Source: Squalus acanthias (Eukaryota). Taken from it: a stretch of 64,000 nucleotides of DNA. Position 1 is the stretch's first letter. Each line of letters starts with the position of its first letter. Both the position numbers and the translations under genes were made by a program. Location: NCBI GenBank assembly GCA_030390025.1, contig CM059431.1, forward strand, positions 133,302,001 to 133,366,000. Reading direction: 5' to 3'. Shown in pieces: positions 1-64,000 of this stretch. The notes beneath the pieces were generated by a model. It saw only the letters and a program-made list of their open reading frames with translations. It had not been told where the DNA came from and did not search any database.

Positions 1-150
1 ACATCAACATTTAATAGTTTCTCACCATTTAAAAAATATTCTGTTTTTCTATTCTTCCTACCAAACTGAATAACCGCAAATTTCCCCACATTGTACTCCA
101 TCTGCCACCTTCTTGCCGACTCACTCATCCGGTCTATATCCCTTTGCAGA
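1..150 (-). mobile_element. CR1 LINE ORF2 fragment
   Basis: Reverse strand matches the post-RT region (WQMEYNVGKFAVI..GRKNRKTEYFLNGEKL) of other CR1 copies. Confidence 0.7.
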
Positions 151-156
151 TTCTTT

Positions 157-310
157 GGCCTGGATTTTAACCTGGACACGAGTTCTGTGCGGGGGCGCTG
201 TTCTGAGGTCGGGATCTCGGAAGAACGGGTTCCCCGAATGTCCTGCAGAATTTAACTGCAGGGTCTGGATAGCGGGCACAGGGTGGTTAGGGGCGGGGTG
301 CAGAGGGTGG
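157..310. mobile_element. Truncated Harbinger-type MITE end
   Basis: Starts GGCCTGGATTTTAAC, the TIR style shared by other MITEs in this window. Cut off by a CR1 3' tail. Confidence 0.45.
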
Positions 311-892
311 ATAGAAACATAGAAAAATAGGAGCAGGAGTAGGCCATTCGGACCTTCGAGCCTGCTCCGCCATTCAATATCATGGCTGATCCTCTATCTC
401 AATACCATATTCCTGTTCTTTCCCCATACCCCTTGATGCCTTTTGTGTCTAGAAATCTATCTATCTCCTTCTTAAATATATTCAGTGACTTGGCCTCCAC
501 AGCCTTCTGTGGTAGAGAATTCCATAGGTTCATAGGTGAAGAAATTTCTCCTCATCTCAGTCCTAAATGTCCTACCCCGTATCCTGAGACTGTGACCCCT
601 CGTTCTAGACCCCCCAGCCAGGGGAAACATCCTCCCTGCATCCAGTCTGTCTAGCCCTGTCAGAATTTTATACGTTTCAATGAGATCCCCTCTCATTCTT
701 CTAAACTCTAGTGAATACAGGCCTAGTCGACCCAATCTCTCCTCTTACGACAGTCCTGCCATCCCAGGAATCAGTCTGGTGAACCTTCGCTGCACTCCCT
801 CTATGGCAAGTATATCCTTTCTTAGGTAAGGAGACAAAACTGCACACAGTACTCCAGGTGTGGTCTCACCAAGGCCCTGTATAACTGTAGTA

Positions 893-1996
893 TAGACCTC
901 CTCAGAAGGCAAACACGGGACACAACCAACAGGGTACCCTACGTCGTCCAGTACTTCCCCGGAGCGGAGAAACTACGCCATGTTCTTCGCAGCCTTCAAC
1001 ATGTCATCGATGACGACAAACACCTCGCTAAGGCCATCCCCACGCCTCCACTACTTGCCTTCAAACAGCCGCCTAACCTCAGAAGTACCATCGTTCGCAG
1101 CAAATTACCCAGCTTTCAGGATAACAGCGACCACGACACCACACAACCCTGCCATGGCAAACTCTGCAAGACATGCCAGATCATCAACACAGATACCACC
1201 ATCACACGTGAGGACACTACCCACCAGGTACATGGTACATACTCATGTGACTCGGCCAACGTTGTCTACCTCATACGTTGCAGGAAAGAATGCACCGCGG
1301 CATGGTACATCGGCGAGACCATGCAGACACTGAGACAACGTATGAACGAGCACCGCGCAACAATCGCCAGGCAGGATTGTTACCTCCCAGTCGGGGAACA
1401 CTTCAGCAGTCAAGGACATTCAGCCTCGGATCTGCGGGTAAGCGTTCTCCAAGGCAACCTTAGAAACACACGACAACGCAAAATCATCGAGCAGAAACTG
1501 ACAGCCAAGTTCCGCACTCATGAAGATGGTCTCAATCGGGATCTTGGGTTTATGTCACGATACATGACGTGATCCGGACTCGAGTCGTCGTTAGCTTGTT
1601 CACAGATGTGATTCCCAGTAAAAAAGTAAAAATTTTCCCAGTAAAAAAGTAAAAATGTTAAAGCTTTTCGTTTTACATACAGACGGCAGCTTTTGACACG
1701 TTAGAACCCCTGCGACTACACCTCATTGTCTCAGTTGTATCTTGCTATGTCTTTGATGTGGTACCTTCCTGGCTGACTTAATTAACTTTATCACACCTCG
1801 GCAGATAGTCAGGATGATTTAATTTAGTGGTCTGCAATTGTAAGGTACACATGCTTTGTTTTCTATCTATATATGCTTTGGCGATTCTGTATCTAATTTA
1901 CTTCACCTGAGGAAGGAGCAATCGATAGCTCCGAAAGCTTGTGATTTCAAATAAAACTGTTGGACTATAACCTGGTGTTGTGCGACCTCTCAATTT
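893..1996 (+). mobile_element. 5'-truncated Penelope-like retroelement with GIY-YIG endonuclease and 3' pLTR
   Basis: Open frame 901-1572 with PCHGKLCKTC, SCDSANVVYLIRC...WYIGET...RMNEH...GLN. 11-bp TSD TAACTGTAGTA at 882-892 and 1997-2007. Confidence 0.92.
1904..1943 (+). ncRNA. Minimal type I hammerhead ribozyme in Penelope pLTR
   Basis: cac-CTGAGGA-a-ggagc(aatcgata)gctcc-GAAA-gctt-gtg. Intact CUGANGA and GAAA core, 5-bp stem II, stem I cac/gtg, palindromic AAGCTT stem III. Confidence 0.8.
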
Positions 1997-2334
1997 TAAC
2001 TGTAGTAAGACATCCTTGCTCCTGTACTCAAATCCTCTTGCAATGAAGGCCAACATACCATTTGCCTTCCTAACTGCTTGCTGCACCTGCATGTTTGCTT
2101 TCGGTGACTGGTGTACAAGGACACCCAGGTCCCTCTGTACATCAACATTTCCCAATCTATCACCATTTAAATAATACTCTGCCTTTCTGTTTTTCCTACC
2201 GAAGTGAGTAACTTCACATTTATCCACATTATACTGCATCTGCCATGTATTTGCCCATTCACTCAACTTGTCTAAATCGCCTTGAAGCCTCTTTGCATCC
2301 TCCTCACAACTCACAATTCCACTTAGTTTTGTGT

Positions 2335-5300
2335 AATTTTTGATAAAGCAGTTCGGGAGCATTTAAACTAGTATGGCAGGGGGCTAGAAACCTATGTAGT
2401 GAAATAGAGGAAAGTGAAAGGCAGGCAGAAATAAATGGTAAAAGGGTGAGGAACAAAAAACAAAGGGCCAAACCAATTCATAAAAAATGTGAGCATAAAA
2501 AAAGCCTGAGGGTTTTACACCTTAATGCGAGAAGCATCAGGAACAAGGTAGATGAATTAGCTGTGGAAATAGAGGTTAATAATTATGATCTAATTGGGAT
2601 TACGGAAACATGGTTGCAGGGTGAGCAGGGCTGGGAGCTTAACATACAGGGGTATTCAGTATTTAGGAAGGATCGACAAAAAAGAAAGGGAGGAGGGGTA
2701 GCATTGCTGGTAAAAGAAGGGAGAAATGCAATTGAAAGGAAGGATATTAACTCAGTTAATACAGAATCTATATGGGTGGAGCTAAGAAATAGCGAGGGGC
2801 GAAAAACATTAATAGGAGTGGTATATAGGCCTCCAAATAGTAAAATAGAGGTTGGGGAGGGCATCACGAGGGAAATTAGAGAAGCGTGCAATAAGAGCAC
2901 AGCTGTCATCATAGGTGACTTTAACTTACATATAGATTGGACTAGCCTAATCAGTAAAAATAATGAGGAGGAGGAATTCCTTGAGTGTTTAAGGGATGGT
3001 TATCTGGATCAATATGTCGAGGAACCAACTCGGGAACAGGCTATATTGGACTGGGTACTGTGCAATGAGAAGGGACTAATTAGTAATCTTGTTGTACGGG
3101 GACCCTTGGGTCAGAGCGATCATAACATGATCGATTTCTCACTCGAAATGGAGAGCGAAGAAATTGACTCAGATACTAAGGTCCTGAATTTAAACAAGGG
3201 GAATTATGATGCCATTAGACGGGAACTGAGTAGGTATGATTGGACAACGTTCCTGGGAGGACTGGAGGTAGATAAACAATGGCAAGCATTTAAAGATAGA
3301 ATGACAAAATTGCAAAAATTGTTTATACCAATCTGGCATAAAAGGAAATCTAAAAAGGTGACTCAACCGTGGATAACAGGGGAAATTAGAGACAGCATAA
3401 AATCCAAAGATAGGGCGTATAAAATAGCCAAAAAAAGCGCCAGAGCGGAAGATTGGGAACAGTTTAAGATAGAGCAAAGGAGGACAAAGGGCTTAATCAA
3501 GAGGGGCAAAATAGCTTACGAAAGCAAGCTGGCGGAAAATATAAAAACTAACTCCAAAAGCTTTTATAAGTATATCAAGAGGAAAAGACTGGTGAAAACC
3601 AAAGTTGGCCCATTGCAGTCAGATACGGGGGAATATATAACGGGAAATAAAGAAATGGCAGACCAACTAAATGCATACTTTGGGTCAGTCTTTACGAAGG
3701 AAGACACAAAAAACCTCCCTGGGATATCGGGAAAAATAGGGACATTTGCAAAGGAGGAACTGACGCAAGTCAATATCTCTAAGGATATGGTGTTAAGGAA
3801 GCTAAAGGGATTGAAGGCGGACAAATCCCCAGGGCCTGATAACATGCATCCTAGGCTGCTGAAGGAGGTGGCCCTAGAGATAGCGGATGCACTAAGTATG
3901 ATTTTTCAGAATTCATTAGACTCGGGAACAGTGCCCATGGATTGGAGGGTAGCTAACGTTACCCCACTATTCAAAAAGGGGGGTAGGGAAAAAGCAGGTA
4001 ATTACAGACCTGTAAGCCTTACATCAGTTGTGGGCAAAATGCTGGAGTCCATCATTAAGGATGAAATAGCGGAGCACTTAGCAAATGGGGACAGGATAGG
4101 ACAGAGTCAACATGGATTTACAAAGGGTAAATCGTGCTTGACTAATCTATTGGAATTTTTTGAGGGAGTAACTGGTAAAATAGATGGGGGAGAGCCAGTA
4201 GATGTGGTGTACCTGGACTTCCAAAAGGCCTTCGATAAGGTCCCACATAAAAGATTAGCATGGAAAATTGAAGCTCATGGGATAAAGGGGAAAGTATTGA
4301 CGTGGATAGAGAACTGGCTGTCAGATAGAAAACAGAGAGTTGGAATAAACGGCTCATTTTCTGAATGGCAGGCAGTAACAAGTGGGGTACCACAGGGATC
4401 TGTCCTGGGTCCCCAGCTGTTCACAATTTACATTAATGACCTGGATCAGGGAGTCGGATGCAGCATTTCCAAATTTGCAGACGACACTAAACTAGGAGGG
4501 GGGGGTGGGCTCAGAGGAGGAGACCAGGAAGCTCCAGAGCGATTTGGACAGACTGGGTGATTGGGCGGATAAATGGCAGATGCACTATAATGTGGACAAG
4601 TGCGAAGTTATCCACCTTGGGTGCAGGAACGGGAGGGCAAATTATTATTTAAATGGCAATAAATTGGGAGAGGGGGAAGTACAGAGAGACCTGGGTGTTC
4701 TTGTACACCAGTCACTGAAGGCGAGCATGCAGGTGCAACAGGCGGTCAAGAAGGCAAACGGTATGCTGGCCTTCATAGCAAAAGGGTTGGAATACAGGAA
4801 CAGGGATACCTTGCTGCAGCTGTACAGGGCACTGGTGAGACCACACCTCGAGTACTGTGTACAGTTTTGGTCGCCTCATCTGAGGAAAGATGTTCTTGCC
4901 ATGGAGGGGGTGCAGCGGCGATTCACCAGGCTGATACCAGGAATGGCGGGATTGACCTATGAGGAGAGACTATGTAGTTCAGGGATGTACACACTGGAGT
5001 TTAGAAGATTGAGAGGGGACCTCATAGAAGTGTATAAAATTCTGACAGGTCTAGACAGACTAGATGCAGAAGGAATGTTTCCCTTGGCGGGTGAGAACAG
5101 AACTAGAGGACATAATTTAAGGATAAGGGCTAAACCATTTAGGACAGAAATGAGGGGGAATTTCTTCACTCAGAGGGTGGTGAACCTGTGGAACTCATTG
5201 CCACAGAGGGCAGTGTACGCCAGCTCATTAAATATATTTAAGAGGGAATTAGATATATTTCTACAGGCAAAAGGGGTTAAGGGTTACGGAGAGAAGGCGG

Positions 5301-5411
5301 GGACGGGATACTGAATTGGAGGATCAGCCATGATCTCATTAAATGGCGGAGCAGGCTCGAAGGGCCGGATGGCCTACTCCTGCTCCTATCTTCTATGTAT
5401 CTATGTATCTA
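2335..5411 (+). mobile_element. Young CR1 LINE: last codons of ORF1, near-intact ORF2 (APE endonuclease + RT), 3' UTR and (CTATGTAT)n tail
   Basis: ORFs 2446-4560 and 4505-5314 are joined by one extra G in the G-run at 4498-4505. Motifs LNARS, ITETWL, GDFN, SDH, QGSVLGP, FADD. TSD TGTGT at 2330-2334 and 5412-5416. Confidence 0.95.
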
Positions 5412-6079
5412 TGTGTCGTCAGCAAACTTGGAAATATTACATTTGGTTCCCTCATCCAAATCATTGATATATATTGTGAATAGCTGGGGCCCAAGCACTG
5501 ATCCCTGCGGTACCCCACTAGTCACCGCCTGCCACCCCGAAAAAGACCCATTTATTCCTACTCTCTGTTTTCTGTCAGTTAACCAATTTTCAATCCATGC
5601 CAGTATATTACCCCCAATCCCATGTGCTTTAATTTTGCGCACTAACCTCTTATGTGGGACTTTATCAAAGGCCTTCTGAAAATCCAAATACACCACATCC
5701 ACTGGTTCTCCCTTATCTATTCTACCAGTTAGATCCTCAAAAAACTCCAGTAGGTTTGTCAAACACGACTTCCCTTTCATAAATCCATGTTGACTTTGTC
5801 TAATCCCGTTGATATTTTCTAAGTGTCCTGTTATCACATCCTTTATAATAGACTCTAGCATTTTCCCTACCACTGATGTTAGGCTAACCGGTCTATAGTT
5901 CCCTGTTTTCTCTCTCCCTCCTTTTTTAAATAGTGGGGTTACATTTGCCACCCTCCAATCTGCAGGAACTGTTCCATAATCTGGGGTGGGGCAGAGAGTG
6001 TATGGTGGGGGGGGAGGGGGGGGGGCGGTTGGGTGGGTTACCCTTCAGCCTTCTCTTTTCTGAAGAAAAGAGCTTCAGC

Positions 6080-6998
6080 CTGTTAAATTTGCAGATGACA
6101 CCAAATTGGGGGTGGGGTGGGGGGAGGACTGAAACAAGTTACAGGAGGACATTAATAAACTTGCAGAATGGGCATATAATTGGCAAATGAAGTTCAACAC
6201 AGATAAATGTGAGGTATTACATTTTGGTAGGAAGAATAGGGAGGTCACATTACTTGGAGGGTGCGAGTCTAGGTGGGGTAGAGGAACAAAGGGATCTGAG
6301 AGTACAAATACACAAATCACTAAAAGTTATGACACAGGTTAGCAAGGCCATAACAAAGTAAACCAAGCACTAGGGTTTATTTCTAGAGGTATAGAATTGA
6401 AAAGTAGGGAAGTTATGCTAAACCTGTATCGAACCTTGGTTAGACCACACAGAGTACTGTGTACAGTTCTGGTCTGCATATTATAGAAAGGATATAGAGG
6501 CACTGGAGAGGGTGCAGAGAAGATTTACAAGGATGATACCAGGAATGCGAGGGTATACATATCAGGAAAGGATAAACAGGCTGGGTCTCTTTTCTCTTGG
6601 AAATGGCTGAGGAGTGACCTAATAGAGGTCTTTAAAATTATGAAAGGTTTTGATAAAGTGGATAGAGAGAGAATGTGTCCACTTGTGGGGAAAAGCATAA
6701 CTAGAGGCCATCAATACAAGATAGTCACCAAGAAATCCAATTGGGGATTCAGAAGAAACTTCTCTGCCCAAGAATGTGGAACTCACCACCACAAGGAGTG
6801 GCTGAAGCGAAAAGTAGAGATGCATTTAAGGGGAGGCTAGACAAGCATAAGAGGGAGCAGGGAATAGAGGGTTTTGCTGATAGATTTAGATGAGGAAAGA
6901 CGGGAGGAGGCTCGAGTGGAGCATAAACGCTGGCATGGACTGGTTGGGCCGAATGGCCTGTTTCTGTGCCGTATATCTTATGTAATCCTATGTAATAT
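6080..6998 (+). mobile_element. CR1 LINE 3' fragment, degenerate
   Basis: Runs from FADDTKLG through the ORF2 C-terminus and 3' UTR to a TATGTAATCC-type tail. Confidence 0.85.
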
Positions 6999-7600
6999 GA
7001 AATATGGCACCTCATATGACATAGCGCTCCTTCAGTACTACAGCAGACATTTAGCCTAGAGTTATTTGCTCAAGTCCTGAAGTGGGCCTGGAACCCATGA
7101 CCTGAACTAGTGCTGATAATGTGACAACAGATCCAAGGCTGACAATTATATTTTAGGAGTGGATTTTTTATGATGTTATTGATGAGGAATCAACAGTAGG
7201 AATTGAACTTCGGTCAAACCTGTTTCTGTGCCGTATATCCTATGTAATCTCTTAGTTCTGGTATCGTCCCTGTAAATCTTTTTTGCACCGTCTCCCATGC
7301 CTCCATATCCTTTTTATAATATGGAGACCAGAACTGTACACAGTACTCCAAGTGTGGTCTAACCAAGGTTATATACGTTTAACATAAATGTATGGGACAA
7401 AAGGTGGACAAGTCCCCTGGACCTGATGGCCTGCATCCTAGGGTCTTAAAAGAGGTGGCTGCAGAGATAGTGGATGCGCATTGGTTGTAATCTACCAAAA
7501 TTCCCTGGATTCTGGAGAGGTCCCAGTGGATTGGAAAACTGCAAATGTAACACCCCTATTCAAGAAAGGAGGGAGACAGAAAGCAGGAAACTATAGACCA

Positions 7601-7750
7601 TGATCTATAGACTCCAGTTCTGACGAAGGGTCATCGACCTGAAACATTAACTCTGTTTCTCTCGCCATAGATGCTGCCTGACCTGCTGAGTATTTCCAGC
7701 ATTTCTGTTTTTATTTCAGATTTCCAGCATCCGCAGTATTTTGCTTTTGT
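7601..7750 (+). mobile_element. 150-bp Penelope pLTR-derived insert carrying a hammerhead motif
   Basis: 13-bp TSD AAACTATAGACCA at 7588-7600 and 7751-7763. Related sequence at 19430-19497, 21445-21550, 31305-31400 and 31905-32015. Confidence 0.85.
7617..7651 (+). ncRNA. Minimal hammerhead ribozyme motif
   Basis: gtt-CTGACGA-ag-ggtc(atc)gacc-t-GAAA-catt-aac. Core intact, stem I gtt/aac. Stem III reads AACATT, probably a CpG-decayed AACGTT palindrome. Confidence 0.7.
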
Positions 7751-8278
7751 AAACTATAGACCAGTTAGCCTAACATCTGTCATTGGGAAAATGCTGGAGT
7801 CCATTATTAAGGAAGTAGCAGCAGGACTTTTAGAAAATCATAATACAATCAAGCAGAGTGAGCATGATTTTATGAAAGGGAAATCGTGTTTGACAAATTT
7901 GCTAGAGTTCTTTGAGGATGTAATGATCAGGGTGGATAAAGGGGAACCAGTAGATGTAGTGTATTTGGATTTCCAGAAGGCATTCAATAAGGTGCCACAT
8001 GAAAGGTTACTGCACAAGATAAGAGCTCATGGGGTTGGGGGTAATATATTAGCATGGATAGAGGATTGGCTAACTAACAGGAAACAGAGAGTCGGGATAA
8101 ATGGGTCATTTTCAGGTTGGCAAACTGTAACTAGTGGGGTGCCACAGGGATCAGTGCTGGGTCCTAAGCTGTTTACAATCTATATTAATGACTTGGATGA
8201 AGGGACCGAGTGTAATGTAGCCAAATTTGCTGATGATACAAAGATAGGTGGGAAAGCAAGTTGTGAAGAGGACTCAAA

Positions 8279-9138
8279 GGCCGCGATTTTGCCGGCGCTC
8301 AGAGGTTTGGAGGCGGATCAGAGGTTAAATTAGTTTTGATTGACAGCGGGTTCCGATCCCGCCGTCAACCCGCCTCCAAACAGCTTTCCCAAGTGTCGGG
8401 TCCCCGATTTGCGAATGGACCCGACGCCTAGCGGCGGGAAGCGAATGAAAGGCAATTTCTTGCCTATTAACAGGTACTTGCTAGTTGTTTTTAGCCTATT
8501 TTTAGATTTTCCCGCTTTTGGGTCGGCTTTCCCGATGCCCGGACACCATGCCAGGTAAGTGAGTCTGCTGTAATGTTTGTGGAATGATGACAGCTGCAGA
8601 AGTGGTGTGAAGGATCCAATGTTGCACATGGTGAGTTTCAGAGGAAAGAAAATGTTGGTTACTGCATTTTTAATACATTTACAGATTTCTTTAGCTTACA
8701 AGTTTTTAAATCCATGTCCAGTGCCACTTCATTGGGAGAACCTCTCTCACCAGTGACAGATCGCTTCTGTCACCTCACCTGCAGCTGCCATCTATTCCAG
8801 CATATGGAGGGAGTCATTGGAGAGCCTGCGTGCAAGAGGTCACCTTTGTGCAATGATTGTCAGTGTTTTCAGCACCTCAATGCTGTCAAAGCACTGAGAA
8901 ATCAACTGTCAAAATAAAATTGTGCGTGGTCCCATTAAGGAAACTGGCAGATGACGCGTCATCAAATTACGTCATCAGACCCGCTTCCTGTTAATTGGCC
9001 GGCAAGGCCGCAGGGCGGGCTTAACAAGGTCAATCAAGGCAAAATCACGTCTGTGGAGCAGAAGCAGCTGGGGCGGGACTGGAAGCGGGAAACCAGCTGA
9101 CCCGCACTTAACTCGCCTCCATTAATAAAATCGTGGCC
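8279..9138. mobile_element. Non-autonomous DNA transposon (Harbinger-type MITE, family A), 860 bp
   Basis: TIRs GGCCGCGATTTT / AAAATCGTGGCC and 3-bp TSD AAA. Removing it restores the CR1 frame. Second copy at 20230-21082. Confidence 0.88.
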
Positions 9139-12100
9139 AAAGAATCTGCAAAGGGATATAGATAGGTTAAGTGAGTGGGCAAAAAATTGGCAGATGGAGT
9201 ATAATGTGGGAAAATGTGAGGTTATCCACTTTGGTATGTAAAATAAAAAAGAAAATTATTATTTAAATGGAGAGAGACTACAAAATTCTGCGGTACAGAC
9301 GGATCTGGGGGTCCTTGTACATGAAACACAAAAAGTTAGCATGCAGGTACAGCAAGTAATCAAAAAGTCAAATGGAATGTTGGCCTTTATTGCAAGGGGG
9401 ATTGAGTATAAAAGTAGGGAAGTCTTGCTACAACTGTACAGGGCGTTGCTGAGACCACACCTGGAGTACTGCGTACAGTTTTGGTCTCCTTATTTAAGGA
9501 GGGATATACTTACATTGGAGGCAGTTCAGAGAAGGTTCACTAGGTTGATTCCTGAGATGAAGGGGTTGCCTTATGAAGAAAGGTTGAGCCTATACTAATT
9601 GGACTTTAGAAGAATGAGGTGTGATCTTATTGAAACGTATAAGATTCTGAGGGGGCTTGACAGGGTAGATGCAGGGAGGATGTTTCCCCTAGTGGGGGAA
9701 TCTAGAACTAGGGGCCATAGTTTCAGAATAAGGGGTCGCCCATTTAAAACGGAGATGAGGAGGAATTTCTTCTCTCAGAGGGTCGTGAATCTTTTGAATT
9801 CTCTACCCCAGAGAGCTGTGGAGGCTGGGTCCTTGAATATATTTAAGGTGGAGATAGACAGATTTTTGAACTATAGGGGAGTCAAGGGTTATGGGGAGTG
9901 GGCAAGAAAGTGGAGTTGAGGCCAAGACCAGATCAGCCATGATCTTATTGAATGGCAGAGCAGGCTTGAGGGACCAAATGGCCTTATGTTCGTATAACTT
10001 ACCTGCTTTTCAATTCTATTCCTCTAGCAGCGAACCCCAGTGTTTTGTTTGCATTTTTGATGCCCTTGTTAACTTGCATTGCTACTTTTAATGATTTGTG
10101 AATGTGTATCCTTAGATTCCTTTGCTCCTCTACCCCATTGAGACTCTTTCCATGGAGTATGTGGGCTCCTTATTCCTCCTATGAAAATGCACCATCTCAC
10201 ACTTACCTATATTAAAATTAATTTGTCATTAATTCAATTTAATTGAAATCCCATCTACAACAATTACATCAGGTTAATTTCTAAGAATATTCTTTTGTTC
10301 AAAGTATATATGAGTAAGCTAAGAGCCTGACTTTGTGATGAACTATTTCTCTGGTTGCAAACAAAGCAACACAAGCATCTAAATCCCCAGTGATGAAATG
10401 CCACCATACTGCTGTTTGATGTGATCAATTTGCCTGTTGTACAAGCTATCATGTCAAGATCACAGAATGTCTGATCCCTCCCTTAGCTCACAACAGACAA
10501 TATTGATTACAGTAAACAAGCAGAAACAAACCTAAAGTCTGCTGCACTTAAAAGTGAAAAATAAAGCTTTTATATACAAACATTCTAAATAAAACATTAA
10601 TGTTAATTGTTCCCCAGCTTTAGTAAAATGCAACTACGAACTTACAACTGTGTGAACAACCAAACTAATGGTGCATTCCTGTTTTCTTATGTCAAGATTT
10701 AAATCTTTCAGCCATAATTTTTTAATGATACCATCTTTTCTTTGATGTCTAAATAAAATGAGAACATTAGAGTAAATTACAATGTTTTTGTTATAAGTGG
10801 ATATGAAAAGTCACTTCTAAACCCAACATAAACATACTTTTAACAATTAACTGTATAAACAATAAAAACAAAATGGAGCTGCCATTTGTACAGATAGGGA
10901 AAAAAGGCACAAAATAAAAAACATTTTAATTGTGACCAGAATTTGTGGAATTAGCTTTTAAATTCACATTTCCATGACTCAGTCTTTAACAGCTTAAAAT
11001 AACACCAGAATTCCTTCCACACACTTTCCCTGACACCATCAAACAATAAACTGTAAGGGTCAGTGATACTGAAACAAGGAAAGGCAGTTCCACTCCTTTG
11101 CACTAATGAAAGTGACTGACCCATACTATTATCCCTGCCTTAGAACCTTTTGTCTATCGCATCCAGATGCAGCTGCTATTCATTCAGACAACTGACTGTG
11201 GACGCCTCCATCACTTTTCCCCTTTCTTGAGCATTTTCACTTCATAAAGCTGCAGTCAATGTGTTTTGTGTGTGGTGAGGAGGAATGACACATTCAGTGG
11301 TGGTCTCAGACTCTACCTACACTGGTGGTTCAAGTAGTTGCAGGATTAGGCCTTTGTGCTTGATGAAAAGATATTAAAAGTCAGTTATTTGAACTCAGTC
11401 AAGCTGCTGATTTTTGAATAGAAGGGTTCTGCAATTCACTTTTTCCTCTATAAATCACTGCCCTCTCCACAGCACAGCTGCAACACCATTCACATAGTGT
11501 TTATACTTGAGAAACCAGAATATATGTTAGACCTGTGATACTAGACAATAGATAATAAACTTGGCCTATGCACATATTTCAATAGCAATGGGGAATAAAT
11601 ACATAGGTAACTCCGTTTATTTTTAAAATTGAAATTTTCACACAAATTCAAAGTAGCATCAATAAAAAGTAGCGGTTCTCCCTATAATATGGAACAGTAA
11701 TTTGTTTATAATTTTTTGCTGCTGTTACCTGCTCTATCTATCCCCCACCCACACACAGATAATATTTATAATGATGGACACTGATGTTTTGGCCATCTCT
11801 ACATTTATTGTGTTAAGTTTATTTTGATAACATTTCTGGGGAGAAGCGAGGCAATAAGTTCATGTGCTTGAACAGCAAAGTCTTCTAACAAATAATGTCA
11901 AAAGCAGAATATGATGAAAGATGAAAACTGGTTAAGGAGTTGAAGAAGCCACTGGGAAATATTTCAATTTGAGTTAATTTCAAGAGATCAAGAATAACAA
12001 GTTGCTAACATGTAAATTTGATTTTGGAACAGGGTAAAATGAATTTACTTTGTATGGCAGGTGCTTTTATCTGAGTTTTGTTAAGGAAAAACTGTACGTG

Positions 12101-12874
12101 AGGTACAAATTGTGAAAAAGACGTTGATTATTTTTACTCTACGGCCAGTTTACATGTTTCCTGAATGAATTCTTCTCTCATTATGTGGCTGGTCCAGTTT
12201 AAGTTTCTGGTCAATGGTGACCCTAGGATGTTGATGGTGGGGGATTCGGCGATGATAATGCCGTTGAATGTCAAGGGGCGGTGGTTAGACTCTTGCTTGT
12301 TGGAGACAGTCATTGCCTGGCACTTGTGTGGTGCGATTGTTACTTGTCACTTATCAGCCCAAGCCTGAATGTCATCCAGGTCTTGCTGCATTCGGGCATG
12401 GACTACTTCATTATCTGAGGATTTGCAAATGGAACTGAACACTGTGCAATCATCAGCAAATATCCCCACTTCTGACCTTATGATGGAGGGAAGGTCATTG
12501 ATGAAGCAGCTGAAGATGGCTGGGCCTAGGACACTGTCCTGATGAACCCCTGCGGCGATGTCCTGGGGTTGAGATAATTGACCTCCAACAACAACAATCT
12601 GTGCTAGGTATGACTCCAGCCAGTGGACAGTTTCCCCCGATTCCCAGTGACTTCAGTTTTACTAGGGCTCTTTGGTGTCACACCCGGTCAAATGCTGCCT
12701 TGATGTCAAGGGCAGTCACTCTCATCTCACCTCTGGAATTCAGCTCATTTGTCCATGCTTGGACCAAGGCTGTATTGAGGTCTGGAGCCAAGTGGTTCTG
12801 GCGGAACCCAAACTGAGCGTCAGTGAGCAGGTTGTTGGTGAGAAAGTGCCGCTTGATAGCACTGTTGACGACAC

Positions 12875-14220
12875 AGTGGATGCACTGGTTGTCATTTTCC
12901 AAAATTCCAAAGATTCAAGAACGGTTCCTGCGGATTGGAAGGTAGAAAATGTAACCTCACTATTTAAGAGAGGGAGAGCGAAAACGGGGAACTACAGACC
13001 AGTTAGCCTGACATCAGTAGCAGGGAAAATGCTACAATCTATTATTAAGGACGTGGTAACAGGGCAATTAGAAAATAATAATAGGATTGGGCAGAGTTAA
13101 CAAGGATTTATGAAAGGGAAATCGTGTTTGACAAATCTGTTAAGAGATTTTATGAGGTTGTATCTAGCAGAATAGATAAGGGGGAACCAGTGGATGTGGT
13201 GTATTTGGATTTTCAGAAGGCATTCGATACGGTGCCACACAAGAGGTTATTAAACAAAATTAGGGCTCATGGGATTGGGGATAATATACTAGCATGGATT
13301 GAGGATTGGTTAATGGACAGAAAACAGAGAGTAGGAATAAACTGGCCATTTTCGGGTTAGCAGGCTGTAACTAGTGGGGCACCGCAAGGATCAGTGCTTG
13401 GGCCTCAGCTATTCACAATCTACATCAATGATTTGGATGAGGGGACCAAATGTAATGTATCCAAGTTTGCTGATGATACAAAGATGGGTGGGAATGTAAG
13501 TTGTGAGGAGGATGCTAGGAGGCTTCAAGGGGATGTGGACAGGCTAAGTGAGTGGGCAAGAACATGGCAAATGGAATATAATGTGGAGAAATGTGAAGTT
13601 ATCCACTTTGGTAGGAAAAATAGAAAAGCAGAGTATTTTTTAAATGGTGAGAGATTGGGAAATGATGGTGTTCAGAGGGACCTGGGGTGTCCTTGTACAC
13701 GAATCACTGAAAGTTAACATGCAGGTACAGCAAGCAATTAGGAAAGCAAATGTTATGTTGGCCTTTATTACAAGAGGATTTGAATATAAGAGTAAAGACG
13801 TCTTACTGAAATTATATTGGGCCCTGGTGAGACCACACCTGGAGTATTGTGTACAGTTTTGGTCTCCTTACCTAAGGAAGGATATACTTGACATAGAGGG
13901 AGTGCAATGAAGGTTCACCAGACTGGTTCCTGGGATAGGGGGATTGTCCTATGAGGACAGATTGAGTAGACTCGGCCTATATTCGCTAGAGTTTAGAAGA
14001 ATGAGAGGTGATCTCATTGAAACATACAAAATTCTTACAGGGCTTGACAGGGTAGATGCAGGGAGGATGTTTCCCCTGGCTGGGGAGTCTAGAACCAGGG
14101 GTCATAGTCTCAGAATAAGGGGTTGGCCATTTAGGACTGAGATGAGAAGAAATTTCTTCACTCAGAGGGTGGTGAATCTTTGGAATTCTCTACCCCAGAG
14201 GGCTGTGGAGGCTCAGTCGT
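12875..14220 (+). mobile_element. CR1 LINE RT fragment lacking its 3' tail
   Basis: ORFs 13124-13360, 13394-13717, 13644-13910 and 13944-14228. Confidence 0.9.
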
Positions 14221-14582
14221 ATGGCTAAAGGCGCGGCTAGTTCTGGAGCACAAGTCTTCAGCATGACAGCCGGGATGTTGTCGGGGCCCATAGCCTTTGC
14301 TGTATCCAGTGCGCTCAGCTGTTTCTTGATATCACGTGGAGTGAATCGAATTGGCTGTAGACAGGCTTCTGTGATGGTCAGGACCTCAGGAGGAGGCCGA
14401 GATGGATCATCTGGCTGAAGATGGTTGCAAACGCTTCAGCTTTGTCTTTTGCACTCGCGTGCTGGGCTCCGCCATCACTGAGGATGGGGATATTCATGGA
14501 GCCTCCTCTTCCCGTTAGTTGTTTAATTGTTTACCACCACTCACGACTGGATGTGGCAGGATTGCAGAGCTTTGATCTGATC

Positions 14583-16606
14583 TGAGGGAGGTAGAGGAGC
14601 AAATCTGCAGGGAAATCGCAGAGATATGCAAGAGCTATAGAGTGGTGATATTGGGGGACTTTAATTACCCAAATATCGATTGGGATAATGCTAGGGTAAG
14701 GGGAAAGGAGGGGGAGGAATTTCTGAAATGTGTTCAGGAGAATTTCCTTGAACAATATGTTCTTGGTCCAACTAGGAAGGAGGCATTGCTGGATCTGGTG
14801 CTGGGGAATGAGGTGGGCCAGGTCGACCAAGTGTCTGTGGGAGAACACTTGGGTACGAGTGATCATCGTATCATAAGATTTAGATTAGCAATGAACAATC
14901 TAGAGTGGAACTTCTAAACTGGAATAGGGCTAACTTCAATAGGATGCGAAAGGATCTAGCCAGGATAAAATGGAACCAAAGACAGGAAAAAATTGTAACG
15001 GAACAAAGTGTGTACTAGAAAGGCTGGGTATGCTTAGAGTGGACAAATCGCCTGGTCCAGATGGCTTGCATCCCAGGTTGCTAAGGGAATTGGGGGAGGA
15101 GACAGCGGAAGGGCTTGGCATAATTTTCAATCTTCCCTAGATGCAGGGGAGGTGCCTGAGGATTGGAAAGTGGCAAATGTGACACCATTGTTCAAGAAAG
15201 GGTGTAAGGACAATCCTAGTAACTACAGGCCGGTCAGTTTAACATCAGTGGTTGGTAAGGTTTTAGAAACAATAATCAAGGAAAAAATTAACGGGCACTT
15301 GGAGAGGTTTAAGCTAATTAAGGAGAGCCAACACGGGTTTGTAAAAGGTAGATCATGTATGACTAATCTAATTGAATTTTTTGATGAAGTAACAGAGAGG
15401 ATTGATGAAGGGAATGCAATGGATGTTGTCCACATGGATTTTCGGAAGGCATTTGACAAAGTACCACATAGAAGGCTGGTTAACAAAATTGAGGCTCATG
15501 GAATAGGTGGGTCAGTGGCAGCTTGGAAAAGGAATTGGCTTAAGGACAGAAAACAGCGAGTTGTGGTAAATGGCTGTTTTTCAGACTGGAGGATGGTAGA
15601 CAGTGGTGTTCCCCAAGGGTCAGTGCTGGGGCCATTGCTTTTTTTGATATATATAAATGACCTGGATATTGGAATAGGGTAGAATTTCTAAATTTGCCGA
15701 TGACACCAAACTTGGGGGTGTGCCAAAGAGTGATGGTGATACCAATCGACTGCAACAGGACATAGAAAGGCTAGCAGAATGGGCAGACAAGTGGCAGATA
15801 GAATTTAATACAGAGAAGTGTGAGGTGATGCATTTTGGCAGGAGGAACAGGAAGAGGCAATATACACTTAATGGCACAGTTTTAAAAAGTGTGCAGGGAC
15901 AGAGGGACCTGGGAGTTAATGTGCATCGGTCCCTGAAGGTGGCGGGACATATTGAGAGAGTGGTTAACAAAGTAAATGGGATCTTGAGCTTCATAAATAG
16001 AGGTACTGAGTACAAAAGTAGAGAAGTTATGCTGAACCTTTATAAAGCGCTGGTCAGGCCACAACTGGAGTATTGCATCCAGTTCTGGTCACCACACTTT
16101 AGGATTGATGTGAAGGCCCTTGCGAGGCTGCAGAGGAGATTTATCAGAATGGTTCCAGGGATGGAGGATCCTAGCTACAAGGACAGGTTGGAGAAGCTGG
16201 ATTTGTTTTCATTAAAGCAAAGGAGGTTGAGGGGTGATTTGATAGAGGTGTACAAGATTATCACGGTTTGGATAGGTTAGACGGGGAAAGGCTGTTCCCA
16301 CTAGTTGATGGCACAAGGACTAGGGGACACAGATTTAAGGTTTCGGGCAAGAGATACAGGGGCGATGTGAGGAAAAACGTTTTTGCACAGCGAGTGGTGG
16401 TGAGCTGGAATTCGCTGCCAACGGAAGTGGTGGAAGCGGAGACACTCAATGTTTTCAAGGGGAGACTTTATAGGCACTTGAGGGAAATACACTTGCAGGG
16501 CTATGCGGATAGAGTGGGGGAATGGGACTGACTGGATTGCTCTAGAGAGCCGGCACAGACTCCATGGGCCGAATGGCCTCCTTCTGTGCCATTATGACTC
16601 TATGAC
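14583..16606 (+). mobile_element. CR1 LINE with internal deletion near 15008
   Basis: Endonuclease end (14642-14917) jumps to the RT region (15152-16531). Tail TATGACTCTATGAC. Confidence 0.9.
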
Positions 16607-18516
16607 CCGTTGATTGTGGGATCGCTTGGCTTTGTCTATAGCATGCTGCTTCCGCTGTTTAGCATTCGTGTAGTTCAGTGTTGCAGCTGCCCCAGGTTGG
16701 CACTTGATTTTTAGGTACACCTGGTGCTGCTCCTGGCATGCTCTTCTGCACTTCTCATTGAACCAGGGTTGGTCCCCTGGCTTGATGGTAATGGCTTGAG
16801 TGAGGAATATGCCAGGCCATGAGGTTACAGATTGTGGTGGAATATAATTCTGCTGCTGCTGATGGCCCACAGCGCCTCATGGATGCCCAGTTTTGAGCTG
16901 CTAGATCTGTTCTGAATCTATCCCATTTAGCACGGTGGTAGTGCCACATAACACGATGGAGGGTGTCCTCAGTGTGAAGACGGGACTTTGTCTCCAGAAG
17001 GACTGTGCGGTGGTCACTGCTACCAATGATGTCATGGACAGATGCATCTGTGACAGGTAGACTGGTGAGGACAAGGTCAAGTATGTTTTTCTCTCGTGCT
17101 CGTTCTCTCACCACCTGCCGCAGGCCCAGTCTGGCAGCTATGTCCTTCAGGACTTGGCCAGCTCGGTCAGTAGTGGTGGTACCGAGCCATTCTTGGTGAT
17201 GGTCATTGAAGTCCCCCACCCAGAGTACATTCTGTGCCCTTGCTACTCGCAGTGTTTCTTCCAAGTGGTGTCCAACATGGAGGAGTACTGATTGATCAGC
17301 TGAGGGAGGGCGGTCGGTGGTAATCAGTAGGAGGTTTCCTTGCCCATGCTTGACCTGAAGCCATGAGTCTTCATGGGGTCCGGAGTCAATGTTGAGAACT
17401 CCCAGGGCCACTCCTTCCTGACTGTGTACCACTGTGCCGCCATCCCTGATGGGTCTGTCCTGCTGGTGAGACAGGACATACCCAGGGATGGTGATGGAGG
17501 AGTCTGGGACATTAGCTGAAAGGTATGATTCTGTGAGTATGACTATGTCAAATGGTTGCTTGACTCGTCTGCAGGACAGCTCTCCCAATTTTGCACAAGC
17601 CCCCAGATGTTAGTGAGGGGAATTTGCAGGATCGAGTGGGCTGGGTGTGCCGTTTTCGTGTCCGAAGAGTGCGTGGGGTGGGCAGGGAGGGGAGGAGGGA
17701 GGGTACAGAGTACATCACAATCAGAAGAGTCGACAGTGTGTTCTGGAATAGAGAAGATTGCAGAGGTAGGCTAACGTGAGACCATGGAGAAATTTGAAGA
17801 CATGGTTGAGGATTCTGATGAGCTGGGGGATAGGGAGCCAGTAGACAATAGCGAGGACAGTGATGATGCGTGCATTGGACTTTATGGAGAATAGAATATG
17901 AGCCCTAGTGGAGTTGAAATTTGTATAAGGTGGACATGAGGATGCGACAAGATAACTGTTGAAAGAAAAACGAGCCTCAAGATGACAAAGATGTTGAGCT
18001 TATCTGCAGAGGTGAGGGTGAGGTAGGGACATTACCGGGCAGAAGTGGAAATAAGTGGTCTTGGTGATGGACCAGCTATCAGTTTTGGAGCTCAGATTAG
18101 GGTGAAGCAGGGCATTGAGATTGTGCAACCACAGCTTCAGTCTGAGTGAATTACAGAAGAGGGTGATGGAATCAGCATCTGACACACCAAATTTCTGACA
18201 GGAGCCAGACAGAATGTTTCAGTCTTGCTGATGTTGAGCTGAAGGAGGCAAATGGTATGTTACTTTCAGTTAGATAGGACTTATTTCCCATTTCTATCTT
18301 CTAGTGATAATTTTCAATTTATGCTCCCTGGTTACTGATTTGCCAACGAATCGGAACAATCTCTCACTGTTTACCCTCTCAAAAACTTCTAGAATTTTGA
18401 AAACCTCGATTAGATCCCCGCTTTAACCTTCTCTGTTCCAGTAAACATTCCCACCGCCAATTTTCAGAGGCTTTCTTCATAAGTATAATCTCTAATTCCT
18501 GGCATCACTTTCTAGA

Positions 18517-19120
18517 ATCATACAGCACAGGAGGCCATTCGGCCCATTGTGCCTGTGCCGGATCATTGGTAGAATTACCAATTAGTCCCACTCCCCTGCT
18601 CTTTCCCCATATTCCTGGAAAATTTTCCTTTTAAGTATTTATCCAATTCCCTTTTGAAAGTTACTATTAATCTGCTTCCACCGCCCTTTCCGGCAGTGCA
18701 TGCCAGATCACAACAAATTGCTGCGTAAAAAAAAGTTCTCCTCATCTCACCTCTGGTTCTTTTGCCAATGACCTTGAATCTGTGCCCTCTGGTTACCGAC
18801 CCTTCTGCTAGTGGAAACAGTTTCTCCCCATGTACTCTATCAAAACCTCTCTAAATTTTGAACACCTCTATTAAATCACCCCTTAACCCTCTGCTCTAAG
18901 GAGAACAAATCGAGGTCTTCTACTCTCTCCACATAACTGAAGTCCCTCAATCCCTGGTACCATTCTAGTAAATATCCTCTGCACCCACTCCAAGGCCTTG
19001 ACATCCTTCCTAAAGTATGGTGCCCAGAATTGGACACAGTACTCCAGCTGAGGCCTAACCAATGATTTATAAAGGTTTAGCATAACTTCCTTGTTTTTGT
19101 ACTCTATGCCTCTATTTATG
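18517..19120 (-). mobile_element. CR1 LINE 3' fragment
   Basis: ORF 18883-19083 (LVRPQLEYCVQFWAP) and CR1 3' UTR on the minus strand. Confidence 0.85.
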
Positions 19121-19429
19121 GCTACGTTTATTTACACCACAAGTGGGTTGGACAAGATTTCTGATTGGTCCCCTTGGAGAACAAGACACAATCAACTGTT
19201 TGTCCGGAATGTGCAATTTGATCCTGCCTGCTGGAGAGTAATTCAAAGTCTCAGCAATGTGTAATTTGATCCAGTCATTCTCACACGCAGGCTCCCCGAG
19301 CCAAGCTGCTCCAGTGCAGCCACGACAGTGACATCTACCTGTTAATATGTGGAGGGACAGCTAGAAAAGCAAGATAACTCTCATATGGCCACACACGGCC
19401 TGCCCTGTCAACCTCCTCCCAATCATCAG

Positions 19430-19497
19430 TTTAATGATAAAATGCTGGAAATGCTCAGCAAATCAGGCAGCATCTGTGGAGAGAGAAGCAGAGTTAA
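19430..19497 (-). mobile_element. Penelope pLTR 3' fragment, truncated just before the hammerhead
   Basis: Reverse complement matches 7647-7715 (ttaactctg...gatgctgcctga...ctgctgag.atttccagcattt). Confidence 0.7.
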
Positions 19498-19967
19498 GAG
19501 GCTGAATTTTCCAGGGCGGTAGTGGGCGAAATCAGTGTCAGGACGGGTGGGAAAGTTGTTATTTTTGACAGCGGGTTGGAACCGACGAGGTGCCGGGCGG
19601 CCATTTTTGTTGCTGGCTGCCTGCCAACACCTGCCTTCGTTCCCGTCCCCGACCTCCTGACCCGCCCCCCCGCGGAGTGCCGGCTGCGCTCCATGAGCCC
19701 GGCACTTTTCTTGAGTGCCGGGCTCTTTTGCCAGCATTCCGATCCCCAGTGGCCCAGCTGGGCCCTGGGTCGCACTGCGCAAGGCCCCTCCCCTTTAAGG
19801 CGGCCTGCGATATTCCCTCGCAGCGCCCCAAGAGGGAGGCAGGGCGCTTCCAGTAGCGCCCCGCTTCCCTCTTGGGGCACTACCACTCAATTTCGGCCGC
19901 AGGGGCGCTAATTTTTCTGGAGCGCTAAAAGCCCGCCCCAAAGGGGGCGCGACTCAATTTCTCCCCC
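19498..19967. mobile_element. GC-rich MITE (family B), possibly chimeric
   Basis: Ends GAGGCTGAATTTT / CAATTTCTCCCCC. About 19585-19967 is the reverse complement of about 33940-34350. Confidence 0.75.
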
Positions 19968-20229
19968 TTAAGGTTTTGGGAAAGAGATACAGGGGGGATG
20001 TGAGGGAAAAACTTTTTTACGCAGCGATGGGGAGGGCCTGGAACTCGCTGCCGACGGAAGTGGTGGAAGCGGACACACTCAATGTTTTCAAGGGGAGACT
20101 GATAGGCACTTGAGGGAAATAAACTTGCAGGGCTACGGGGATAGAGCGGGGGAATGGGACTGAATGGATTGCTCTGCAGAGAGCTGGCACGGACTCGATG
20201 GGCCGAATGGCCTCCTTCTGTGCCGTTAT
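19968..20229 (+). mobile_element. CR1 3' end, tail interrupted by MITE family A
   Basis: Close match to 16335-16600. The tail resumes as tatgactctat at about 21084. Confidence 0.85.
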
Positions 20230-21082
20230 GACCACAATTTTGCCGGCGCTCAGGTGGTGGGTTTGGAGCCGGGACATCCGGCAAAATTGCATAGATTGAC
20301 AGCGGGTCGGAAACCCGCTGTCAACCTGCCTCCAATCAATCTTCCTGGATGTCGGGTCCCCGATTTGCGCATGGACCCGACACCTAGCGGCGGGAAGAGG
20401 ATTATAGCCACTTAACTGCTTGTTAACGGGTTGTTAACAGGCTTTTTCCAATTTTGACACTTATATTACGGGCTTCCCGACGTCCGGTCACCACGCCAGG
20501 TAAGTGTGGCGTGTTGTGAGTCTGCTGTAATGTTTATGCATTGATGACAGCTGCAGAAGTGGTGTGAAGGATCCAATGCTGCACTGGTGAGTTTCAGAGG
20601 TAAGGAAATGTTGGGAAATTCATTTTTAATGCATTTAGACTTTTCTGTAGGTAACAAGTTTTGAACTGTGTGTGTAGTCCCACCTCATTGGGAGAAGCTC
20701 TCTCACCAGTGACAGATCGCTTCTGTAACCTCACCTGCAGCTGCCATCTGTTCTAGCCTAAGGAGGGCGTCACTGGAGAGCCTGGGTGCAAGAGCTCACC
20801 TTTGTACAGTGATTGTCAGTGTCTGCTGTCAAACACTGAAAAATCAACTGTTAAAAAAAATTGTGCGTGGTCCCTTTAAGGAAACTGGCAGATGACGCGT
20901 CATCAAATGACGTCACCTGACACTGGCTTCCTCTTAATTAGCCGGCAAGCCCGCAGGGCGGGCTTAACAAGGCCAATTTATGTAAAATTACATCTGTGGG
21001 CCGGATGTAGTTGGGGGCGGGACTGGAACCCGGAAGGCAGCTGACCCGCTCCCAAGCCGCCTTGAAGCATAAAATCGCAGCC
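20230..21082. mobile_element. MITE family A, second copy
   Basis: Collinear with 8279-9138. TIRs GACCACAATTTT / AAAATCGCAGCC. Confidence 0.85.
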
Positions 21083-22992
21083 ATATGACTCTATATTCTT
21101 CCTTTCAAAATGCATCACTTCACACTTGTCTGCATTAAATTTTATCTGCCATGTGTCTGCCCATTTCACCAGTCTGTCTATGTCCTCCTGAAGTCTGCTA
21201 CTAACCTCGTCACTGTTTACTACATTTTAGTGAATCTTTGCTGCATCTTTTCAATATAAAAAACCTTCCTATAATGGGATGTCCAGAACTACATGCAATA
21301 CTCCAACTGTGTCTTACTCCATGTCTTGTATAAATTCAACATCACTTCCTTGCTTTTAAATTCAATGCTCCTATGTATAAAACCCACAGTCCCATTTTTA
21401 TTTTATGGCCTTTTCCACTTATCACTCCAAAATTTAAATATCTGTAAATAAAAACAACAAATGCTATAATACACAGCAGGTTAATCAGTCCCTGTATACA
21501 GAAAACATGGGTTACACACTCAAAATGTCAATAATCCATCATCAGAACTGACATGATCTGGTGCCGAGTTACCCCTTCTGCTAACTTGTCTAAGTCCTCC
21601 TGAAATTGTCCTCACAGGTTGCCAATTCCTACGTCCACTTTTACAATGGAAACTGCGCAATGTAAACTTGTCACGCTGTAATTACACCCTCCCGCCTGAA
21701 CACTGGAATTATTTGTTGAAAAACGTGACAAGGAAGTGCACGCAGAAATAGCACTAATTAATCTGCTGTAGTGTTACACACGGAGAAGAGACTAAATGCA
21801 CACTTCAAATGAGCAGGGTTGGGGTGGGGGGCACACTTAGACCAGGACAGAGCGAGGACTGCGGTACCAGAGGGCAGAAGAGGCCAGAGCAGGAAGATAC
21901 AACAGAGTTAGAGGCTGGGGAAGGAAGTGAAATGTGGAGGAAGTTTAGAAGCCTCGAAGGGGAAAAGGAGAAGGTTGAGAAGTGTTAGAGGTCAGGGTGA
22001 GGGGAAGGTTGAGCAGGCCTCTGTGATGGAAGCAGTGACACCAATATGGGAAAGGCCATGTAGGATAGGGTGGAAGGGGAGGAGGAAGGAGGACAGAATA
22101 GGGAGTGATGGAGCAGGGAGAAGGAGGTGAGAACTAGAAAAGCAAGGGAAGAAGGAGAGGGGATGGGGAGAGGAAGGGGGTAGGAAAGAGGGCTGATGAG
22201 GGGAAAGGAATGTGGTGAAGGAGAGGGAAGTGGGGGGAGTGGCAGAGTCACTGGCCTATGAGGACTAAAAGTAAAAAAAAAGAAAACTTACAGGAAAAAA
22301 CTTAAATTATTAATATTCAATGTGAGAAACAAAAATCTTCAGATTAAAACTTGAAATTTAAAAGCAACTTTCTTGCTAGAGAAAAAGAAAATCAAGATGG
22401 CAGCTCAGAAGTCTGTCGAGAAATAATTGAGTACAGAAATCGGTTTCAAAGTGACCAGCGATTGTGCACCCAGCCTGACCACAAATAGGAAAAAGTTGAA
22501 ACAAAATGTACGACAACAGGAAGTCAAATGGTGCAGACAGCAAGTGTATGCAGATGTGATTCTTCATATATTACTGATATAGGTGACAACTATTTCCCAT
22601 GTTCTTTCCTAGGTTCCAAAGGCTTTTACTTTAATTAGAAGTTTTTCATGTGCAAGCTTTGAAGAGCTTTCTGAAAATCCAACAGTATCCGATTTAACCT
22701 TAACATTCTCAAAGATGCCAGAGGATTTTCATGCAGAATCTTCTTTTTCTAAATTATTTCTACCTGTTTCTTTTTATTATTGCGACACAGCTACTCCTCC
22801 AGCCTAACCCTTAGAATAATTTCCATTACTTTCCCTGTTTTTGGTTAATGGGCCTGTAATTACCTGGATTCATAGTTTTTTGTTTTAAAAACAGATTTAC
22901 TTGCCTCCTGTCCTGTGGAACCTTTCTAAATTACAACAGTGACTACACTTCAAAAGTACTTCATTGGTTGTAAAGCGCTATGGGACGTCCTG

Positions 22993-24290
22993 GATTTCAA
23001 AAGGGAGCGTCTTGCTTGACCAACCTTATTGAATTATTTGAAGAGGTAACAGAGAGAGTAGTCAATGGTAATGCAGTAGATGTAATTTATCTGGACTTTC
23101 AAAAGGCCTTCGATAAGGTACCCTATAATAGACTGATGAACAAGGTCAGAGAATGCGGAGTCAGGGGACAAGTAGCAGAATGGATTGCTGGCTGGCTTCA
23201 GGACAGAAAGCAGAGAGTAGGAGTAAAGGGTAGCTATTCACAGTGGCAGAAGGTGGGTAGTGGTGTTCCACAAGGATCAGTGCTGGGACCACTGCAGTTC
23301 ACAATTTACATTAACGATTTAGACTTAGGAATCAAAAACACAATTTCTAAAATTGCAGATGACACCAAATTGGGGGGGGGGGGGGGGGGGGAAGAGAGAG
23401 AGATAGTCAATACTGAGGAGGACTGCAACAAGTTACAGGAGGACATTAATAAACTTGCAGAATGGACATATAATTGGCAAATGAAGTTCAACACAGATAA
23501 ATGTGAGGTATTACATTTTGGTAGGAAGAATAGGGAGGTCACTTATCACTTGGAGGGTGCGAGTCTAGGTGGGATAGAGGAACAAAGGGATCTCGGAGTA
23601 CAAATACACAAATCACTAAAAGTTGCGACACAGGTTAGCAAGGCCATTCAAAAAAAGCAAACCAAGCACTCTGGTTTATTTCTAGAGGGATAGAATTGAA
23701 AGTAGGGAAGTTATGCTAAACCTGTATCGAACCTTGGTTAGACCACATTTAGGAGTACTGCGTACAGTTCTGGTCGCCATATTATAAAAAGGATATAGAG
23801 GCACTGGAGAGGGTGCAGAGAAGATTTACAAGGATGATATCAGAAATGCGAAGGTACACATATCAGGAAAGAATGAACAGGCTGGGTCTCTTTTCTCTTG
23901 AAAAAAGAAGGCTGAGGGGTGACCTAATAGAGGTCTTTAAAATTATGAAAGGTTTTGATAGAGTAGATAGAGAGAGAATGTTGCCACTTGTGGGGAAGAG
24001 CATAACTAGAGGCCATCAATATAAGATAGTCACCAAGAAATCCAATAGTGAATTCAGAAGAAACTTCTTTACCCAAAGAGTGGTGAGAATGTGGAACTCG
24101 CTACCACAGGCAGTGGTTGAAGCGAATAGTATAGATGCATTTAAGGGGAGGCTAGACAAGCATATGAGGGAAAAGGGAATAGAGGGTTATGCTGATAGAT
24201 TTAGATGAGGGAAAGACGGGAGGAGGCTCGTGTGAAGCATGGACTGGTTGGGCCGAATGGCTGCTTCTGTGCCGTATATCCTATGTAGTT
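22993..24290 (+). mobile_element. CR1 LINE RT to 3' end
   Basis: ORFs 22980-23693 and 23813-24208, followed by a 3' UTR and tail. Confidence 0.9.
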
Positions 24291-24874
24291 CTGAGGTCTT
24301 GAAAGATGTTATATAAATACAAGCCTTTCTTTTTTTCCTTTCTCACTAATGCTCAATGATTCCTTCATGGAAAATGCCACTGACCCTCAAATCTCCTCCT
24401 AAGTCTCCCTCAGAACCCAAGGATGTAGAACATCTTGTTCAGGGTAACTGCTATTGTCACTGTGTCACACTGACTTCAAAATCTTCTAAGATACCAGGTG
24501 TACTACAGAAACTGAATAGTGTGTTAGTGTTATTTTCTTTGGTGAATACTTCCAGAAAATATTCATTTAATATTTTAACTTGTATACTTTTTCTGCATTA
24601 TTTCACCTGTTTCAATAAATTCATATGTTCCTCCACCAGTCAGCTTTGTATACCTAGTTTTCCTCTTTTTTTCCCATTTTAATTTTAATTCATTTTGGGG
24701 ATCACCTCTTTAGTTTACACTCGAATTTTCTATGGTTTATGGTTATTCAGTGTAATAGTCTTGTCTTCAACTCTTTCTCAACTGAGGCACTGTTCAGCAA
24801 TACACCACCAGCTCATTTCTTTTACTCCATCAGTCATTCCTTTGAAGTTGGCCTTTTTAAAGTCACAGTTGAAT

Positions 24875-24970
24875 AGCTCACTGTCCAGACTTGCACATGA
24901 AGGGCCACGTGGACAAGGTACTGGAGGGTGACTGACACCCATGATGCTGTACTCCAGTAGGAGTCAGTGA
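24875..24970 (+). mobile_element. LF-SINE-like 3' fragment
   Basis: ctcactgtccagacttgcacatgaag..ggccac.tggacaaggtactggaggg...ggagtcag resembles the LF-SINE 3' half as I recall it, and the copy at 43290-43654. Confidence 0.5.
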
Positions 24971-27240
24971 TAATAGTGATCATAGTATCATAAGGTTCAG
25001 ATTAGCTATGGAAAAGGACAGAGAGCAATCTAGAGTAAAAATACTTATTTGGAGGAAGGCCAGTTTCAGTGGGTTGAGAATGGATCTGGCCCGGGTAAAT
25101 TGGAATCAAAGATTGGTAGGCAAAACTGTAATCGAACAATGGGCTGCCTTTATATAGGAGATGGTTCAGGTACAGTCGAGGTACATTCCCACAAGGGGGA
25201 AAGTTAGGGCAACCAAAGCCAGAGCTCCCTGAATGACGAAAGAGATAGAAAGTAAGATGAAGCAGAAAAAGGGGGCGTATGACAGATGTCAGGTTGAGAA
25301 TACAAGTGAGAACCAGGCTGAATATAAAAAGTTCAGAGGGGAAGTGAAAAAGGAAATAAGAGGGGCAAAGAGATAGTATGAGAATAGATTGGCAGCTAAC
25401 ATAAAAGGGAATCCAAAAGTCTTCTATAGGCATATAAATAGTAAACGGGTAGTTCGAGGAGGGGTGGGGCCGATTAGGGACCAAAAAGGAGACCTACACA
25501 TGGAGTCAGAGGGCATGACTGAGGTACTAAATGAGTACTTTGCATCTGTCTTCACCAAGGAAGAAGATGCTGCCAAAGTCATAGTGAAAGAGGAGGTAGT
25601 TGAGATATTGGATGGGATAAAAATTGGTAAAGAGGAGGTACTAGAAAGGCTGGTTGTACTTAAAGTAGAAAAGTCACCAGGACCGGATGGGATGCATCCT
25701 AGGATACTGAGGGAGGTAAAGGTGGAAATTGTGGAGGTACTGGCCATAATCTTCCAATCCTCCTTAGATTCGGGGTGGGGGGGGGGTGCGCGCAGAAGAC
25801 TGGAGAATTTCAAATGTTACACCCTTGTTCAATAAAAGGTGCAAGGATAAACCCAGCAACCACAGGCCAGTCAGTTTAACCTCGGTAGTGGAGAAGCTTT
25901 GGATACGATAATCCGGGAGAAAATTAACAGTCACTTGGACAAGTGTGGATTAATTAAGGAAAGCCAGCATGGATCGTTCAAAGGCAAATCGTGTTTAACT
26001 AACTTGATTTGAGTTTTTTGATGATGTCCAACATAGAGGGTTGATGAGGGCAATGCGGTTGATGTGGTGTATATGGACTTGCAAAAGGCATTTGATAAAG
26101 TGCCACATAATAGGCTTGCCAGCAAAGTTGAAGCCCATGGAATAAAAGGGACAGTAGCAGCATGGATACAAAATTAGCTAAGTGACAGGAAACAGAAAGT
26201 AGTGGTAAACGGTTGATTTTCAGACTGGAGGAAGGTATACAGTGGTGTTCCCCAGGGGTTGGTACTAGGACCACTGCTTTTCTTGATATATATTAATGAC
26301 TTGGACTTGGGTGTACAGGGCACAATTTCAAAAATTGCAGATGACACAAAACTTAGAAAAGTGAGGAGGATAGTGATAGACTTCAAGAGGAGATAGACAA
26401 GAGGTGGAATGGAAGGACACATGGCAGATGAAATTTAACGCAGAAAAGTGCGAAGTGATACATTTTGGTAGGAAGAACGAGGAGGGGCAATATAAACTGA
26501 AGGGTACAATTGTACAGGGGGTGCACGAACAGAGAGACCTGGGGGGTATATGTGCACAAATTGTTGAAGGTGGCAGGACAGGTTGAGAAAGCAATTAAAA
26601 AAGCATAAGGGATCCCGGGCTTCATAAATAGAGACACAGAGTACAAAAGCAAGGAAGTTATGATGAAACTTTATAAAACACTGGTCAGACCTCAATTGGA
26701 GTATTGTGTCCAATTCTGGGCACCATACTTTAGGAAGGATGTGAAGGCCTTAGAGAGGGTGCAGAAAAGTTTTACAAGAATGGTTTCAGGAATGAGGGAC
26801 TTCAGTTACGTGGATAGACTGGAGAAGCTGGGGCTGTTCTCCTTAGAGCAGAGAAGGTTGAAAGGAGATTTAATAGAGGGTGTTCAAAATCATGAAGGGT
26901 CTAGACAGAGTAGATAGAGAGAAACTGCACCCATTGGCGGAAGGGTCGAGAACCAGAGGACACAGATTTAAGGTAATTGGCAGAAGAACCAAAGGCGACA
27001 TGAGGGAAAACTTTTTAACGCAGCGAGTGATTAGGATACGGAATGCACAGCCTGAGAGGGAGGTGGAGACAGACTCGATGCTGGCTTTCAAAAGGGAATT
27101 GGATAAGTACCTGAAGGAAAAAAATTTGCAAGGCTATGGGGAAAGGGCGGGGGAGTGGGACTAGCTGAAGTGCTCTTGCAGAGAGCTGGCATGGGCTCGA
27201 CGGGCCGAATGGCCTCCTTCTGTGCTGTAACCATTCTATG
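24970..27240 (+). mobile_element. CR1 LINE, end of endonuclease to 3' tail, multiple stops and frameshifts
   Basis: ORFs 25389-25835, 26660-26917 and 26880-27164. Ends in the CR1 tail ATTCTATG. Confidence 0.9.
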
Positions 27241-28592
27241 CCCTTGGGGAGAAAGTGGGAACACTGGAATAACCTGGCATAATGAAATGCTTTCAAAAGG
27301 CCAGTATACAAGTTTGGCTCGCAAATCTGACTTGATAATCAAAGGGCTCCACTGCGGTTCAGGCATAGTGATTTGGGGGTCCTATGACTTTGTAAAATAA
27401 AACATTTTACACAGTGAGTAATATGGAGTTATACAACTGAAAAAAATATTTTACCACATTCATTATCATACATATCATGAGTTATGTTATAAACTATAAC
27501 TTGACGAGAACCTGTATATTTCTAAAATGGATACCCCAAAAATTTGATTTTCTCAATTTGAATTAATCTGTTGGAGCAGTGATTGCTTTCTGCTATCTAT
27601 TTGCTGCATCATCTTGTCTCATTTCTACTGAGGGTTACACTACCTGCAGTATAAGGATACCAGCGCAGCACCTATTGTGTTCTAGTGTTCCGACTATGGG
27701 CTGTGTTCAGATGGGTGAAATCCTCCTGGGAGAGTAAACCAGGTCAGTTCATCATGAATTATGATGCTGAAGAGCTGACTTGCAATCAACTAACAGACAC
27801 AAAATATAATAGCAATAAATAGTATTTCATCTGCACTGTTTTACAATTTTCTTTAACATTTTGTCAGATCTGTAGTTTTTAGCAAGTTGACTGCCTAATG
27901 TCTTGTCATGAATAGAGATTGTGTTGGGAAATTACCACCAGCATTACTGGAGGTTTGGAAATATTTACCTAAGCATTCTTGTACACTGAGTAATTGCTTA
28001 ACAAAAGCTATTGAAATTATAGCCTGTAGTAAAGGAACAGTTCATGTCCTGGATAAAGAAACTTACTGCTTTATCAAGTATTAAGGTTTGTCTTGCTTTC
28101 AAATAAACCTCACCTTTACATTAACATTAGACTGCTTATTTAATCAAGCACCCTCCTTTTTCCCCTTCTGAAGCTACCACACCATACTTCTTACAATCAG
28201 TAAACTTTTGGTCCTTTGTGGTCATACACTCATGATTTGGCTCGTCTTCATAGTCCTTCATGACAGCTGATTGTTGCGCTATTGCGGCCACATTTCATAA
28301 CACTACCTGGATGTGCTTCAAATTACTGGAAGGCAAATGAACAACAAGCTACAAAGTATGCAGATACTGTGGGACATAGCATGATAGCAAGAGGTCTGAG
28401 GCCACTCCTATACAGCAATTATTCTTGGCATTAAATTTTCACTGTTGCTTTGGTGTATCATAAAATTACAACCACACCCTCCTCTGATGTGCAGACACTT
28501 TTATTAAACCAACGTTTAACTTTGTTAGAAGAGTTATTGCTTGGAAAGTAATTGTTTTGTGATCACAGTACTTCAGCAGCAAAGACTGCTCA

Positions 28593-28748
<156 letters not shown>

Positions 28749-30171
28749 CTATAGTAAAAATTTAGAATAATTTTTACAGTTACAATACTCTTTCTAAATC
28801 ATTCATATGACTCACCTACTTATGATTTCAATATAGCTCTCATAGGAAATCATTATCCAGAAGTTTAAAAAAGCACCACCTTTTGGCAAGTGACTTAACA
28901 ACATCCAAAACAAATAGGACAATCTAGGAATAACATTCCCAGCTGAGAATTTTCAATTGTTGCTGATATGCTGAAGATGGCAACTGGCTTATACCCAGTC
29001 ACATGTTGGTATCGCTTGTAAATATCTCCTTAATGAGGTCAAACAAACTTCGAATGCACAATGGTTAATCAGAATGCTGTATTTTCAAATATTGACTGAA
29101 TTCGTAATTCAAAATTCAGCAACAAAAACATTTTGGGATAATTTGAAAATAAGTTTACATTCAGCTCAATGATAAAGATAGAAAACCTTTGCAGGTTTTC
29201 CTCATTCTTTGAATACAACTGTAAGAGTATAGCCTAGGCTGATAGAACATGATTACCCCACAACCTAAGCACACACATGAAAATGTCTTTATAACACAGG
29301 TAGGCAGTGCTGCATGTGTCCTCTTCCAATATCCTATAAGGACCCAACACCGTCACTTCAACCATTTGTTTGACCTGAAGCTAAACTGTATCGAAGCACT
29401 TAATATTAACCTTCACATCTTCAAAACTGCAGGGTTAGATGGGTGGGATAATGGTATAGAGAATGCATAGCATTCAAAGAATGAAAATACTGCTGCAAGA
29501 TAATTTTTCTTTCTTTTACATTCAGCATCCTTCACATGCTAGGAGCATATCAAAGTTGGAGGGGAGAGGTCCCCATGTAAAAATTGTAACACCCGCTGTC
29601 AGAATTGTTCTGACAAAGGTGTGTGCTGCAGTTAAATCTAGCAATAATATTTAGTAGATGTGTGAGGATTACTCAATGCGGCAACCATGAATATGCTTTT
29701 GACTGGAAATGAATTGACAGAGGCCTGGGAAGCAGCTGTAGAACAGATGGAATGACTCTCAACTTGCCCCCTGAGCTTGTCCCCTCAAAGATGGGAGCAA
29801 TGTACAATGCACTTAAACCTCAATTTGGTTGTCCGGTGCCTGGTCACAGTTTTGCCCTGGGTCTTTGGTCCATAAGAAACTAATAACTTTTGTGATTTGT
29901 TAGATAGAATAATGTAGGGCTCTGCTAGCAACTACATAAAGGAAATGCACTAGGGTATGATATTTGAAAACTCTGAGCTGTGTCAGAAAAAGGTAGTGGA
30001 TGAGCGGAGTATTGCCTTAACCTGCTAGTTGAATGAAGGAGCTCTGCAATGGGATTTCACTTTTCATGTCCATTAGTGTCATACATGTATATGATAGAAT
30101 TTCACCTTGCGTTTGAGAGCGACATACTTAAGTCCGAAACTAGAGTCTTAAACTTAAACAAAACCAATTAC

Positions 30172-30985
30172 ATAAGAACATAAGAAACAGGAGCAGGAGT
30201 AGGTCATTCGGCCCCTCGAGCCTGCTCCGCCATTCAATAAGATCGTGGCTGATCCAATCTTGGCCTCAACACCACTTTCCTGCTCTCTTCCCATACCCCT
30301 TGACTCCCTTGTAGTTCAAATGTCTGTCAATCTCCGCCTTGAATATATTCAATGACTCCGCCTCCACAGCTCTCTGGGGTAGAGAATTCCAAAGATTCAC
30401 GACCCTCTGAGAGAAGAGATTCCTCCTCATCTCCGTTTTAAATGGGCAACCCCTTATTCTGAAACTATGCCCCCTAGTTCTAGATACCCCCACTAGGGGA
30501 AACATCCTCTCAGCATCCACCCTGTCAATCCCCCTCAGAATTCCTGGATGAGTGGGTTGTCCTATGAGGAAAGATTGAGTAGATTGGGCCTATACTCTCT
30601 GGAGTTTAGAATAATTAGAGGTGATCTCATTGAAACATATAAGATTCTGAGGGTACAGGGTATAGAGCTGAGAGGTTGTTTCCCCTGGCTGGAGAGTCTA
30701 GAACTAGGGGGAATAGTCTCAGGATAAGGGGTAGGCCATTTAAGACTGAGATGAGGAGGAATTTCTTCGCTCAGAGGGTTGTGAATCTTTGGAATTCTCT
30801 GCCCCAAAGGACTGTGAACGCTGAATCATTGAGTATGTTCAAGGCTGAGATAGATAGTGTTTTGGACTCTAGAGGAATCAAGGATATGGGGATCGGGCAG
30901 GAAAGTGGAGTTGATGATCTTATTGAATGGTGGAGCAGGCTTGAAGGGCCGTATGGCCTTCTCCTGCTCCTAATTCTTATGTATA
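30172..30985. mobile_element. Two CR1 3' ends joined back to back (30172-30542 minus, 30543-30985 plus)
   Basis: ORFs 30266-30520 (-) and 30676-30900 (+) encode the same ORF2 C-terminus, with tails facing outward. Confidence 0.88.
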
Positions 30986-31439
30986 TTTTGTTGGCTTTTC
31001 TTAAAGGATTTTCCCATTTAAAATCCGGTGAGCCAGCTGTGCGGGAGTTCAGAGCGTCGCGAGGCCGCGCAGCTTAGAGGGAACATTGGTCAACAAAATA
31101 ATACACTGAAAGTCATGGACCACTGTCTCCTGTTGCACTGCGACAGACTACATTTAATCTTTGAATGGGGTAGCAGCAGAACCTGGGACATTCCTGGTTT
31201 GTATGGCTCAGCTACACACAGGTTAAACTCGCTGCACTAACTGGAAGATCCCCAGTTTCATTTTACGGGACTCAAGAGGAATAAAGAATCATAACTGCAC
31301 GCCACTTCTGACGAAGGATCGCACCTGAAATGTGAACCTAGCTTGCTCTTTCATATGTTGACTGACCTTTTACACAATTCTAGCATTTGTGATTTTTCTT
31401 TTGATCCCTAACCCATAGCACTACTTTGATTTACTTCAT

Positions 31440-32015
31440 CTTTCTATTAGGCACTTTACAGCCTTCAGGCCTTAACAATGAGTTTAACAACTTTAGATCT
31501 TAATCACTGCTCCCATTTTCTCAGACAGCAGGCGCTAGCAATGGAGGATGGTTGCACCAGAGCCACTGGGAGTGGAGGTGGTGCGGGCTGGTGCTTGGCG
31601 TGGGGATCCCCTATCGATACACAACCGGTGGGTTGGCCCGCCTTTCTCTGCTACATTCTTGAGCCTCGAGAACCTTCTCCTCCTTGCCAGATTCTCTGCT
31701 ATTCTACTGTAACCATTTACACCTCTAGACCCATCTTTTGTTTCTTTACTTGTGCCATTACCACCTCCTTTTGCCTTCCACCATCATCCCTTCTGTCATT
31801 TAATCTCTCCCGCCTTCCACCCTATCACAGACCTTCCCTTTGTTCTCCCCCCCCACCCACCCCCTCACTTTTCCCTGGCTCTGTACTTGCTTAAAAACAT
31901 CTCCCAGTTCTGATGCAAGGTCAACATGAAACGTTTCACTCTCCACTGATGAGTGTTTTCCAGCATTTTGTGTTTTTATTTCAGTTTTCCAGCATCTGCA
32001 ATATTTTGCTTTTAT
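31440..32015 (+). mobile_element. Penelope-like 3' fragment (ORF end + pLTR with decayed hammerhead)
   Basis: LGTLQPSGLNNEFNNFRS* at about 31447-31503, a pyrimidine-rich UTR, then gttCTGATGC...GAAAcgtt at 31907-31935 and the same tail as 7700-7750. Confidence 0.7.
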
Positions 32016-32990
32016 TTTAAATTACTACTGTATCTGCAGCTGAACCTGACCTAGCTAGGTTAATGATCTAATCACTCAATTACTTAAAAACAACAAATAT
32101 CCAATCACACTAAGATGCCAAAAACTGAACAACTTAACAATGAAACATCATTTATAATATATAAACAAAAATATATATATACGCACCTCCTTTAAGAAAA
32201 TAAATAGAAAAAACATTACCTTATCTACTAGATGTGCCAAGTTGCTTTTTGGCATGCATGGATTTAATTTTTTGCAGGTATGATGACATGAATGATTTAA
32301 TTCAGTAAGTGTCTGAGATTTTTTATCTGGACCATCATCACACAGGCCCAATTTTAGTAATATTTTTGTACTTCTGCCCATTAGTAGAGTTTTTCTAACC
32401 ATGACACAAATATTCTTGAGCTGCAGCCATAATTAGTAGCCATAAATATTTTTTGCTCATATACGACAACTGATAATTTATAGATTTTGTTTACTGGCTC
32501 AAATTTTCACTTTTAAAAGATTAACAAAACAACAAAGGGTTCTTCTCCTTCCCCTCAAGTTGAATTCAGCACACCAAATAATCTCATTATTGGCCACTAA
32601 AACCAGGGTCTGGCTTTCACGGTCAGACGAGCTATGTAGGCAAGCTACTGGTCACTATTTGGAAAGAAAATAAATGTATCTCTAAACATATACACTAATA
32701 GATCTCTCGTGGCATAGTTTATAGGTTGTTTGGGCCCTCAAGCACTTACTGATCTTTGCCATGGCCCTTATCAATAAAATCTTGTTCCCATTCTGAAATG
32801 GCACCCCACTCTGGTCTTGACTTAAATGGTCCCGGGAGTCTTAATCAATGAGGAAGTATATACATGTAACTAATGACAAAGGAGAATAGACAGATATTCA
32901 AAAAAGCAAACGGACAGACACTCATGACACAGTCATAGCCTGGAGCTACACTCTACCTGCTGCCATGTTCAAGTGGTGAGAAATAGGCAT

Positions 32991-33275
32991 CTGGGGCTGG
33001 ATTTTCTCAATGAAGACGCTTTGGGGGCGGGACTGCTGGTTTTCGGGTTTAATTCCCGCCCCCAGCGATGTCTGACCAACCCACGCTATTTTCCCTTGAT
33101 TGACCTTGTTAATCCCCTTCCCGCCTCGAGGAGACGGGTCCCTGCGCGAGTCGGGGACCCGCCTCCCGGGAAGATGGCACGGAGGCGGGTTGGGAGCGGG
33201 GTCGGTACCCGCTCCCAGTTTCTGCCATTTTCCCGGCAGTCCCGCCTCCCCAGGGCTGGGAAAATTCCTCCCCAG
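32991..33275. mobile_element. MITE, about 285 bp
   Basis: Inverted ends CTGGGGCTGGATTTTC / GAAAATTCCTCCCCAG. Interior related to family A (cgggtccc...gtcggga). Confidence 0.75.
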
Positions 33276-33939
33276 TGGGTTTCTCATTGCTTGGCTGTAG
33301 TGTATTTCAGAATCAGATTGGGACCTTACTTCACAGTTGTACTTTCATGTCAGTGAACACATGACAATTTGCATCAACGTGAAAGTGGCAATGAAACATC
33401 AGCCTTCTATTTGTCTTCCCAGTCTACTATTCTTACTCTCCTTAATAGTTCCCCTCCCCCCAACACTTTGTTCCCTACTTCCTAATTTTTGGCTCTTATT
33501 CTCTGTATTTCCCGACTCTCTTCTCTCCTTTCATTATTTTTCCTCCCAATAACTCTTAAGTTTTTGACTTTGTTCCCTTATTTCATCTTTCTGATTTCTA
33601 TCAGCTGTTTTGATCCTCTACCTTTATGTTGTTCTTTCTCTCGGTCTGTGGCCAGACTGTCTTCTCATCTCCTGCACCTTGGAACATTTCACTGGAAGTG
33701 CTGATCGTGTCATTGAGCTCCAGGAAAATCATACATACATAGAGAACGGAAAAGCACATACACAATGCCTCCAAAAACACTGCAAAGTTTTTAAGTCAAC
33801 AATTGGGAATGGAGCAAAACAAATGCGAGGCTGATAAAAGAGGGGAGGCCCATGACGGGGGTACGGGGACCAGTGAAAGCTCCTTCATAAATAGGGCAGC
33901 AGGGGACAGGATAAAATTGGTACAGATCAGGGAATCAAT

Positions 33940-34641
33940 GGGCTAAAAATTGAGTAGCCCTCCCCTACTTTTAGCGCCCCGGAAAAATGAGTGCCCCCGT
34001 GCCGGAAATGGAGTGGTTGTGCCCCAAGAGGGAAGCAGGGCGCTACTGGAAGCACCCCGTATCCCTCTTGGGGAGCTGCGAGTGGCGCTGCGGCACCTCG
34101 CGCCGCGGTATTGCAGGCCTTCCTCCCCTTCTTAAAGGGGAGGGGCCTTGTGCAGTGCGACCCGGAGCCTAGCTGGGCCCCCGGAGATCGGGAGTGTCGG
34201 CAAAAGAGCCCGGCACTCAAGAGAAGTGCTGGGCTCTTGGAGTGCAGCCGGCACTCCGCGGGGGGCAGGGCCGTTCAGGAGGCCGGGGACGGGAGCGCAG
34301 GCAGGTGCTGGCAGGCGGCCAGCAACAAAAATGGCCGCCCCGCACCTCGTCTTTAAATTGCGCCTCCCCGGCCGCAGGTAGGCCCCCCTGACCCCGTTGG
34401 ACATAGCGTCCGGCGGTAAGTCAGGGGGCGCACCCGAAGATCGCGGCCGGGGCGCAGCACACGGCGATGACGTCATCGCCGGCGGTGCAGCGGGCGCTAC
34501 TGGTAAGCTCCGCCGCTAATCTCCCGCTGAATTTCGCGGGAGGCATGGGCGGCACCGCGCCCGGGCGCTAGTTGCTTTGCGCCCCGTTAGTGCCCTCTTT
34601 GGGCGCTAACGGGAGGCGCAAAGCAACCCAATTTTCCCCCC
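33940..34641. mobile_element. GC-rich MITE family B, 702 bp
   Basis: TIRs GGGCTAAAAATTG / CAATTTTCCCCCC with TSD AAT on both sides. Confidence 0.82.
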
Positions 34642-35789
34642 AATATTTCCATGCCAGAAATCTCCAAAACTAGAAATTAGGAGAGAGGAAAATAGAGAGC
34701 TATCATGGTGCCCATATATATCCTTGTGCATGTGAGGCTTTAAAAAGTGTGCAAGTGGAGTAAAGCAAGTTATCAACATCCTTTATTAAATGTACTCTTT
34801 ACAATCACTTCAGAACATTGTTAACACTTGTTTAAAGAAGCTGTAGTACTCTTCCCAAATCTTACAATCAATACCTTTCTATTTACCCCAGTAATCCTGC
34901 AGTTAAAGCACACAATAGTCAAAATAATAAGAACTTCAAGGAGTTGTATGTGCTCAGTATCAGGTGCTGAAAAGGCTTTGTACACTAATACCAGCTAATC
35001 AGAGCATGTATTCATCAAATTCTATTAAACATAATCAAACATCAATTTAAAAGCAATTACTCATCATCTCATAAAAGCTGCAAATTGAAGTGCCCTGTAC
35101 ACAATTGACAATATTTGGTGGATAAACACTTTGCTTTATCTAATTTAAATAATGATTCATTACTTTGCCTTTATTTCTACAATGGTTTCCTAACTACACT
35201 GAATGTATATATATGCTTTTGTTGTGCAATGAAAACATCTGCAGTCTACAACAATTAATAATTGTTTCATGGGAACCACTCTCAATTAGATTAAATGTGC
35301 AAAAGAAACATTGAGGTGTTATGACACTGACGTCTGGTTTACAGGTGTTCACCTGCACTTTGGTCTCTGTTAGCTAAAAATTGATAACACAATGATATAC
35401 ATAATGACTCTATCACACCTGTTTAAATCTGATTACTATTTATTTAGTTGGGAAATTATCCCAGTTATGCCCTTAGCAGCTAACCATGTGTGTTTGTGAA
35501 ATTAGATTTTCATTTCTGTTACTATATGCCAAAAGCAGCAGAATAATGCACATGATAATTTGAAGGCTGCCTTCAGGGGTCTTCTGGATGAATTTATTGT
35601 TCACCTATTCCAAAATAACATTTATTGCCCCAAAGAAAGCATTGCAGCAAAGTCCATTGTTGTGTATTTATCAGATTATTAAGGCATACAGCCACAACAA
35701 ATATTTCTGTAGACCTCATATTTTGCATATTCTCTTAGCTTCAGTAAATAATGCTGTTAATAAATCGGTTATGGTAAGCCACGAGGAGC

Positions 35790-36290
35790 ATTAGGAACAG
35801 GAGTAGGCCATTCACCCCTTCAAGCCATTCAATTAGATCATGGCTGATCTGCACCTCAACTCCTTCATAAGCTTACCTAACAAAAATCTATCGATCACAG
35901 TCTTGCAAGTTTTAATTGATCCAGCATCCACGGCCTTTTGGGGGAGTGAGTACCAGATTGCCACTACCTATTGTGTGAAAAAGTGCTTCCTGATTTTACT
36001 CCTAAATAGCCTAGCCCTAATTTTAAGATTATGCCCTTTCTTGTTCTAGATTCCCCCACCAGAGGAAATAGTTTCTCTCTAGCTACCCTATCGAATCCCA
36101 TAATCATTTCAAATACCTCAGTTAGATCACCCCTCAACCTTAAGGGAATAAAAGCCACGTTTATGCAACATTTCCTCATCAGTTAATCTTTTCAACCCTG
36201 GCATCATTCTGGTGAATCTTCGCTGTACCCCTTTGAAGGCAAATATATCTTTCCTGAGGTTCGGTGCCCAAAACGGAACACAGTACTATA
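35790..36290 (-). mobile_element. Degenerate CR1 3' fragment
   Basis: ORF 35964-36179 (RLRGDLTEVF...LFPLVGESRT). Confidence 0.8.
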
Positions 36291-36291
36291 G

Positions 36292-37810
36292 ATGGAGGCC
36301 AGAATTGGAGGAACGCAGAGTTCTCGGAGGGTTGGATGGCTGGAGGAGGTGGTTACCGAGATAGGGAGGGGCGAGGCCATGGAGAGATTTGAACACATGA
36401 TGAGAATTTTAAAATTGAGGCGTTGTTGGATCGGGAGCCAGTGTAGGTCAGCGAGCACAGGTGTGATGGGTGAACAGGACTCGGTGCAAGTTAGGATACA
36501 GAGAGCAGAGTTTTGGATGACGTGAAGTTTATGGAGGATGGAAAATGGGAGGCCAGCCAGGAAAGCATTGGATTAGATGAGTCGGGAAGTAACAAAGGCA
36601 TGGATGAAGGTTTCAGCAGCAGATGGGTTGAGGCAGGGGCGGAGACAGGCAATATTACAGAGGTGGCAGCAGGCAGTCTTGGTGATGCAGAGGATATGGG
36701 GTTGAAAACTCAGCTCAGGGTCAAATAGGTTGCAAACATTCTGGTTCAGCCTCAGACAGTTGCCAGGGAGGGGGATAGAATCGATGGCTGGGGAACGGAG
36801 TTGTTAGCGTGGGCCAAAGACAACGGGGGGAATTTTAACCTACAAAAACGAGTGGGTTTGGGTCGAGTGGGATGTTAAAATGTTAAAAATCTGAATCCCG
36901 ACCCCAACCCACCCACGTTTTAACGGAGGTGGGCAACCAACCCACTCCCAGGAAGCGATTTGGCAATTTAACTATTATAATGAGGCTGTGTGCCTCACAT
37001 TTAACCATTTTAAATTTAACCCTGGCTGGCCGAGTTTTCTGGGCCTCGGGAAACCCGGCGGCTAAAGGGAGGCGAAGACTGCTGGATCCAGGAGGCAGGT
37101 GCCTTTCCACTTACCCGCTGGATCCAGTTTACCTGTTTCAATAAACCCCGTGATCGGACGCTCCCCGACCCTTCCAATCTCCCCTCGACTCTTCTGATCC
37201 CGATTTTGCCTCTGGCCTCCAATCTCCCCCCCCCTGCTCCGGCCTGTGATCTGCCTTCTAGCCTCCAACATTCACCCTGCTCTGGCCTCCGATCTCCCCA
37301 CACCCCCCTTTTCGATCCCTCTCTCCCTCCTCTCCGCTTTCCGGCTGCTGCCTGGTGTCGAAGGCCTACCCACCCGACAGCCAGCCAGACTCTCAATCTG
37401 GCTGGCTGCGGCCGGGAAACGGAGATAAAAAATGCTAATCAGGTCCAGCCGTTAAATTTGGCAGGACTTGCGGGAAACCCATTATTCCGGATTTCCCAAC
37501 CTCAAAGCAGCTCCACCACCACCCCTCCCCAGCCCCCTGCCCTTCCAGCTCCCAAGTTAATATCCAGCCCAATGGCTTCAGTCTTTCAAAAATTTAATTG
37601 GAGGAAATTTCTACTCATCCAATATTGGATGTCAGACAAACAGTGAGACAAATCAGGGACAGTGGATGGGTCAAGAGAGGTGGTGGTGAGGAAGAGCTGG
37701 GTGTCGTCAGCATAAATGTGGAATCTGAGGTGTTTTTGGCTGATGTCGCTGAGGGGCAGCATGTAGATGAAATATAGGAGGGGGCCAAGGATAGATCCTT
37801 GGAGGACTAT
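36292..37810 (-). mobile_element. L2 LINE RT/3' fragment interrupted by a MITE
   Basis: QGSILGPLLYFIYMLPL...HIYADDTQLF (37586-37810) and LHWLPIQQRLNFKIL (36400-36458) are L2-type motifs. Confidence 0.85.
36825..37570. mobile_element. MITE, 746 bp, in L2
   Basis: TIRs GGGGGGAATTTTAAC / GTTAATATCCAGCCC, flanks AAC / AAT. Confidence 0.8.
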
Positions 37811-40039
37811 CCTCCTTGAGATACAGGCCGACATTCCATTAGCCTTTTTGATTACTTTGTGCACCTGTGCACTAGCTTTTAGTGATTTAGCCAAGCCACA
37901 GCTCCTAGTCTCTCACCATTAAGAAAATATTCTGATTTGTCTTTCTTTTTTATTTTTAATTGTTGAAGTTCAGAATCACAATCTAACGTATCTTTTTCAT
38001 TTTAACCCAGAACTATTAAAGCCGATGATATGAAAGTATACCCAGAAAGATCTATGCTGATAAGTGAAATGTCAAAGTGGTATTCAACAGTAGTCAGCAT
38101 AAATATTGAAATGTATTTCCTAACTGCAGTTTGTTTTATCATGGTTACTTGATAGCAACACAACAGCAACCAGATAACAGTTAACTGTAATAGCATTATA
38201 ATAATATATAAAACCTATGACATTATTTACAGTTCAAGTACACCTCCCTTAAAACTATTTTATAGCATCACACCCCGATAACAGATAAAGTCTGCCTACA
38301 ACTGTAAAAACAATATGATGTTTGTTTAAAAAGTCAACAACCAAACAAGCCCAACCACACCTATTCTAGGCACTACAGTGAATAGTTACTGCACCCTGCA
38401 TTTATTGGAGCAAATTACACCATTAGGTGAGTCACACTGATGAATAAACTTTAAAACAATTTAAAATATTCAAGAAACAACTCCTCAAACAATGCAAATA
38501 TAAGGAAGAGAGTTCATTCTATGATTGAAACGCAAGAGATCATCCATCATAGGTAAATTGGTTGCTTAGAAGACAGTGGATTTTCGGCTATGAATTCTGG
38601 TTTAGATGGTGTAAAATTTGTACATTTATGAAGGTGAATCCAAAACCAAAGTTCAAACTGAATAATGGCGCATGTCCTTATTCTGGTTGGTAATGCTTCT
38701 CCATTCACCCCTCCCTCTCTTCCTTCAACTCCACTGACCAGGTAACCACAGCTGTCAGCAACAATGGGCATATACAGTGCTACCATCAGGATTTATACCT
38801 CAAACCAGGTCATCAGTGGAAAAATTCATGAGCACGAGGCTGGGAAAGATTGCCCCTCTCTCAACCAGATTTAGTGGTAAAATGCTTCCAGACCCAAATT
38901 AAACACTTATGGTGGTTTCACAGACCACAGTGTAAAGTAACACACCACAAATTCTGTCCATTTAATATTTCTGTCAATGTTTCAAGATAATAATTTCCCT
39001 ATTTAAATTTTTGAGGCTTTTGATGAAATGTAAATCTCTAAGTTACATTATTACAAGATTAGTGCAGATGCCCTTCCAGCAACTCGTGCAACTGGCTCAG
39101 GCAACTACAGGGTGATTAATGTACACATCAGTATCAGGGAAACAAATCGAAATAATGGACAGGCTGGGAGGAGTACCTGCACAAATTAATAAAAAGTCAG
39201 CATGAATTTAAAATGAGAAGATCTTACCTGGGAATTCACCTCAACTTTGAGCATGTTACAGATAAAATAGCCTATGATATTGCTTATTTAGGCTTTCGGA
39301 AAGCTTTTGACAAAGTTTAATAGAAGCCTTTTATGTGGAACTAAGAAACCTATGAATTTAGGGTGCAACATGATACTGGTTAAGAAAATGGTTGAAAAAT
39401 AGGAGAGAGTAGCTGTGAGGGGGTAATGTCAAACCAAGGGGGCTATTAAGTGGTGTCCCACAGGGGTCAGTGTTTGGATACCGGTACGATAACGTAGGAG
39501 TTTAAATAACCTAAAAATAAAATGGAGATATTTGTTGCAGAATGTTTGGTAGATGTCAGTATCTTTCTAGAAATTGTCTGTATCAAGTATAAATATTATA
39601 CACAGACGTCATTGTGAGCCATGAAGGTACTACATTTGTGGGAAAACAAAGTCATTTTCTGAAGGTGCATAGAAGGGAAATATGTTAATGTAATGGTCTG
39701 AATCAAACACGTCATCGGTGTTATGTGGATAAAAACCAACACTGACATGCAGAATAATACATCTTTTAATTACGTTCTCCTCTTACCCTCCCAACAAACC
39801 GCACTGCATACATCACTCAAGCAAGCTCTTTCAGTTTATTTAATCATCTGAACCTGCTAAGTGTTTTACAGCCTTGTAAACACACTCCTAAGCATTTGCT
39901 ATTTGCTATAAAATAAAAAGATAAGTTGATGAGAGATCTGGGGCTGCCTAAATTCCAGTTGACTCTTAGTTTTCCAATCATTTGTTGAGGGGATGGGAAA
40001 GGAAAAGGAAGGCAACTTCAAAAGCTCTTTTCAAATATA

Positions 40040-40512
40040 TTGTATAGGATTACATAGGATATACGGCACAGAAACAGGCCATGCCTGTTCCACTCGAGCC
40101 TCCTCCCGGTTGCCTCATCTAACCCTATCAGCATAATCCTCTATTCCCTTCTGCCTCATATGCTTATCTAACCGCCCCTTAAATGCATCTATACTATTCG
40201 CTTCAACCACTCTCTGTGGTAGTGAGTTCCACATTCTCACCACTCTTTGGGTAAAGAGGTTTCTTCTGAATTCCCTATTTGATTTTTTGGTGACTACCTT
40301 ATATTGATGGCCTCTAGTTTTGCTCTTCCCCACAAGTGGATACACTCTCTCTGTGTCTACTCTATCAAAACCTTTCATGATTTTAAAGACTTCTATTAGG
40401 TCACCCCTCAGCCTTCTCTTTTCAAGAGAAAAGAGACCTAGCCTGTTCATCCTTTCCTGATAGGTGTACCCTCGCATTTCTGGTATCATCCTTGTAAATC
40501 TTCTCTGCACCC
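40040..40512 (-). mobile_element. CR1 3' fragment
   Basis: ORF 40115-40582, nearly identical to 23813-24208. Confidence 0.9.
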
Positions 40513-41692
40513 AATTTACAAACAGATGGACTTTCTCATGAATTTTTTCCCGTTCCAAACTCTGCCTTTGAACCAGCTCCAAGGTGGGTGTTACTGTGGT
40601 TTAAGGAAGGTGGTATAACCAAGGTTTGATAAAAGCTTGCTCATTCCTTACACCACATTAAATAACACCCACCGACACTGTTCTTCAACAGGTATGCCAG
40701 TTGTGTAAACTTTAAGTGTGTTCAGCTTAAATAAAGGTCAAGAAGCAAAGTTCATAGCTGTCTATTTTTCTCTTGGATTGCTCAACCTGTGCTTTAGTTG
40801 ATGGCTCATTCTTGTACTCGTTTTCCTTTACTTCAGGCACTCCCCAGGTTCATTCCTCTCTTCCCTCACTGTTTGCTCTTCGGATCAATGAATTCCACGC
40901 ATCATCCAACCATATCAACTTTTCTGGTAATCCCATGCTACAATTATTAACTTCCTTCAGACTGTGTGCACAGCAGTGGAGTAGCTGAATGATTGGCCTG
41001 GATTCTCCTCTTTGCGATGGTATCATCATGGGTCAGTCTGCCTGTTGACCCAACCCCATTTTCCTAGGTCAGGTCTGTTTATGCAGTGCAGGCTCACAGC
41101 AGGATCCCTGCCAACAAGACAGCCCGTTGCTGCCACCGTGCATAATCCCAGCAGTGCTCTAGTAGGACCACCACTACAGCAACCCAAGAGGCAGCTAACC
41201 ATTTAAAGGGATGGAAGAGCCCCAAAGAGCATCCCAAAAATTGTTTTTTTTACATAAAGGACTCGACTGAGACAGAGGCCTAGAAAGGTAAGGCACTGGG
41301 TTGAAATGGAGGGAGGGGGAAGTTACTACTGGGCGCTTTCCCTCCATTAAAAGAATTCTGGAGCCTTGGGCCTACCACCACCTTTCTCCAGGCAGTCCCA
41401 GGAAGTGGCAGACAGCAGAAAAATCAGCCGGGAAGCCAGGCCCCGCTCCCCCATCAGCATTTACACACAGCGGGCGAGGAAGGTATGGGCAGGTGGTGGG
41501 AGCAGTGGGAGAGAACTTGAGTTCAGGGCAGGAATGCAGCAGTGAGATTTGCTGCCCAATTTTGACCCCTTTTCTGCCACTATTCTACTCTATTTCAGGC
41601 GAGGCTGCAAAGGAATATCCAGCCCACTATGTCTTCATCTCCTGCATGAACTTCAAGAGGGTAATGAAAAACGTGTTTCTTTCAAAGACTTT

Positions 41693-42910
41693 GGCCTCAA
41701 TTTTAACACCCGCCCCCCCTCGCACAGCGAGATTGGTGTGTGGGAGGAGTTAAGATTAGGCTGAGTCGACTTACTGGTCTGAAGTTGCTCCATTCTCGCC
41801 TGGCGCCATTTCATCTTTGCCTACTTTTACGTCGGCCGAGGCACTTGCTGCAGGGCAGGCGAAGTTCTGCACTATCTGGAGCCCCGCTGCAGAGCCATGG
41901 TGGGGGGCACCGACTGGCCAGAAGAGGCCATTTTTATAAAACTGGCAAGTTTTATAAAAATTATTTCTGTCAGAACTCCTAGTGGGCCAGGAGGAGCAGG
42001 AATGCTGCACCTCTCCAGCCCAGGCCTCCCCGCCATCCCCAAGTGCCTCCAGACCTGTTCTGCCACAAGGGGCTGGATTTTCATTGACCCGTGGAGGTGG
42101 GTTTGGAGGCGTGTGGGGGGTTAAAATTGCGAAAACTGGCGGGCAGGCACAAGCCCGCCTCCATCCAATTTTCATTAAATCGTGTCTGCTGGTCCCGACT
42201 CCGTCCCGCCTCCAAGAGGCGGGATAGGCTGTTAAGGCCCTTAACAAGCACTAAATTGCCTCTATAATGCCATTTTGAAAGGCCTTTGTGATTTTAACCC
42301 TTTTTCTGCGTGAAGCACGCCTGTTCTGAACCACGAATGTGAAACCTGGCGGGAGCACATTTGGCTGGCTATGGGGATGCATATATGGATGGCTATGTGG
42401 AGGAGACATATCTGGGAGCAGTGGTGTAAAAATATCTGGGAGCAGACTTAGGGCTGCTGCTGCTCATTTTGCATCCAGGTCCTCTCACAGCAAAGGCCAG
42501 GCAGTCTTTGCAGACCTTCAATGCAGCAGCAATGATGACATCATCAGAGGCGACTTTCAGACTGAAAACACTAATTGGGTCATGGGTTCCCACATGCTGG
42601 AACTCAATTGCCCAATTAGGTGAAAATTGCATCAATCTCCCACATCCAATTGCAGTCGGGTGGATAACACGAAAAGTGGATGACACGACCCCAACCTGCC
42701 CCAGTATCAAAATCCAGCCCTGACTGTCCCACGGGTCTCTGGCTACGGCCTCCTCCCACAAAATTTCCACTCCCGCCCGCAGGCTAGGTGATGGATCTCA
42801 TCGGTGTGGGGTGGGACTCCAGGAGTATTAAATGTAAATGATGCCCTGCCGTTAAGATCGGCAGGGCCTCCACGTCCCCGTACTCTCCAGGTGCGCCGCC
42901 TGCTTTGGGC
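41693..42910. mobile_element. Nested MITE cluster; inner element about 42070-42720
   Basis: Outer start GGCCTCAATTTTAAC. Inner perfect TIRs GGGCTGGATTTT / AAAATCCAGCCC. Outer right end uncertain. Confidence 0.6.
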
Positions 42911-43289
42911 TTATATGCACCATTCCTGCCCCCTTTATGTCTCTTAAGTCTAACCAACTCCTCTAACCTTTGATGGCTTCACCCTTAGTCCTTAATTTAT
43001 CAGTATGCTTATTCTTACTATCTTCTCTGGCCTCAAGCAGAATTCCCACATCTCTTCCATTGCTAAAGCTGACTCCAAGAAGCTCAATTTCCTCTTTGAT
43101 GCCGAACATTTCTACCATGTACCAGGTACACAGTCTTCCTCCTCCATAAATGTGCAATGTATTGAAATCAGGACTATTATTCTAACTAATTTGTTCCCGT
43201 GTTCTCAAAACCATGCAACTCCTCACCTCCCTCAGTCTTTCAATCTTTCTACAATTTGTTTCTTCTATTTCTGCCATTTTATACTTTTT

Positions 43290-43654
43290 CCTACCCTATT
43301 GGAGGCATGGCGATGGACCCTGCTTCCCTCTGGCATCTCGCCAAAGTGGTCATCCTTAAAGCACGATTCTAAACATTGCCAATAAGCTATTTAACAGTGA
43401 GGGCCATCTCAGGCTGGTCTGATCCTGTTTTGCCAGACCTCCACGCTTCCCGCAGGGATCACTTGATAGCGATCAGTATCGCTTACTCTAGCCAATTTTC
43501 CCCTCTCTAACCTGGGAAGCTAAGCAAAATGTAGTTTTGCTTGTGATCCACTAACTCAGCACAGACTGGGGATTAGAACCTAGGACCTTCCTGGTTTGGA
43601 TGGCTGAGCTAATCAGGACCGTCGGGCTTATCTAGTTGAGCCATCAGGGAGTCC
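43290..43654 (-). mobile_element. LF-SINE-like element, near full length
   Basis: Minus strand reads tccctgatggctca...ccaggaaggtcctaggttc..tccccagtctgtgctgagttag...gaggggaaaa...ctgatcgctatc.agtga.ccctgc, matching my recollection of LF-SINE. A 5' head fragment also lies at about 31175-31250. Confidence 0.65.
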
Positions 43655-44861
43655 ATCCCAAGCTTGACATCACATAATTACTTGAGTTATCTTGCCTTCC
43701 TTTTTACTCTTTTCAAACTTGGTGTTGTCCTGCGTGAGAAGCAAAGGCCCTTAACTGCAAGTTCCTAAGTTTAAAAAAAAAGCTAAAAAATCTTTGAGTA
43801 CTCAAGGTTGTTTTACTAACATAATGAACAAAAAAAAGTGTTGTTTTGTTACAAGTGACTGTAACAGTATCAGTTACAAGTGACTGATACTGCTGAATGT
43901 TGTAGGTCTCCCTTTAAAACTATTTCTGCATTTTATCTTGAATAAAATTAATCAATTGCTTACAGCCAGAGCTACCAACACAGGGAAATGCTAGGGCTGA
44001 GATTTATGTTCAAAATGAACGAGTCAGACCCATTTAAATAATTAGAGCTGTATTTACTTTTAGATTTTTACTTTGATTTACTTTTTTGATACATTTCAAA
44101 GGAGGTTACATTTTGAAAACCAAAATGACTAAGTTTCACTCCAAATGAATGTAGTTTGACAGGCCTGGTTGCAGCATACAAGATTCAGTATAGTTAATGT
44201 ATACTGGCAGAGTGCAGCAATATGTCAAGCACATCTACAGAGATGAACACTTTAAAGACCACTAACTCATGGGTTAGGAAAGTAACTAGTCAAGCTTTTG
44301 TTTCCCCTTTTTTGAGTGCTTTAGAGAAATATTTTTCCATCAATTTCCCACATTACAACAGTGACTCCACTTCAAAAGTACTTCATTGGCTGTAAAGCGC
44401 TTTGAGACGTCCGGTGGTCATGAAAGGCGCTATATAAATGCAAGTCATTGTTTTTCAATGTAAATTATTTTCTTTAAAAGGACAACTTTTAGTAATTTTT
44501 TTTACACACTAGTTACTGATAATTGTCATAGACCAGATCATCCCATCTGACGATAATGCTTAAATAATTCAAATGAATGACAATATGTACATGTATACAA
44601 GAACCTGCCTACACAAAGCTTAACTTTTCTCAACAGCCACTTAACATCAGAGAACACTGTCCCCTAGTGGTAGCTGAGCATAATTACAGGCACAGGTTTC
44701 CAGAGTTAATTCTCTTATCCCAGCACTGACATTATAAAACCTAAATTTTAAATCACTGCTGCATTAAACTATCTGAACTAGAATGCTGGTCATTTACTAT
44801 TCCACTTATATCAATATGTTCTCTTTTACCAAAAGAAAAATATCTAGTATTCCACACTTAC

Positions 44862-45008
44862 CAATCGGATTTCTGTCAAAGAATAAAACAGGAGCTCTTA
44901 TAATAGATGTAAACATTCTGTTATGCAACGTCTGTGATGCATTAACCAGTACTTTGAAAATGATCAAACTTCTGATAACTCCAAACAGTATCACAGCTAT
45001 TGTTAAAC
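44862..45008 (-). CDS. ABCC4: ABCC4-like coding exon (about exon 19), 147 nt
   Basis: ccag|GT TTA...ATT G|gtaagt encodes (G)[48 protein letters not shown](G), containing the ABCC hallmark [12 protein letters not shown]. Confidence 0.95.
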
Positions 45009-45326
45009 CTGGAGGGGGAAAATAAAACAATATATTGCTTGGTCAGCTCATCAACTGATTTTAAAATTAATAATTTAACATGACAGCATTGGAGCAATTT
45101 GGCCTGAATACATCAAAGAAGAAACTGAATTATAATACTGCAGTTCTTTGAAATTCATGTTCTTAAAGATGGAATTCAGGTTCAGATGTCGGTGAGCTTC
45201 ACAGGATTTTCCATCCAATAATTTTATCATGGGTGTAATTCTATGTTGTGGGCATGAATTCTGCAATTAGATATTTCAATATTTAATTAAGTAAGAATGA
45301 GAGCCAAAATGCGATACACAAGGTAT

Positions 45327-45612
45327 CAGCTGTTCTCATTTGGTAGCATTCTTGCCTGTGAGTCAAAAGGTTGTAGGTTTGAACCCTACTGCAGGTCTTG
45401 AGCTCAGAGGTCCAACTTTCGTACGATACATTTAACCATCTATCTACTGGTTCAGGTGGACATAAAAGATCCCATTCTGAAGAGCAGGGAGTTCTCCTGG
45501 TGTCCTGGCCAATATTCCTCCTTCAACCAACATTGACTACACAACTTAATGGTTGAGAAGTACTTTTGGAAATCCTAAGGGGATGTTGTAACGCATAGAT
45601 CGAAGTTCTCCC
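45327..45612 (+). mobile_element. Degenerate tRNA-headed DeuSINE-like copy
   Basis: Homologous to 60604-61083 with internal deletions. Confidence 0.65.
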
Positions 45613-45940
45613 TTTTTATCTGCACTGTTGAGAATATTTTCTTCACATACATTTTTTTCAATACTTGGTTTTACGACTGCTAAATATTACAGAATGTGGA
45701 TTCATTCCTGCAAGTTCACAATAATAAGTGAGACAAAAGTGTGAGGTACTAACTACACAGGCTCTTTCCCAGAGGGAGGGGAAAAATAGTTCAAGGGTGA
45801 GTTAACCTGGACTTCTTTTATGCACCATCACAGAGTGGTATTGACAGAAGCCTAGGAGCAAGCCATCTGCTTGTCCTCTCGGTGAAGGAATAGCACTACT
45901 GAATTATTGATTTTTTAAAAACACACCGCCTTCTCTTTAC

Positions 45941-46038
45941 CTGCATATGTTCCTAAATAAAAGTTAATATCCAGTTGCTGGGTTGTGTTATTCGGACCAG
46001 TTACTTGAGTAGTATTCAACTGCTCTTGACTTGTAGCC
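45941..46038 (-). CDS. ABCC4: ABCC4-like coding exon (about exon 18), 98 nt, extracellular loop
   Basis: tttgcag|G GCT ACA...TAT GCA G|gtaaag encodes (W)ATSQEQLNTTQVTGPNNTTQQLDINFYLGTYA(G). N-x-T sequons and LDxNxYLG as in MRP4. Phase 2 to 1. Confidence 0.9.
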
Positions 46039-46302
46039 CTGCAAAACATAACAGCAACACATGTTACAGAACAAGGCAAAGCTCGACATAAAAATACTTG
46101 TATGTGAATTCGCCAGTTATACACAGTGTTCACGTCCCAGTTTGAACTTACTATGCTTGTGCTGAGTTCTCTTCCTCAACATTGCAGTTTTCAGTCAGAG
46201 TACTAGTGATACGGTGCAGAACCTTTTCTTAACTACAAGTGCATTGTACAAGAAAACATTTTCCCTTAAAGATGTATGCCTTATTTTATAATTAAAAAAA
46301 AA

Positions 46303-46890
46303 ATTCATTCATGGGATATGGGTATCGCTGGCAAGGCCAGCATTTATTGCCCATCCCTAGTTGCCCTCGAGAAGGTGGTGGTGAGCCGCCATCTTGAACC
46401 GCTGCAGTCCGTGTGCTGAAGGTACTCCCACAGTGCTGTTAGGGAGGGAGTTCCAAGATTTTGACCCAGTGACGATGAAGGAACGGCGATATATTTCCAA
46501 GTCAGGATGGTGTATAACTTGGAGGGGAACTTGCAGGTGATGGTGTTCCCACACGCCTGCTGCCCTTGTCCTTCTAGGTGGAAGAGGTTGCGGGTTTGGA
46601 AAGTGCTGTCGAAGAAGCCTTGGCGAGTTGCTGCAGTGCATCTTGTAGATGGTATACACTGCAGCCACGGTGCGCTGGTCGGCGGAGGGAGTGAATGTTT
46701 AAGGTTGTGGATGGCGTGCAAATCAAGCGGAGTGTTTTGTACTGGATAGTGTCGAACTCCTGGAGTGTTGTAACTGCGCTTATCCATGCAAGTGGAGAGT
46801 ATTCTATCACACTCCTGACCTGTGCCTTATAGCTGGTGGAAAGGCTTTGGGGAGTCATGAGGTGAGTCACTTGTCACTGAACACCCAGCC
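46303..46890 (-). mobile_element. LINE family B 3' end
   Basis: YKAQVRSVIEYSPLAW...SWNSLP...AHHHLLEGN*, followed by a (TGAA)n-like tail at about 46303-46312. Confidence 0.85.
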
Positions 46891-47476
46891 ATATGTGTCC
46901 AAGTCAGGTTGGCGTGTGACTTGGTCGCGGTTTTGGAACTTTCCAAATTATAAGAGATCAAAAGACATTAAGATAGAAAGTGGGGATAATTGATAAACTA
47001 ATCAAACTTCGGGAGGATTAAACCCCTGGTCTGGATAGATTACAGCTGCACATATTAAAAGAAGTTAGGGATGAGATTGCAGAGGCACTATTACATATGT
47101 GTAAAAAATCATTAGAAAAGGAAATAGTGCCAAAGGATTTACAGACAGCTAATGTTATTCTGATATTTAAAAAAGGAGATAGAACAGGTCCAGGCAACTA
47201 TAGACCAGCTACCTTAACGTCGGTGGTAGGAAAGATAATGGAATCTTTACTCGACGATGTAAGAGAAAAACATCTAGAAACGGAAAATATAATAAAGAGT
47301 AGTCAGCACGGATTTCAAAAGGGAGGGTCATGCTTGACCGACCTTACTGAATTCTTTGAAGAAGTAACAGAAAGAGTAGACAAGGATAATGCAAGATGTA
47401 ATATATTTGGATTTTCAAAAGGCCTTCGATGAGGTACTGCATACTAGATTCATGATCAAGGTCAGAGCATGTGGAC

Positions 47477-47614
47477 CAACGTTCCCTTTAAGCTGTGTGG
47501 CTGTGCTCTGAAGGTCCCTTGCAGCCGGTGAGCCGGTATTTAAATAGAAAAACCGCGAATGCGCAGAAATTTGAATGGCCAGCGCAGCCCAAAAATAAAA
47601 TAGAGGGAACATTG
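47477..47614. mobile_element. 138-bp non-autonomous hAT transposon
   Basis: TIRs CAACGTTCCCT / AGGGAACATTG and perfect 8-bp TSD ATGTGGAC (47469-47476, 47615-47622). A right-end-only relative lies at about 31020-31088. Confidence 0.9.
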
Positions 47615-48409
47615 ATGTGGACTCAGGGGACAGGTAGCAAAATGGATAGCAAGCTGGCTACAAACAAAGAGTAGAGATTAAGGGCAATTACTCAGACTGG
47701 CGGAAGGCAGGAATTGGTGTTCTTCAGGGATCGTGGCTGGGACCACTGCTGTTCACCATTTACATCAATGATTTGGACTCGGGAATCAGAAGTACAATTT
47801 AAAATTGGCGGAAGACAGCAAATTGGTAGGTGCAGTTAATACAAAGGAAGAATGTGACAAAATACAGAAAGGCATTAATAAACCTGCAGAATGGGCATGT
47901 AATTGGCAAATGAATTGCAATACAGTTAAGTGTGAGAAGGTGCATTTTGGTAGTAAGAATAAGGAAGCCACATACTGCTTGGATAATAAGAGTCTAAATG
48001 GGGTAGAGGGGCAAAGGGATCTAGGGGTACAGATACACAAATCACTAAAAGTGGCGACGCAGGTTAATAAAAGAAAGACTTGCATTTATATAGCGCCTTT
48101 CACATTTATATAGCCACCTGACATCCCAAAGTGCTTTACAGCCAATGAAGTACTTTTTGAAGTGTAGTCACTGTTGTAATGTAGGAAATGCAGCAGCCAA
48201 TTTGCGCACAGCAAGCTCCCACAAACAGCAATGTGATAATGAGCAGATAATCTGCATATTTGTATAAGGCCATAGAAGGAGGCAAACCAAGCACTGGTGT
48301 TCATTTCTAGAGGGATAGAATTAAAGCAGGGGAGTTATGTTAAACTTGTATAGAACATTGGTTAGACTACACTTCTGGTCTCCATATTATAAAAAGGATT
48401 TTATTTTTA

Positions 48410-49570
48410 AATTTGTTTATGGGATGTGGGTGTCGCTGGCAAGGCCAGCATTTATTGCCCATCCCTAGTTGCCCTTGAGAAGGTGGTGGTGAGCCGCCTT
48501 CTTGAACCGCTGCAGTCCGTGTGGTGAAGGTACTCCCACAGTGCTGTTAGGGAGAGAGTTCCAGGATTTTGACCCAGTGACGATGAAGGATCGGCGATAT
48601 ATTTCCAAGTCAGGATGGTGTGTAACTTGGAGGAGAACTTGCAGGTGATGGTGTTCCCATGTGCCTGTTGCCCTTGTCCTTCTAGGTGGAAGAGGTCGCA
48701 GGTTTGGGAGGTGCTGCCAAAGGAGCCTTGGCGAGTTGCTGCAGTGCATCTTGGAGATGGTACACACTGCAGCCACGGTACGCCGGTGGTGGAGGGAGTG
48801 AATGTTTAAGGTGGTGGATGGGGTGCCAATCAAGCGGGCTGCTTTGTCCTGGATGGTGTCGAGCTTCTTGAGTGTTGTTGGAGCTGCACTCATCCAGGCA
48901 AGTGGAGAGTATTCCATCACACTCCTTACTTGTGCCTTGTAGATGGTGGAAAGGCTTTGGGGAGTCAGGAGGTGAGACACTCGCCACAGAATACCTAGCC
49001 TCTGACCTGCTCTTGTTGCCACAGTATTTATGTGGCTGGTCCAGTAAAGTTTCTGATCAATGGTGAACCCCCAGGATGTTGATAGTGGGGGATTCGGCGA
49101 TGGTAATGCCGTTGAATGTCAAGGGGAGGTGGTTAGACTCTCGCTTGTTGGAGATAGTCTTTGCCTGGCACTTCTGTGGCGCGAATGTTACCTGCCACTT
49201 ATCAGCCCAAGCCTGAACGTTGTCCAGGTCTTGTGTGCGGGCATGGACTGCTTCATTATCTGAGGAGTTGTGAATGGCGCTGAACATTGTGCAGTCATCA
49301 GCGGACATCCCCATTTCTGACATGTTGGAGGGAAGGTCATTGACGAAGCCCTGAGGAACTCCTGCAGCGATGTCCTGGGGCTGTGATGATTGACCTTCAA
49401 CCACCACAACCATCTTCCTTTGTGCTAGGTATGACTCCAGCCAGTGGAGAGTTTTCCCCCCGATTCCCACTGACGTCAGTTTTACTCGGGCTCCTTGATG
49501 CCACACTCGGTCAAATGCTGCCTTGATGTTTCAGGCAGTCACTCTCACCTCACCTCTGGAATTCAGCTCC
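48410..49570 (-). mobile_element. LINE family B RT to 3' end
   Basis: ORFs 49057-49506 and 48465-49022 (ADDCT, AWADKWQVTF, YSPLAW). Confidence 0.88.
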
Positions 49571-50289
49571 TTGGATATAGTGGCACCGGAGATGGTGCAA
49601 AAAAGATTAAGGGTAATACCAGAAATGAGAGGATATATTCATCAGGAAAGGCTGAACAGGCTGGGGGCTCTTTTTTTCTAGAAAAGATAAGGTTGAGGAG
49701 TGACCTGATAGAGGTCTTTAAGATAATGAAAGGGTTTGATAGGGTAGACGAAGAGAAAATGTTTCCACTTGTGGGGAAGACCAAAACTAGGGGCCATAAA
49801 TACAAGATAGTCACCAATAAATCAATAAGGAATTCAGGAGAATCTTCTTTACCCAGAGAGTGGTGAGAATGTGGAACGCACTACCACAAGGAGTAGTTGA
49901 TCAGTAATAGTATGGATGCATTTAAGGGAAGCTAGATAAGCACATGAGGGAGAAAGGAATAGAAGCATATGCTGATAGGGTTAGATGAAGAGGGGTGGGA
50001 GGAGGCTCGTGTGGAGCATAAATATCGGCATAGACAAGTTGGGCCGAATGACCTGTTTTTGTGCTGTAGACGCTATGTAACTTCTGCTCCTCAATTTGCA
50101 AACTACGCCTGTAGTAGATACTGTAGTCATTATGGGTGGAAAGTGACTGCAGGTTAGGGGTCCTTACTGTCTTTTCCGCTAAAGGCCCAACAATTGGGCA
50201 CTTGCCCAAAACAATTGCTACTTGTTTTTGTGAAAGGAGTAACAGGTAATAAATTTAAGATGAGCATACAAGGTAATTCTAAAGATAGT

Positions 50290-50464
50290 GGGATTGAATT
50301 TCCGTGGGGTTTTCCTGATCTCCAGCTATAATTTCAGCAGAAGATCAAGCAGAAACCCTGCAGCAATTTTGTAAAAAGCCGTTTACACTGTTACTGCAGG
50401 ATTTCCCCGATCTTCTGCCGTAGTTATGGTTGCCGATTCGGAGAAACCTGTGGAAATTTTACCC
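50290..50464. mobile_element. Short fold-back MITE, about 175 bp
   Basis: gggattgaatttcc.tggggttttcc ... gagaaacctgtggaaattttaccc, with internal inverted arms gaagatc/gatcttc and ctgcag. Confidence 0.6.
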
Positions 50465-50576
50465 TAGTATTTTGCTAAAACAATTATATTCAAAATATGT
50501 AATAAACATTAAGATACAGCTTACTCAAAGCACCTATGAGAGGAGAGGCACCCATGATTTACCTGGCGCAGGCCTG

Positions 50577-50893
50577 GCTGTCTTTCGAATGGGACGTTAA
50601 ACTGAGGCCATATCTGCCCTCTCAGGTGGACATAAAAGATCCCATAGTACTATTCACATAAGAGCATCTCTCCGGTATCCTGGCCAATATCTCTCCCTCA
50701 ACCAACATCACTGAAACAGATTATCTGGTCATTATCACATTGCTGTTTGTGGGACCTTGCTGTGTGCAAATTGGCTGCTGCGTTTCCTACATTACAACAG
50801 TGACTACACTTCAAAAGTACTTCATTGGCTGTAAAGCGCTTTGGGACGTCCTGAGGTCGTGTAAGACGCTATATAAATGCAAGTCTTTCTTTC
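50577..50893 (+). mobile_element. DeuSINE-like copy, 5'-truncated
   Basis: Reverse complement of about 60620-60945. Shorter tails of the same SINE at about 22930-22992 and 44345-44445. Confidence 0.8.
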
Positions 50894-61109: not shown

Positions 61110-63348
61110 GAGAGGAGAGGCGAGGGGGAGTAGAGGCGAGGGGGAGGAGAGGCGAGGGGGAGGAGAGGCGAGGGGGAGGAGAGGCGAGGGGGAGGAGAGG
61201 CGAGGGGGAGGAGAGGCGAGGGGGAGGAGAGGCGAGGGGGAGGAGTGGCGAGGGGGAGGAGTGGCGAGGGGGAGGAGTGGCGAGGGGGAGGAGAGGCGAG
61301 GGGGAGGAGAGGCGAGGGGGAGGAGAGGCGAGGGGGAGGAGAGGCGAGGGGGAGGAGAGGCGAGGGGGAGGAGAGACGAGGGGGAGGAGAGGCGAGGGGG
61401 AGGAGAGGCGAGGGGGAGGAGAGGCGAGGGGGAGGAGTGGCGAGGGGGAGGAGTGGCGAGGGGGTAGGAGAGGCGAGGGGGAGGAGAGGCGAGGGGGAGG
61501 AGAGGCGAGGGGGAGGAGAGGCGAGGGGGAGGAGAGGGCGAGGAGAGGCGAGGGCGAGGAGAGGCGAGGGCGAGGAGAGGCGAGGGCGAGGAGAGGCGAG
61601 GGCGAGGAGAGGCGAGGGCGAAGAGAGGCGAGGGCGAAGAGAGGCGAGGGCGAGAGAGGCGAGGGCGAGGAGGAGGAGAGGCGAGGAGATGCGAGGGCGA
61701 GGGCGAGGAGAGGCGAGGGCGAGGAGGAGGAGAGGCGAGGAGATGCGAGGGCGAGGAGAGGGCGAGGAGAGGGAAAGGCGAGGGCGAGGAGATGCGAGGA
61801 GGAAGACGAGAATAGGCGAGGGCGAGGAGAGACGAGGGGGAGGGGAAGGAGAGGAGAGGCGAGGGCGAGGAGAGGCGATGGGGAGAAGAGGCGAGGGGGA
61901 GGAGAGGCGAGGGGGAGGAGAGGGAAAGGCGAGGGCGAGGAGAGGGAAAGGCGAGGGCAAGGAGAGGCGAGGGCGAGGAGATGCGAGGAGGAAGACGAGA
62001 ATAGGCGAGGGCGAGGAGAGACGAGGGGGAGGGGGAGGACAGGAGAGGCGAGGGCGAGGAGAGAGGGAGGAGAGGCGAGGGGGAGGAGAGGCGAGGGGGA
62101 GGAGAGGCGATGGGGAGTGGGAGGAGAGGCGAGGGGGAGGAGTGGCGAGGGGGAGGAGAGGCGAGGGGGAGGAGAGGCGAGGGGGAGGAGAGGCGAGGGG
62201 GAGGAGAGGGCGAGGAGAGGCGAGGGCGAGGGCGAAGAGAGGCGAGGGCGAAGAGAGGCGAGGGCGAAGAGAGGCGAGGAGATGCGAGGGCGAGGAGAGG
62301 CGAGGGCGAGGAGGAGGAGAGGCGAGGAGATGCGAGGGCGAGGAGAGGAGAGGGCGAGGAGATGCGAGGAGGAAGACGAGAATAGGCGAGGGCGAGGAGA
62401 GACGAGGGGGAGGGGAAGGAGAGGAGAGGCGAGGGCAAGGAGAGGCGATGGGGAGAAGAGGCGAGGGGGAGGAGAGGCGAGGGGGAGGAGAGGGAAAGGC
62501 GAGGGCGAGGAGAGGGAAAGGCGAGGGCAAGGAGAGGCGAGGGCGAGGAGATGCGAGGAGGAAGACGAGAATAGGCGAGGGCGAGGAGAGACGAGGGGGA
62601 GGGGGAGGAGAGGAGAGGCGAAGGCGAGGAGAGAGGGAGGAGAGGCGAGGGGGAGGAGAGGCGATGGGGAGTGGGAGGAGAGGCGAGGGGGAGGAGAGGC
62701 GAGGGGGAGGGGGAGGAGAGGAGAGGCGAGGGCGAGGAGAGAGGGAGGAGAGGCGAGGGGGAGGAGAGGCGAGGGGGAGTGGGAGGAGAGGCGAGGGGGA
62801 GGAGAGGCGAGGGGGAGGAGAGGCGAGGGGGAGGAGAGGCGAGGGGGAGGAGAGGCGAGGGGGAGGAGAGGCGAGGGGGAGGAGAGGCGAGGGGGAGGAG
62901 AGGCGATGGGGAGTGGGAGGAGAGGCGAGGGTGAGGAGAGGCGAGGGGGAGGAGAGGCGTGGGGGAGGAGAGGCGGGGGGGGGAGAAGAGGCGGGGGGGG
63001 AGAAGAGGCGGGGGGGAGGAGAGGCGAGGGGGAGGAGAGGCGAGGGGGAGGAGAGGCGAGGGGGAGGAGAGGCGAGGGGGAGGAGAGGCGAGGGGGAGGA
63101 GAGGCGAGGGGGAGGAGAGGCGAGGGGGAGGAGAGGCGAGGGGGAGGAGAGGCGTGGGGGAGGAGAGGCGAGGGGGAGGAGAGGCGAGGGGGAGGAGAGG
63201 CGTGGGGGAGGAGAGGCGTGGGGGAGGAGAGGCGTGGGGGAGGAGAGGCGTGGGGGAGGAGAGGCGAGTGGGAGGAGAGGCGAGGGGGAGGAGCTGGCGA
63301 GGGGGAGGGGAAAGAGAGGCGGGGGGGAAGAAGAGGCGAGGGGGGGGG
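61110..63348 (+). repeat. Purine-rich 16-bp minisatellite (GAGGCGAGGGGGAGGA)n with higher-order structure
   Basis: Direct inspection. 16-aa periodic ORFs. Runs into the gap. Confidence 0.97.
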
Positions 63349-63848
63349 NNNNNNNNNNNNNNNNNNNNNNNNNNNNNNNNNNNNNNNNNNNNNNNNNNNN
63401 NNNNNNNNNNNNNNNNNNNNNNNNNNNNNNNNNNNNNNNNNNNNNNNNNNNNNNNNNNNNNNNNNNNNNNNNNNNNNNNNNNNNNNNNNNNNNNNNNNNN
63501 NNNNNNNNNNNNNNNNNNNNNNNNNNNNNNNNNNNNNNNNNNNNNNNNNNNNNNNNNNNNNNNNNNNNNNNNNNNNNNNNNNNNNNNNNNNNNNNNNNNN
63601 NNNNNNNNNNNNNNNNNNNNNNNNNNNNNNNNNNNNNNNNNNNNNNNNNNNNNNNNNNNNNNNNNNNNNNNNNNNNNNNNNNNNNNNNNNNNNNNNNNNN
63701 NNNNNNNNNNNNNNNNNNNNNNNNNNNNNNNNNNNNNNNNNNNNNNNNNNNNNNNNNNNNNNNNNNNNNNNNNNNNNNNNNNNNNNNNNNNNNNNNNNNN
63801 NNNNNNNNNNNNNNNNNNNNNNNNNNNNNNNNNNNNNNNNNNNNNNNN
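63349..63848. other. Assembly gap (500 N)
   Basis: Run of N. Confidence 1.

Positions 63849-63880
<32 letters not shown>
63849..63880 (+). repeat. (CT)n microsatellite
   Basis: 16 CT units after the gap. Confidence 0.95.
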
Positions 63881-63885
<5 letters not shown>

Positions 63886-64000
63886 CCTCCTTCCCCTGGG
63901 ATTTATGGCCTCACAGGTTACACCACGTTCCAGCGCCGAGCCCTGGCCCAGGAGCCTGTGCCGTCCCAGCCGAAGTTGTTCTGTCGCCCGCTCCTTGCTT

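What the first reader, a model, noticed from the sequence alone, without database searches (positions are those of the whole stretch)
2342..3129. Candidate programmed -1 ribosomal frameshift joining CR1 ORF1 to an ORF2 with no AUG before its endonuclease
Seen: ORF1 ends ...GAG CAT TTA AAC TAG, which puts T_TTA_AAC (2362-2368) in X_XXY_YYZ register directly before the stop (2369-2371). Slipping -1 gives TTT AAA CTA GTA TGG CAG..., open without a stop into ORF2 (the frame of the 704-aa ORF). The first in-frame ATG is at 3127, after the whole APE endonuclease domain including the catalytic SDH. Established: UUUAAAC is the coronavirus 1a/1b slippery site, while LINE ORF2 is usually explained by termination-reinitiation (L1) or stop-start coupling (SART1). 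Inference: this young CR1 may make an ORF1-ORF2 fusion in the manner of gag-pol. I do not know of this being shown for CR1, but I cannot search the literature.
Basis: partly seen in the sequence, partly recalled or inferred. Interest (0 to 1): 0.85.

Follow-up and report, generated by a model that had tools for sequence, protein, structure and literature searches.

The report
Conserved frameshift site joining CR1 ORFs
A jumping gene (CR1 LINE) of a cartilaginous fish ends its first gene in a slippery sequence that is conserved across vertebrates and probably lets ribosomes slip back one base into the second gene, which would explain how that gene gets translated.

Summary
The bases are as described: TTTAAAC at 2362-2368 in X_XXY_YYZ register, TAG at 2369-2371, and a -1 frame open from 2347 with no ATG before 3127. 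But the window copy has no ORF1. It is 5'-truncated at about 2335, nested in an older antisense CR1, and keeps only ORF1's last 12 codons.

Near-identical full-length copies elsewhere in the genome carry a 315-aa esterase ORF1 ending CAT TTA AAC TAG. In six diverged lineages of this genome the heptamer is invariant, a TAG or TAA follows it directly, ORF2 is in -1, and only the ORF2 frame lacks stops up to the endonuclease domain. In-frame AUGs are not conserved.

Of 174 ORF1 homologues, 77 end in L-N, 11 in G-N and 2 in K-N, and the residue before fits NNU, NNG or NNA (76/77, 11/11, 2/2). One metagenome contig confirms CAG GGA AAC TAG with ORF2 in -1. Published CR1 consensus sequences from 12 species show TTTAAAC plus a stop at the junction.

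I found no stable downstream RNA structure, only a G-run 8-12 nt on. One subfamily (D1) spread with the heptamer out of register. There is no experimental evidence.

Verdict: a conserved candidate -1 frameshift site, confidence about 0.65. I found no paper describing it.

The parts
2335..5412 (+). 5'-truncated copy of a young CR1 LINE (family 'A'), inserted into an older antisense CR1
   Evidence: Searches give the boundaries: the point where similarity to full-length copies is lost, the split host RT motif, and the flanking GTGT/TGTGT repeat.
2336..2368 (+). Remnant of ORF1: its last 11 codons (...[11 protein letters not shown]), plus 2 bases of a twelfth codon at 2333-2335
   Evidence: Full-length copies (L004:590-1534) have a 315-aa ORF1 with an SGNH/GDSL esterase domain (PF13472, E = 4.4e-11) ending on these codons.
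2362..2368 (+). Slippery heptamer T_TTA_AAC in ORF1 register
   Evidence: Invariant in lineages A, B, B2, C, D and E. Present in 30/30, 23/30 and 20/20 sampled copies.
2369..2371 (+). ORF1 stop codon TAG, flush against the heptamer
   Evidence: TAG or TAA in this genome's lineages. TAG, TAA and TGA all occur in other vertebrates' CR1 consensus sequences.
2344..2346 (+). TAA that closes the ORF2 (-1) frame 15 nt upstream of the heptamer, so the overlap window is very short
2379..2383 (+). G5 run inside the conserved block TGGCAGGGGG (2374-2383), starting 10 nt after the heptamer. A possible unstructured stimulator.
   Evidence: A run of at least 4 G starts 8-12 nt after the heptamer in all 7 lineages examined. 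Four of the five invariant downstream columns lie here. G-rich tracts follow the site in other vertebrates' consensus sequences.
2372..2523 (+). Linker between the shift site and the endonuclease domain: basic, fast-evolving, and open only in the ORF2 frame
   Evidence: 0 stops in the ORF2 frame against 3-7 and 4-10 in the other two frames. P(no stop) = 0.017 for family A by shuffling; dN/dS inconclusive.
2347..4560 (+). ORF2 frame as open in the window: APE endonuclease at about 2524-3132, first ATG at 3127, RT at about 3982-4489. It ends early because of a frameshift in a G-run near 4500.
4496..5314 (+). Rest of ORF2 (RT C-terminal region), in another frame
   Evidence: It resembles the other CR1 copies in the window.
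5389..5412 (+). 3' tail of short direct repeats (ATCTATGT-like), as recalled for CR1 elements
   Evidence: That this tail is typical of CR1 is recalled, not tested.
1898..2334 (-). 3' half of the older host CR1 (RT C-terminal region) that the young copy interrupted
   Evidence: ORF 1898..2362 minus; 78% match to 4514-4819.
5413..6044 (-). 5' half of the interrupted host CR1 (RT domain ending ...ISKFADDT)
   Evidence: ORF 5409..6044 minus.

Best explanation
The site is a conserved programmed -1 ribosomal frameshift signal at the ORF1/ORF2 junction of CR1 LINEs.

Proposed mechanism (inferred):
- Most ribosomes translating the bicistronic CR1 RNA terminate ORF1 (an SGNH-esterase-type ORF1p) at the UAG or UAA directly after U_UUA_AAC.
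- A minority slip back one base while UUA and AAC occupy the P and A sites, re-pairing on UUU and AAA.
- These ribosomes continue in the -1 frame (...EHLN-LVWQG...) through a basic linker into the endonuclease and reverse-transcriptase domains.
- The product is an ORF1-ORF2 fusion made at a low ratio to ORF1p, as with Gag and Gag-Pol.

What is shown: the sequence anatomy, the phase relation, and deep conservation at nucleotide level, including equivalent heptamers (G_GGA_AAC, and probably A_AAA_AAC) in distant lineages.

What is inferred: the slippage itself, its efficiency, and any role for the adjacent stop codon or for the G-run 8-12 nt downstream.

The window's own copy cannot perform the shift, because its ORF1 was lost to 5' truncation.
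For: 1. Anatomy.
- The heptamer is in register, flush with the stop. ORF2 is in -1 and opens 15 nt upstream.
- Domain identities are confirmed.

2. Six lineages of this genome (A, B, B2, C, D, E), with ORF1 identity to A from about 44% to 85%.
- Heptamer 7/7 columns invariant and stop 2/3 (TAR), against 10/36 upstream and 5/33 downstream columns.
- All majority sequences have ORF2 in -1.

3. Reading frames after the heptamer.
- Only the ORF2 frame is stop-free between the heptamer and the APE domain: 0 stops against 3-7 and 4-10.
- P(no stop) by shuffling is 0.001-0.04 per lineage.
- In-frame AUGs are absent in A and at non-homologous positions elsewhere.

4. Codon choice.
- TTA is 4-13% of Leu codons and NNT is 20-24% of codons in the shark ORF1 bodies, yet the end is always NNT TTA AAC.
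- In L061 the ORF1 body uses AAT 12 times and AAC once, yet the terminal Asn is AAC.

5. Proteins.
- Of 174 ORF1 homologues whose match reaches the C-terminus, 77 end in LN, 11 in GN and 2 in KN; 97 end in N.
- Position -3 takes 12 different residues but is NNU-compatible in 76/77. K/Q/E/M/W occupy 36/77 at position -4 and 24/77 at -5. Binomial P = 4e-6, not corrected for phylogeny.
- GN ends are preceded by Q, A or P (11/11 NNG-compatible). KN ends are preceded by S (2/2).
- Named sources include sharks, rays, a frog, turtles, lizards, a snake and alligator.

6. DNA outside this genome.
- L061: CAG GGA AAC TAG, with the APE domain in -1 and an open linker.
- Supplementary Table 2 of PMC13343379: TTTAAAC plus TAG, TAA or TGA at the junction in 18 consensus families of 12 species, by my reading of the flanks.

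7. Natural in-frame ORF1-ORF2 copies arise at this very point: a G9 run instead of G8 just 5' of the heptamer, in open frames of about 600-1280 aa.
Against: - No significant RNA structure lies downstream in any of 7 lineages (z = -0.23; -1.03 to +1.62). A two-layer G-quadruplex is predicted only in B, B2 and D. Canonical eukaryotic -1 sites usually have a pseudoknot or hairpin 5-9 nt downstream (recalled). Pseudoknots were not searched for.
- Subfamily D1 (7 of 9 sampled D copies) has one G fewer 47 nt upstream. Its 312-315-aa ORF1 therefore ends at the UAA inside TTTAAAC and ORF2 is at +1. So a subfamily spread with the heptamer out of register.
- Three crocodilian consensus sequences appear to have the same 1-nt-shorter spacing. 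This rests on my manual reading of low-confidence consensus letters.
- Lineages B, B2, C, D, E and L061 do have in-frame AUGs between the junction and the APE domain, so independent initiation is possible there.
- dN/dS of the linker does not distinguish the ORF2 frame (0.33-0.84) from the control frames (0.39-1.15).
- In old copies the phase at the first APE match is -1 in only 13 of the 20 copies whose ORF1 ends in register. I attribute the other 7 to decay.
- There are no ribosome-profiling, mass-spectrometry or reporter data.
Confidence: 0.65

Rival explanations
1. Termination-reinitiation. Ribosomes finish ORF1 at the UAG or UAA, and some of them, or their 40S subunits, restart nearby in the ORF2 frame without needing an AUG, as reported for L1, or at the lineage-specific AUGs. 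The conserved TTTAAAC-stop-G-run block would then be a reinitiation-promoting element rather than a slip site.
For: - ORF2 translation in bicistronic non-LTR elements is described as unclear, with SART1 using a UAAUG stop-start and L1 an unconventional mechanism (passages of PMC3708506).
- Most lineages have some in-frame AUG downstream.
- D1 copies terminate 5 nt earlier, in another frame, yet spread. That fits a frame-independent restart.
- No stimulatory structure was found.
Against: - Reinitiation does not explain why the last three ORF1 codons are held to NNU UUA AAC, NNG GGA AAC or NNA AAA AAC in ORF1 register across lineages.
- It does not explain why the ORF2 frame must be open from upstream of the stop.
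- AUG positions are not conserved, and family A, the youngest with copies at 99-100% identity, has none before the catalytic residues.
- There is no stop-start overlap such as UAAUG. The ATG at 2373 is in the third frame and closes after 4 codons.
Confidence: 0.2
2. The conservation reflects something other than translation of ORF2: a functional C-terminal ...L-N on ORF1p, or an RNA or DNA element at this position (packaging, ORF1p binding, splicing or stability signal). ORF2 would then be expressed by leaky scanning, an internal entry site, or from a separate RNA.
For: - L-N is strongly conserved at protein level.
- The conserved block extends past the stop (TGGCAGGGGG).
- Linker dN/dS is inconclusive.
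Against: - Leu, Gly and Lys at position -2 are chemically unrelated but are exactly the XXA codons that give homotriplet heptamers. Position -3 is free in amino-acid terms yet restricted to codons that can end in the matching base.
- Rare codons are used at the end.
- The stop codon varies among TAG, TAA and TGA while the heptamer stays the same.
- Contigs that bridge the junction show no splice or indel there (weak, because they are contigs of uncertain library type).
Confidence: 0.08
3. Chance or shared ancestry only. TTTAAAC next to the stop is an inherited accident of one shark CR1 lineage, with no function.
For: Copies of family A are 99-100% identical, so they carry no information on selection by themselves. 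Dead copies lose the heptamer at an ordinary rate (7 of 30 in the older sample).
Against: - The same site occurs in lineages whose ORF2 N-termini are only 37-54% identical.
- It occurs in a contig with 32% ORF1 identity that uses a different but equivalent heptamer.
- It occurs in consensus sequences from tetrapods, coelacanth, bowfin and cartilaginous fishes.
Confidence: 0.03

Closest known systems
Gag-Pol -1 frameshifting of retroviruses and LTR retrotransposons, and the coronavirus 1a/1b site U_UUA_AAC
   Same: A canonical X_XXY_YYZ heptamer, here the very same UUUAAAC. The downstream enzymatic ORF is in -1, the overlap is short, and the expected product is a low-ratio fusion of a structural or RNA-binding protein with the polymerase. 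The review PMC5009743 (passages) notes that 28 of 51 animal LTR elements surveyed had pol in -1. That UUUAAAC is the coronavirus site is recalled.
   Different: The element is a non-LTR LINE with no protease to process a fusion. No pseudoknot or hairpin stimulator was detected. The 0-frame stop codon directly abuts the heptamer.
PEG10 / Ty3-gypsy-derived G_GGA_AAC frameshift site
   Same: The distant CR1-like contig L061 uses G_GGA_AAC, and 11 ORF1 homologues end in ...[Q/A/P]-G-N. PEG10 frameshifting is mentioned in PMC5009743. Its heptamer is recalled.
   Different: PEG10 has a pseudoknot stimulator (passage). None was found here.
Luteovirus and dianthovirus -1 sites in which the slippery heptamer is followed directly by the 0-frame stop
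   Same: The heptamer is flush against the stop codon of the upstream ORF.
   Different: Those are plant RNA viruses with large, partly long-distance RNA structures as stimulators. Here there is only a G-run.
SART1 (UAAUG stop-start coupling) and human L1 (unconventional termination-reinitiation)
   Same: They are bicistronic non-LTR retrotransposons whose ORF2 must be translated after ORF1 from one RNA (PMC3708506 passages).
   Different: SART1 needs an overlapping AUG and a downstream structure; here no AUG overlaps the stop. L1 has an inter-ORF spacer and no slippery heptamer in register (recalled).
Non-LTR elements for which recoding has been suggested: Drosophila HeT-A gag frameshift, and Paramecium LINEs (+1 frameshift, reinitiation or readthrough)
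   Same: Recoding has been proposed from sequence for LINE-like elements (PMC5009743; PMC5405496).
   Different: They belong to other clades, use other shift directions or sites, and have no conserved canonical -1 heptamer.
Arterivirus nsp2TF site, with an unstructured C-rich motif about 11 nt downstream bound by a protein complex (recalled)
   Same: A linear homopolymer-rich motif at a similar distance (here a G-run 8-12 nt downstream) in place of an RNA structure.
   Different: The motif here is G-rich and no binding protein is known. This is an analogy only.

Membership tests
CR1-clade non-LTR retrotransposon (LINE) | ORF2 with an N-terminal APE endonuclease followed by a reverse transcriptase | tested here: met
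   PF03372 (3.3e-9), PF14529 (3.1e-10) and RVT_1 (3.8e-26) on window:2347-4495.
CR1-clade non-LTR retrotransposon (LINE) | ORF1 of the esterase (SGNH/GDSL) type with an N-terminal Cys-rich region | tested here: met
   PF13472 at 4.4e-11 on L004:590-1534. This holds for full-length family members; the window copy has only the last 12 codons.
CR1-clade non-LTR retrotransposon (LINE) | Frequent 5' truncation and a 3' end of short direct repeats instead of poly(A) | tested here: met
   truncation at about 2335; an ATCTATGT-like tail at 5389-5412; most window copies cover only 3' parts. That these traits define CR1 is recalled.
CR1-clade non-LTR retrotransposon (LINE) | Placement within the CR1 clade by RT phylogeny | not tested
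   No tree was built. The closest ORF1 homologues are elasmobranch proteins, and junctions match sequences labelled LINE/CR1 in PMC13343379 Supplementary Table 2.
Programmed -1 ribosomal frameshift site | X_XXY_YYZ heptamer in the register of the upstream ORF | tested here: met
   T_TTA_AAC in lineages A-E and G_GGA_AAC in L061.
Programmed -1 ribosomal frameshift site | Downstream ORF in the -1 frame, open across the shift site | tested here: met
   Exceptions: subfamily D1 and decayed copies.
Programmed -1 ribosomal frameshift site | Conservation of the heptamer, including synonymous positions, beyond that of the flanks | tested here: met
Programmed -1 ribosomal frameshift site | Stimulatory RNA structure (hairpin or pseudoknot) 5-9 nt downstream | tested here: not met
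   no fold better than shuffles in 7 lineages. Pseudoknots were not searched for. Only a conserved G-run is present.
Programmed -1 ribosomal frameshift site | A trans-frame protein product or a measured frameshift efficiency | not testable with these tools
   This needs reporter assays, mass spectrometry or ribosome profiling.
Stop-start (termination-reinitiation) coupling of the SART1 type | ORF2 AUG overlapping or next to the ORF1 stop (UAAUG) in the ORF2 frame | tested here: not met
   the only nearby ATG (2373-2375) is in the third frame and closes after 4 codons. Family A has no ORF2-frame ATG for 758 nt.

The most novel reading that the evidence does not exclude
The CR1 junction is an ancient recoding cassette, kept since before cartilaginous and bony vertebrates split, that works without an RNA structure.
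- It is a two-way shifty site. N_NNU_UUA_AAC_UAR shifts -1 from the normal ORF1 frame. In variants that arrive one base out (CUU_UAA_A in some crocodilian consensus sequences, GUU_UAA_A in subfamily D1), it shifts +1 at the slow stop, as in RF2 or Ty1. Both shifts land in the same ORF2 frame.
- The conserved G-tract 8-12 nt downstream is bound by a protein (ORF1p itself or a host G-tract-binding protein). This would tune the ORF1p to ORF1-ORF2p ratio, a trans-activated frameshift like that of arteriviruses.
- If so, CR1, the dominant LINE of most non-mammalian vertebrates, makes its reverse transcriptase only as a fusion to ORF1p.
Probability: 0.15. Interest if true: 0.92.

Novelty: new variant of a known kind. 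Interest (0 to 1): 0.8.

Why it matters
How ORF2 is translated from the bicistronic RNA of LINEs is a long-standing open question. Only L1 (unconventional reinitiation) and SART1 (stop-start coupling) have been studied.

CR1-group elements are the dominant retrotransposons of most non-mammalian vertebrates and make up 22-34% of elasmobranch genomes (PMC13343379, passage).

A conserved canonical slip site at the end of their ORF1 gives a simple, directly testable answer. It predicts:
- an ORF1-ORF2 fusion protein;
- a fixed low ratio of ORF2 to ORF1;
- a defined target (heptamer, stop, G-run) for mutagenesis in reporter and retrotransposition assays.

It would extend gag-pol-type -1 frameshifting from LTR elements and viruses to a LINE clade. 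It would also provide a rare eukaryotic case with no evident RNA structure.

For annotation, ORF2 of CR1 elements should be modelled from the shift site, not from the first ATG.

Tried and rejected
1. RNA stimulator. Folding of 139 nt and of 120 nt in 7 lineages, with and without G-quadruplex energies, gave no significant structure. A two-layer G4 is predicted only in B, B2 and D, so it was rejected as a general feature.

2. Linker dN/dS in three frames for six lineage pairs. The result was inconclusive, so it is not used as support.

3. DNA from other collections.
- Genome contigs and viral contigs returned only bacterial or phage SGNH hydrolases, which are irrelevant.
- The metagenome scan gave one usable locus (L061) and one that ends before the junction (L062).

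4. Other heptamer-plus-stop strings (TTTAAAT+stop, AAAAAAC+stop, GGGAAAC+stop) in the supplement of PMC13343379. By my reading of their flanks the hits lie in 5'UTR-like or unrelated contexts, not at junctions. Cells are cut at 400 characters, so most junctions are not visible and no denominator can be given.

5. Laid public contigs.
- The runs are contigs whose RNA status is a guess.
- Contigs bridge the junction without an indel at the heptamer, but this says nothing about expression or translation.
- Only 40 of 208 base differences were listed.

6. The search of earlier findings returned nothing.

7. Kapitonov & Jurka 2003 could not be read. Haas et al. 1997 and Kajikawa et al. 1997 are not in the library. 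An early remark on frame overlap in those papers cannot be excluded.

Only short junction stretches were fetched. L101 was mis-registered and was dropped.

9. I considered and rejected the ATG at 2373 as an ORF2 start: it is in the wrong frame and closes after 4 codons.
Full report
THE OBSERVATION

- TTTAAAC occupies 2362-2368.
- Read in the frame of the TAG at 2369-2371, the sequence is GAG CAT TTA AAC TAG, so the heptamer is in X_XXY_YYZ register and flush with the stop.
- The -1 frame (TTT AAA CTA GTA TGG CAG ...) is open from 2347, just after a TAA at 2344-2346, to 4560.
- That frame carries the Exo_endo_phos and RVT_1 domains.
- Its first ATG is at 3127, after ...GQSDHN.

- The ORF1 frame is closed by a TAG at 2324-2326.
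- The DNA upstream of about 2335 is a different, older CR1 on the minus strand.
- That element's RT motif (...ISKFADDT | KLSG...) is split by the insertion: 5413-6044 is one half and 1898-2334 the other.
- GTGT/TGTGT is repeated at both ends of the insert.

So the plus-strand element (2335-5412) is a 5'-truncated, nested copy. It keeps only the last 12 codons of ORF1. Its ORF2 is also broken by a frameshift in a G-run near 4500 and continues in another frame at 4496-5314.

THE FAMILY

The window's genome (3.7 Gb) is held.
- A 366-nt query across the junction found 40 scored matches at 99-100% identity, out of 265 candidates.
- All 30 fetched loci have TTTAAAC plus a stop, and 27 continue upstream with shared sequence.
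- Full-length copies such as L004 have a 315-aa ORF1: a Cys-rich N-terminus followed by an SGNH/GDSL esterase domain (PF13472, 4.4e-11). This is the esterase ORF1 type described for CR1-like elements (named in passages of PMC3708506 and PMC4120745).
- That ORF1 ends ...[12 protein letters not shown] on the same CAT TTA AAC TAG.

IS THE SITE CONSERVED BEYOND INHERITANCE?

Near-identical copies cannot answer this, so I sampled diverged lineages.

Sampling in this genome:
- A Pfam PF13472 scan found 34,982 first-look candidates. 150 were scored and 30 fetched.
- Two protein queries gave 20 more loci.
- A third query gave lineage E, for which I could fetch only short junction stretches.

I distinguish lineages A (the window's), C, D, B, B2 and E.
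- ORF1 identity to A ranges from about 85% (C) to about 44% (E).
- ORF2 N-termini in the Pfam-sampled lineages (B and relatives) are 37-54% identical to A.

Results:
- Across the six representative sequences, all 7 heptamer columns are invariant and the stop is TAG or TAA. Only 10 of 36 upstream and 5 of 33 downstream columns are invariant.
- In every lineage majority sequence ORF2 is in -1. The 60 codons after the heptamer hold 0 stops in the ORF2 frame, against 3-7 in the ORF1 frame and 4-10 in the third frame.
- By shuffling, the chance of a stop-free linker is 0.001-0.04 per lineage.
- In-frame AUGs are not conserved. A has none; B has one at about codon 57, B2 at 39 and 44, C at 20, D at 45 and E at 17.
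- TTA is a minority Leu codon in the shark ORF1 bodies (4-13%) and NNT codons are 20-24%, yet the end is always NNT TTA AAC.

Counts in old copies show ordinary decay:
- In the Pfam set, 23 of 30 keep TTTAAAC with a flush stop. 20 of these are in ORF1 register, and 13 of the 20 show -1 at the first APE match.
- In the protein-query set, all 20 have TTTAAAC, 19 have a flush stop, 12 are in register, and 11 of those are in -1.

OTHER SPECIES

I collected 253 ORF1 homologues (118; the best 150 of 2,631). In 174 of them the match reaches the C-terminus.
- 77 end in L-N, 11 in G-N and 2 in K-N; 97 end in N.
- The rest are mostly a teleost group ending ...SLRAET and the like.
- Leu, Gly and Lys have nothing in common except that UUA, GGA and AAA are the XXA codons of U_UUA_AAC, G_GGA_AAC and A_AAA_AAC.

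The residue before them behaves as a nucleotide constraint would predict.
- Before L-N there are 12 different residues, but 76 of 77 can be encoded NNU. At positions -4 and -5, K/Q/E/M/W occupy 36 and 24 of 77. The binomial P is 4e-6, not corrected for phylogeny.
- Before G-N come Q (9), A and P, all NNG-compatible. Before K-N comes S (2 of 2).

Named sources of L-N proteins include sharks, rays, a frog, three turtles, three lizards, a snake and alligator. The G-N and K-N types come from unnamed environmental assemblies.

DNA confirms the reading in two ways.
- Metagenome contig L061 (ORF1 32% identical) ends ORF1 with CAG GGA AAC TAG. Its endonuclease domain is in -1 and the linker is open. 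Its ORF1 body uses AAT 12 times and AAC once, yet the terminal Asn is AAC.
- Supplementary Table 2 of PMC13343379 lists curated CR1-group consensus sequences, with cells cut at 400 characters. TTTAAAC+TAG occurs 12 times, +TAA 8 times and +TGA 3 times. By my reading of the flanks, 11, 6 and 1 of these lie at the ORF1/ORF2 junction.
- Those junction hits are in alligator, saltwater crocodile, bearded dragon, bullfrog, coelacanth, bowfin, elephant shark, catshark, spiny dogfish, stingray and sawfish, plus one Crack element of a halosaur.
- All three stop codons follow the same heptamer.

MECHANISM

The best reading is a programmed -1 shift by tandem slippage on U_UUA_AAC (or G_GGA_AAC). It would give an ORF1-ORF2 fusion (...EHLN-LVWQG... 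in family A) at a low ratio to ORF1p.

No RNA structure supports it.
- Folds of the downstream 120-139 nt are no better than shuffles in any of 7 lineages.
- Pseudoknots were not searched for.
- The shared features are the stop codon abutting the heptamer and a run of at least four G starting 8-12 nt downstream. A G-rich tract is also visible in the tetrapod consensus sequences.
- Whether either feature stimulates slippage is inference. A heptamer flush with a stop is recalled from luteoviruses and dianthoviruses, and an unstructured downstream motif bound by proteins from arteriviruses.

Natural in-frame fusions arise at this very point. B2 copies, and one copy of a further lineage (L089), carry a G9 run instead of G8 just 5' of the heptamer and read ...GGGFKLTWQGDG..., within open frames of about 600-1,280 aa.

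EVIDENCE AGAINST

- Subfamily D1 (7 of 9 sampled D copies) has one G fewer 47 nt upstream. Its intact-looking 312-315-aa ORF1 ends at the UAA inside TTTAAAC and ORF2 is at +1. So a subfamily spread with the heptamer out of register.
- It may have been mobilised in trans, ORF2 may be reachable by reinitiation, or GUU_UAA_A may shift +1 into the same frame. None of these was tested.
- Three crocodilian consensus sequences seem to share the shorter spacing (CUU_UAA_A). This rests on low-confidence consensus letters that I read by eye.
- Most lineages other than A do have some in-frame AUG.
- Linker dN/dS is uninformative.
- Public contigs bridge the junction without an indel. That argues only weakly against an RNA-level correction, and it says nothing on translation.

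LITERATURE

Eight full-text searches found no paper proposing frameshifting for CR1. What I saw of each paper was passages only, unless stated.
- The recoding review PMC5009743 mentions only HeT-A and TART among non-LTR elements.
- PMC3708506 calls the ORF2 translation mechanism unclear.
- The ORF1 survey PMC4120745 and the 2026 CR1-group study PMC13343379 contain none of the words frameshift, overlap or slippery. For PMC13343379 I also searched the supplement.
- Paramecium LINEs have been suggested to use +1 shifting or reinitiation (PMC5405496).
- Kapitonov & Jurka 2003 could not be opened.
- Haas 1997 and Kajikawa 1997 are not held, so an early remark there cannot be excluded.

VERDICT

- The interpretation, as a property of the CR1 family and apparently of vertebrate CR1 in general, is well supported by comparative sequence evidence. 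It remains untested experimentally.
- I rate it a new variant of a known kind: canonical -1 frameshifting, here in a LINE, flush with the stop and without a detectable structure.
- Confidence in the mechanism is about 0.65, and interest is 0.8.

Noticed in passing
window 826-1572 (+): A 248-aa open frame with a Cys-rich stretch followed by ...VVYLIRC...WYIGET...RMNEHR... From memory this looks like the GIY-YIG endonuclease end of a Penelope-like element. It lies inside the older antisense CR1 region.
   Followed up: no
window 1898-2334 and 5413-6044 (-), also 311-890 (-): An older CR1 copy on the minus strand is interrupted by the young CR1 at FADDT|KLSG of its RT. The window holds at least 15 further CR1 fragments at 64-78% identity, nearly all of them 3' parts.
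   Followed up: partly
window, position not located: The window contains 500 N, presumably an assembly gap or a withheld stretch.
   Followed up: no
window ~4499-4510: The young copy's ORF2 changes frame inside a G-run (GGAGGGGGGGGTGGG). This could be a true mutation or a homopolymer error. Other copies were not fetched that far.
   Followed up: no
L068-L072, L074, L075 (own genome, lineage D1): This subfamily has one G fewer in a G5 run 47 nt before the heptamer. ORF1 ends ...LLGRV* at the TAA inside TTTAAAC, and ORF2 is then at +1 relative to ORF1.
   Followed up: partly
L087, L088, L090, L091 (lineage B2) and L089 (another lineage): In these copies an extra base in the G-run just 5' of TTTAAAC puts ORF1 and ORF2 in one open frame (about 600-1,280 aa in the list). 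Because the G8 run lies inside the 22-nt overlap window, transcriptional or reverse-transcription slippage could also produce fusions in this lineage.
   Followed up: partly
Junctions of lineages A-E, L061, and consensus sequences in PMC13343379 Supplementary Table 2: A G-rich tract (for example GGCAGGGGGATGGG, GTGGGGGGGAGG, GCCGGGGGATGGGG, GGGGAGGGGAC) starts 8-12 nt after the heptamer in elements from sharks to crocodilians and a lizard. The encoded peptide there varies.
   Followed up: partly
P0009, P0024, P0058/P0059, P0099, P0156: Several CR1 ORF1 homologues sit in public records under unrelated names: a Pseudomonas aeruginosa SGNH hydrolase, 40S ribosomal protein S24 isoform, TMEM204 isoforms, ABHD14A-like and sarcosine dehydrogenase. 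This suggests contamination or gene models that have swallowed a CR1 ORF1.
   Followed up: no
L067 (own genome): A decayed copy of the E-like lineage has TTTAAAC followed by AAG TAA instead of a flush stop. A single T-to-A change of TAG would explain it.
   Followed up: partly
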